DNA from: Eledone cirrhosa
Taxonomy: Eukaryota
Assembly: GCA_964016885.1 (NCBI GenBank)
Contig: OZ024761.1
Coordinates: 5,332,001-5,396,000 of the forward strand
Direction: 5' to 3'
DNA length: 64,000 nucleotides
Every line of letters begins with the position of its first letter. The stretch's first letter is position 1. Under the pieces are notes generated by a model. The model was not told where the DNA came from, made no database searches, and saw only the letters and a program-made list of their open reading frames with translations. Made by a program: the position numbers and the translations under genes. Shown piece by piece: positions 1 to 64,000 of the stretch.

Positions 1-189
1 AACACATACAGCTGTGACAAATCTTAGAACGCTGGACCTCTATAGTTTCTCATCCTCCTCCTTCCTCTGTCATCACATAGAGGTGTGTGTATGTAATAAT
101 TATTTTTTCTAAGTGTCTGTTTATATATATGTATGTGTAGTTGCGTGTGTGTTTGTAATTCTATTATCTATGTATCTTTCTAAATAAAC

Positions 190-895
190 ACTTCGTCATC
201 TCCTCTGTGAGTTTCAGCGATCTGAGGTCAGTTCTTACCACCTCTGCCCATGTTTTTTGTGGTCTACTTCTACTGCGTCTTCCTTCTACTGAGATTTCTT
301 GGCACTTCTTCATCCAGCGGTCATCCTCCATGTGCATCACATGTCCATACCAACGCAGTCTTCTTTCCCGTACACTACAGTTTATCCCTCTTATACCCAG
401 TTTCTCTCTCAACACATCCATGCTTGGTTGTTCATGCACATTGACATTGCACATCCAACGGAGCATACTTGCTTCATTTCTCTCCAGCCGTCGCATATCC
501 TCTGCAGTTGCCGCCCATGTCTCTCTACCATGCAGCATCGCGCATCTCACACAGGCATCGTATAACCGCCCTTTCGTTCGCAGGAAGAAACCCTTCGTTG
601 TCAACAGAGGAAGCAGCTCCCTAAACTTCTTCCAACCCGTCCTTATTCTTGATACTATGGCCTCGGAGCACCCTCCTCGCTTGCTAATCTGATCACCTAA
701 GTACCGGAAGCTATCAACCACCTCTATAGATCCCACCTGCATTTGAGAAATGTGTCTATCACTGCCAATTCTATCAAATTTACCTGTACATCTACTGCAT
801 ATGTAGTTTTCCCTACCTGTTAGCTTCCCCGCTACCCCACTACACCTCTTGTGTACCCAAGATTTGCATTGTGTACATTTTATAGAATGTATGCC
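190..895 (-). pseudogene. RTE-clade LINE 3' fragment
   Basis: VVDSFRYLGD, RIRTGWKKFREL, RRLRWYGHVM and RPQKTWAEVV; includes a Cys-rich CTQCKSWVHKRC...CSRC segment. Confidence 0.85.
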
Positions 896-1002
896 AACTC
901 TAATATAATTTACACAAACACACATACACACACACACACAAACACTCACATAATCATAACAGCCAATAAGTGTAGCCAATTCGCTATACCTATATACACA
1001 CA

Positions 1003-1300
1003 CACCCCTTCCTTCCTCAGTCGACGTCATCACCCCTTCCTTCCTCAGTCGACGTCATCACCCCTTCCTTCCTCAGTCGACGTCATCACCCCTTCCTTCC
1101 TCAGTCGACGTCATCACCTCTTCCTTCCTCAGTCGACGTCATCACCCCTTCCTTCCTCAGTCGACGTCATCACCCCTTCCTTCCTCAGTTGACGTCATCA
1201 CCCCTTCCTTCCTCAGTCGACGTCATCACCCCTTCCTTCCTCAGTCGACGTCATCACCCCTTCCTTCCTCAGTTGATATAATCACCCCTTCCTGTCTCAG
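1003..1300. repeat. 28-bp minisatellite
   Basis: (caccccttccttcctcagtcgacgtcat) about 10 copies. Confidence 0.95.
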
Positions 1301-1657
1301 TCATCTCTACTGCATTAGGGACAAATACACATGGCTATTGTGCCTAAAGTAGAAACAATTATATTAGTAGATGGGGTGGTGGATTAGCAGTATCGGTAGA
1401 GAGTCGGACGCCATGCTTTGCAGCATAGAGTTACCTCCCTTTATGGTCTGAGTTCAAATCCCGCCGAGGTTAACTTTGCCTTTTATCCTTACGGGGTCGA
1501 TAAAATAAAGTACCAGTAATGTACTGAGATAATTGTTGGCCTTGTGCCAATAGAAGAAACAAGTATATTAGTAGACTGTTTTACAACCCCTACAGTGACT
1601 CCCAGATTGTTGTGGAGAGAATAACAACTGAGACATGTTTAGACTTAGTAAAGAATG

Positions 1658-2780
1658 GCTACCCCCTGGTGAGTGGTTAGCTGACCAGTAGCACCTTGTA
1701 GAGGAGACCCAGGAGGGGGATAGCTACCCCCTGGTGCGTGGTTAGCTGACCAGTAGCACCTTGTAGAGGAGACCCAGGAAGGGAATAGCTACCCTCTGGT
1801 GCGTGGTTAGCTGACCAGTAGCACCTTGTAGAGCAGTCCCAGGAGGGGGATAGCTACCCTCTGGTGCGTGGTTAGCTGACCAGTAGCACCTTGTAGAGGA
1901 GACCCAGGAGGGGAATAGCTACCCTCTGGTGCGTGGTTAGCTGACCAGTAGCACCTTGTAGAGGAGTCTCAGGAGGGGGATAGCTACCCTCTGGTGCGTG
2001 GTTAGCTGACCAGTAGCACCTTGTAGAGGAGACCCAGGAGGGGAATAGCTACCCTCTGGTGCATGGTTAGCTGACCAGTAGCACCTTGTAGAGGAGTCCC
2101 AGGAGGGGGATAGCTACCCTCTGGTGCGTGGTTAGCTGACCAGTAGCACCTTGTAGAGGAGTCCCAGGAGGGGAATAGCTACCCTCTGGTGAGTGGTTAG
2201 CTGACCAGTAGCACCTTGTAGAGGAGTCCCAGGAGGGGAATAGCTACCCTCTGGTGAGTGGTTAGCTGACCAGTAGCACCTTGTAGAGGAGTCCCAGGAG
2301 GGGAATAGCTACCCTCTGGTGAGTGGTTAGCTGACCAGTAGCACCTTGTAGAGGAGTCCCAGGAGGGGGATTGCTACCCTCTGGTGAGTGGTTAGCTGAC
2401 CAGTAGCACCTTGTAGAGGAGTCCCAGGAGGGGGATAGCTACCCTCTGGTGCGTGGTTAGCTGACCAGTAGCACCTTGTAGAGGAGACCCAGGAGGGGAA
2501 TAGCTACCCCCTGGTGCGTGGTTAGCTGACCAGTAGCACCTTGTAGAGGAGTCCCAGGAGGGGAATAGCTAGACTGACCAGTAGCACATTGTAGGGGAGC
2601 CCCAGGAGGGGAATAGCTAGACAGACCAGTAGCCCCTTGTAGGGGAGCCCCAGGAGGGGAATAGCTAGACTGACCAGTAGCACCTTGTAGAGGAGCCCCA
2701 GGAGGGGAATAGCTACTCCCTGGTGTGTCATTAGTTGACTGACCAGTAGCACTTTGTAGAGGAGCACCAGGAGGGGAATG
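1658..2780. repeat. 65-bp minisatellite
   Basis: gctaccctctggtgcgtggttagctgaccagtagcaccttgtagaggagtcccaggaggggaata, with shortened units at the 3' end. Confidence 0.95.
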
Positions 2781-3471
2781 GCTTCATTAAGTTACTATTT
2801 AGATAGGTCTGATGTTGACTTCTAATTTTGGCACAAGGCCAGCAAATTTGGGGGAAGGCCATGGTTGAATCTACCACAGTATTTCACTGCTACTTTATAG
2901 ACTAAGTTGACCTTGGTGGGATTTGAACTCAGAATGTAAAGAGACAGAACAAATACTGCAATGACATTTTATCTGATCTTCTTTTCTTTGCCCACTTCTT
3001 CCTGAGGGGGTCATTGGGGCAGAGTCCTCAAACACTCCCTCCAGCAGGTCCTGTCACAAGCAAATGTCTCCAACTGATCTGGCTGGATCCCTAAGTGTGA
3101 CCAGCCAAGCTCATGGATGTTATCCAACCATCTTGCTCAGGGTCTGCCCCTGGGTCTCCTATCTGTTGGTTTCACCTGTAAAATCTGTCCAGACATTCTT
3201 TCCTGAGACATTCTAACCACATGCCCATAGTATTGGACATTTTATCAGATACTCCACAAAATTCTGCCAATCCACCACCCCTTAAAATTTCAAAAGAAAT
3301 TAAGGTTCCTGTGAGTTTTGAACTCATGACCCTTTGTATGTTAAGCATGCTAACCACTAGACTACAGGACCACATGATAGGTATGTAGAGGGGAGGGAAG
3401 GGTGGTTGTTTAGATAACAACAACAACCAAGTAGTTATATACATCACTGTTCTCTCAATATATATATTTAC

Positions 3472-3733
3472 CTGATCATGGCGAAGTAATTCTTTGTGAG
3501 ATGTGCCAATATCTGTAAAGATTCCAAACGTATTGGAACAGGTTCTGTAGTGGGAGCAGCACTGCTATCATTGGTGGTCACCTGCTGAGGTAAGATGTTC
3601 TGTACACACAGTGTTATCAACCAAGAGGTATTCTGCAACTGGCTCTGTATATTTATGTCTTGAAACAACACGGGAGTCTGTAACCCGGAGGGAGTCTTGA
3701 TGGGAGTAAGAGGCTCACTTGATGGAAAACTGC
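3472..3733 (-). CDS. HEATR6: HEATR6 exon 13 (gene continues beyond window start)
   Basis: ttttcag|(G)SFPSSEP...SWLITLCV...EPVPIRLESLQILAHLTKNYFAMI|gtaaat; EP.P.RLE.LQ.L motif. Confidence 0.9.
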
Positions 3734-5204
3734 CTGAAAAGAGTTAGATGAAATGACGCAGGTGAGAAGAGGAAGAGTTTGAAGAAATATCGAGGTCTTA
3801 TATTAACAAGAAGCCTTAAATGTAGAGGAAAAGGTAGACATACATTATATTGTGTGAGTATACACTCTGTATCTCATCAGGCATCACATACTACTCTGAT
3901 TTGTGGTCTTCCTGGTCATTGTATCACAGATACTCCATAGATATGTAAAGTGGTTGTCAATAGGAGGGGTACCTCACTGTAGAACCCATGCCTATGATGG
4001 TTAAAAGGACCGTTCAGTTGTGACAATGGCATGACAACCTATCTAATGTTGGTGATCTACACAATAAACATACCTACTACATGTTGTAAAGTGGTTGGTG
4101 ATAGGAACGGTATCTAACTAGTGTAATGGTACATAGCTAGTGTAATGGTAGGAACAGTATCTAACTAGTGTAATGGTATGTAGCTAGTGTAATGGTATCT
4201 AACTAGTGTAATGGTATTTTAGTGAATTGGTCATCATCATCATCATCATCATCATCATCACCGTTTTACGTCCGTTCTTCCACGCTAGCATGGGTTAGAC
4301 GGGTTGTCCTGTTGTGGGCAGTGTCTGGTCGGCTGACCATGCCTTGCTCATACAGGAACTGATTTGGCTTGATTTCTACAGCTGGATGCCCTTCCTAACA
4401 CCAACCTCATTTACAGTGAGTGCTGGGTGCTTTTTCGTGGCGCCTACACGTCCACTTTACACTGTGGGCTGGGTGCTTTTTTGCCATGGCACCTCCACGA
4501 CCACCTTGCGGTGGGGGGTGTGGGGGCATATTGTCTATATGCTTCAGCTTGTACCCATGGGAGGTCGGGTACTCTGTATTACTGCGTGACGCCAGAGGTC
4601 ACGGTCGTGTGTCATTGCCTTTGAGAGGTGTAATTGGGTAAGGTCGGCTTTTATCACAGGGTTATTTACTTCAGTAAATACCACTGCATGCCAACCACTA
4701 ATTTAACTTGTTTAGAATTATCTCTCTACACTTGAAGTAATTAATTGAAGCATGACGAATATCTCAAAACGAGTATCAATAACAATGTGTATTTTATTGT
4801 AGTGTGCTTATTACAATTTGGTAGTAAAACATACCTTGTGACATGATAGAAGTTTAATCCTGAAATACAAGATAGGATTGGAAAAAGCTTAACATATCTG
4901 TGCTTGGTGTGGTCAGTTCTCTTTGCTCTTTCTTTTATAATCTCTGGAACGGAAGTTCAAGGAATATTCTAGAAATTCTACGGGAAGTAACTCTAGCTAC
5001 TTCCCTTTGTCTAGAGAGCGCTACAGTATCTAACTAGTGTAATGGTATGTAGCTGGTATAATGGTAAAATACACTCAGTAGAGAACAAGACCGTACATAA
5101 ACAAGATGCAGACAACTGTCTGGTAAGTCAGTAGGTCTGCTTCACTACTGAATCAGCCTGTGAAGAGTCATCCAACTCTCGCTAGAGGGACAGTGGATGT
5201 TATA

Positions 5205-5605
<401 letters not shown>

Positions 5606-5611
5606 TATATA

Positions 5612-5674
<63 letters not shown>

Positions 5675-6234
5675 TAATTCATGAAAAAAGAGATAGTTGA
5701 TTTGTAATCAACTGATTCTTATATGTAACAGATGCCAAACACTCAACAATATAAATTTATCCGTAGAATTATTATAATAATAGTAATAAACGAAAGATAT
5801 ATACAAATGTGTTGTTTCCTTGAGCAAGACACTTTATTTCACATTGCTCCAGTTTACTCAGCTGTAAAAATGAGATGATAGGGACTGGGGTCCCTATCAT
5901 TCCACTGCAAAGTGGTCGTGGAGGTGCCACGGCAAAAAAGCACCCAGCACTCACTGTAAATGAGGTTGGTGTTAGGAAGGGCATCCAGCTGTAGAAATCA
6001 AGCCAGAATCAGTTCCCGTCCCACCCTTGCAAGCAGGGAAAAGCGGACGTAAAATGATGATGATGATGATGATGATGATGATGTTGATGATGATGATATA
6101 TGTTTTATGTGTTATGTATTTCCATAGAAAAGGTAAATGAAAGAAGAGTGCTCTATGTATAATACAGAGCTATTTAATTATGTATTAAACAACACAATAT
6201 AATTATTCCATTATATTGTGTTGTTTATCATATG

Positions 6235-6273
<39 letters not shown>

Positions 6274-6416
6274 TGTAAATGAGGTTGGTGTTAGGAAGGG
6301 CATCCAGCTGTAGAAAACCCGCCAGACAGTCCTATGTGAGCAATGACAACCACTCTTGCCTCAAGTGGGAAAACTCCCGTCCAAACCCATGCAAGCGTGG
6401 AACATGGACGTTAAAC

Positions 6417-6449
<33 letters not shown>

Positions 6450-6704
6450 ATATATATACTATATTATTTATTTATGTTCAGACATGGAACAAAAGCAATA
6501 CCCAAGGTTTCAAAGCCAAAATTTGACCATACCTCCAGAAAACAAGAGACATCAAATTAGGGACCTTTCTTCAGGTACTTATATATAAATGTGTGAGTGG
6601 GTGTACCCATGTTTGTTTATGTCAATATAATTGCAGTTCCCCAGCATGGCCATGGTCTAATGACTGAAACAAGTTAAAGAGTAATAGAAACACAATATCC
6701 ATAC

Positions 6705-6959
6705 CATATTTCATGTGATTCTGTTGGTTTGGTAGCATATCGACATCAGAAGCATCTCCAGGTGGGAGCAGTTCCTTGTTGTAGGCAGCACCAGTTTCAT
6801 CGGTCATATCATTGTTACTATTGTAGTCAGATGGTAACGCCATCGTACCTCCTGATGGAGGTTTTAGAGACTGAACAATGTAGCAGACTTCGGCCAAGGC
6901 AGGTTGTAAACTGACAATGGCACCGAAGCATGTCAGACAAGCCACGCGGATATTAGGGT
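6705..6959 (-). CDS. HEATR6: HEATR6 exon 12
   Basis: tttcag|(D)PNIRVACLTCFGAIVSLQPALAEV...NHMKY|gtatgg; 255 bp, phase 1/1. Confidence 0.88.
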
Positions 6960-7086
6960 CTGAAATATAGAGAAAAGAATGGTGAAATTGGTGTGGGGTG
7001 TAGGTATGGTTGGGCAAGAGGATGGAGAGGGCATGGAGACTAACACATGTAGCAGATACTCTCTGATGGGTTTCTTGTTGGACCCC

Positions 7087-7968
7087 ATAGTAGTGGTTAC
7101 ATCTGGTGTCCTATAGTAGTGGTCACATCTGGTGTCCTATAGTAGTGGTTACATCTGGTGTCCTATAGTAGTCGACACATCTGGTGTCCTATAGTAGTGG
7201 TCACATCTGGTGTCCTATAGTAGTGGACACATCTGGTGTCCTATAGTAGTGGTCACATCTGGTGTCCTATAGTAGTGGACACATCTGGTGTCCTATAGTA
7301 GTCGACACATCTGGTGTCTCACAGTAGTAGTCACATCTGGTGTCCTATAGTAGTGGTCACATCTGGTGTCTCACAGTAGTGGTCACATCTGGTGTCCTAT
7401 AGTAGTGGACACATCTGGTGTCCTATAGTAGTGGTCACATCTGGTGTCCTATAGTAGTGGTCACATCTGGTGTCCTATAGTAGTCGACACATCTGGTGTC
7501 TCACAGTAGTGGTCACATCTGGTGTCCTATAGTAGTGGTCACATCTGGTGTCCTATAGTAGTGGTCACATCTGGTGTCCTATAGTAGTGGTCACATCTGG
7601 TGTCCTATAGTAGTCGACACATCTGGTGTCCTATAGTAGTGGACACATCTGGTGTCCTATAGTAGTGGTCACATCTGGTGTCCTATAGTAGTCGACACAT
7701 CTGGTGTCTCACAGTAGTGGTCACATCTGGTGTCCTATAGTAGTGGTCACATCTGGTGTCCTATAGTAGTGGTCACATCTGGTGTCCTATAGTAGTTGAC
7801 ACATCTGGTGTCTCACAGTAGTGGTCACATCTGGTGTCCTATAGTAGTCGACACATCTGGTGTCTCACAGTAGTGGACATATCTGGTGTCCTATAGTAGT
7901 GGTCACATCTGGTGTCCTATAGTAGTGGACACATCTGGTGTCTCACAGTAGTGGTCACATCTGGTGTC
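7087..7968. repeat. 26-bp minisatellite
   Basis: (ctatagtagtggtcacatctggtgtc)n. Confidence 0.95.
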
Positions 7969-8029
7969 CTGGTCCTCCCTATATCCTGCAAGATGGTCAT
8001 CAGAAATATGCTAACGAAAGTGTGATTAA

Positions 8030-8906
8030 CCCTTTAGCATTTAAACTGGCCAGAATTCTCTCACCTCTTTCAGTTCAAACTGGCCATAACTAGCCCCTCA
8101 TACTGATGTTAAGGTATTGTTCTCAAAATAAATAATATCAAAATCTCCTAGATTTAATATTATGTTAGATTTAATATTATGTTAGATTTAATATGTTAAA
8201 TAAAGCCATTACTGTGAAAATACAATAGTATATATAGAGTAATGTAAATGTTATGTGAGATATTATGTGAGGTAAAGCCTTTACTGTGAAAATACAATAG
8301 TATATATAGAGTAATGTAAATGTTATGTGAGATATTATGTGAGGTAAAGCCTTTACTGTGAAAATACAATAGTATATATAGAGTAATGTAAATGTTATGT
8401 GAGATATTATGTGAGGTAAAGCCTTTACTGTGAAAATACAATAGTATATATAGAGTAATGTAAATGTTATGTGAGATATTATGTGAGGTAAAGCCTTTAC
8501 TGTGAAAATACAATAGTATATATAGAGTAATGTAAATGTTATGTGAGATATTATGTGAGGTAAAGCCTTTACTGTGAAAATACAATAGTATATATAGAGT
8601 AATGTAAATGCTATGTGAGATATTATGTGAGGTGAAGCCTTTACTGTGAAAATACAATAGTATATATAGAGTAATGTAAATGCTATGTGAGATATTATGT
8701 GAGGTGAAGCCTTTACTGTGAAAATACAATAGTATATATAGAGTAATGTAAATGTTATGTGAGTTATTATGTGAGGTAAAACCTTTACTGTGAAAATACA
8801 ATAGTATATATAGAGTAATGTAAATGTTATGTGAGTTATTATGTGAGGTAAAACCTTTACTGTGAAAATACAATAGTATATATAGAGTAATGTGAATGGT
8901 AAAGGG
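8030..8906. mobile_element. TTAA-flanked (piggyBac/T2-like) MITE with an internal 72-bp tandem array
   Basis: TTAA|CCCTTTAGCATT...AATGGTAAAGGG|TTAA with about 9 copies of the 72-bp unit. Confidence 0.8.
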
Positions 8907-8965
8907 TTAAGAAATAAGAAAATTTAAAAGAAGGTAAGAGATGGGTGTTTTGGTGGTATTCATAC

Positions 8966-9065
8966 CTCTGTGTTTGACCAGATACTTCAACTGTTTGACA
9001 ATCCTGGTTAACATGCCAGGTTTCAGTCTGTGGTAAGGGCTGTTGGTCACCAATGTTGAGATACA
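8966..9065 (-). CDS. HEATR6: HEATR6 exon 11
   Basis: tttcag|CISTLVTNSPYHRLKPGMLTRIVKQLKYLVKHR|gtatga; 100 bp, ends in phase 1. Confidence 0.92.
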
Positions 9066-9774
9066 CTGAAACCAGATAAAATACTATCAGATCAAACACA
9101 CAGACACACACAGTCACACACAAACAGACACACACACACAGTCACACACATACAGACACATACACACAGACACATACACACAGACAGAGACAGACACAGA
9201 AGTGGCAAATAACTTGCTGTACTTAAAATGAAACATCAGTTAGTATCAGGGCGGGCATCCAGTCATTGAATGCTGCCTCAACATTTCTCATCCAGCCCAT
9301 ACCAACATAGGAAAGTAGACATAAAATGATGATGATGATGGTGGTGGTGGTGGTGATGGCGGTGATGGTGGTGGTGATGGTGGTGGTGGTGGTGGTGGGG
9401 TGGTGATAGTGGGGGGGGGGTGATAATGGTAGTGGTGATGGTGGTGGTGGTGGTGGTGGTAGTGGTGGTAGTGATGGTGATAATGGTGGTGGTGGTGATA
9501 ATGGTGGTGGTAGTGGTGATAGTGGTGGTAGTGATGGTGGTGATAGTGGGGGTGGTGAAGGTGGTGGTGGTGGTGGTGATGATGATGATGTTGATGGTGA
9601 TAATGGTGGTGATGTTGATGGTGGTAATGGTGGTGGTAGTGATGGTGGTAATGATAATGGTGGTGGTGATGATGATGATGATGATGTTGTTGTTGGTAGT
9701 GAATGTGGTGATGGTGGTAATGATGATACTATATTAAGGGCTCTATTTAAAAAAAGTGGTAAAAATGTACATAC

Positions 9775-9904
9775 TTTAACAAGTTGTGTGAGAGTGAGGG
9801 GGTAGTTCTCAGAGATGACAGCCAGTAACAGACTACGATGGAGTTCTTTCAGAGTTGACCCAAGTACCAGAGAGAATGGTGTGAAGGCGATTCGAACTTG
9901 ATCG
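9775..9904 (-). CDS. HEATR6: HEATR6 exon 10
   Basis: cttcag|(S)DQVRIAFTPFSLVLGSTLKELHRSLLLAVISENYPLTLTQLVK|gtatgt; AFTPFS and ELHR.LLLA motifs. Confidence 0.93.
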
Positions 9905-10069
9905 CTGAAGAATGGATACAAAGGGAGGGAAGAATTTTAGAAACATAAACCTGACATAATGTGGAATGTGAGAATGTCAGAATAAGAGATTACTATAAAG
10001 AACATCAAGACGGTATGATATATTGGTAAAACTCAACAGACATAATGTTACCATCGCATCCAGTCTACC

Positions 10070-10620
10070 GTGTAAAGTGGTAGCACTGGTGCCATAGTAC
10101 ATGGTATAAAGTGGTAGTGTTGGTGCCATAGTACATGGTATAAAGTGGTAGTGTTGGTGCCATAGTACATGGTGTAAAGTGGTAGTGTTGGTGCCATAGT
10201 ACATGGTATAAAGTGGTAGTGTTGGTGCCATAGTACATGGTGTAAAGTGGTAGTGTTGGTGCCATAGTACATGGTATAAAGTGGTAGTACTGGTGCCATA
10301 GTACATGGTGTAAAGTGGTGGTACATGGTGTAAAGTGGTGGTACATGGTGTAAAGTGGTGGTACATGGTGTAAAGTGGTAGTACATGGTGTAAAGTGGTA
10401 GTACATGGTGTAAAGTGGTGGTACATGGTGTAAAGTGGTAGTACATGGTGTAAAGTGGTGGTACATGGTGTAAAGTGGTAGTACATGGTGTAAAGTGGTG
10501 GTACATGGTGTAAAGTGGTGGTACATGGTGTACAGTGGTGGTACATGGTGTAAAGTGGTAGTACATGGTGTAAAGTGGTAGTACTGGTGCCACAAAGGTA
10601 ACTCCTAGTACATGGTATAA
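10070..10620. repeat. Composite 34/20-bp minisatellite
   Basis: gtacatggtgtaaagtggta units. Confidence 0.9.
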
Positions 10621-10774
10621 AGTTATTGGCATTAGGAAGGACATCCAGATGAAGAAATGGAGTGAATAAACAAGATGTTGTCACCTGTCTAGCCTAATAA
10701 TGTGTCAACTTGCCCAACCCATGCTAGCATGGAAAACAGAGATTAAACTGTGATATATATATATATATATATAT

Positions 10775-10908
10775 TTATTAAAATAACAGATTAAAGTTTA
10801 AGCAAAGAATCGCTGCTTTCACCCTTAATGGGATCTTCTGAAACTAAAAGAATCAAAGGGTGAAAGCAGCGATTCTTTGCTTAAACTTTAATCTGTTATT
10901 TTAATAAT
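10775..10908. repeat. Inverted repeat of about 52 bp (foldback)
   Basis: ttattaaaataacagattaaag...ctttcaccctt and its reverse complement with a spacer of about 30 bp, next to (TA)n. Confidence 0.85.
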
Positions 10909-11514
10909 ATTTGCTCTACGGTTCTTATATACTTGATGTATATTTATCCTGACCGGGTGATGTGTTGTTTCCTTGAGCAAGACACTTTATTTCACATTGC
11001 TCCAGTTTACTCAGCTGTAGAAATGAGATGATAAGGACTGGGGTCCCTATCATTCCACTGCAAAGTGGTTGTGGAGGTGCCACGGCAAAAAAGCACCCAG
11101 CACTCACTGTAAATGAGGTTGGTGTTAGGAAGGGCATCCAGCTGTAGAAATCAAGCCAGAGTCAGTTCCCGTATGAGCAATACAAGGTCAGCCGACCGGA
11201 CACTGCCCACAACAGGACAACCCGTCTAACCCATGCTAGCTTGGAAGAACGGACATAAAACAGTGATGATGATATATAGGAAAATGTTGAAGACCCCGAC
11301 GAAACGGCTTGAGCTCTGCCGTCGGGGTCTTGAACATTTTACTATTACCCACTCTACTACCCTAAATACTGAGTACTCTGGTGTATTATGGTCCATCTGG
11401 TTCCTTACCACACTTCCTTCATTATATATATATATATTTATATATACACAAAGTGTTAAAACGATCAAATTTTAGTTTATAACATTTATTTGCTGACAAT
11501 TGTTTCTTCCAGAG

Positions 11515-13747
11515 CAGGGGTCGCCAAACTACGGCCCGCAGGCCGGATCAGGCCTGCGACGTCAGTTCATCAGGCCCACCGATGGTACTTACATTTGCGT
11601 GATAAAACGGATGGAACACGAGATGTTTCTAATTCAATGTCTTTTTCATTTTCAGATCCCGTTTTCTTCACCCTTTATTATGGTTACTAAGAAAAGAAAA
11701 GTGGACACCGAGTGTCGCGTTTTCAATGAAGAATGGGGAGTAAAGTACTTCTTTGTGGAAACAAAGGACCAGAAAGCTAGTTGTGTGGTATGCAGCAAAA
11801 GTGTTGCCGTTTTGAAAGAGCACAATCTTCGGCGTCACTATGAAACAAAACATCTATCAACATATTCAAAGTTTTCTGGAAAGTTACGCTCTGAGAAATA
11901 TGAGTCCATGAAATGTGGTTTAGAAACTCAAAGAAATCTCTTCACAAGAAAGTTTGCTGAAAATGAATCTGTCACTCGTACAAGTTACAAAATAGTGCAT
12001 AAGTTGGCAGAGCGAGGAAAACCGTTTACTGATGGCAACTTCATCAAAGAGTGTATAATGGAAGCAGCAAATGACTTGTGTCCTGAGAAAGCCGATTTGT
12101 TTGGAAGTATCAGCCTTTCGGCAAGTTCAGTTGTGCGGAGAACAGAAGAACTTGGAGAGAACATAGTGCTACAGATACGCGAGAAAGCTAGGAACTTGTT
12201 GTGGTATTCTCTGGCGCTGGATGAGTCTACTGATCTCTCGAGTATGTCACAACTTCTCGTGTTCATTTGTGGTGTCAATTTGGACTTTCAGATAACGGAA
12301 GAGTTGGCATCCGTTTGCTGCATGCATGGAACAACAACTGGAAAAGACATTTTCATGGAAGTGCAGAAAACTTTGCAAGACTATAACCTTCAGTGGAATC
12401 AGCTTCGAGGTGTTACAGTTGATGGAGGAAAAAACATGGCTGGAGTGAGGAAGGGTCTGGTCGGGCAGATCAGGACTCAGTTGGAAGATTTGCAAATTCC
12501 AGACGCTCTGTTCATACACTGCATCATACATCAGCAAGCACTCTGTGGGAAAGACTTGGATATTTCTTGTGTACTGAAACCAGTCGTTTCTGCTGTGAAC
12601 TTTATTCGGGGACATGCACTCAATCACCGTCAGTTCCAGGCTTTTCTTGAAGAAATTGATTCTGATTTCTGTGACTTGCCCTATCACACAGCAGTGAGGT
12701 GGCTCAGCTGCGGTAAAGTCCTGTTTCGTTTTTACAAGCTCCGAAACGAAATGGATGTTTTTCTCACTGAAAAAGATAGAGCTGATCCACAGCTGTCAGA
12801 TCCTACCTGGCTGTCAAAGTTGTCATTTTTGGTCGACATCACATCCCACATGAATGAACTGAACTTGAAATTTCAGGGAAAGGATAACCTCGTCTGTGAT
12901 CTCTACAGAATCATCAAAGGATTTCGGCGGAGAAAGCTGTCATTGTTTGAAGCACAACTGGAAGGAGAAAACTTCTCTCATTTTCACTGTTTCAAAGAGT
13001 TTTGCGCTACAATTGCTGAAGATGTCAACCTCGATTTTCCGAGACTTGAAGAAGCATTTTTTGGAGAGATTTTCAGTGACATTCTTCTGTTCCAGAATCC
13101 GTTTGATTGTAACCTTGATGATGTGCCAGTTGAACTACAGTTGGAGCTCATTGATTTGCAAGCAAATGACTTGTTGAAAGAGAAGCACAGAGAAGGAAAA
13201 CTTGTTGAATTTTACCGCTTCTTACCTGATGTTGAGTTTCCAAAATTGAAAAAATTTGCCGCTGTTTGGAACAACTTATGTCTGTGAGCAAACATTTTAA
13301 AAAATGAAGTATGTGAAGTCAACACATCGAACGAGATTGACTGATGAACATTTGAAAGCAATTCACTTGATTGGATGCAGCAATTCCAAACCAAACATTG
13401 ATGATATCTTGAAAGCCAAACGTCAGTTTCACAAATCTCACTAACCTTTTTTGCTGCTTAGTTTGTAAGATTCGGATATGTGCACACTAGGTCTGATGTA
13501 ACTATATTTTTGCTAACCTCGCCTTCTTTGATAACTTTTTAGTAAATAAATATGTTGGTTGTCTTTGTTTTTTGTGCATTACACGCCACTCACCCATGAT
13601 TAACATGGAATGCTAAACGTAGTGTTTCATCTTTTTTCCCAGAGCTTTCGTTCTGGCTTGCAAGTATTGAACAGAATGATTATGCGGCCCGCGTTCGTCA
13701 TTCTTTCAGTTATTCGGCCTACTGTGAAAAAAGTTTGGTGACCCCTG
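11515..13747 (+). mobile_element. hAT DNA transposon (Buster/SPIN/Charlie type)
   Basis: TIRs CAGGGGTCGCCAAACT and AGTTTGGTGACCCCTG (15/16 match); 8-bp TSD TTCCAGAG at 11507-11514 and 13748-13755. Confidence 0.95.
11680..13443 (+). pseudogene. hAT transposase (GTF2IRD2/SPIN-like), frameshifted
   Basis: BED finger CVVC...RHYETKH, LALDESTD, VDGGKNM, HCIIHQ and VRWLS. The C-terminus (FGTTYVCEQTF*KMKYVK...RLTDEHL) is in another frame and has a premature TAA. Confidence 0.9.
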
Positions 13748-14225
13748 TTCCAGAGGGAAGTCTGGAATCATCGGAGCATAAGGTATGTCGAAACATGTAA
13801 CTAAAATCCTAGTCATTTAGAATATTTAGGCTACATAATTGTTATTAGTGTCAAAGGTATTATGTGGAGAGTCAGGAGTTATAAAGATGTTCTGGTTGAA
13901 AGAACACAATTACAGGCAGCACTGGTTGGAAGTGTAGGAGGTATAAGTAAAAAGCACAAGCAAAAAATCACAAGCTAAAAAACACAGGCAAAAAAGTTAT
14001 AAGCAAGGAAAATTGGTGTACAATGCAGGAGTCAATACAGTCAATAAGGCTTTTTACATATACCGCTTACACTTCCAACCAGTGCTGCCTGTAATTGTGT
14101 TCTTTCAAGCAGAACATCTTTATAACTCCTGACTCTCCACATGATGCCTTTGACACTAATAACAATTATGTACCCTAAATGTTCTAAATGACTAGGATTT
14201 TAGTTACATATTTCGACATTCCTTA

Positions 14226-14272
14226 TGCTCCGATGAATCCAGACTTCCCTCTGGAAGAAACAATTGTCAGCA
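14226..14272 (+). ncRNA. Minimal type I hammerhead ribozyme motif (CCGAUGA variant)
   Basis: tgct-CCGATGA-a[tccaga cttccc tctgga]a-GAAA-C AATT G-TC-agca: stem I, stem II, palindromic stem III and GUC cleavage triplet. Confidence 0.7.
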
Positions 14273-14811
14273 AATAAATGTTCTAAACTAAAATTTGATC
14301 GTTTTAACACTTTGTATCTCGGCTCTGTAAAACACTTGAAAATCTGCATTGAGCCTTTTGTCATACCGGTAACCGGCTAGTACTTAGTACTACCCTACAT
14401 ATTTATAGTTATATCAAACATATATAAATATTCTTATTACTATATATATATATATATATATATATAGCCTTAATAATACTGTTCTTAATTTCTGTGGTCA
14501 GGCTTCTTATGTTTAAGTTGCTTGAGGTTGTATATATCCCTAGGGAACGATATTTTATTGACCTGTCGGTGATATGTAGAAGATATTCTATATATATATA
14601 TATCCCATACAGTCATATTGAGAGTGAGTAAAAGTTGAGTGTATGTGTATATCCCATACTGTCAATGTAGTCGGCGTTAGGAAGGGCATCCAGCTGTAGA
14701 AAACCAGCCAGAAACATCCTTATATGAGTGAGACACGGTCACCCGACACAACTTGCCTCTAAATGGGATACTAAGAGTGAGAAATGAAATTTCGTTTTCA
14801 TTTTTTTTCAA

Positions 14812-14850
<39 letters not shown>

Positions 14851-14931
14851 CACCTCTCAAGAAGTCACAGCTGCTACCTGTGTATGGCATGCTTTCTTTT
14901 ACTTAAGCAATCAACATATGAAATAATTTAC

Positions 14932-15008
14932 CTGTACTCAGCTGCTGCCAGAAATGGTCTTGTCCCCTCAATGAGGGCAGATAGTGCACCAAGAGCACCT
15001 AGTCGACA
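14932..15008 (-). CDS. HEATR6: HEATR6 exon 9
   Basis: ttaccag|CRLGALGALSALIEGTRPFLAAAEY(S)|gtaaat; 77 bp, ends in phase 2. Confidence 0.9.
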
Positions 15009-15151
15009 CTGGTAAGAAAAGAAAAAAAAGGGTTTAAATGTCACCATAGCAACAATAAATTAATTTGTTTTTATGAACCAACAGGTAATAAATTAGTAGA
15101 GTCATTAAGGTGGCAGATTAAAAATGCTTCAGTATTTGTTCCAGCTCGCTG

Positions 15152-15442
15152 TAGAGGTTTGTGGCCTAGTGGTAAGGGTGTTGGACTTATGATCATAATG
15201 TTGTGGGTTCGATTCCTAGACTGGGTTGTGTGTTGTGTTCTTGAGCAAAACACTTCATTTCAGGTTGCTCCAGTATACTCAGCTGAAAATGAGTACCAGT
15301 AATTGCTGGGAGTTTAACCCTACGATGGGCTGGAGTCCTGTCCAGGGGGAAGTCTTGTAGTCTCAGTCACTTAATGCCATGGAAACCAAGATAAACACCA
15401 ACCTGATGAGCCTCATGGCATGAGACAGACTTTAGACTTTTT
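15152..15442 (+). mobile_element. tRNA-derived SINE, second family
   Basis: tggcctagtgg...ggttcgattcc head, CORE-like body, 3' part accctacgatgggctggagtcctgtccaggggg; a second copy lies on the minus strand at about 50925-51210. Confidence 0.8.
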
Positions 15443-15799
15443 AGACAGCACTCTGAGTTCAAATCCCACCATGGTCAACTCTGCCGTTCATCCAGTTGAT
15501 AAATAAAACACCAGGCCAGTACTTGGCTTCATTCTGTCTCGTCTCTATATCTCTCTCTTTCCCTCAAAGAAATCATCTGTGATACCACCTGGAATGGGAT
15601 GAACCCTGCCAAGTTTAGCCCAAGATACATCATGTGTCATAACGGCGTCCCTATGACTTTATCAACAGTTAAGGGCAATTTACTGCTGCTTTTTATATGT
15701 ACCAACATGGCAACTGATTTCTCATCTTTAAGAAATCCTACACTTCATAAGCCATCTACCTGGGTGTAATATTATCTATAGGTAGTATCACGGCCAGGT

Positions 15800-18095
15800 A
15801 GATAGTCTATTACTGTCATAGCTAGGTAGACATGTCACAGTCAGGTAGACATAGGTAGGTAGTCTATTACTGTCATAGCCAGGTAGACATGTCACAGTCA
15901 TAGCTAGGTAGACATGTCACAGTCAGGTAGACATAGGTAGGTAGTCTATTACTGTCATAGCTAGGTAGACATGTCACAGTCAGGTAGTCATAGCTAGGTA
16001 GACATGTCACAGTCAGGTAGACATAGGTAGGTAGTCTATTACTGTCATAGCTAGGTAGACATGTCACAGTCAGGTAGTCATAGCTAGGTAGACATGTCAC
16101 AGTCAGGTAGACATAGGTAGGGAGTCTATTACTGTCATAGCTAGGTGTAGTCATAGCTAGGTAGACATGTCACAGTCAGGTAGACATAGGTAGGGAGTCT
16201 ATTACTGTCATAGCTAGGTAGACATGTCACAGTCAGGTAGTCATAGCTAGGTAGACATGTCACAGTCAGGTAGACATAGGTAGGTAGTCTATTACTGTCA
16301 TAGCCAGGTAGACATGTCACAGTCAGGTAGTCATAGCTAGGTAGACATGTCACAGTCAGGTAGACATAGGTAGGTAGTCTATTACTGCCATTGCCAGGTA
16401 GACATGTCACAGTCAGGTAGTCATAGCTAGGTAGACATGTCACAGTCAGGTAGACATAGGTAGGTAGTCTATTACTGTCATAGCTAGGTAGACATGTCAC
16501 AGTCAGGTAGACATAGGTAGGTAGTCTATTACTGTCATAGCCAGGTAGACATGTCACAGTCAGGTAGTCATAGCTAGGTAGACATGTCACAGTCAGGTAG
16601 ACATAGGTAGGTAGTCTATTACTGTCATAGCTAGGTAGACATGTCACAGTCAGGTAGTCATAGCTAGGTAGACATGTCACAGTCAGGTAGACATAGGTAG
16701 GTAGTCTATTACTGCCATTGCCAGGTAGACATGTCACAGTCAGGTAGTCATAGCTAGGTAGACATGTCACAGTCAGGTAGACATAGGTAGGTAGACATGT
16801 CACAGTCAGGTAGTCATAGGTAGGTAGACATGTCACAGTCAGGTAGACATAGGTAGGTAGTCTATTACTGTCATAGCTAGGTAGACATGTCACAGTCAGG
16901 TAGTCATAGCTAGGTAGACATGTCACAGTCAGGTAGACATAGGTAGGTAGTCTATTACTGTCATAGCTAGGTAGACATGTCACAGTCAGGTAGTCATAGC
17001 TAGGTAGACATGTCACAGTCAGGTAGACATGTCAGTCAGGTAGTCATAGCCAGGTAGACATGTCACAGTCAGGTAGTCTATTACTGTCATAGCTAGGTAG
17101 ACATGTCACAGTCAGGTAGACATGTCAGTCAGGTAGACATGTCACAGACAGGTAGACATAGGTAGGTAGTCTATTACTGTCATAGCTAGGTAGACATGTC
17201 ACAGTCAGGTAGTCTAGCTAGGTAGACATGTCACAGTCAGGTAGACATAGGTAGGTAGTCTATTACTGTCATAGCTAGGTAGACATGTCACAGTCAGGTA
17301 GTCATAGCTAGGTAGACATGTCACAGTCAGGTAGACATAGGTAGGTAGTCTATTACTGTCATAGCTAGGTAGACATGTCACAGTCAGGTAGACATAGGTA
17401 GGTAGTCTATTACTGTCATAGCCAGGTAGACATGTCAGTCAGGTAGTCATAGCTAGGTAGACATGTCACAGTCAGGTAGACATAGGTAGGTAGTCTATTA
17501 CTGTCATAGCCAGGTAGACATGTCACAGTCAGGTAGTCATAGCTAGGTAGACATGTCACAGTCAGGTAGTCATAGCTAGGTAGACATGTCACAGTCAGGT
17601 AGACATGTCACAGTCAGGTAGACATAGGTAGGTAGTCTATTACTGTCATAGCTAGGTAGACATGTCACAGTCAGGTAGTCATAGCCAGGTAGACATGTCA
17701 CAGTCAGGTAGACATAGGTAGGTAGTCTATTACTGTCATAGCTAGGTAGACATGTTACAGTCAGGTAGTCATAGCTAGGTAGACATGTCACAGTCAGGTA
17801 GACATAGGTAGGTAGTCTATTACTGTCATAGCTAGGTAGACATGTTACAGTCAGGTAGTCATAGCCAGGTAGACATGTCACAGTCAGGTAGACATAGGTA
17901 GGTAGTCTATTACTGTCATAGCTAGGTAGACATGTTACAGTCAGGTAGTCATAGCTAGGTAGACATGTCACAGTGAGGTAGACATAGGTAGGTAGTCTAT
18001 TACTGTCATAGCTAGGTAGACATGTCACAGTCAGGTAGACATAGGTAGGTAGTCTATTACTGTCATAGCTAGGTAGACATGTCACAGTCAGGTAG
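15800..18095. repeat. Higher-order minisatellite
   Basis: Modules aggtagacatgtcacagtc, gtctattactgtcatagct and aggtagacataggt. Confidence 0.95.
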
Positions 18096-18193
18096 GTAGT
18101 GAGAAGTATATAAACAGGTAGACAGTGTAGTATAAGGTAGATAGGCAGGTAGACAGTGTCTTATATCTCAGTAGACAGTGTAGTATGAGGTAG

Positions 18194-19041
18194 ATTATGG
18201 TGAGGATGATATGGTTACCTTTGGTGATGGGTCACGTAAGATTATGGTGAGGATGATATGGTTACCTTTGGTGATGGGTCACGTAAGATTATGGTGAGGA
18301 TGATATGGTTACCTTTGGTGATGGGTCACGTAAGATTATGGTGAGGATGATATGGTTACCTTTGGTGATGGGTCACGTAAGATTATGGTGAGGATGATAT
18401 GGTTACCTTTGGTGATGGGTCACGTAAGATTATGGTGAGGATGATATGGTTACCTTTGGTGATGGGTCACGTAAGATTATGGTGAGGATGATATGGTTAC
18501 CTTTGGTGATGGGTCACGTAAGATTATGGTGAGGATGATATGGTTACCTTTGGTGATGGGTCACGTAAGATTATGGTGAGGATGATATGGTTACCTTTGG
18601 TGATGGGTCACGTAAGATTATGGTGAGGATGATATGGTTACCTTTGGTGATGGGTCACGTAAGATTATGGTGAGGATGATATGGTTACCTTTGGTGATGG
18701 GTCACGTAAGATTATGGTGAGGATGATATGGTTACCTTTGGTGATGGGGTCACGTAAGATTATGGTGAGGATGATATGGTTACCTTTGGTGATGGGTCAC
18801 GTAAGATTATGGTGAGGATGATATGGTTACCTTTGGTGATGGGTCACGTAAGATTATGGTGAGGATGATATGGTTACCTTTGGTGATGGGTCACGTAAGA
18901 TTATGGTGAGGATGATATGGTTACCTTTGGTGATGGGTCACGTAAGATTATGGTGAGGATGATATGGTTACCTTTGGTGATGGGTCACGTAAGATTATGG
19001 TGAGGATGATATGGTTACCTTTGGTGATGGGTCACGTAAGA
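18194..19041. repeat. 47-bp minisatellite spanning the HEATR6 exon 8 donor
   Basis: (attatggtgaggatgatatggttacctttggtgatgggtcacgtaag) about 18 copies. Confidence 0.95.
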
Positions 19042-19141
19042 CTATGGCCAAGATGGAGCGGACATGTTGAGGATTTCCAGCAATGTGAATATCAGGAACA
19101 AAACACATCCAGTAACCAAATATGACTTTACGATCTGTAAA
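19019..19141 (-). CDS. HEATR6: HEATR6 exon 8 (DUF4042 region)
   Basis: tatcag|FTDRKVIFGYWMCFVPDIHIAGNPQHVRSILAIVLRDPSPK|gtaacc; GYW..F.PD and DPSPK motifs. Confidence 0.93.
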
Positions 19142-19149
19142 CTGATAGA

Positions 19150-19822
<673 letters not shown>

Positions 19823-20888
19823 GATAACTCTTTAGGTTAACCTTTTCACTACTGAAATATTTAAATTAACAAATCTGTTTCAGATATTTTCTATTAAATC
19901 ATTTCAGTATGTTAAGAATTAATCCTTTAGCATTTACATTACTCTATATATACTATTGTATTTTCACAGTAAAGGCTTTACCTCACATAATATCTCACAT
20001 AACATTTACATTACTCTATATATACTATTGTATTTTCACAGTAAAGGCTTTACCTCACATAACATTTACATTACTCTATATATACTATTGTATTTTCACA
20101 GTAAAGGCTTTACCTCACATAACATTTACATTACTCTATATATACTATTGTATTTTCACAGTAAAGGCTTTACCTCACATAACATTTACATTACTCTATA
20201 TATACTATTGTATTTTCATGGTAAAGGCTTTACCTCACATAGCATTTACATTACTCTATATATACTATTGTATTTTCACAGTAAAGGCTTTACCTCACAT
20301 AATATCTCACATAACATTTACATTACTCTATATATACTATTGTATTTTCACAGTAAAGGCTTTACCTCACATAATATCTCGCATAACATTTACATTACTC
20401 TATATATACTATTGTATTTTCACAGTAAAGACTTTACCTCACATACTATCTCACATAACATTTACATTACTCTATATATACTATTGTATTTTCACGGTAA
20501 AGACTTTACCTCACATACTATCTCACATAACATTTACATTACTCTATATATACTATTGTATTTTCACGGTAAAGGCTTTACCTCACATAATATCTCACAT
20601 AACATTTACATTACTCTATATATACTATTGTATTTTCACGGTAAAGGCTTTACCTCACATAATATCTCACATAACATCTCGTATACGAGAGACGTGTGTT
20701 GACGTGTGTGAACAAGCTCGGCTACCGAGTCGGATTTACTTACTCAAAAAGTGAGTTTTGATTAATTTTTTTATACTGTAATATACGTTAACCCCTTGCC
20801 TTGGTCGTCAAACTTTGAGTTTATTTATTTTCGCCCCTTTTTGGGGCGAATTTTCCAGTTAAAAATTTATTACGGCAAACTAATAGAA

Positions 20889-22625
20889 ATGGACGGAATT
20901 TTCACATCTCATCCTAACGTGAAAGCCACGCCCCCTAAGAAAGGTGATACAGAGAAGCTAGAAGCACAAGGCTCTAAGTCTTCCCTCCTCACTTCTGCAA
21001 AAGAAACATGGAACACGGAATTAAAAGAAAAATTTGTAGAAATGGGTGAAAACCCAGAAAGTCACATAAACGCAGACAAAAACATCAACGACAATAACAG
21101 CAATAGTCACAACACCAACCAAGGAAAAAATAACGATAACACCAAACAAAGTGAACCCACTACTGGTACCTCCTTTGCACAGGCGGTCCGGAAAACACAA
21201 ACCTGCAAGCAACTGGACATTACAACTCTGAGAGAAAAGATGAAGGAAGCGAAACAGTATGTAACTTTCAAAGAAGGAGGAGACTTCACAATCACCTCCC
21301 CACAAGAAATCAAAAGAGACACGACGCTAAGAACGATATCTTTCAGAACAATTTCCAACATAACAAGGAAACCAACTCAATTATCCCAAAAAGAGATTGA
21401 GCTGGTCCTAAAAAATGTGTGGAGTGATATATCGTTCATACAAAAAGGGCCACTCTATGGGAATATAACGGTCCTAATGAAGGATCAATTGACGGCCAGG
21501 AAATACTCTGTGGCACCAATTGTTTCCAAGATATATACATTTTTCCCCACATATTTAGGGAAAAGAACGCAGAAGATAAGGGTCTCCGGAATCCGGCCAA
21601 ATGCATGCATTTCCTGGGTACTAACAGGATTTTTAGAAGACGAGGACGGAATCCTCTCAGTAGGAGAAGTCACCACAGACGTTTTCGGCGGTTTGAGCGT
21701 GGAGGTTCTGGTCCAAATGAGACCAGAACGAATCGCTAGAATACCACAGAGGGTGTCCCTCGATGGAGAAACATTTATATATATTTCAGCCGAGGGTAGG
21801 AGGCCCATATGTTACTACTGTTCAAGCAGGGGTCATCTAAGGGCTGCTTGTCCTCAATTGACAAAAAAAAAGGCTCTTTTGCCTACACCCCACACACCAC
21901 CACCGCCACCACCACCACCACCTCCACCACCACCACCACAACAACAACAAAAACAACAGGGAAAAATAACACAAGACACGGCCCCACCCAAAACAACTAC
22001 CAAAACACACACAAATACAACAAAACCCCAAAATACACCACTACCCGACAGCACGGACGAGGACCCAGCGGAAACGGCACCTAGTGACGAAGAGGGGGAA
22101 CCCTTCCAACCTGTAAAAAGGAAAAAAAGAAAGCACCACTCGAACATAAACGAAACAAACACACAACCACCAACAAAAACAAAACAAACAGAACAAACAA
22201 AATCCGCCCCACCCCAAAACATAACACATACAACAAAACGTAAGCACACACAAGAACAACAAACAAACACAACACAAATAAAACAGTATACATACATTAA
22301 CACAAATAACAAAGAACTAGTAAAAACAATACACAAAGACCCTTTGGTGGAAACTGAAGGGCAATTCTTTGCAAGCGCGGCCAACAAACCGCATTTAAAA
22401 ATGATAAGACTCCCAATGGACACCTATGCAAAACTAAGAGAGAACTTTCCTGAGGACGTGGGGAAAACATGTACTCGACCCTATAACCGCGTCCTCTTGA
22501 AACGTTTCCCCACCCACACCTCACCAAACACCCCCACTCCACCACAGAACAACACCCCACCAAACAACCCCTCCAATACGCCCATGGATATTGTGCAACC
22601 TGCTCCTCAGGAGCCGAACAGGTAG
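20889..22625 (+). CDS. LINE ORF1 (gag-like, CCHC zinc knuckle)
   Basis: First ATG at 20889; CYYCSSRGHLRAAC knuckle; Pro/Thr/Gln-rich C-terminal half with KRKKRK. Confidence 0.88.
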   Translation: MDGIFTSHPNVKATPPKKGDTEKLEAQGSKSSLLTSAKETWNTELKEKFVEMGENPESHINADKNINDNNSNSHNTNQGKNNDNTKQSEPTTGTSFAQAVRKTQTCKQLDITTLREKMKEAKQYVTFKEGGDFTITSPQEIKRDTTLRTISFRTISNITRKPTQLSQKEIELVLKNVWSDISFIQKGPLYGNITVLMKDQLTARKYSVAPIVSKIYTFFPTYLGKRTQKIRVSGIRPNACISWVLTGFLEDEDGILSVGEVTTDVFGGLSVEVLVQMRPERIARIPQRVSLDGETFIYISAEGRRPICYYCSSRGHLRAACPQLTKKKALLPTPHTPPPPPPPPPPPPPPQQQQKQQGKITQDTAPPKTTTKTHTNTTKPQNTPLPDSTDEDPAETAPSDEEGEPFQPVKRKKRKHHSNINETNTQPPTKTKQTEQTKSAPPQNITHTTKRKHTQEQQTNTTQIKQYTYINTNNKELVKTIHKDPLVETEGQFFASAANKPHLKMIRLPMDTYAKLRENFPEDVGKTCTRPYNRVLLKRFPTHTSPNTPTPPQNNTPPNNPSNTPMDIVQPAPQEPNR

Positions 22626-22646
22626 GTCCTTCCTCTTTTAACCAAC

Positions 22647-25600
22647 ATGGCTGATATAAGAGTTGGGTTTCTGAATGTACGTGGCCTGGGACTGTCTTGG
22701 AAACAAGGCAAACTTTTAAACGATCTCAGGTCACATAGAATGGATGTAATGGCTATTTGCGAGTCCAGGATCAGCAGCGAGCACCAACTGGCGCCCCTCT
22801 TCGACGACTTTGAGATCTTCGCATCTCTCTGTCAACCGGGGGGTGGGGGTGGAGTTGTCGTTCTGCTGCGAAAACACCTGGGCCTCGCCATACAGAAGGT
22901 GCACCTGGACCCGGAGGGTCGACTGGTGGTTTTAGACGTCGGCAGTAGTGAAAGTGGAGCCCTTAGACTAATAGCTGTGTACGCCCCTTTTTGGGCAGCG
23001 CGGCCGGAATACTTCCAACGTCTGGAAACTTTTCTGGGAACGTCCCGCTCCTTGCTTTTAGTGGGGGACTGGAATGGTATCCTGGATGCACGTTGGGACT
23101 ATGTAGGGGCATGTGCCAATAGAGGGGGGTGTAAAAGCCTCAAAAGGTTAATCGGCCGATTTGACCTGGCCGATAGATATCGACTAGATTTTCCGACTGT
23201 ACCACTATGGACGTGGACCAATCGCAGTGGAACATCTAGGTCATACCTAGATAGGGTCCTAGTTAGAGAGAACGATAGGGACACATTTAGCTGTCCAAAA
23301 ATGTTCATGGTTGACTATTCGGATCACAAGTTAGTGACCTGCATAGCCAACCTTGATAGAACCCATAGACAGGGACCCGGTTACTGGAAGCTGAACTTGT
23401 CCTTACCGAGAAGCAAAGCTTACAGTAAACGGATTAGCACGTTAGTTAAGCAGAATTTGACAGGGGCAATTGTCAACAACAGGTGGTGGAGCTCTCTTAA
23501 GAGAGCAATTAGAATAGAATCGATAGGTTTTAGTCAGGAATTAGCAAGGGATAGGAACAAGACGGAAAGGGAATTAGTAGATAGAGTAGAAGAGGCGATT
23601 AGGAGTGGCAATGTAGCCGGCGTGCTGGCATCAAGAATGGCCTTAGACCAGTTCTTTGAGGTGAAGCATGAAGGCTGCGTTGTCAGGAGTAAAATACGTG
23701 CTCTGGGTAATGAGGGAGCCAAAGCTGTAAGCTGGGCCCGAGTGACAGAGGCAAAAAGTGGGAACAAGTCCACGATTCGGTCTTTGAAGGACCAGGATGG
23801 GCGTGTGATCCTTGAACCTGGGCAGATGTGTGCGGCCTTTCAGCGGCACTTTGCACGACTGTTCGAGAGGGGCGGCGCGCCGGGTGAGACTATGGATTTC
23901 AATCCATACCTCGACGGTCTGCCGCGCCTCTCGGACGCGGAGGCGAAGTCCTGCGAAAGGACGATTTCAGCTGCTGAGATAGGGGCGGCGCTGAGCCAAT
24001 GCGGCAAACGCAAATCCCCGGGTCTCGATGGTCTACCATACGAGCTATATGTAGCGATGCCGGACTTGTTCTCCGATATCCTCGAAGCGGTCTACTGCAA
24101 CTGGCAGCAGAACGGGAGAATTCCCAGTTCTGTGACCAAGGGCGTAGTTACGCTGGTGAGGAAGGATGAGAACAAGGGGGATGACATAAGTAACTTTAGG
24201 CCCATAACTCTGCTAAATACAGAGTTAAAGATTTTGGCCAAGGTGTTAGCGAAGAGGTTGGCGCTTGTCGTTGGAAACCTGGTGGGAGAAGCGCAGACAT
24301 GCGCAATCCCGTCCAGGTCCATTCACGACAATCTCCACCTTATGCGATACATCATAGAGAGGGTAGGGAATGAACCCGGCTTTGGTGGGGCCCTGATCAA
24401 CTTGGATCAATCTAAAGCTTTCGATAGGGTTGACCATCGTTACCTGGATGCGGTGCTCGCGGCGGCAGGCTTCGGACCCGTTTTCAGGGGTTGGATTGCT
24501 GCGATGCACAGCAGCAACGTCTGCTCAAGGGTCAAGGTGAACGGCCACCTCTCGGAGCCGTTCCAAATCATGCGATCCATCCGACAGGGATGCCCTCTCT
24601 CCTCCCTACTGTATGTGCTGGCTCTTGAGCCACTACTGCGGAAGTTGGAGCGGTTGCAGGGCATCCCTTTGGAACCGGGATTGCAGAAAGCGGCGTCGGC
24701 CTACGCCGATGACGTGACAGTAATGGTGTCGAAAACCTCGCAAATCGGTGAGATCGGCACCTTACTGGAGGAATATGAAAGGTTTACAGGAGCCAAGCTG
24801 AACCGGGACAAGTCCGTCGGTTTGCAACTCGGAACATGGAGAGGCAAACCGATGCCCTCCAACGACGTCGTCGGACGCTGGACGGAGGGCCCGGTGAAGC
24901 TGCTTGGGGTCTGGTTCGGACCAGACCTCCAGGTGGAGAAAAACTGGAACGAGGTAACGGCCAGGGTGTTTGCACTCACCCAGAAGTGGGCCCAGTGCAA
25001 ACTATCCCTGAAAGGTCGAGCGGAGGTGGCGAATACTTATATAGCATCCGTCATCTACTACCGCTTGACCGTCGTGCCTTGCCCAGTGAAAAGACTCGCC
25101 AAAATGGAGTGCGCGCTGTTCCAATTTCTTTGGAACAAGCGGACCCCTTTGGTGAGGAGATCCATCTGCTGTCAACACCCTTCGAAAGGAGGGCTGGGGA
25201 TGCCGTGGCTACAGATGCGTAAACACGCATTAAGGCTACGGCACCTCCAGGTATTCCTCACCGGTCAACCGGTGTGGGCCCCGTTTGTGAGGCGAGCCTT
25301 TCCCAGACTCGTCTCGCTCACCGAGCTGCAATCCTGGGTCAAGCAAAGACCGAGAAAAGTGGGCGACTGGCACATTGAATGTGCCCAGGCGCTCACGGCC
25401 CTCTGGAAAGCGGATCCGGCAATCAGTGGAGACTCCACCTCGACATTCTATAGAGGGTTGGTACGCAGCAGGTGCGACGATGCTCTCGGAGAAGCTCTAG
25501 GCATGGAGGAAGATGAACTGGCCAGTCTGTTCGGTAGGACGTTTGGCCCTGGACCGATGGACAACTTCCAAAAGTCCCTGGCTTGGCAGTGCTACCGAGG

Positions 25601-26084
25601 GGCTCTACCCGTTCGAGACAAGCTCCACAGACATGGGAGCCTGGGTAGAGATCCTTTGAATAAGATCTGTCCGAGATGCGTGCATGATGACGAAACCGTT
25701 GCGCACGCATTCGTACACTGCCCAGGCATTGCTGACCTGTGGGGCTATGTGGAACGACTACTGTCGAGGGTGGGACCAATCCGGTTGACCACCGAGTCCA
25801 TTGTCACGATCAAACCGCCTCCCCCTTTCAAAAACGAAGGAGAGGCGGTTTTTCTCTGTGTGGTAGCCATGGCTAAAGAAGTTGTATGGTGGACGAGGCT
25901 GAAAGGGCTGAGGTCAGACACCTTTCTCTCCGGCCAACAACTGGTCCCCTTTTTCAAATACCATTTTAAAAGAAGGATCAGAATGGAGAGAGAGGTGCTC
26001 TACCCCAGCAAGTTTTATGAAAGGTGGGTGAAAGTAGGGAGAATGGCCAGAGTGAATGGGTCTTCTCTCTATATCAGCCTGTAG
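22647..26084 (+). CDS. LINE ORF2 (APE endonuclease, reverse transcriptase, C-terminal zinc motif)
   Basis: LNVRGL, GDWNG, SYLDR and SDH (APE); KSPGLDG, FRPITLLN, DQSKAFDRV, IRQGCPLS and YADD (RT); CPRC...ETVAHAFVHC; 1145 aa with no stops. Confidence 0.96.
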   Translation: MADIRVGFLNVRGLGLSWKQGKLLNDLRSHRMDVMAICESRISSEHQLAPLFDDFEIFASLCQPGGGGGVVVLLRKHLGLAIQKVHLDPEGRLVVLDVGSSESGALRLIAVYAPFWAARPEYFQRLETFLGTSRSLLLVGDWNGILDARWDYVGACANRGGCKSLKRLIGRFDLADRYRLDFPTVPLWTWTNRSGTSRSYLDRVLVRENDRDTFSCPKMFMVDYSDHKLVTCIANLDRTHRQGPGYWKLNLSLPRSKAYSKRISTLVKQNLTGAIVNNRWWSSLKRAIRIESIGFSQELARDRNKTERELVDRVEEAIRSGNVAGVLASRMALDQFFEVKHEGCVVRSKIRALGNEGAKAVSWARVTEAKSGNKSTIRSLKDQDGRVILEPGQMCAAFQRHFARLFERGGAPGETMDFNPYLDGLPRLSDAEAKSCERTISAAEIGAALSQCGKRKSPGLDGLPYELYVAMPDLFSDILEAVYCNWQQNGRIPSSVTKGVVTLVRKDENKGDDISNFRPITLLNTELKILAKVLAKRLALVVGNLVGEAQTCAIPSRSIHDNLHLMRYIIERVGNEPGFGGALINLDQSKAFDRVDHRYLDAVLAAAGFGPVFRGWIAAMHSSNVCSRVKVNGHLSEPFQIMRSIRQGCPLSSLLYVLALEPLLRKLERLQGIPLEPGLQKAASAYADDVTVMVSKTSQIGEIGTLLEEYERFTGAKLNRDKSVGLQLGTWRGKPMPSNDVVGRWTEGPVKLLGVWFGPDLQVEKNWNEVTARVFALTQKWAQCKLSLKGRAEVANTYIASVIYYRLTVVPCPVKRLAKMECALFQFLWNKRTPLVRRSICCQHPSKGGLGMPWLQMRKHALRLRHLQVFLTGQPVWAPFVRRAFPRLVSLTELQSWVKQRPRKVGDWHIECAQALTALWKADPAISGDSTSTFYRGLVRSRCDDALGEALGMEEDELASLFGRTFGPGPMDNFQKSLAWQCYRGALPVRDKLHRHGSLGRDPLNKICPRCVHDDETVAHAFVHCPGIADLWGYVERLLSRVGPIRLTTESIVTIKPPPPFKNEGEAVFLCVVAMAKEVVWWTRLKGLRSDTFLSGQQLVPFFKYHFKRRIRMEREVLYPSKFYERWVKVGRMARVNGSSLYISL

Positions 26085-27589
26085 GTGAAAGAAGAGGAAA
26101 AAGCGGAGACGAGGGAAGCACCTACTCTTTGTGCTCCTGAGGAGAAGGGTTACACATTTTTTCCGGGGTGTGTGCGACCCATGTTAATGCCCCCTCCCTA
26201 TTGAGGACTTCGTTTGTTGTTGTTATTTCATTGTTATATTTTTGTACTCGTTAATTATATGTAAACTTCCCCCCTTGTATCTGTCCCTACCTTTTGTGCC
26301 CTAGTGGCAAATAAAGAAACCACTCTATATATACTATTGTATTTTCACAGTAAAGGCTTTACCTCACATAACATTTACATTACTCTATATATACTATTAT
26401 ATTTTCACAGTAAAGGCTTTACCTCACATAATATCTCACATAACATTTACATTACTCTATATATACTATTGTATTTTCACAGTAAAGGCTTTACCTCACA
26501 TAATATCTCACATAACATTTACATTACTCTATATATACTATTGTATTTTCACAGTAAAGACTTTACCTCACATAACATTTACATTACTCTATATATACTA
26601 TTGTATTTTCACAGTAAAGACTTTACCTCACATAACATTTACATTACTCTATATATACTATTGTATTTTCACAGTAAATGCTTTACCTCACATAACATTT
26701 ACATTACTCTATATATACTATTGTATTTTCACAGTAAAGACTTTACCTCACATAACATCTATATATACTATTGTATTTTCACAGTAAATGCTTTACCTCA
26801 CATAACATTTACATTACTCTATATATACTATTGTATTTTCACAGTAAATGCTTTACCTCACATAACATTTACATTACTCTATATATACTATTGTATTTTC
26901 ACAGTAAAGGCTTTACCTCACATAATATCTCACATAACATTTACATTACTCTATATATACTATTGTATTTTCACAGTAAATGCTTTACCTCACATAACAT
27001 CTCACATAACATTTACATTACTCTATATTTACTATTGTATTTTCACAGTAAAGGCTTTACTTCACATAATATCTTACATAACATCTACATTACTCTATAT
27101 ATACTATTGTATTTTCACAGTAAAGGCTTTACCTCACATAACATCTATATTACTCTATATATACTATTGTATTTTCACAGTAAAGGCTTTATCTCACATA
27201 AAATCGAATCCATGAGATTTTGATGTTATTTATTTTGAGAACAATACCTTAACATCAGTATGAGTGGTCAGTTACAGCCAGTTTGAACAGAAAGGGCTGA
27301 GGTAATTCTGGCCAGATATGGCTGGTTTAAAAGCTAAAGGGTTAAATATAATGGGTAACTTACTGGACTTTATTGTTTAGTAGTGTCTTGAGGAGTATAG
27401 CAACAGCTACAACAACATCATTTAATGTCTGCCTTCCTTGCTAGGGTTGGCTGAGTCTACATAGACCAAGTCTGTACAAAAGCTGGGCTACTGACCTCCC
27501 AGACAGGCTAGGGGGTCAGTTATCTCACATACAGTCTCAGGTTCTACTGAGTGCACAAGAGAGGTTGTCATTTCTTCGATACAACTATA

Positions 27590-28040
27590 GGGTCATGCCT
27601 ACCCTTGGTTTGGCAAGCTTTCTAGGGCTTGATGCCCTTCCTATCACCAACACAAGGGAGGCTGTCATGTCTTTGATAAAACTATAGGGTCGTGCCTACC
27701 CTTGGTTTGGCAAGTTTCTAGGGCTGGATGCCCTTCCTATCACCAACACAAGGGAGGCTGTCATGTCTTTGACACAGCTGAAGGGTCATGCCTTCCCTTG
27801 GTTTGGCAAGCTTTCTAGGGCTTGATGCCCTTCCTATCACCAACACAAGGGAGGCTGTCATGTCTTTGACACAGCTGAAGGGTCATGCCTTCCCTTGGTT
27901 TGGCAAGCTTTCTAGGGCTTGATGCCCTTCCTATCACCAACACAAGGGAGGCTGTCATTTCTTTGATACAACTATAGGGTTATGCCTACTCTTAGTTGGG
28001 CAAGCTTTCAAGGGCTGGATGCCCTTCCTATCACCAAACA
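27590..28040. repeat. Tandem repeat of about 97 bp containing a SINE-tail motif
   Basis: Units include ggctggatgcccttcctatcaccaac, shared with the SINE 3' region. Confidence 0.85.
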
Positions 28041-28102
28041 TTTTACAACAATAATGGCAAATTAGAAAAATGATCAAAGAAAGCCATCCTAGATTATCTC
28101 AC

Positions 28103-28576
28103 CTTAAAGATGATGTACAAAGTACCAAGAGCAGCTTGTCGGACCTTGATGTAGTTAGATCGCTGTTTACCACTGCCATGCGATGTGTCGCAATCAGACA
28201 GCTCCGACTCAGAGCTGCTCACATAACCTCGTCCACTGCTGACATCATTGTTCAGGTGTAAGTTACCAAGGAGATTACAGAGCAGGGGGTCCCCTTCTAT
28301 GGTGTTGCTAAGGTCCCGGCTCAGAGAAGATGATGGAAATGATGAGATAGGGCTGCTGTAGTGGACATCATCGTCTCCATCTTTTGTGTCCGGTTGCCGT
28401 CTAGACACTACCTTCTTCTTCTTCTTCTTCTTCTGTGGCTGTTTGCCCCCACCAGCAGTGTCCAGCTTGGCTGTGTTGTTGCTGGACACAGAGGGGTTGT
28501 ACTGACTCATAGGAATGGGATAGAGAGTCTGTGGAGTGGTCAGTGGGTAGTTGGCCAGGCCATAAAACACATAATT
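28103..28576 (-). CDS. HEATR6: HEATR6 exon 7
   Basis: tttcag|NYVFYGL...LYP...KKKKKKK...SSSESELSDCD...KVRQAALGTLYIIFK|gtgaga; 474 bp; carries the HEATR6-like SSSES.SD and KVRQ.AL motifs. Confidence 0.92.
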
Positions 28577-28621
28577 CTGAAACAGAGAACACTGACCGTC
28601 AGTTTACTGGGGTCAAACTAT

Positions 28622-30372
28622 GTGGTGGTGGTGGTGGTGGTGGTGGTGGTGGTGGTGGTGGTGTAGATGGTGGTGGTGGTGGTGGTGGTGCTGATGGTGG
28701 GGAGAGGGTTGGTGGTGATGGTGTAGATGGTAGTGTAGATGGTGGTGGTGGTGGTGGTGGTGATGGTGGGGAGAGGGTTGGTGGTGATGGTGTAGATGGT
28801 GGTGTTGATGGTGTTGGTGATGGTGGGGAGAGGGTTGGTGGTGATGGCGGTGGTGATGGTGTAGATGGTGGTGGTGGTGGTGGTGGTGGTGGTGGTGGTG
28901 GTGGTGGTGGTGGTGGTGGTGGTGGTGTTGATGGTGATGGTGGGGAGAGAGTTGGTGGTGATGGCGGTGTAGATGGTGGTGTTGATGATGGTGGTGGTGG
29001 TGGTGGTGGTGTTGGTGATGGTGGGAAGAGGGTTGGTGGTGATGGCGGTGGTGATGGTGTAGATGGTGGTGTTGATGGTGGTGGTGGTGGTGGTGGTGGT
29101 GTTGATGGTGTTGGTGATGGTGGTGGTGGTGATGGCGGTGGTGATGGTGTAGATGGTGGTGTTGATGGTGGTGGTGATGGTGTTGGTGATGGTGGGGAGA
29201 GGGTTGGTGGTGATGGCGGTGGTGATGGTGTAGATGGTGGTGGTGGTGGTGGTGGTGGTGGAGTTGATGGTGATGGTGGGGAGAGGGTTGGTGGTGATGG
29301 CGGTGGTGATGGTGTAGATGGTGGTGGTGGTGGTGGTGGTGGTGGTGATGGTGGTGGTGGTGGTGGTGTTGATGGTGATGGTGGGGAGAGAGTTGGTGGT
29401 GATGGCGGTGTAGATGGTGGTGTTGATGATGGTGGTGGTGGTGGTGGTGGTGGTGGTGGTGGTGTTGGTGATGGTGGGAAGAGGGTTGGTGGTGATGGCG
29501 GTGGTGATGGTGTAGATGGTGGTGTTGATGGTGGTGGTGGTGGTGGTGGTGGTGTTGATGGTGGTGGTGGTGGTGGTGGTGGTGGTGGGGAGAGGGTTGG
29601 TGGTGATGGTGTAGATGGTGGTGTTGATGGTGGTGGTGGTGGTGTTGGTGATGGTGGGGAGAGGGTTGGTGGTGATGGCGGTGGTGATGGTGTAGATGGT
29701 GGTGTTGAAAGTGGTGGTGGTGGTGGTGTTGATGGTGGTGGTGGTGGTGGTGGTGGTGGTGTTGATGATGGTGGTGGTGGTGTTGATGATGGTGGTGGTG
29801 GTGTTGATGATGGTGGTGGTGGTGGTGGTGGTGTTGGTGGGGAGAGGGTTGGTGGTGATGGTGTAGATGCTGGTGTTGATGGTGGTGGTGGTGTTGGTGG
29901 TGATGGGTAGGAGAGGGTTGGTGGTGATGGCGGTGTAGATGGTGTAGATGGTGGTGTTGGTGGTGGTGGTGGTGTTGGTGATGGTGGGGAGAGGGTTGGT
30001 GGTGATGGCGGTGTAGATGGTGGTGTTGATAGTGGTGGTGGTGGTGGTGATGTTGGTGATGGTGGAGAGAGGGTTGGTGGTGATGGCGGTGGTGATGGTG
30101 TAGATGGTGGTGTTGATGGTGGTGGTGATAGTGGTAGTTGTAGTGGTGGTAGTAATGGTGGTGGTATATGTGGTAGTGGTAGTTGTAGTGGTAGTGGTAT
30201 TGGTGGTGTACATAACAATGGTGATAGTGGTAGTTGTAGTGGTAGTTGTAATGGTGATGGTAGTGGTACTAGTGGTTGTCATGGCAATGGTGATAGTGGT
30301 AGTTGTAGTGGTGGTTGTTATGGCAATGGTGACAGTGGTAGTTGTAGTGGTGGTTGTCATGGCAATGGTGAT
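28622..30372. repeat. (GGT)n-based complex microsatellite
   Basis: Seen directly; similar tracts at 9330-9725 and 41430-42255. Confidence 0.95.
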
Positions 30373-30415
30373 ACTCTAATTAAATATAATTAAAGAGATA
30401 AAGTAAGGCAATTAC

Positions 30416-30511
30416 CCAAACTCCAGATAGTAGCAGACCAATATTTTCAGGAGGGATTGACCGTGTGGCTAGAATAACATTGTGTAGACCTCTTAATGTG
30501 TGACACAGGAT
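30416..30511 (-). CDS. HEATR6: HEATR6 exon 6
   Basis: tttgcag|ILCHTLRGLHNVILATRSIPPENIGLLLSGVW|gtaatt; 96 bp. Confidence 0.85.
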
Positions 30512-30599
30512 CTGCAAAATACACATAAAAACCAGTGGAGTGACAGTTAAAATGATTTTTACACATTAAGGACTCAACTATGGTTAGATTTACCTTTAA

Positions 30600-31690
30600 C
30601 CCATTAGTATTTACATTACTCTATATATACTATTGTATTTTCACAGTAAAGGCTTTACCTCACATAATATTTACTTTACTCTATATATACTATTGTATTT
30701 TCACAGTAAAGGCTTTACCTCACATAATATCTCACATAACATTTACATTACACTATATATTCTATTGTATTTTCACAGTAAAGGCTTTACCTCACATAAT
30801 ATCTCACATAACATTTACATTACTCTATATATACTATTGTATTTTCACAGTAAAGGCTTTACCTCACATAATATCTCACATAACATTTACATTACACTAT
30901 ATATACTATTGTATTTTCACAGTAAAGGCTTTACCTCACATAATATCTCACATAACATTTACATTACACTATATATACTATTGTATTTCACAGTAAAGGC
31001 TTTACCTTACATAATATCTCACATAACATTTATATTACTCTATATATACTATTGTATTTTCACAGTAAAGGTTTACCTCACATAATATCTCACATAACAT
31101 TTACATTACACTATATATACTATTGTATTTTCACAGTAAAGGTTTACCTCACATAATATCTCACATAACATTTACATTACACTATATATACTATTGTATT
31201 TCACAGTAAAGGCTTTACCTTACATAATATCTCACATAACATTTACATGACTCTATATATACTATTGTATTTTCACAGTAAAGGCTTTACCTCACATAAT
31301 ATCTCACATAACATTTACATGACTCTATATATACTATTGTATTTTCACAGTAAAGGCTTTACCTCACATAATATCTCACATAACATTTACATTACTCTAT
31401 ATATACTATTGTATTTCACAGTAAAGGCTTTACCTTACATAATATCTCACATAACATTTACATTACTCTATATATACTATTGTATTTTCACAGTAAAGGT
31501 TTACCTCACATAATATCTCACATAACATTTACATTACACTATATATACTATTGTATTTTCACAGTAAAGGTTTACCTCACATAATATCTCACATAACATT
31601 TACATTACTCTATATATACTATTGTATTTTCACAGTAAAGGCTTTACCTCACATAATACCTCACATAACATTTACACTACTCTATATATA
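30600..31690. mobile_element. Third, truncated copy of the TTAA MITE with the 72-bp array
   Basis: TTAA|CCCATTAGTATT followed by about 15 units; ends at the (TAA)n tail of a CR1 fragment. A solo end of the family lies at about 44625-44745. Confidence 0.7.
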
Positions 31691-32275
31691 TAATAATAAT
31701 AATAATGAAATTATTGTGTAAAGTGCTCAGGTGCACTACAACTCGTCAAAGGTGTATGTATAGTACATAGAATAATACACAAATGTCAGGGAAGTACATG
31801 TGTGTATGTGTTAGCTGTAGTGTTGGCGGATCTTGGGAAGCATGGAGGCCTTCAAGGATGCAGTGTCTCGACAGCTAACAACTGATGCAGGTAGTTTGTT
31901 CCATGCTTCAGCAACACTGAGCGTGAAAAAATGTTTCCGAAAGTCATGGGAACTGTGCTGTTTTCTTACTTTGTGGGCATGTCCACGTGTGTTAGATACA
32001 TGGAAATCAAAAAGGTACTGAGGGTTGTTGTTGGCAACATGGTTAACAATTTTGTGGGTGTTTACCAAGTCAGTTGCCAGGCGTCGGAGCTTCAATGTAT
32101 CCATGTCCAGGGAAGCAAGGCGTTCAGAGTATGGTAGATGCCTGATGGAGGGTATTCGCTTGGTTGCACGCCTCTGAACAGTTTCCAGGCGGTCAATGTT
32201 CTGAGCAAGATAGGGGTTCCAGACTGGTGATGCAAATTCTAAGTGTGGTCGCACCATAGCCATGTACAGCCTTCT
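31690..32275 (-). pseudogene. CR1-like LINE 3' fragment with simple-repeat tail
   Basis: VRPHLEFASPVWNP...LETVQRRATK...TRGH...FF..VAEAWNKLP. Confidence 0.85.
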
Positions 32276-32354
32276 GTATTACTGTGTAGCACCAAAGATC
32301 TCGGTCCAGTGACCTTGACTTGGAGAGGTGTAAGTGTGTGAGGTCGGAATTTAT

Positions 32355-32582
32355 CAGATCGTCCAAGGTTTCTACTACCATCAATTTCGATCACCCTGCA
32401 CTTTTTTATACAGCTGTCATCTTTCATGCACATCACATGGCCATACCAACGTAGTCTTCTCTCAAGTAAACAGCATCTGAGCCCTCTTATTCCTAATTTC
32501 TCACTTAGTTTATTTATGCTTTGCCGTTCACGTATATTACTATTACACATCCAATGGAACATGCATACTTCGTTCCTTTCCA
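32355..32582 (-). pseudogene. RTE LINE 3' fragment
   Basis: LSEKLGIRG...RRLRWYGHVM; similar pieces at 46390-46615 and 47880-47975. Confidence 0.75.
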
Positions 32583-34165
32583 GATGAGGGTGTATGATCT
32601 AAGATGAGGGTGTATGATCTAAGATGTGGGTGTATGATCTAAGATGAGGGTGTATGATCTAAGATGTGGGTGTATGATCTAAGATGAGGGTGTATGATCT
32701 AAGATGAGGGTGTATGATCTAAGATGAGAGTGTATGATCTAAGATGAGAGTGTATGATCTAAGATGAGGGTGTATGATCTAAGATGAGGGTGTATGATCT
32801 AAGATGAGGGTGTATGATCTAAGATGAGGGTGTATGATCTAAGATGAGGGTGTATGATCCGAGATGAGAGTGTATGATCTAAGATGAGGGTGTATGATCT
32901 AAGATGAGAGTGTATGATCTAAGATGAGGGTGTATGATCTAAGATGAGGGTGTATGATCTAAGATGAGGGTGTATGATCTAAGATGAGGGTGTATGATCT
33001 AAGATGAGGGTGTATGATCTAAGATGAGGGTGTATGATCTAAGATGAGGGTGTATGATCTAAGATGAGAGTGTATGATCTAAGATGAGGGTGTATGATCT
33101 AAGATGAGGGTGTATGATCTAAGATGAGAGTGTATGATCTAAGATGAGGGTGTATGATCTAAGATGAGGGTGTATGATCTAAGATGAGGGTGTATGATCT
33201 AAGATGAGGGTGTATGATCCGAGATGAGGGTGTATGATCTAAGATGAGGGTGTATGATCTAAGATGAGAGTGTATGATCTAAGATGAGGGTGTATGATCT
33301 AAGATGAGGGTGTATGATCTAAGATGAGGGTGTATGATCTAAGATGAGAGTGTATGATCTAAGATGAGGGTGTATGATCTAAGATGAGGGTGTATGATCT
33401 AAGATGAGAGTGTATGATCTAAGATGAGGGTGTATGATCTAAGATGAGGGTGTATGATCTAAGATGAGGGTGTATGATCTAAGATGAGAGTGTATGATCT
33501 AAGATGAGGGTGTATGATCTAAGATGAGGGTGTATGATCTAAGATGAGGGTGTATGATCTAAGATGAGGGTGTATGATCTAAGATGAGAGTGTATGATCT
33601 AAGATGAGGGTGTATGATCTAAGATGAGGGTGTATGATCTAAGATGAGGGTGTATGATCTAAGATGAGGGTGTATGATCTAAGATGAGGGTGTATGATCT
33701 AAGATGAGGGTGTATGATCCGAGATGAGGGTGTATGATCTAAGATGAGGGTGTATGATCTAAGATGAGGGTGTATGATCCGAGATGAGGGTGTATGATCT
33801 AAGATGAGGGTGTATGATCTAAGATGAGGGTGTATGATCTAAGATGAGGGTGTATGATCCGAGATGAGGGTGTATGATCTAAGATGAGGGTGTATGATCT
33901 AAGATGAGGGTGTATGATCTAAGATGAGGGTGTATGATCCGAGATGAGGGTGTATGATCTAAGATGAGGGTGTATGATCTAAGATGAGGGTGTATGATCT
34001 AAGATGAGGGTGTATGATCTAAGATGAGGGTGTATGATCTAAGATGAGGGTGTATGATCTAAGATGAGGGTGTATGATCTAAGATGAGGGTGTATGATCT
34101 AAGATGAGGGTGTATGATCCGAGATGAGAGTGTATGATCCGAGATGAGAGTGTATGATCCGAGGG
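32582..34165. repeat. 20-bp minisatellite
   Basis: (aagatgagggtgtatgatct) about 79 copies. Confidence 0.97.
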
Positions 34166-34629
34166 TATATGAAGCAAGACCTGAAACATCCAGTGACTCC
34201 AAACTAAAACAGTGATGATATCTCCAAGGTTTTACATCTGTGGATGTGTGAAGAACTATCGGATGGCTCTAACACTCCACCACGGATCATCTCAAGCAGA
34301 ACTGACCAAGGAAACCCAACAGCAATTTAACAAATTGGCAGAGTCGTTAGGACGTTGGATAGAGTGATTTAACGTATTTATTCCGGTACTCTGCTCTCTG
34401 AGGTCAACTTTGCCTTTCATCCTTTCAACGTTGTTAAAAATAAGTACCAGTCTAGTACTGGGGTAGATTCTTCCTCTAGATCTCTTTTCATCTTTCTCTG
34501 GAGGAAATCTGCTGTACTGCGGCCTGGAGGGGGATGCGCTCCGCCAGGACTAAAATGTCCAAGAAATGCTGTATGTCAATATGGCACCCCTGCGACTCTA
34601 TCAGGAGTTACGGGACCATGTACGCATGC

Positions 34630-37600
34630 ACCACATGTACATGTACACACACACACACATATACATGTACACACACATACATGTAGGCGCATACACACAT
34701 GCACACACACACATACATGTACACACACACATATACATGTACACACACATACATGTAGGCACATACACACATACACATACATGTACACACACACACACAT
34801 ACATGTAGACACACACACACATACATGTACACACACACACATACATGTAGGCAGATACACACACACACATACATGTACACACACACATATACATGTACAC
34901 ACACATACATGTAGGCATATACACATGCACACACACACATACATGTAGGCACATACACACAAGCACACACACATACATGTACACACACACATATACATGT
35001 ACACACTCATACATGTAGCCACATACACACATGCACACACACACATACACGTACACACACATATACATGTACACACACATACATGTAGGCACATACACAC
35101 ATGCAAACACACACATACATGTACACACACACACACATATACATGCACACACACATACATGTAGGCACATACACACATGCACACACACACATACATGTAC
35201 ACACACACACATATACATGTACACACATATACATGTAGACACACACACATGCACACACACACACACATATACATGTACACACACATACATGTAGACACAT
35301 ACACACATGCACACACACACACATACATGTACACACACACACACATATACATGTACACACATACATGTAGGCGCATACACACATGCACACACACACATAC
35401 ATGTACACACACACATATACATGTACACACACATACATGTAGGCACATACACACATACACATACATGTACACACACACATACATGTAGACACATACACAC
35501 ATGCACACACACACACATACATGTACACACACACACACATACATGTAGGCACATACACACACACATATATGTACACACACACACATACATGTAGGCATAT
35601 ACACACATGCACACACACACATACATGTACACACACACACACACATACATGTAGGCACATACACACAAGCACACACACATATACATGTACACACACATAC
35701 ATGTAGGCACATACACACATGCACACACACATACATGTAGGCACATATACACATGCACACACACACATACATGTACACACACACACACATATACATGTAC
35801 ACACACATACATGTAAGCACATACACACATGCACACACACACATACATGTACACACACATACATATACATGTACACACACATACATGTAGGCACATACAC
35901 ACATGCACACACACACATACATGTAGACACATACACACATGTACACACACATACATGTACACACACACACATATACATGTACACACACATACATGTAAGC
36001 ACATACACACATGCACACACACACATACATGTACACACACACACATATACATGTACACACACATACATGTAGGCATATATACACACATGCACACACACAC
36101 ATACATGTACACACACACACACATATACATGTACACACACATACATGTAGGCACATACACACATGCACACACACACATACATGTACACACACACACACAT
36201 ATACATGTACACACACATACATGTAGGCACATACACACATGCACACACACACACATACTTGTACACACACACACACACACATACATGTAGGCACTTACAC
36301 ACATGCACACACACACATACATGTACACACACACACATATACATGTACACACACATACATGTAGGCACATACACACATGCACACACACACATATACATGT
36401 AGGCACATACACACATGCACACACACATACATGTACACACACACACACATATACATGTACACACACATACATGTAGGCACATACACACATGCACACACAC
36501 ACACACACATACTTGTACACACACACACATACATGTAGGCACTTACACACATGCACACACCCACATACATGTAGACACATACACACATGCACACACACAT
36601 ACATGTACACACACACACACATATACATGTACACACACATACATGTAAGCACATACACACATACACATACATGTACACACACACACATACATGTACACAC
36701 ACATACATGTAGGCACATACACACATGCACACACACACATACATGTACACACACACACACATATACATGTACACACACATACACACATGCACACACACAC
36801 ATATACATGTAGGCACATACACACATGCACACACACATACATGTACACACACACACACATATACATGTACACACACATACATGTAAGCACATACACACAT
36901 ACACATACATGTACACACACACACATACATGTACACACACATACATGTAGGCACATACACACATGCACACACACACATACATGTACACACACTCACATAT
37001 ACATGTACACACACATACATGTAGGCACATACACACATGCACACACACACATATACATGTAGGCACATACACACATGCACACACACACATATACATGTAG
37101 GCACATACACACATGCACACACACATACATGTACACACACACACACATATACATGTACACACACATACATGTAGGCACATACACACATGCACACACACAC
37201 ACATATTTGTACACACACACACACATATACATGTACACACACATACATGTAGGCAATACACACATGCACACACACATACATGTACACACACATATACATG
37301 TACACACACATACATGTAGGCACATACACACACACACACATACATGTACACACACACATATACATGTAGGCACACACACACATACATGTACACACACACA
37401 CACATATACATGTACACACACATACATGTAGGCACATACACACATGCACACACCCACATACATGTAGACACATGCACACATGCACACACATACATGTACA
37501 CAGACACACACATATACATGTACACACACATACACACATACATGTAGACACACACACACACATATATACATGTAGGCACATACACACATACATGTACACA

Positions 37601-37827
37601 CACACACACATATAAATGTACACACACATACACACATGCACACACACACATACATGTACACACACACACATATAGCCACATACACACATACATGTACACA
37701 CACACATATACATGTACACACATACATGTAGACACATACAAACATGCACACACACACACATACATGTAGACACGCATACATGTACACACACACACACATA
37801 CACACACATACATATATACACACACAT
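34630..37827. repeat. (CA)-rich complex satellite
   Basis: acacatacatgta modules. Confidence 0.97.
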
Positions 37828-38406
37828 GATTAAACTGTGATAATAATTGTTTCTACTTTAGGCCCAAGGCCAGCAATTACCCAGTGCATTACTGGTATTT
37901 TATTTCATTGACCCCTTTTATTTTATTGTATGAAAGGCAAAGTTTACCTTGAAAGGATTTTAACTCAGATTGTAAAGGGCCGTAACTCTATGCTGCCAAT
38001 CACCGCCCTTGTGATAATAATTGTTTCTACGTTTGGCACAAGGCCAGAAATTTACCAGTGCATTACTGGTACTTTATTTTATCGACCCCGTAAGGATGAA
38101 AGGCAAAGTTAACCTCGGCGGGATTTGAACTCAGATCATAAAGGGACGTAACTCTATGCTTCAAAGCATGGCGTCCGACTCTCTACCGATACTGCCAATA
38201 ATTGTTTCTACTTTTGGCACCAGGCCAGCAATTATCCCAGTGCATTACTGGTACTTTATTTTATCGACCCCGTAAGGATGAAAGGCAAAGTTAACCTCGG
38301 CGGGATTTGAACTCAGATCATAAAGGGAGGTAACTCTATGCTTCAAAGCATGGCGTCCGACTCTCTACCGATACTGCCAATAATGATAGTGAATGGTGCT
38401 ACTTAC

Positions 38407-38521
38407 TTTACACTTTGGTAGAATGTCCATAGTTAAAGCTGGAATGTCGTAGAGAATTTTGAGGAAAATGTCGATACATGCTGATACATACTTTTCCTCC
38501 ATGTAGGAGGAATTCCCTGAC
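38407..38521 (-). CDS. HEATR6: HEATR6 exon 5
   Basis: ttttcag|(K)SGNSSYMEEKYVSACIDIFLKILYDIPALTMDILPKCK|gtaagt; 115 bp, phase 2/0. Confidence 0.85.
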
Positions 38522-38624
38522 CTGAAAAAAGAAGATGGAGAAGTTCCAAAGCTGGAAACATAGTCAGAAGACCTGAAGGTCAACATAATAAAGTATAAAC
38601 GATTAATTGTAACTAGAAGAACAA

Positions 38625-39337
38625 AAGGAGCTGATTATCAGACTGGACCAAGGAAACAATGTTTCCATTGTTGATACTATCTGTCAGAAGAAAGGAGCTG
38701 ATCATCAGATCAGGCCAAGGAAACAATGTTTCCATTGTCCAGTATTGCTGATACTGTTTCTACCAGTTGCAACTCCTGGCAGTTTAGAACACATTAACAA
38801 GAGGTTATTTCATAAGATTATAACAGAAGATTTAGATATAAATATAAAAAGGAGCCAAATTATCAGATCAGAATGAGCAAACAGAAGAAGACCAAGAAAA
38901 CAATGTTTCCATTGGTCTTTCCATTACTGATACTATCTGTCAGTCACAACTCCTGGCAGAAGAAAGGAGCTGATCATCAGATCAGACCAAGGAAACAATG
39001 TTTCCATTGGTCTTTCCATTACTGATACTATCTGTCAGTCACAACTCCTGGCAGAAGAAAGGAGCTGATCATCAGATCAGACCAAGGAAACAATGTTTCT
39101 ATTGGTCTTTCCATTGCTGATACTGTCTGTCAGTCACAACTCCTGCAAGAAGAAAGGAGCTGATCATCAGATCAGACCAAAGAAACAATGTTTCTATTGG
39201 TCTTTCCATTGCTGATACTGTCTGTCAGTCACAACTCCTGGAAGAAGAAAGGAGCTGATCATCAGATCAGACCAAAGAAACAATGTTTCTATTGGTCTTT
39301 CCATTGCTGATACTGTCTGTCAGTCACAACTCCTGGT
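38625..39337. repeat. Minisatellite of about 95 bp
   Basis: aaggagctgatcatcagatcagaccaaggaaacaatgtttccattg units. Confidence 0.9.
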
Positions 39338-39810
39338 AGAAAGAGATAGGATTTGAACTCAGAATATACAAAGCCAGATCAATTACCACAAAGTATTCTT
39401 AACTATTTTTTCAATCCGCCATCCAAACATTTCAATTACTAGAATTTCTTTCAACACACTGAAGCATATATGTATATGTGTGCATGTGTGTATGTGTGCG
39501 CGTGTGTGTATGTGTATGTGTGTGAAGGTGCATACATTTATTTGTATGAGTATATAAATATAAATGTGCAAACACAGACACACTTACAGACATACATTCA
39601 CACAAACACACACATACATTCACACAAACACACATACATTCACACACAAACACATATACACAATAATTATTACATACGCAGTGTTCTATGTATGAGTATA
39701 TAAATATAAACACACAAACACACATGCACTCACACACATATATACTAACTCAAACACACACACAGCATTTCACCATCCCCTTCCTTCCTTCTACACTCAC
39801 ATACATATTT

Positions 39811-41197
39811 ACACAGGCAGCAGAGGTAAAGAGAGAGGAGTAGTATGAGGTAGTCAAACTACTCCTCTCTCTTTACATGTTGTACACAGGCAGCAGAGGT
39901 ACAGAGAGGGGAGTAGTATGAGGTAGTCAAACTACTCCTCTCTCTTTACATGTTGTACACAGGCAGCAGAGGTACAGAGAGGGGAGTAGTATGAGGTAGT
40001 CAAACTACTCCTCTCTCTTTACATGTTGTACACAGGCAGCAGAGGTAAAGAGAGGGGAGTAGTATGAGGTAGTCTAACTACTCCTCTCTCTTTACATGTT
40101 GTACACAGGCAGCAGAGGTAAAGAGAGGGGAGTAGTATGAGGTAGTCAAACTACTCCTCTCTCTTTACATGTTGTACACAGGCAGCAGAGGTACAGAGAG
40201 GGGAGTAGTATGAGGTAGTCAAACTACTCCTCTCTCTTTACATGTTGTACACAGGCAGCAGAGGTAAAGAGAGGGGAGTAGTATGAGGTAGTCTAACTAC
40301 TCCTCTCTCTTTACATGTTGTACACAGGCAGCAGAGGTAAAGAGAGGGGAGTAGTATGAGGTAGTCAAACTACTCCTCTCTCTTTACATGTTGTACACAG
40401 GCAGCAGAGGTAAAGAGAGAGGAGTAGTATGAGGTAATCAAACCACTCCTCTCTCTTTACATGTTGTACACAGGCAGCAGAGGTAAAGAGAGAGGAGTAG
40501 TATGAGGTAGTCAATCTACTCCTCTCTCTCTACATGTTGTACACAGGCAGCAGAGGTAAAGAGAGGGGAGTAGTATGAGGTAGTCAATCTACTCCTCTCT
40601 CTCTACATGTTGTACACAGGCAGCAGAGGTAAAGAGAGGGGAGTAGTATGAGGTAGTCAAACTACTCCCCTCTCTCTACATGTTGTACACAGGCAGCAGA
40701 GGTAAAGAGAGGGGAGTAGTATGAGGTAGTCAAACTACTCCCCTCTCTTTACATGTTGTACACAGGCAGCAGAGGTAAAGAGAGGGGAGTAGTATGAGGT
40801 AGTCAATCTACTCCTCTCTCTCTACATGTTGTACACAGGCAGCAGAGGTAAAGAGAGGGGAGTAGTATGAGGTAGTCAATCTACTCCTCTCTCTCTACAT
40901 GTTGTACACAGGCAGCAGAGGTAAAGAGAGGGGAGTAGTATGAGGTAGTCAATCTACTCCTCTCTCTCTACATGTTGTACACAGGCAGCAGAGGTAAAGA
41001 GAGGGGAGTAGTATGAGGTAGTCAAACTACTCCCCTCTCTCTACATGTTGTACACAGGCAGCAGAGGTAAAGAGAGGGGAGTAGTATGAGGTAGTCAAAC
41101 TACTCCCCTCTCTTTACATGTTGTACACAGGCAGCAGAGGTAAAGAGAGGGGAGTAGTATGAGGTAGTCAAACTACTCCCCTCTCTTTACATGTTGT
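39811..41197. repeat. 73-bp hairpin-forming minisatellite (about 19 copies)
   Basis: Each unit has the stem gtaaagagagaggagtagt / actactcctctctctttac with a 13-nt loop. Confidence 0.95.
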
Positions 41198-41296
41198 GAC
41201 AGAATCACAGAAATGTCTATATAGACTGAAGCCATGTTTCAATATATTTTTACAAAGCCATTAAAGGGTAAGAGGTGACAATGAGATGTTCCATAC

Positions 41297-41406
41297 TTGG
41301 TTGTGATGTTTTCTAGGCAGGACACAACTCCCTTCAATACAACATCTTCTGTAGAGTCACACAGCTGCACAAATAAACCAGATTCTCCCAGCAACAACTC
41401 ATGGAA
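41297..41406 (-). CDS. HEATR6: HEATR6 exon 4
   Basis: attcag|FHELLLGESGLFVQLCDSTEDVVLKGVVSCLENITT(K)|gtatgg; 110 bp, ends in phase 2. Confidence 0.85.
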
Positions 41407-41482
41407 CTGAATAAAACAAATGACATGTAGTGTTGTAGTAGTAGTGGTGGTAGTGGTGGTAGTGGTAGTGGTGGTGGTAGTG

Positions 41483-41532
<50 letters not shown>

Positions 41533-41548
41533 TGTGGTAGTGGTGGTG

Positions 41549-41631
<83 letters not shown>

Positions 41632-41662
41632 GGTAGTGGTGGTGGTGGTAGTGGTGGTGGTG

Positions 41663-41703
<41 letters not shown>

Positions 41704-41788
41704 TGTGGTAGTGGTGGTGGTGGTAGTGGTGGTGGTAGTAGTAGTGGTGGTAGTAGTAGTAGTAGTAGTAGTTGTGGTAGTGGTGGTG

Positions 41789-41848
<60 letters not shown>

Positions 41849-41981
41849 CAGTAGTAGTAGTAGTAGTACAGTAGTAGTAGTAGTAGTAGTAGTCGTAGTA
41901 GTAGTGGTGGTGGTGGTGGTGGTAGTGATGGTAGTAGTAGTAGTGGTAGTAGTAGTAGTTGTGGTAGTAGTAGTAGTAGTG

Positions 41982-42013
<32 letters not shown>

Positions 42014-42714
42014 GGTAGTATTGGTGGTAGTAGTACTGGTGGTAGTAGTAGTGGTGGTGGTAATAGTAGTGGTGGTGGTGGTAGTAGTAGTAGTGGTGGT
42101 AGTAGTAGTGGTGGTGGTAGTGGTGGTGGTAGTAGTAGTGGTACTGGTAGTAATAGTAGTGGTGATGGTAGTAGTGGTGGTGGTGTTAATAGTAGTGGTG
42201 GTAGTAGTAGTAGCAGCAGCAGCAGTAATATTAATAACAGTAGTAGTTGTTGTTTAGCCCCAGGTCAATCCTGCTTGAAGCAGACCTATGATCAAATACA
42301 TTATACATTCCAACCATACTCAACCTATATTTTTAGGAAACTAAAGCAAGGGTTAGACTTCTGGGCTCTGTGACAAGCTTCTCATCATGGAAACCTTTTT
42401 AAGGCAATATTTTTATAGCCCTTCCTTGTGTCACCCCTTTGAGTCCCCTTTTATGACATATAGGGATATGGTGTATCTATTCTAAGCTGGATACACACAG
42501 TACCTTTTAGCAGTATGTAGTACTACATTATCTCATGTGTCCTGTTAATACGTATAACATTAGGGTGTGATTTGAGAGACTTGGCTGCTATTTTTAGTAA
42601 ATCAAGTGACCACGTAGAAGCTTGTTTGCTGGCTCAGTAGCAAATCTTAAGTGTTCCTATCATTTCTCTGGATCCAGTAAAATAAGTATGGAGACAACCA
42701 ATTTAACTATATTA

Positions 42715-44540
42715 TACAATATGGTGGTCTTTTGGAATATCTCAGGGAATTCAATGTAGAAAATGGAATTATCCAAGTCATCCAGGCCCTTTATAAAGAT
42801 GCCACCGGCTTAGTTCTTTTGGGAAAACAAGTGGGAAACTTCTTTCAGACAGGGGTGTGTACTTTCACCCTCAGACAACTGTTGGCATAAAACAGGGGTG
42901 TGTACTTTCACCCTCGGACAACTGTTGGCGTGAGACAGGAGTGAGTACTTTCAACCTCGGACAACTGTTGGCGTGAGACAGGAGTGAGTACTTTCACCCT
43001 CGGACAACTGTTGGCGTGAGACAGGGGTGAGTACTTTCACCCTCGGACAACTGTTGGCGTGAGACAGGGGTGTGTACTTTCACCCTCGGACAACTGTTGG
43101 CATGAGACAGGGGTGTGTACTTTCACCCTCGGACAACTATTGGCATGAGACAGGGGTGAGTACTTTCACCCTCGGACAACTGTTGGAGTGAGACAGGGGT
43201 GTGTACTTTCACCCTCAGACAATTTTGGTGTGAGACAGGGGTGTGTACTTTCACCCTCAGACAATTTTTGGTGTGAGACAGGGATGTGTACTTTCACCCT
43301 CAGACAACTTTTGGTGTGAGACAGGGGTGTGTACTTTCACCCTCTGACAACTTTTGGTGTGAGACAGGGATGTGTACTTTCACCCTCAGACAATTTTTGG
43401 TGTGAGACAGGGGTGTGTACTTTCACCCTCAGACAACTTTTGGTGTGAGACAGGGGTGTGTACTTTCACCCTCAGACAATTTTTGGTGTGAGACAGGGAT
43501 GTGTACTTTCACCCTCTGACAACTTTTGGTGTGAGACAGGGGTGAGTACTTTCACCCTCAGACAACTTTTGGTGTGAGACAGGGGTGTGTACTTTCACCC
43601 TCAGACAACTTTTGGTGTGAGACAGGGGTGTGTACTTTCACCCTCGGACAACTGTTGGCATGAGACAGGAGTGAGTACTTTCACTCTCAGACAACTGTTG
43701 GCATGAGACAGGGGTGAGTACTTTCACCCTCGGACAACTTTTGGTGTGAGACAGGGGTGTGTACTTTCACCCTTAGACAACTGTCGGCATGAGACAGGGG
43801 GTGAGTACTTTCACCCTCGGACAACTGTTGGCATGAGACAGGGGTGAGTACTTTCAACCTCAGACAACTATCGGCATGAGACAGGGGTGTGTACTTTCAC
43901 CCACGTTGTTTAACATGTTTTAGAATGTGTAGTGACCTACATTCCGTGGGCTCACATACATTCTCTGTGCGTTATTTGGCTCAGCTCAGCCAATCAGCGC
44001 CAGCAGAAGAGAACGTATCCCTACGCGCCCTGAGGGAAAAATTCCCGCTTGAATTTGAGAAATCACTCTCTCGCAACCTGACCATGGTAATGTAAAGACC
44101 ACTTGGTCTCTTGCTGCTTGAACTCCGAAGGAACGACACAAACAATATGTAATGGTGAGATTTACACTTTGGCCTGCCTCGGGCCTGGTACAATGGCACA
44201 TTCCTTTTGTAACCCTTTCATGTTTAACTACAACCATACAATTTAACAAACATTACTTTGTTCTACAACAAAATAAACATACTTTTCATCTCACGAACAT
44301 TCTTCTTGTTGACGTTATTATCATGTTACTCGTTATCGATATGACTAACATATACTTCTACCAAACTGATTACTCGTGGCGCTACTAACTATAACCCAAA
44401 TTATCTGCTAAAAATGAATCATGAAAGAAACCCTCAACAACCATGATACCTCAATCTCTGTCAGTGGTAGACCTGTCTGTAACCTACGTTTTGTAGACAA
44501 CATTGACCTCATAACAGGCAGTAACAAGCTCCAAGAATGG
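42715..44540 (+). pseudogene. Degraded RTE reverse-transcriptase fragment interrupted by a minisatellite and an insertion
   Basis: IIQVIQALYKDAT...TTVGVRQGCVLSPTLFNMF...ISVSGRPVCNLRFVDNIDL. Confidence 0.75.
42850..43902. repeat. 43-bp minisatellite derived from an RT motif
   Basis: (gacaactgttggcgtgagacaggggtgtgtactttcaccctcg) about 24 copies. Confidence 0.95.
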
Positions 44541-44818
44541 ACACAAATGACGACACCAGATTTGTTGACGGCCACCGTTGACAGACTATTTTGAGTGTGA
44601 GCTGCTTCTGTAGTAGGATTTTCATATTATTCATTTTGAGAACAATACCTTAACAATGTTATGAGTGGCTGGTTATGACCAGTTTGAACAGAAAGAGGTG
44701 AGAGAATTCAGGCTGGATAGAGCCAGTTTAAATGCTTAAGGATTAAATAACAATTAACAATTTATTAATTAACCAAAATGATGATAAATTGTTAATACAG
44801 AGAGAAAATACAACAAAC

Positions 44819-44959
44819 CTTCTTTAATCTGCTTCCATTCTCATGAAAAAGGACTGCCAATGTAGACAGGATATCAGGAATGATGCATTTGGGAGATTGT
44901 TCCAATCCATGGATTAAGAAACTAGTCACTTTTAGGAATGACCTATCATCTAGGGAACC
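44819..44959 (-). CDS. HEATR6: HEATR6 exon 3
   Basis: cttcag|GSLDDRSFLKVTSFLIHGLEQSPKCIIPDILSTLAVLFHENGSRLKK|gtttgt; 141 bp; resembles vertebrate ILQALAALVYCNG as recalled. Confidence 0.85.
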
Positions 44960-45215
44960 CTGAAGTTGGAATAAATAATAAACAAATATAATTCATGTAA
45001 ATTCTGTGATAAAATGTGTGGGTTTGTAGTAGGTCTGGAAGGTTCTATGAGAGGGTACAATGGCCAAGATAATATCAACATTAAAGACAAGTCTTTTGTT
45101 TGTCACGTATGCAACAAAATCTGCAAAAGGGAAGCTGGCCTAAAGAGCCACATGCATGCCCACTACAAAATTGAAGAGATGGCCTTCTTCTGTAAAGAAA
45201 TAGCTGTCACCAAAT

Positions 45216-45246
<31 letters not shown>

Positions 45247-45905
45247 AGCATAAGTTAGAGTCATATATAAGCATAAGTTAGAGTCATATATTTGTGTGTG
45301 TGTGTAGGATACCTTCGTAAATAGCCAAAACAGTGCATAATGGAAACATAGCCCTGTAAGTGACATAACCCTGAAATCGGGATAAAACAAGTTTGACGTA
45401 AATCGACATAACCTATTTTCATCATTCGAGAAATATTTTTAATAATTATTAAAAAAAGATTTTTCAGTGATTTATCAGTGAATATGATTTCAAAACTACA
45501 AGTTGTTTGTACTTCAAGTATCTTTGAGCTTTCTTTAAACAGACGATATTTTAATTATCAGAAAAGCATTAAATGAATATGACTGAAAAATACCAGTTGG
45601 TGTTAAACAGTAGGTGTTTATATTTTTGCTTTTGTTAAGAGGAAATGTGTTTCCTTGAAAACTGGTATGACTCTAAAACCCGGTCCGTCTGTGTGGTTAC
45701 ATACAGACTAGCTGGACACTCACTGTAAAGTGTCTAGTGAAAAACTCAGTACATGTACATATGTATACATGTGTGTATTTATATGCATACTAATACTTCC
45801 GTATACATATGTAGATGTACACTTTAACTTAATTGTTTAAGCGTCAGTCATACAAAAGTGAGTTAGAAGCGAAACGAAATTTAATTTCGTTTCGTTATTT
45901 GTTTT

Positions 45906-45941
<36 letters not shown>

Positions 45942-46619
45942 CATATATATATAGTCGAAGCTCTGGCTGCAGCCAAGCTAACGAATGCAATCGGAATGTG
46001 CAGCTAAGCACTCAATAAGGTATTTTACCTTAGAGTTATAACATTACATATATCATCATCACCGTTTTACGTCCGTTCTTCCACGCTAGCATGGGTTAGA
46101 CGGGTTGTCCTGTTGTGGGCAGTGTCCGGTCAGCTGACCATGTCTTGCACATACAGGAACTGATTCTGGCTTGATTTCTACAGCTGGATGCCCTTCCTAA
46201 CACCAACCTCATTTACAGTGAGTGCTGGGTGCTTTTTTGCCGTGGCGGCTACACGTCCACTTTGCAGTGGGAGGGTGTGGGGCATATTGTCTATATGCTT
46301 CAGCTTCAGCTTGTACCCGTGGGGGGTCAGGTCTTCTGTATTAATGCATGAAGCCAGAGGTCATGGTCGTGTGTCATTGCCTTTGAGACGTGCGATTGGG
46401 TAAGGTCGGCTTTTATCACCTCATCCCAGGTCTTCCTGGGTCTCCCCACTCCGCGGTTTCCATCGACTTCTAGTGCTCTGCACCTTTTTATGCAGCTGTC
46501 ATCCTTCATACGCATCACATGTCCATACCAATGCAACCGCCTCTCCTGCACACAGCGTTTGACTCCTCTTATGCTCAGTCTCTCTCTCAATTCATTTATG
46601 CTTTGCCGTTCGCATATAT

Positions 46620-46661
<42 letters not shown>

Positions 46662-46666
46662 ATATA

Positions 46667-47017
46667 TGGAGGCACATGGCTTAGTGGTTAGAGCATTGGC
46701 CTTGCAATTGAAAGGTTGTGAGTTCAATTCTCAGACCGGGTGATGTGTTGTTTCCTTGAGCAAGACACTTTATTTCACATTGCTCCAGTTTACTCAGCTG
46801 TAGAAATGAGATGATAGGGACCGGGGTCTCTATCATTCCACTGTAAAGTGGTCGTGGAGGTGCCACGGCAAAAAAGCACCCAGCACTCACTGTAAATGAG
46901 GTTGGTGTTAGGAAGGGCATCCAGCTGTAGAAATCAAGCCAGCATCAGTTCCCGTCCCACCCTTGCAAGCAGGGAAAAGCGGACGTAAAACGAAATGATG
47001 ATGATGATGATGATGAT
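46667..47017 (+). mobile_element. tRNA-derived SINE with CORE-like body and (GAT)n tail
   Basis: A box tggcttagtgg, B box gagttcaattc, body cttgagcaagacacttt...cagctgtagaaatg. Other copies or parts at about 4233-4640, 5808-6097, 10950-11275, 46055-46390 and 61495-61720. Confidence 0.85.
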
Positions 47018-47444
47018 ATATATATATATATATATATATACAAATTCTAGTACAGCATTAACGAAGCTTTAGTTTGCAGCCAAGCTAACGAATGCAAATT
47101 CGGTATGTAGCTTTAGCACTCAATAAGGGATAGTACCCCAGAGTAATAACAATACGTTTAAATCAAATATAGCGATCGGCAGTCCAGCCGCATTGCCATA
47201 GCAACGAAAATGGTTGGACTCAGGAAAATATATATATATATATATACACTTCCGTACGAACGAGACATGGTCTCCCGACCATTCCTACATCAAATGGAAC
47301 AGACACATACTAGCGTGGAAGATGGATATTAAACGATGATGATGATGATAATGATATATATATATATATAAGGGCTTCCTGATGATTTCTCCCGAATGAA
47401 ACAGTTCTAGTCCTGTAAAAGCCATTTCTATCATTTATTTCATT

Positions 47445-47770
47445 CATTTTACGTCCGCTTTTCCCTGCTTGCAAGGGTGGGACGGGAACTGATTCTGGCT
47501 TGATTTCTACAGCTGGATGCCCTTCCTAACACCAACCTCATTTACAGTGAGTGCTGGGTGCTTTTTTGTTGTGGCACCTCCACGACCACTTTGCAGTGGA
47601 ATGATAGGGACTGGGGTCCCTATCATCTCATTTCTACAGCTGAGTAAACTGGAGCAATGTGAAATAAAGTGTCTTGCTCAAGGAAACAACACATCACCCG
47701 GTCTGAGAATTGAACTCACAACCTTTTGATTGCAAGCCCAATGCTCTAACCACTAAGCCATGTGCCTCCA
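47445..47770 (-). mobile_element. Same SINE family, inverted relative to 46667-47017
   Basis: Near-identical reverse complement of the previous copy. Confidence 0.85.
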
Positions 47771-48202
47771 TGTTAAATATATATATATATATATATCATC
47801 ATCATCATCATCATTTTACGTCCGCTCTTCCCTGCTTGCAAGGGTGGGACGGGTCCTATTCAGCGCACCATCTCTCCACTTGTCACGATCCTTCGTCATC
47901 TCCTCCGTGAGTTTCAGTGATCTGAGGTCTGCTCTCACCACCTCCGCCCATGTTTTTCGTGGTCTTCCTTCTACTGTGTGTGTGTATGTGAAAAGAAACC
48001 TTTAACCCAAGTAAAGTTTAAAATCTATTAATTTCAATATTAGTCATACAAAATGTTTTATTTTAATTAGATAACATTTACAGCAAGGGACATAACTCCA
48101 CTTTACAGTGACTACATTCATATGGAATTTAGCCAAATATGTTTATTTAAAGTTAGTAACGGGAGAAAAGAGAGGAAATAATTTAAAAAGGGGTTAACCC
48201 AC

Positions 48203-48310
48203 CTCTAAGTTGATGATAATACTAAAAATTGCGTGGCAAAACTTCCCCACCATATATTCTTCGTTGTATGGAATCAACGTACAGAGTTTCGAGAGGAACT
48301 GGTTTCCTTC
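48203..48310 (-). CDS. HEATR6: HEATR6 exon 2
   Basis: tttacag|EGNQFLSKLCTLIPYNEEYMVGKFCHAIFSIIINLE|gtgggt; 108 bp, phase 0/0. Confidence 0.8.
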
Positions 48311-48359
48311 CTGTAAACAATAAACAGACTCAGGAATAAAATAATCTGGAATTTCAATA

Positions 48360-48826
48360 AGTGTATACACAGTTAGTTAGTGTGTATACACAGTTAGTTA
48401 GTGTGTATACACAGTTAGTGTGTATATACAGTTAGTGTGTATACAGTTAGTTAGTGTGTACACAGTTAGTGTGTATACAGTTAGTTAGTGTGTACATAGT
48501 TAGTTAGTGTGTATACACAGTGAGTGTGTATACACAGTAAGTTGGTGTATATAGATAGTTAGTGTGTATACACAGTTAGTTAGTGTGTACACAGTTATTT
48601 AGTGTGTATACACAGTTAGTTAGTGTGTATACACAGTTAGTTAGTGTGTATACACAGTTAGTTAGTGTGTATACACAGTTAGTTAGTGTGTATATACACA
48701 GTTAGTTAGTGTGTATACACAGTTAGTTAGTGTGTATACACAATTGGTTAGTGTGTATATACAGTTAGTTAGTGTGTATACACAGTTAGTTAGTGTGTAT
48801 ACACAATTGGTTAGTGTGTATACACA
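48360..48826. repeat. Minisatellite of about 21 bp
   Basis: gtgtgtatacacagttagtta units. Confidence 0.9.
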
Positions 48827-49211
48827 CGAGGAGTTAAAGCGGTCTTTCGATTTAAGATCATCGAGTGAGAACTGAGATTTCCGACAATCTCCGGCAACTC
48901 GGAAGCTTTTCTCATCAATTATTCCTATTTTACAGATAAATTAGACAACAAATATAAAAATATTTGTTGTCTAATTAATGTATTTTTATTGTTGTTTCCT
49001 AATGATCTACGATCATTACCAAATGTCGCTGATTATATACTTTTATTTTCCCCGAATGATCGTAAATCGAAAGACCGTTTATCAATAATGTATTTATTTA
49101 GTGATCTATTTCGAAATGACAAAGAAATGTGTAGTGCACCTGAGCACTGTACACAATATTTTCATTATTATTATCATTATTAAATAAGATTATTGTTATG
49201 ACTGGCCATAC

Positions 49212-49469
49212 CTCGGTGAGAAATACACCTATAGATTGTTCAACGCAGATTGAATTCATCTCGTCCAGTAATTTATTTAACGTTGCTGTGGACTCAGTAA
49301 GTTGGTTATTGTCCATGGTAAACTGCATGAGGCGGTGATAAATATCCATGAAGTTGAGTCTGTCTCCTCTAGAAGGACATTGAGAGATGCTGTTGTGTGT
49401 CCTCACCTCAGCTTTCATAGGAGAGGAGTCCAGCTGTGGTCTAAGACATGAAGGGTCAAGTTGTGACAT
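49212..49469 (-). CDS. HEATR6: HEAT repeat-containing protein 6, coding exon 1
   Basis: MSQLDPS...LNKLLDEMNSICVEQSIGVFLTE, then donor gag|gtatgg; phase 0 into exon 2. The start codon choice is uncertain. Confidence 0.75.
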
Positions 49470-49772
49470 GCTGATGTGTGGTCTGATCGAACAGTTAAAG
49501 TCCAGTTAGAACATGTTATCAGCTGTTGTGCCTGACATCTTCATGTACGACGAGGTTGTCATGTACGCTAGATGGTAACACATTCACAGCCATTGTTAGG
49601 TATTTTCATTAGGAAACAACAATAAAAGTACATTAAATGTTTTTTTACCTTTATATTTATTTCTAATTAACCTTTTTTAATGCTTTGTGAATTTAATAAA
49701 TAAAAATTACTTTCTTTCAATACTTTAATGTTTTGAAATTATTGTTTAATAGCTTTGTATTCTGTGTATAAA

Positions 49773-50528
49773 CAGTGTAAGCCCCGGCATTTGTAGCCCG
49801 AGTTATTCGCGGAATTTACCTTAGATCATAACTAATCATTGTTCGTGGAAACCACCACATATTCGCGGAATCGCAAATATCTATCGCGATCTTTTTATGG
49901 CTTTTTTCGTGGCAATATATATTTTTTCATAGGGCGGTGTATTGGCAGTATTGGTAGAGGGTCGGACGCCATGCTTTGACGTATAGAGTTACGGCCCTTG
50001 CCATTCTGAGTTCAAATCCCGCCAAGGTTTACTTTGTCTTTCATCTTTACGGGGTCGATAAAATAAAGTACCAGTAATGCACTGAGTAATTTGCTGGCCT
50101 TGTGCCTAACGTAGAAACAAACTAGGGCGGTGGATTGGCAGTATCGGTAGCGGGTCAGACGCCATGCTTTGCAGCAAAGAGTTACGGCCCTTTATGATCT
50201 GAGTTCAAATCCCGCCGAGGTTAACTTTGCCTTTCATCCTTACGGGGTCGATAAAATAAAGTACCAGTCACGCACAGGGGTCGATTTAATCGACTTTCCT
50301 CTCCCCCAAAATCACTGGCCTTGTGCCTATATAATAAACCAATATATATTTTTTCATGCTTTTTAACACTAAATTATTAATAACAATATATCGTATGTGC
50401 CGGCTTATATTTTACGTTATGTTTTGACGTTTATAGGCATTTTTATATACCACGTCCGATATTCGCGGATTTTTGCTCTTCGCAGGTGCTCTAGGAACGT
50501 AAGCCCCGCGAATACCGGGGGACAACTG
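49773..50528. mobile_element. Tigger/pogo-like MITE with nested SINEs
   Basis: Ends cagtgtaagccccggcatttg and cgaataccgggggacaactg|ta; internal attcgcgga repeats. Confidence 0.55.
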
Positions 50529-51239
50529 TATATCATATGAAGCTAAATTCAAACATTGTTTCGTGTTAATAAAACTAATGGAAACACTAAGAAGAAAAAA
50601 GGGGGAATAATTTGCATAATTGAAGAACCCGCAATTATAAATCGCATTTCTCTTGGAGTTACGAACTTAATGGTGATTTATTTAATTATACAGAGCATAT
50701 AAATAAATTTACAGTAGAATAACATAACAAATATGTTTTAAATATATACATAAATAACAATACAAATGCTTAGATAACATTATAAATTGCTCGCCATTCT
50801 TTCAGAAAGATATATTCTTTTAATGTTACAATATTAAAGAAAATGTAAAGGAAGGGGTGAACAACGGAGCCAACACCAGAACAAAAGACAGCAGCCAGGG
50901 GTACTGGGAAACCTCTCTAATTTTAAAGTCTAAAGTCAGTCTCAAGCCCTGGGGTTGATCAAGCCGGGGCTTATTCCAGTTTCCATGGCAGGAAGTGACT
51001 GAGAGTATAAGACTTCCCACTGGACAGGACTCCAGTCCATCGCAAGGTTAACCCACAAGTTATCGCTGGTACTTATTTTCAGCTGAGTATACTGGAGCAA
51101 CATAAATTGAAGTGTTTTGCACAAGAACACAACATGCAACCCAGCCTAGGAATCGAACCCACGACATTATGATTGTAAGTCAAACACACCACTAAAACAC
51201 GCACCTCCACAATAAGAATAAAAAGATAATAAAGTGTTG

Positions 51240-52942
51240 GGGAGAAAAGACCCTCACAATATATCACATCTTTACAAGTGGGCTGGGGAGAAGACCCTCA
51301 CAATATATTACACCACAAGGGGCTGGAGAGAAGACCCTCACAATATATCACATCTTTACAAGGGGGCTGGAGAGAAGACCTTCACAATATATCACATCTT
51401 ACAAGGGGGCTGGAGAGAAGACCCTCACAATATATTACACCACAAGGGGCTGGAGAGAAGACCCTCACAATATATCACATCTTTACAAGGGGGCTGGAGA
51501 GAAGACCCTCACAATATATCACATCTTTACAAGGGGGCTGGAGAGAAGACCTTCACAATATATCACATCTTTACAAGGGGGCTGGAGAGAAGACCCTCAC
51601 AATATATTACACCACAAGGGGCTGGAGAGAAGAACCTCATAATATATCACATCTTTACAAGGGGGTGGAGAGAAGACCCTCATAATATATTACACCACAA
51701 CAAGGGGCTGGAGAGAAGACCCTCACAATATTACACCACAAGGGGCTGGAGAGAAGACCCTCATAATATATTACACCACAAGGGGCTGGAGAGAAGAACC
51801 TCATAATATATCACATCTTTACAAGGGGGGTGGAGAGAAGACCCTCATAATATATTACACCACAACAAGGGGCTGGAGAGAAGACCCTCACAATATTACA
51901 CCACAAGGGGCTGGAAAGAAGACCCTCATAATATATTACACCACAACAAGGGGTTGGAGAGAAGACCCTCACAATATATCACATCTTTACAAGGGGACTG
52001 GAGAGAAGACCTTCACAATATATCACATCTTTACAAGGGGGCTGGAGAGAAGACCCTCACAATATATTACACCACAAGGGGCTGGAGAGAAGACCCTCAT
52101 AATATATCACATCTTTACAAGGGGGCTGGAGAGAAGACCCTCACAATATATTACACCACAAGGGGTTGGAGAGAAGACCCTCACAATATATCACATCTTT
52201 ACAAGGGGGCTGGAGAGAAGACCCTCACAATATATCACATCTTTACAAGGGGGCTGGAGAGAAGACCCTCACAATATATTACATCTTTACAAGGGGGCTG
52301 GAGAGAAGACCTTCATAATATATCACATCTTTACAAGGGGGCTGAAGAGAAGACCCTCACAATATATCCCATCTTTACAAGGGGGCTGGAGAGAAGACCC
52401 TCACAATATATTACACCACAAGGGGCTGGAGAGAAGACCCTCATAATATATCACATCTTTACAAGGGGGCTGGAGAGAGGACCCTCATAATATATTACAC
52501 CACCACAAGAGGCTGAAGAGAAGACCTTCACAATATATCACACCACAACAAGGGGGCTGGAGAGAAGACCCTCACAATATATCACATGTTTACAAGGGGG
52601 CTAGAGAGAAGACCCTCACAATATATTATACTACAACAAGGGGCTGAAGAGAAGACCCTCACAATATATCACATCTTTACAAGGGGGCTGGAGAGAAGAC
52701 CCTCACAATATATTACACCACAAGAGGACTGAAGAGAAGACCCTCACAATATATCACACCACAACAAGGGGCTGAAGAGAAGACCCTCACAATATATCAC
52801 ACCACAACAAGGGGCTGAAGAGAAGACCCTCACAAGATATCACACCACAACAAGGAGCTGGAGAGAAGACCTTCACAATATATTACACCACAGGGGGCTG
52901 GAGAAAAGACGCTCGCAATATATCAAACACCACAACAAGGGG
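51240..52942. repeat. Minisatellite of about 39-43 bp
   Basis: ggggctggagagaagaccctcacaatatatcacatctttacaa units. Confidence 0.95.
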
Positions 52943-53681
52943 CGCTAGAGTTCTCTCTAATATTATTTATGTAAGCTAACATATTCGCAGCATTGTCTTA
53001 GGTAACAGCGAGGCTAAGACGTTGGAATAGCCAAGCCCCCAAACTAAGAGCATCACCTGATACCTCGGTAAGGCCGGATGATAGCGTGGCTAAGACACTG
53101 GAATAGCCAAGTACCCAAACTAGCATCACCTGAAACCTCGGTGAGGCCGGATGAGGAGGGGGTGTAGAGCTGCCGTGGGAGGAGGATTGCCGGAAGTTGG
53201 GGGACGCTTAACTGAAAGCAGAAGGACGGGGGCGACTCGAGGGATCAGGCCGTAAAATGCCCCCTGTTGGGTTTGCAAGCAGACGGGTGTGTGAAGACAG
53301 ACGCTAGTGGAAGTACCCCACGTGGACGGTGGAACCGGTGATAAAACAGGAATGTGATTATAACATTAGATGGAAACTCCAGCACCTCTTGTGGCGTGTG
53401 TGGGTCTTCTCTCACCCATTTTACTTCTTTTATTACCCGACCCTTTAAAAATAAATATTCCCAAAGAACCAACAATATCGTGGAATGAAAAACACGACTT
53501 GGTTTATCTATTTTAAATATTAAAACACTTCCTTCGTTTATTCTAAGAATAAAAAGAATTTTGTGATGGTTTCAATCAAAAATAAATCCCACAACAGTGA
53601 AAACAAACTTTATAAGGCCAGCATTATAAGAAATCTTTTCGGTTGAAATCGTACAAAGCTCTCTCTTAGTCCTGTAACTCC

Positions 53682-54292
53682 TGGTGGAGTGTTGTGTTGG
53701 AGGGAGCTGTAGTTACATACGGTGTTTCTAAGTAATTTTAAAACTTGGTGGAGTGGTGTGTTGGAGGGGAGCTGTAGTTACATACGGTGTTTCTAAGTAA
53801 TTTTAAAATCTGGTGGAGTGGTGTGTTGGGGAGGGGGGGGGGGGGGGGCTGTAGTTACATACGGTGTTTCTAAGTAATTTTAAAACCTGGTGGAGTGTTG
53901 TGTTGGGGGAGCTGTAGTTACATACGGTGTTTCTAAGTAATTTTAAAACCTGGTGGAGTGGTGTGTTGGAGGGGGCTGTAGTTACATACGGTGTTTCTAA
54001 GTAATTTTAAAATATGGTGGAGTGGTGTGTTGGAGGGAGCTGTAGTTACATACGGTGTTTCTAAGTAATTTTTAAACCTGATGGAGTGTTGTGTTGGGGA
54101 GGGGGCTGTAGTTACATACGGTGTTTCTAAGTAATTTTTAAACCTGGTGGAGTGGTGTGTTGGAGGGAGCTGTAGTTACATACGGTGTTTCTAAGTAATT
54201 TTAAAATATGGTGGAGTGGTGTGTGGGGGGGGGGGGGGGGGGGGCTGTAGTTACATACGGTGTTTCTAAGTAAATTTTAAACCTGGTGGAGT
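53682..54292. repeat. Minisatellite of about 68 bp with a variable G-run
   Basis: gctgtagttacatacggtgtttctaagtaattttaaaacctggtggagtggtgtgttgg units. Confidence 0.9.
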
Positions 54293-54475
54293 CCATCTCT
54301 TCTCCAAGTCCGAATACAGCAGATTTCTTCCAGAGAAAGGAAATGAGAAAGAGATATAGAGGAAAAATTCGACCCCAGTATTAGACTGGTACTTCTTTTA
54401 TCGACCCCGAAAGGCAAAGTTGACTTCGCTGGGATTTGAATTAAGAGGGCAGAGAGCAGGAACAAATATTACAAA

Positions 54476-55433
54476 CCATTCTATCTGACGTTCTAACCAC
54501 TCTACCATTCTATCTGACGTTCTAACAACTCTACCATTCTATCCGACGTTCTCACCACTCTACCATTCTATCTGACGTTCTCACCACTCTACCATTCTAT
54601 CTGACGTTCTAACCACTCTACCATTCTATCCGACGTTCTAACAACTCTACCATTCTATCTGACGTTCTCACCACTCTACCATTCTATCTGACGTTCTAAC
54701 CACTCTACCATTCTATCTGACGTTCTAACCACTCTACCATTCTATCTGACGTTCTCACCACTCTACCATTCTATCTGACGTTCTAACCACTCTACCATTC
54801 TATCTGACGTTCTAACAACTCTACCATTCTATCTGACGTTCTCACCACTCTACCATTCTATCTGACGTTCTCACCACTCTACCATTCTATCTGACGTTCT
54901 AACACTCTACCATTCTATCTGACGTTCTAACCACTCTACCATTCTATCTGACGTTCTAACCACTCTACCATTCTATCTGACGTTCTCACCACTCTACCAT
55001 TCTATCTGACGTTCTAACCACTCTACCATTCTATCTGACGTTCTAACCACTCTGCCATTCTATCTGACATTCTAACAATTCTACCATTCTATCTGACGTT
55101 CTAACCACTCTGCCATTCTATCTGACATTCTAACAATTCTACCATTCTCTCTGACGTTCTAACCACTCTACCATTCTATCTGACGTTCTAACCACTCTGC
55201 CATTCTATCTGACATTCTAACAATTCTACCTTTCTATCTGCCATTCTCACCACTCTACCATTCTATCTGACTTCTCACCACTCTACCATTCTATCTGACG
55301 TTCTCACCACTCTACCATTCTATCTGACGTTCTCACCACTCTACCATTCTATCTGACGTTCTAACCACTCTACCATTCTATCTGACGTTCTCACCACTCT
55401 ACCATTCTATCTGACGTTCTCACCACTCTACCA
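54476..55433. repeat. 29-bp minisatellite derived from a SINE head
   Basis: (ccattctatctgacgttctaaccactcta) about 33 copies, between SINE body and SINE 5' end. Confidence 0.92.
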
Positions 55434-55674
55434 ATCCGCTGCCTACAACAAAACTAGCTTGGTTCAATTACGTAAATTTATTAACAACATTAAATATAAT
55501 TATTATTCGCTAACTTTAAGTTTCATACTGATAACAGCGATCAACTGATGAGTAAACAGACGTTCTTAAATTGATTTAAGATATTATTAAGCAAATGTTT
55601 CGCTTCTTCTTCTTCTTTTCGTATCTTCGAAGCATGTGGTTATATGACAGTTTCCCATTTCTTTACACAGTCCT

Positions 55675-55860
55675 TTGTGGATTGGCAGTATCGGTAGAGG
55701 GTCGGACGCCATGCTTTCCAGCATAGTTACGTCCCTTTACGATCTGAGTTCAAATCCCGCCGAGGTTGACTTTGCCTTTCATCCTTACGGGGTCGATAAA
55801 ATAAAGTACCAGTAATGCACTGGGTAATTGCTGGCCTTGTGCCTAAAGTAGAAACAATTA
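55675..55860 (+). mobile_element. Octopus-type tRNA SINE, third family
   Basis: ggcagtatcggtagag...gagttcaaatcccgccgagg...ggggtcgataaaataaagtaccagt. Copies at about 1372-1562, 37845-38380 (minus), 49932-50335, 59745-59850, 60070-60478 and 63145-63330. Confidence 0.85.
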
Positions 55861-56530
55861 TTATTAAATTCTGCGAGATCTTTTAATTTGCACCGGTTGA
55901 ATAGTAGAGAGCAAACAAGGCAGTGCTGTATCGTATGGTCCTCCTCTCTGCATTCGCAGATGGTTGGGCCGGTCTTGTAGCCCCATCTGTTTCGCTTAAA
56001 AGGTTATGAAGAGGAGTTGTAAACTACTGCTAGAAAGATATGACGGAAACAGTTCTCTGGGCTCAGTTTTTTCTGTATAACCGTCATCATAATAATACAA
56101 ATAAAAAGAGAAAAAAGAAAGAGTAGGGAAAGAAAAAAACACACACACACACACAAGCAGGTATTACCCACATCTTGGACCATATACAACAAAAGGTAGG
56201 CGAAAGTGGTGGCCAAACGAACCGCTGTCAGTAACAAACGATAACATTTATCTCCCCTTGACCAGAGCGGAGAAGTTACTTTGAAATTACAAACACAAAT
56301 TCGATAGCTGTCAAAACTCAACACATATATCCCTATTATTTAATTAAATATATATTTCACATTACATATAGAATTAAAATGAAATCAAATATTAAGTCAA
56401 CACTGCGTGTGTCAATCGGAGCCTCCCTCTCATTTTGAGGCAAGCCAACACACTGACATCAAATGCCCAATTAAGCTGTCGTTGAAACTTTATACTTTGT
56501 GTATGTCACTATCTTATACATCAAATATTG

Positions 56531-56590
56531 TATTTTATCTGATGAAAGCATACTATAAAATAGTATCCTTGAAATACGTATTATAAAATA
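56531..56590 (+). ncRNA. Minimal type I hammerhead ribozyme motif
   Basis: tattttat-CTGATGA-[aagcatact ataaaat agtatcctt]-GAAA-T ACGT A-TT-ataaaata; palindromic loop III. Confidence 0.72.
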
Positions 56591-57274
56591 AATAGCGTGC
56601 TATAGTGATATTTTCCATGTATTACTATTATTAATATTACAATACTCCAGATAAAAATTGTAGAGTGCTTCATATCTGTTATGAACATAACTCTGTTGAA
56701 TACTTATCAACAAAGCATATAACTCATTGTTTATATATATATATATATATATAATATTATTGATATTATGCCCAGAAGAAATTTGTTGAGTGCTTCTAAG
56801 CTGTTATAAATTAACTTTTTATTATTGAAAAGCACAAAAAGCTGACATATTTTATGTTTTGATTCCTCACATTTGTGTGTGTGTGTATATATATATATAT
56901 ACACACAAATGTGAGGAATCAAAACATAAAATATGTCTGATTTTTGTGCTTTTCAATAAAAAATATTTTAAAATTGAATAGACTTTGTCCAGAGTTATAA
57001 TAATTCGAAAGTAAAAGATATATGTTTATATATAGAGAAAAAAAGACCATATACCCAAAAGAATACATTATATATATATAAAGCACATATTTCAAACAAA
57101 AAATATGTACTCCAGATGGATATATGTTCCTCTCCCTCTCTATATATATCTTTACTTTTGAACGTTATATATAACCCCAGGAAAACCGGTTCTTTTCCAT
57201 CGGCACAGGTTGAATAAGTTTGCCCTCCGGTCCAACGAAATGTGCGTTCCTGATATGGCGCCGTTGTAGTAACT

Positions 57275-57672
57275 GGTAGTAAGCTCGCAATGCGAAGGAC
57301 CTGTGTTGTTTACTTCAATAGCAAATGATTGTCTGTGTGTAGTTGAAGTGCCAATGGAAGCATGTCGACAAGGCGGAATGTTTTTTTTTTTTTTGCTGAG
57401 TGCTACATCTTGCTTGAGCAGGTAGAAGTGATACTTCTCTTCCGGGTTACCAGAGTCGACTGAGAGAAAGAAGAAATTATCTCGCTTTCACCTCAAGCTG
57501 ACCAGACAATCTGACGCCAACTCAGATAAAAGAGGAATGGCAGCTAGATGCCATTTAGGGGTCAGTGTGTGAAGAAACTTGGCAGTTCAACTTGGCACTT
57601 CAACTCCACACAGAGAATATTCTGATTCTTCATATAAACAACACAGCTCCCTTGCACTGCGAACTTATTGCT
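57275..57672. mobile_element. Old MITE-like element with about 80-bp degenerate inverted termini
   Basis: ctgtgttgttta...tctgtgtgtagttgaagtgccaa pairs with ttggcacttcaactccacacaga...taaacaacacag. Confidence 0.6.
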
Positions 57673-59164
57673 ACCTATACTGGTATGTACATCATGAAAA
57701 AAACTTGTCACTTTGAAATCTAACATAGCATAATAAACACATATTCTTTTTACCTTTTATCTGAAGTATTATTGTGTTTGTCGTGTTTAATCACATCTTA
57801 CACAACAACCACTAACTTCGACTCACACACATATATATATATACTAGCAGTGGTACCCGGCGTTGCACGGGATAAGGTATTGTGAAATATATAACCGCCT
57901 TAGCTAAGCTTAGTATTGCCACAACCACGGCTGGCAAAGAAGTAAGGGTTTGGTGGTACGTAAGTAAGCAACACTGTGGCTTAAAAGGTGAGGAAGAAGT
58001 TGTGTGCACTTACCAACTGTTTGGGGAATGAGTGTGAGATTTGTCTTGAGCAAGGGTGGCGGAACAGCCAGACATACAGACAGATATTATAAGGGCGCGA
58101 CGTTATATGTATGTATCTATTTAAAAAGAGAAAGACTAAGAATTATAGAGAGGGGTCGCTAAATCGCCTAATACGGTCCCTAGGGCATTGAAAATTTGAA
58201 ATTTGGAGTTACCCCTTAGTTGTTATAACTCCCAGGTCTGCTCTGGCCTGGAGCAGTAGTACCAGTTAGGGTACCAGTAGGCCTGGAGCAGTAGTACCTA
58301 TTAGGGTCCCATTTATGTGTTAAATAATTACCTTACTCGAGTCGCACTGGTAAGGTATTATCAGCCATTGAAAATAAGATATATATAAGGAAAAGAAATT
58401 GAAAATACAACTGGAGTCTTTTTAAGAATATTTATTTGTTACCGTTACCGGTTTCACAGTTCTCGTGCTTTTCAAAAGTAGAATTGAGATGGAGGGTTTG
58501 TGGTTTTTCTTGCATCTGATGCGAGAAAAACCACAAACCTTCCATCTGCGAAACCCGTGAAGGAAACAAATGAATATTCTTAAAAAGTCTCCAGCTGCAT
58601 TTTCGATTTCTTTTCCTTATACTTTCACTCGTGTAGGACATCTCGTTTTTTATTTTACAAAACCTTACTTTCTTATATATATATATACATACATTAATAT
58701 ATTATTGAACTATACGTCATATTTTCATAATCGCTTATTGAACTTCTGTTGTCTGATATCAATGTTGTTTTTTTCAATCATATAAAAAAAACAACCTATA
58801 ATATCACTGGAAAACCTCCCTTATCATCACCCTGTTGACATATATTCACAGGATACAATTTGGGTATTCACCGCTGTCATAGCAAAACCAGCGCACTGCA
58901 TGCGGTAAATATGATTTGAGAAGTTGTATCATTATGGATATGTTATCTTCCTATAACAACACACATATGCCTCGCCAGCTCCCTTTCTTTTGTTGGACAT
59001 TGCTATTTACGACTGCCATCTCAGTGTATTTATGTCATATTTCCCCCGCTACACAAACTACTTGTGTTTAAGTATCTTATTGGGTAAGAACGTTTTTTGT
59101 GTGTAATTTTGATTAAGCATCTAATATTATTAAAACCTGAGGTCTATAATCTTTATTAAATTAT

Positions 59165-59201
<37 letters not shown>

Positions 59202-60580
59202 ACATTACAAATATAATTGTTTCTACTTTTAGGCACAAGGCCAGCAATTACCCAGTGTATTACTTACAAATATAATGTTGATAAACACATAAGAAACACA
59301 ACCAACCATTGTTAGGAACCTAACGAAAACAACACCTAAAATATATGACCAGAGTGAGAGAAATAAGAAAATGGGGGGAACATATCACCAGGGTCAACGG
59401 AATATTGAGGCAATACGCTAGAGTATAGCAGAAAAATAGGGCTTTTTTATGTTTTGAGCTGAAAGGGAAGATCGATATAAACTTTCCTCCGTGTGGAATG
59501 AAACCGGGAAAGGTCACGTTTAATGATAAATGAAGCGAAAGTAATCTGGAATTTTGTATAGGGTTCTTCCTGGAATGACCTTAAACTACTTCCCTGGCCC
59601 TGTTAAGGAACTATTTCTAGTTGACGTGTGTTATATTATATTATCATTACTGTTATTGTTACAGACCTGTCAACACCCATCCACTCTGGGGTGGGTGAGA
59701 GATGTCTTCTCTTGTGAAAATGGCTATAGCTTTCATTATGTAAATTCTCGAGGTTGACTTTGGCCTTTCATCCTTACGGGGTCGATAAAATAAAGTACCA
59801 GTAATGCACTGGGTAATTGCTGGCCTTGTGCCTAAAGTAGAAACAATTATGTAAATTCTCCTCATTTTGCCTCATTTCTTGCCGTTTTGGGGCACTTTTT
59901 TTCATGGTACTCCCCGTCTAGGTTTTTAGAGGTTGGCAGGCCTGTTATATCTACTACTTTTCTGTTTGGTGATGTCCCCTTTCTTTTATTTGCGTTAAAC
60001 CTCACTCCGTGTTTTGTTATATTATTCCCAATGTCTTCGGCCCTTGTAACCAATAAAAGTAATTATTGTTAGGGCGATGGATTGGCAGAGCTCCTGCTCT
60101 TTACAGTATTTGCTTCTGTTCTTTGCATGCCGAGTTCAAATCTCGCAGACGCCAGCTTTGCTTTCATCCTTACGGAGTCGATATAATAAAGTACCAGTAA
60201 TACACTGGAATCGATTTACTCACTGTTGGCCGTGTGCCTAAATCAGAAACAATTTTTAAAGGGCGGTGGATTAGCAGAATCGGTAGAGCGTCAGACAACA
60301 TGCTTTGTGATATATAGTTACGGTCCTTTACATTTTGATTAAAATCCCGCCGAGGTGACCCATACCCTTCATCCTTACAGGGTCGATAAAATAAAGTACC
60401 AGTAACACACTGGGGTCGATTTAATGGCCTACCCCGCTTCACCTTCAAATAGTTGGCCTTATGCCAAATGTTGAAACAGTTGTAGTTATGTTCTGGAACT
60501 TCTATACTATTTCTCTTCTAATTTTTATTTCTCAATTTATTTTCAGTTCACTGTCTCCCCATAAATCCTGACCCCTAATT

Positions 60581-60961
60581 ATGTCGGTGGTGACCTTGCA
60601 GCTGGGTCAGTGTGGTAATCAAATAGGGGGTGAGTTCTACACCAGCCTTCTACAGGATCTTCACATAACCAATACACACGTCTCACCAAAGGCCAATGAG
60701 GACTACGTCCAGGAAGCCACTGAACGTTTCTTTGTTGAGAAGAAGTCTAAGAATGGACTGGGTGGTCTTTTAGAAGCTCGGGCCGTGATGGTTGACATGG
60801 AGCCGAAAGTGATTATCCAGACTTGTGAAATGGCCCAGAGGTCAGGTTTGTGGAGATACCCGGTCAACCAACAGTTCTGTCACCAAAGGGGATCAGGTAA
60901 CAACTGGGCCAATGGCTTCCTCTCATATGGACCAAAGTCTAAGGAATCTGTAATGAATATG
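60581..60961 (+). CDS. TUBD1: Delta-tubulin, first coding exon
   Basis: MSVVTLQLGQCGNQIG...ARAVMVDMEPKVI...GSGNNWANG, the delta-tubulin signature; acceptor tttcag at 60546 implies an upstream UTR exon; donor atg|gttagt. Confidence 0.95.
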
Positions 60962-63418
60962 GTTAGTTTCTTCTCTCTCTCACCTCTCTCTCTCTCTCAC
61001 CCTTCTCTCACTCCTCTTTCTCACACTTCCTCTCTCTCTCACTTCCTCTCTCTTACTAACATCCTTCTCTCTTGCATTTCCTCTCTCTCTCCTCTCTTTC
61101 TCTCACCTCTCTCTCTCACATCCTTGTCTTTCACCCCTCCCCTCTCTAACCTCCCTCTCCCTCACCCTCTGCCCTCTCTCTCACACCCTCTCACTCCTCT
61201 GTCTCTCGCCCCCTCCCCTCTCTAACCTCCCTATCCCTCACCCCATCCCCTCTCACTCCCTCTTTCTCACTCTCACTCTATCTCACACCCTCTCTCTCCA
61301 TGCCAGCATTTTATAAATATTCGTTAAGACTATGGTCTTATCCTTTGTCCATTTGTTACAGCCCCTTGTGGACTAGAGCCAGTTAGTATTGACCTTAAAG
61401 TACTGAAACAATGAATCTTTAGCTGTCAGCTGTTGAGATGTATTCATTCATTTTCCGGTCTGCACCCTGATTTTTTTTATTCATATATATATATCATCAT
61501 CATCATCATCATCGTTTAACAACTATCTTCCACACTAGCATGGGTTAGACGGGAATTGTCCCACTTGAGGCAAGATTGGTTGGGTGACCGTGTCTCGCTC
61601 GTATAGGACTATCTGGCAGGTTTTCTACGGCTGGATGCCCTTCCTAACACCAACCACATTTACAGTGTGGACTGGGAGCTTTTTACTGTGTCTCATACAC
61701 GGCCACATTACAGCGTGGACTGTGTGTTTTTTTGTCGTGACACCTACACGACCTCATTAGTTTGGACAATGTTGTGGTACCAACTTTACAGAGAAAGGGG
61801 GGTGTTAGTGGGAGTGGGAGGATGGAGTAGGGGTAGTGGGTTGGGGTGTATGTCTGTTTTGGAGGGGCCTATATATATTATATATATATATATATTATGT
61901 AATATATATATATTATATATATATATGTGTGTGTGTTTGTGTGAAGATTTGCATCCAAAGTATCTATTATAAATGCTTTTAAAATAAACAGATTTTGAAC
62001 CAGGAATGATTTCAGGGCCTTTGGTACCATGGTTAGTGAAAGAGAAAGATAGTGGTCAGGACCCTTTTTCAGAACCTCTGAAACTTGTGGGAGAAAGGTA
62101 TCCTCAAATTACAGGCCTGGTTAGATTACTTCCAACAAAGTGAACTCCTGTAAACAACTTTGTATAACCAGAACTGGTTTCAGGTGGTTTTCTATCAAAC
62201 ATGTTCACCATTCATCTTGCTTATTTCTTCATCTATATATTACTATAAAACTCCGTGATTGCTTGCTTACTTGCTTGTCTGTAATGTAATATAGCCAAAG
62301 GGGCGCATAATGGGAAAATACTTTGAAAGGAAGTTGACCCTGAAATGGGAATCCAAATGGAATAAAACAAGTTTTGCGTAAATTGAAGCATGCGTTCCCG
62401 AGATACGGGGTTTTTCTGGGTACCTTCATAAACAGAGAGAGAGAGAGAAGGATAGAGAGAAAGAGATAGTGGTTGTGAGAGAGTAGATTGAGAGACATAG
62501 AAAAAGGGAGAGGAGACAGAGAAGGAGAATATAAGAGAGAGAGAGCTGGTGGTGTTGTATATATAAGTGTGTATGTGTCTATGACCAGTGTGTATAGATC
62601 ACAGACACCCACACATATACATATATATATATGTATACACACACACACATATATACATACACACACGTATATATATATGGGCCTTCCAGTTTCCTTTCAC
62701 ATTATATACATGTCTGTGTATATTTTAATTATTTAATAATTATTTTTAAGTGAACATGATTTTTAAAAAAATCTTTTGAAGAGAACGAGACCTAACGGGT
62801 CACGGGTGGCCTAGTTTATTTAAAACCCCTTTTGATATCAACCTGACCAAAGCTGGCTCTGGTTCTATGAAACAAATTCACCTGTTTTAAAGGGGGATCC
62901 CTATTTAAATATTCACGGTTTTCCACTGCTCCTGGCAACTGTTCCCTACTGAGGGTTATATCGCCTGAGAATATCCTGAATTGTGGAGAGTTTTTGTTGA
63001 GAATGTTCGACTGCTCACAATGATGATTTGAATATAAAATTTTCCAGCATAATTTTGTCTAAAAACCATATATTAATTTACTACTTTAGTAAAGAAATAA
63101 ATTGTCTTAGTAAATCCCTCAAAATCCTTCATTAATTGAAATAGAGGGTGGTGGATTGGCAGTATCGGTAGAGGGTCGGACGCCATGCTTTCCAGCATAG
63201 TTACGTCCCTTTACGATCTGTGTTCAAATCCCGCCGAGGTTGACTTTGCTTTCATCCTTACGGGGTCGATAAAATAAAGTACCAGTAATGCACTGGTTAA
63301 TTGCTGGCCTTGTGCCTAAAGAAGAAACAATTAATTGAAGTAGAGTATATTTCATTAGAAATATAGTCATGGATTAGTTAAAAATAAAACTTTCTTTTTC
63401 TTTTAAAATCTTCTATAG

Positions 63419-63818
63419 ATCCAGAAAGAAGCTGAAAGATGTGATTATCTTGGAGGTTTCATGTGCCTAATGAGTGTTGCTGGTGGTACAGGTTCTGGTG
63501 TAGGGGCTTACCTCACTCGCTGTCTTCGTGATGCCTACCCTAATGCCTTCATCCTCAATCAAGTGATCTGGCCCTATCATACCGGTGAAGTGATTGTCCA
63601 GAATTACAATGCTCTATTGACCCTGTCCAACCTCTATCCAACATCCGATGCCATCCTGCTCATCACTAATGACCAGATGCAGGATATCTGCACCCGGCGA
63701 CTGCACATTAAACAAGTGACCTTTGAGAACATGAATTGTGTTATTGCTGACCAGTTGACCAGCCTGCTGCAGCCTTTATACAGAGCTAACACTGGCAACA
63801 GAGTTCACAATTGTCTTG
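63419..63818 (+). CDS. TUBD1: Delta-tubulin, second coding exon
   Basis: tatag|IQKEAERCDYLGGFMCLMSVAGGTGSGVG...GEVIVQNYNALLTL...|gtaagt; tubulin GGTGSG motif. Confidence 0.95.
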
Positions 63819-63891
63819 GTAAGTATTGACCGTATTACTCTAATTAGCCACCAACGAACCCAACCCTCTCTCCCCCCACACATTTTATTTC

Positions 63892-64000
63892 ACTGTAGGA
63901 GGTGTAGTGTAGTGTCTACTGTAGGAGGTGTGGTGTAGTGTCTACTGTAGGAGGTGTGGTGTAGTGTCTACTGTAGGAGGTGTGGTGTAGTGTCTACTGT
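63892..64000. repeat. 26-bp minisatellite (runs off the window)
   Basis: (actgtaggaggtgtggtgtagtgtct)n. Confidence 0.9.

Follow-up and report, generated by a model that had tools for sequence, protein, structure and literature searches.

Nested insertion of a hAT transposon into stem II of a hammerhead-like motif within a likely Penelope-like foldback in an intron of HEATR6 in Eledone cirrhosa

In the present study, a 64,000-nucleotide stretch of contig OZ024761.1 from Eledone cirrhosa, referred to here as the window, was analyzed, and the arrangement found in an intron of HEATR6 is, with good confidence, the product of a nested history in which a likely Penelope-like element (PLE) integrated into a (TA)n tract as an inverted pair and was later entered by an unrelated hAT transposon, for which stem II of a hammerhead-like motif was likely picked only for its likeness to the target consensus NTCTAGAN. 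The anatomy of the inverted pair is directly visible, and its origin would lie in the integration of a truncated element, probably a PLE, into the (TA)n of the intron. The insertion of the hAT then duplicated the 3' strand of stem II and split the motif core. The host is predicted to have been little affected, with the sense motif pre-locked in a duplex with the antisense arm, and the original role of the motif was likely in the RNA of the retroelement itself, not in the intron, as a slow, dimer-type ribozyme formed through the palindrome ACAAUUGU. The coordinates of all features are shown in Table 1.

Four sequencing runs, among 23 listed, were compared with the window, and the closest of these, run X1, shares 0.51 of the window words and derives from a related organism, not from this genome. 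As the initial annotation had described, the deletion of 11515-13747 together with one copy of TTCCAGAG restored a foldback with arms of approximately 270 bp, which were gap-free and matched at 255 of 267 positions in a scripted alignment. The joined left arm (11448-11514 plus 13756-13955) aligned with the reverse complement of 14049-14315 straight through the junction without gaps, a failure of which had been named as grounds for refutation, and a repeat finder recovered the same foldback in the form of a 208-nt and a 67-nt inverted repeat. The motifs are on opposite strands approximately 460 bp apart, and the 3' ends of both copies face outward; the right copy alone extends beyond 14315, by approximately 105 nt or more, and 35 run X1 contigs pass beyond the ends of the stretch. 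The 93-nt spacer probably represents an additional 5' stretch of the left copy, and it is U-rich on the minus strand, to which it is tentatively assigned.

Table 1. Features of the HEATR6 intron and of the elements nested in it, in window coordinates.
Feature	Position	Strand	Remarks
HEATR6 exon	14934-15017	-	aa 485-512 of the O. sinensis-named protein P0121
HEATR6 intron with the whole unit inside	9910..14933	-	from tblastn exon matches; limits approximate
HEATR6 exon	9760-9909	-	aa 512-561 of the O. sinensis-named protein P0121
(TA)n tract, left end of unit	11423..11446	.	28 run X1 contigs exit the family into (TA)n at equivalent 14317
Left copy, 3' part	11448..11514	-	GAAA 11506-11503, palindromic stem III, C17 at 11495, stem I 3' strand, first TSD
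TSD 1, TTCCAGAG	11507..11514	+	one mismatch to NTCTAGAN
hAT DNA transposon, Charlie/Buster-like	11515..13747	+	2233 bp
hAT TIRs	11515-11530 + 13732-13747		16 bp, 15/16 matching
hAT transposase, broken	about 11680-13441	+	
TSD 2, TTCCAGAG	13748..13755	+	
Left copy, 5' part	13748..13955	-	stem I 5' strand, CCGAUGA 13774-13768, complete stem II, then hAT; without GAAA
93-nt spacer	13956..14048	-	strand presumed; repeat-family sequence, deep coverage in run X1
Right copy, uninterrupted	14049..14315	+	antisense to HEATR6
Type I hammerhead-like motif	14226..14272	+	core with U4C; stem III palindromic (2 bp); cleavage predicted after C14268
One-sided 3' extension, tail-like	14316..14420	+	right limit provisional; run X1 record 8 spans 14228-14406; last bin with deep coverage
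(TA)n tract, right end of unit	14441..14466	.	

The initial annotation placed the foldback before the hAT and proposed a search for uninterrupted copies. Such copies were found in contigs of the related genome (run X1 records 6-8), which cross the target site whole at 14249-14256, and because these family copies and the opposite arm are uninterrupted, the foldback came first. The younger age of the hAT is, therefore, supported, and the divergences between the arms (12/267) and between the hAT and four run X1 contigs (23 of 1860 letters) are consistent with this order without amounting to formal dating.

Regarding the inserted element, an 8-bp TSD and short TIRs starting with CAG are present, and its ORF contains a Spin-doc zinc finger, matches PF18658 in Pfam, and is 90% identical to P0001, a 595-aa hAT transposase bearing PF05699. 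This copy is decayed: 14, 19, and 14 letters are missing at 13039, 13074, and 13262, respectively, relative to contigs of runs X1 and X13, and the C-terminal part of the transposase is in a different frame, with no intact transposase found. The element resembles Charlie/Buster-type hATs in its size of approximately 2.25 kb, its TIR (CAGGGGTC..CAAAC), an 8-bp TSD near NTCTAGAN, its Spin-doc zinc finger, and its GTF2IRD2-like transposase. It is likened by size and TIR to hAT-HT2_AC (2246 bp, TIR CAGGGGTCCCCAAAC; PMC3014272), from which it differs as a decayed copy of a marine-invertebrate family. The hAT was also detected in the three other runs examined. Its nearest named proteins are from crustaceans, and since the protein identity to these copies is as high as 88-94%, horizontal transfer across phyla, between crustaceans and octopods, is likely; a literature search found no report of an octopus-crustacean hAT transfer.

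The 8-mer of the TSD corresponds to 14249-14256 of the right arm, that is, to the last loop base and the entire 3' strand of stem II, and these coordinates agree with the earlier description of a hAT exactly inside stem II, with a TSD representing the stem II 3' strand of the left, HEATR6-sense copy. The non-autonomous families of hAT-HT2_AC have TSDs of NHCTAGRN, NTCTAGAN, and NTNTANAN (PMC3014272, Table 1), and the single TSD in the present study, TTCCAGAG, agrees with the family target consensus NTCTAGAN, which is that of lizard relatives, at 5 of 6 specified bases. Stem II (TCCAGA/TCTGGA) provides two near-NTCTAGAN sites in each copy. Among sites with one mismatch or fewer to NTCTAGAN, the strands of stem II account for four of seven in the 732-bp pre-insertion unit, none of which is perfect, and for four of 19 in the 2783-bp pre-insertion intron. 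Judged by a preference borrowed from lizard relatives, stem II would be the likeliest landing place given an insertion in the repeat, and the "exact" hit requires no special cause because the stem II strands resemble the preferred NTCTAGAN. A near-palindromic stem of this type presents twice the hAT-preferred sites, which makes the locus a cautionary case.

The motif of the right copy, which lies approximately 45 nt from the common 3' end of the family, has a stem I of 4 bp (UGCU/AGCA), CCGAUGA at 14230, GAAA at 14257, and the palindrome ACAAUUGU. Three stems surround the core; stem II has 6 bp in the right copy and 7 bp in the left copy, while stem III has 2 bp, or 8 bp as a dimer, and is predicted to form in the monomer with P<0.01. 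The GAAA box, the A15.1-U16.1 pair, and an NUH triplet are present, the last as GUC with C17 at 14268. The core box is CCGAUGA (U4C) in both arms and not CUGANGA, and the G10.1-C11.1 pair is absent: stem II starts with U-A on the left, or with an A.A mismatch and then U-A on the right. No match to the Rfam hammerhead models was obtained at the gathering threshold or at E<=10. On its sequence, the motif is, thus, classed as a hammerhead-like variant and not as a canonical type I member. A relaxed descriptor, which was composed once the motif had been seen, matched this single site in the window and gave one chance match in 60 Markov-shuffled 64-kb windows. Of the "intact hammerhead fold" attributed to the right arm, the motif elements at 14226-14272 stand, whereas the fold is not that of minimum energy (z of -1.6 to -1.8 for two shorter stretches and -0.35 for a 116-nt stretch) and has no Rfam counterpart.

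In the minimum-energy cofold of two right copies, the 8-bp palindrome pairs between molecules. The full double-hammerhead core has -25.4 kcal/mol, computed without distal stem I, which is above the cofold minimum of -31.0 and the -26.6 of two monomers. Folding predictions also indicate a misfold in which C4 pairs with G16.2 at P 0.67, in comparison with P 0.01 for U4. According to one report, the U4C substitution "considerably decreases activity in vitro" but does not prevent viroid infectivity (PMC3088659), the monomer of the minimal hammerheads (min-HHRs) of PLEs is described as showing no cleavage (PMC4209133), and metazoan PLE hammerheads are described as slow and dimer-dependent (PMC4209133; reviewed in PMC6765202). 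The motif would already have been a weak, dimer-type variant before the insertion.

In run X1, 1711 contigs were placed on the stretch, 350 of which fit both arms, and summed depth, which is not a copy number, reached 4,802-51,981 across the seven bins beginning with 13747, versus 171-374 in the hAT interior. The foldback repeat is clearly a dispersed multi-copy family, as seen in contigs that are divergent and from a related organism, and this arm family was absent from the three other runs compared. Family ends were observed at 14317, where the 28 contigs of Table 1 enter (TA)n, and also beyond 14406. The features of a PLE type that were found are a motif near the 3' end with a palindromic stem III, an inverted truncated copy, and a one-sided tail. 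Based on this layout, the unit is likely a truncated PLE, which we file as PLE-like and not as a proven member; the initial annotation had not made this connection to PLEs. A six-frame reading revealed no RT or GIY-YIG in the unit or its immediate flanks, and both of the two arm ORFs were negative in Pfam; a missing RT ORF is expected for a truncated remnant. A MITE-like foldback was considered and rejected due to the absence of a TSD, the unequal ends, and the internal ribozyme motif.

The min-HHRs of PLEs have been described with a helix II of 7-8 bp and a helix I of 4-5 bp, and dual hammerheads approximately 100-700 bp apart on opposite strands have been reported (Cervera and de la Pena, 2014, PMC4209133). 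The present motif resembles them in being of type I, with a stem II of 6-7 bp, a stem I of 4 bp, a very short stem III that is palindromic, flanks rich in U on the 5' side and in AU on the 3' side, and an opposite-strand pair within 100-700 bp; it differs in its CCGAUGA core, the absence of a G10.1-C11.1 pair, and the absence of a linked RT ORF. The alignment in that study included no cephalopod. PLE insertions have also been characterized by an inverted 5'-truncated copy, a one-sided tail of 30-40 bp, and a bias toward microsatellites (Craig et al., 2021, PMC8557442), and the tail has been ascribed to two RT start sites (PMC11167929). The inverted truncated foldback, single-end extension, and (TA)n target in the present study are similar, whereas the extension is longer, at approximately 105 nt or more versus 30-40. 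Naiads are described as lacking canonical hammerheads (PMC8557442), in contrast to the hammerhead-like motif found here. Assignment to the Neptune, Poseidon, Hydra, or Naiad clade needs an ORF. Hammerheads and Penelope elements have both been recorded in the giant squid (PMC6962438).

The host gene was identified as HEATR6 on the minus strand by a DUF4042 match and by collinear exons on either side of the foldback unit. The best named relatives for one exon were from Octopus sinensis (74%) and Argonauta hians (59%), which identifies the host as an octopod. Because HEATR6 is on the minus strand, the left, interrupted copy of the motif is in the host sense, and in the host transcript the antisense copy is made before the sense copy. 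The initial annotation speculated that the insertion disabled a self-cleaving intronic motif and broke a long dsRNA hairpin, and neither part was borne out. In folding predictions, which assume equilibrium and leave out proteins, A-to-I editing, and co-transcriptional splicing, the seven bases of the sense core were paired to the antisense arm with P 0.96-1.0 already before the insertion as well as after it, and sense stem II had a P of about 0 in both states. The hairpin was only shortened, from 255/267 to 197/208 pairs and from a predicted -428 to -347 kcal/mol. Little change for the host is, thus, predicted because the sense motif was already in a 267-bp duplex, 208 bp of which remain, and the insertion probably disabled nothing that worked.

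A knock-out of an active intronic ribozyme and of a long dsRNA, which would have eased a cost to HEATR6 expression, is in keeping with the interruption of the host-sense copy, with the physical splitting of the core, in which the GAAA and cleavage site were moved 2.2 kb from CCGAUGA, and with a report that non-LTR retrozymes are depleted from vertebrate introns (10.64898/2026.07.22.740005). We nevertheless consider it very unlikely in view of the predicted masking and the remaining duplex, the lower in vitro activity reported for U4C (PMC3088659) and the inactive min-HHR monomer (PMC4209133), and the choice between the sense and antisense arms being a coin toss. Selection to silence the ribozyme was likewise rejected because the motif was already masked. 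On paper, the ribozyme could also form again if the hAT were excluded from stem II as a loop, since the TSD supplies a second copy of the stem II 3' strand; this was rejected because the 5' half remains base-paired with the antisense arm. With regard to polymorphism of the insertion, the joints listed for the four runs compared included none that skips the hAT, and the pieces listed included none that spans a locus-specific junction.

The nesting of the hAT would be the same if the repeat were a non-autonomous hammerhead retroelement, such as a retrozyme or a SINE-like derivative of a PLE pLTR. The repeat is short, multi-copy, and without a coding remnant, and animal retrozymes have been proposed to be pLTR-derived (10.64898/2026.07.22.740005); however, the arrangement is inverted with unequal ends and not a head-to-tail tandem, and the long stem II and short stem I fit the min-HHRs of PLEs and not the canonical 4-bp/6-bp design (PMC4209133), which makes this identity improbable. 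Head-to-tail tandem retrozyme monomers were not found, with the inverted pair having no further copy in the window. The attraction of the hAT by a cruciform or hairpin of the foldback, with stem II as a recurrent hotspot, appears extremely unlikely: the hAT does occupy a local stem in one arm of a foldback, but it is one event for which the primary sequence is sufficient, and no junction between a hAT end and the arm family was present among the run X1 joints and loose ends listed, which argues weakly in the same direction. A truncated, likely Penelope-like pair followed by an unrelated hAT remains the preferred explanation. As a single nested insertion, the locus is of minor importance; its value is as a clear teaching example, with the empty site kept in the opposite arm.

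The U4C core predates the hAT insertion into the foldback because both arms carry CCGAUGA, and two indirect signs in related copies suggest that it is family-wide. A loose-end consensus located before 14252 and derived from six run X1 contigs differs in stem II and the loop but retains TGCT-CCGATGA. It was built at an agreement of 0.7 with a median length of 20 letters, and at most about half of its contigs reach position 4, which is 21 letters from the joint. As read into the window, this consensus replaces CCAGA/TCTGG with CCAAA/TTTGG, a compensatory change. The variants listed for run X1 include a near-fixed difference at 14122 and, as a weak indication, none at 14231 among those listed. 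The same substitution occurs in natural U4C hammerheads, including a viroid variant cited in PMC3088659, and hits in a deep-sea virome have C or U at position 4 (PMC13481778). These known cases are viroid or viral RNAs, whereas the present substitution occurs in each arm of a retroelement-like repeat from an animal and may extend to the whole family. None of the 56 motifs in Fig. S3 of Cervera and de la Pena (PMC4209133) has C at position 4, a base that their search probably fixed. Our literature search found no report of a CCGAUGA hammerhead in PLEs, and the small PLE hammerhead variants of Lunse et al. may already cover U4C; no report of a hAT inside a hammerhead was found either. A metagenome motif scan returned 41 loci, none of which was homologous to the arm (blastn) or showed both a C[CT]GA core and at least 5 bp in stem II, a prokaryotic scan returned one locus without stem I that was taken as chance, and a viral scan returned none.

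An abundant octopod PLE family with a fixed CCGAUGA hammerhead that is under structural selection and still cleaves as a dimer is a tentative proposal, which we regard as somewhat unlikely; the compensatory change in stem II of a sister subfamily would be the sign of structural selection in that reading. If it is correct, U4C may act as an off-switch for the monomer through the C4-G16.2 misfold, and such motifs would be missed by CUGANGA-based searches and Rfam, with animal hammerheads being undercounted. If CCGAUGA is the consensus of the family and cleaves, its copies would provide a large natural U4C set with which to test core variants in retroelements.

Several features lie in and around HEATR6, the minus-strand host gene whose intron holds the foldback unit (Table). 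Within that intron, two inverted repeats were observed outside the unit, and the 14 nt at 11355 are present again, save for a single mismatch, at 14388. The small hairpin in the right-hand extension of the unit, together with the CTAG that follows it, may resemble a Helitron-type 3' end. In a sequencing run of a related organism, the loose end of the contigs at window position 14252 appears to represent a sister subfamily of the repeat, in which CCGATGA is retained, a G-C pair of stem II is replaced by A-U in a compensatory manner, and the loop is the palindromic CCTAGG.

The non-LTR retrotransposon is located in another HEATR6 intron than that of the unit and is antisense to the gene. The tandem array contains an exon end of HEATR6, and could offer repeated splice donors. 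The putative tubulin ORFs, presumably delta-like, are divergent from HEATR6, and the tRNA match is probably the head of a tRNA-derived SINE.

Features of the window and their coordinates
Feature	Position	Strand	Details
Perfect inverted repeat	10775-10907		52 nt, loop 29 nt; adjoins (TA)n tract
Imperfect inverted repeat	11276-11345		70 nt, 80%; directly left of unit
Extension hairpin	14362-14380		CCGG-TAA-CCGG, then CTAG
Tandem array	18210-19153	-	HEATR6 aa 476-492; ~14 repeats, period 47 nt
Non-LTR retrotransposon, two ORFs, apparently intact	20766-26084	+	619-aa ORF; 1152-aa frame with endonuclease, RT, zf-RVT
tRNA match	47703-47760	-	weak, 31.6 bits
Putative tubulin, two exon-like ORFs	60572-63829	+	

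Regarding the hAT transposon nested in the unit (11515-13747), its protein shares 88-94% identity with copies attributed to Homarus, Oratosquilla, Eriocheir, and Trinorchestia, and only 54-71% with the three Octopus-named matches compared. The transposon is also present in three organisms that lack the arm family of the unit, in one of which a contig differs at 27 letters over approximately 2,030 aligned. Judging from these sequence comparisons, the hAT element is likely to have been transferred horizontally between crustaceans and an octopod.
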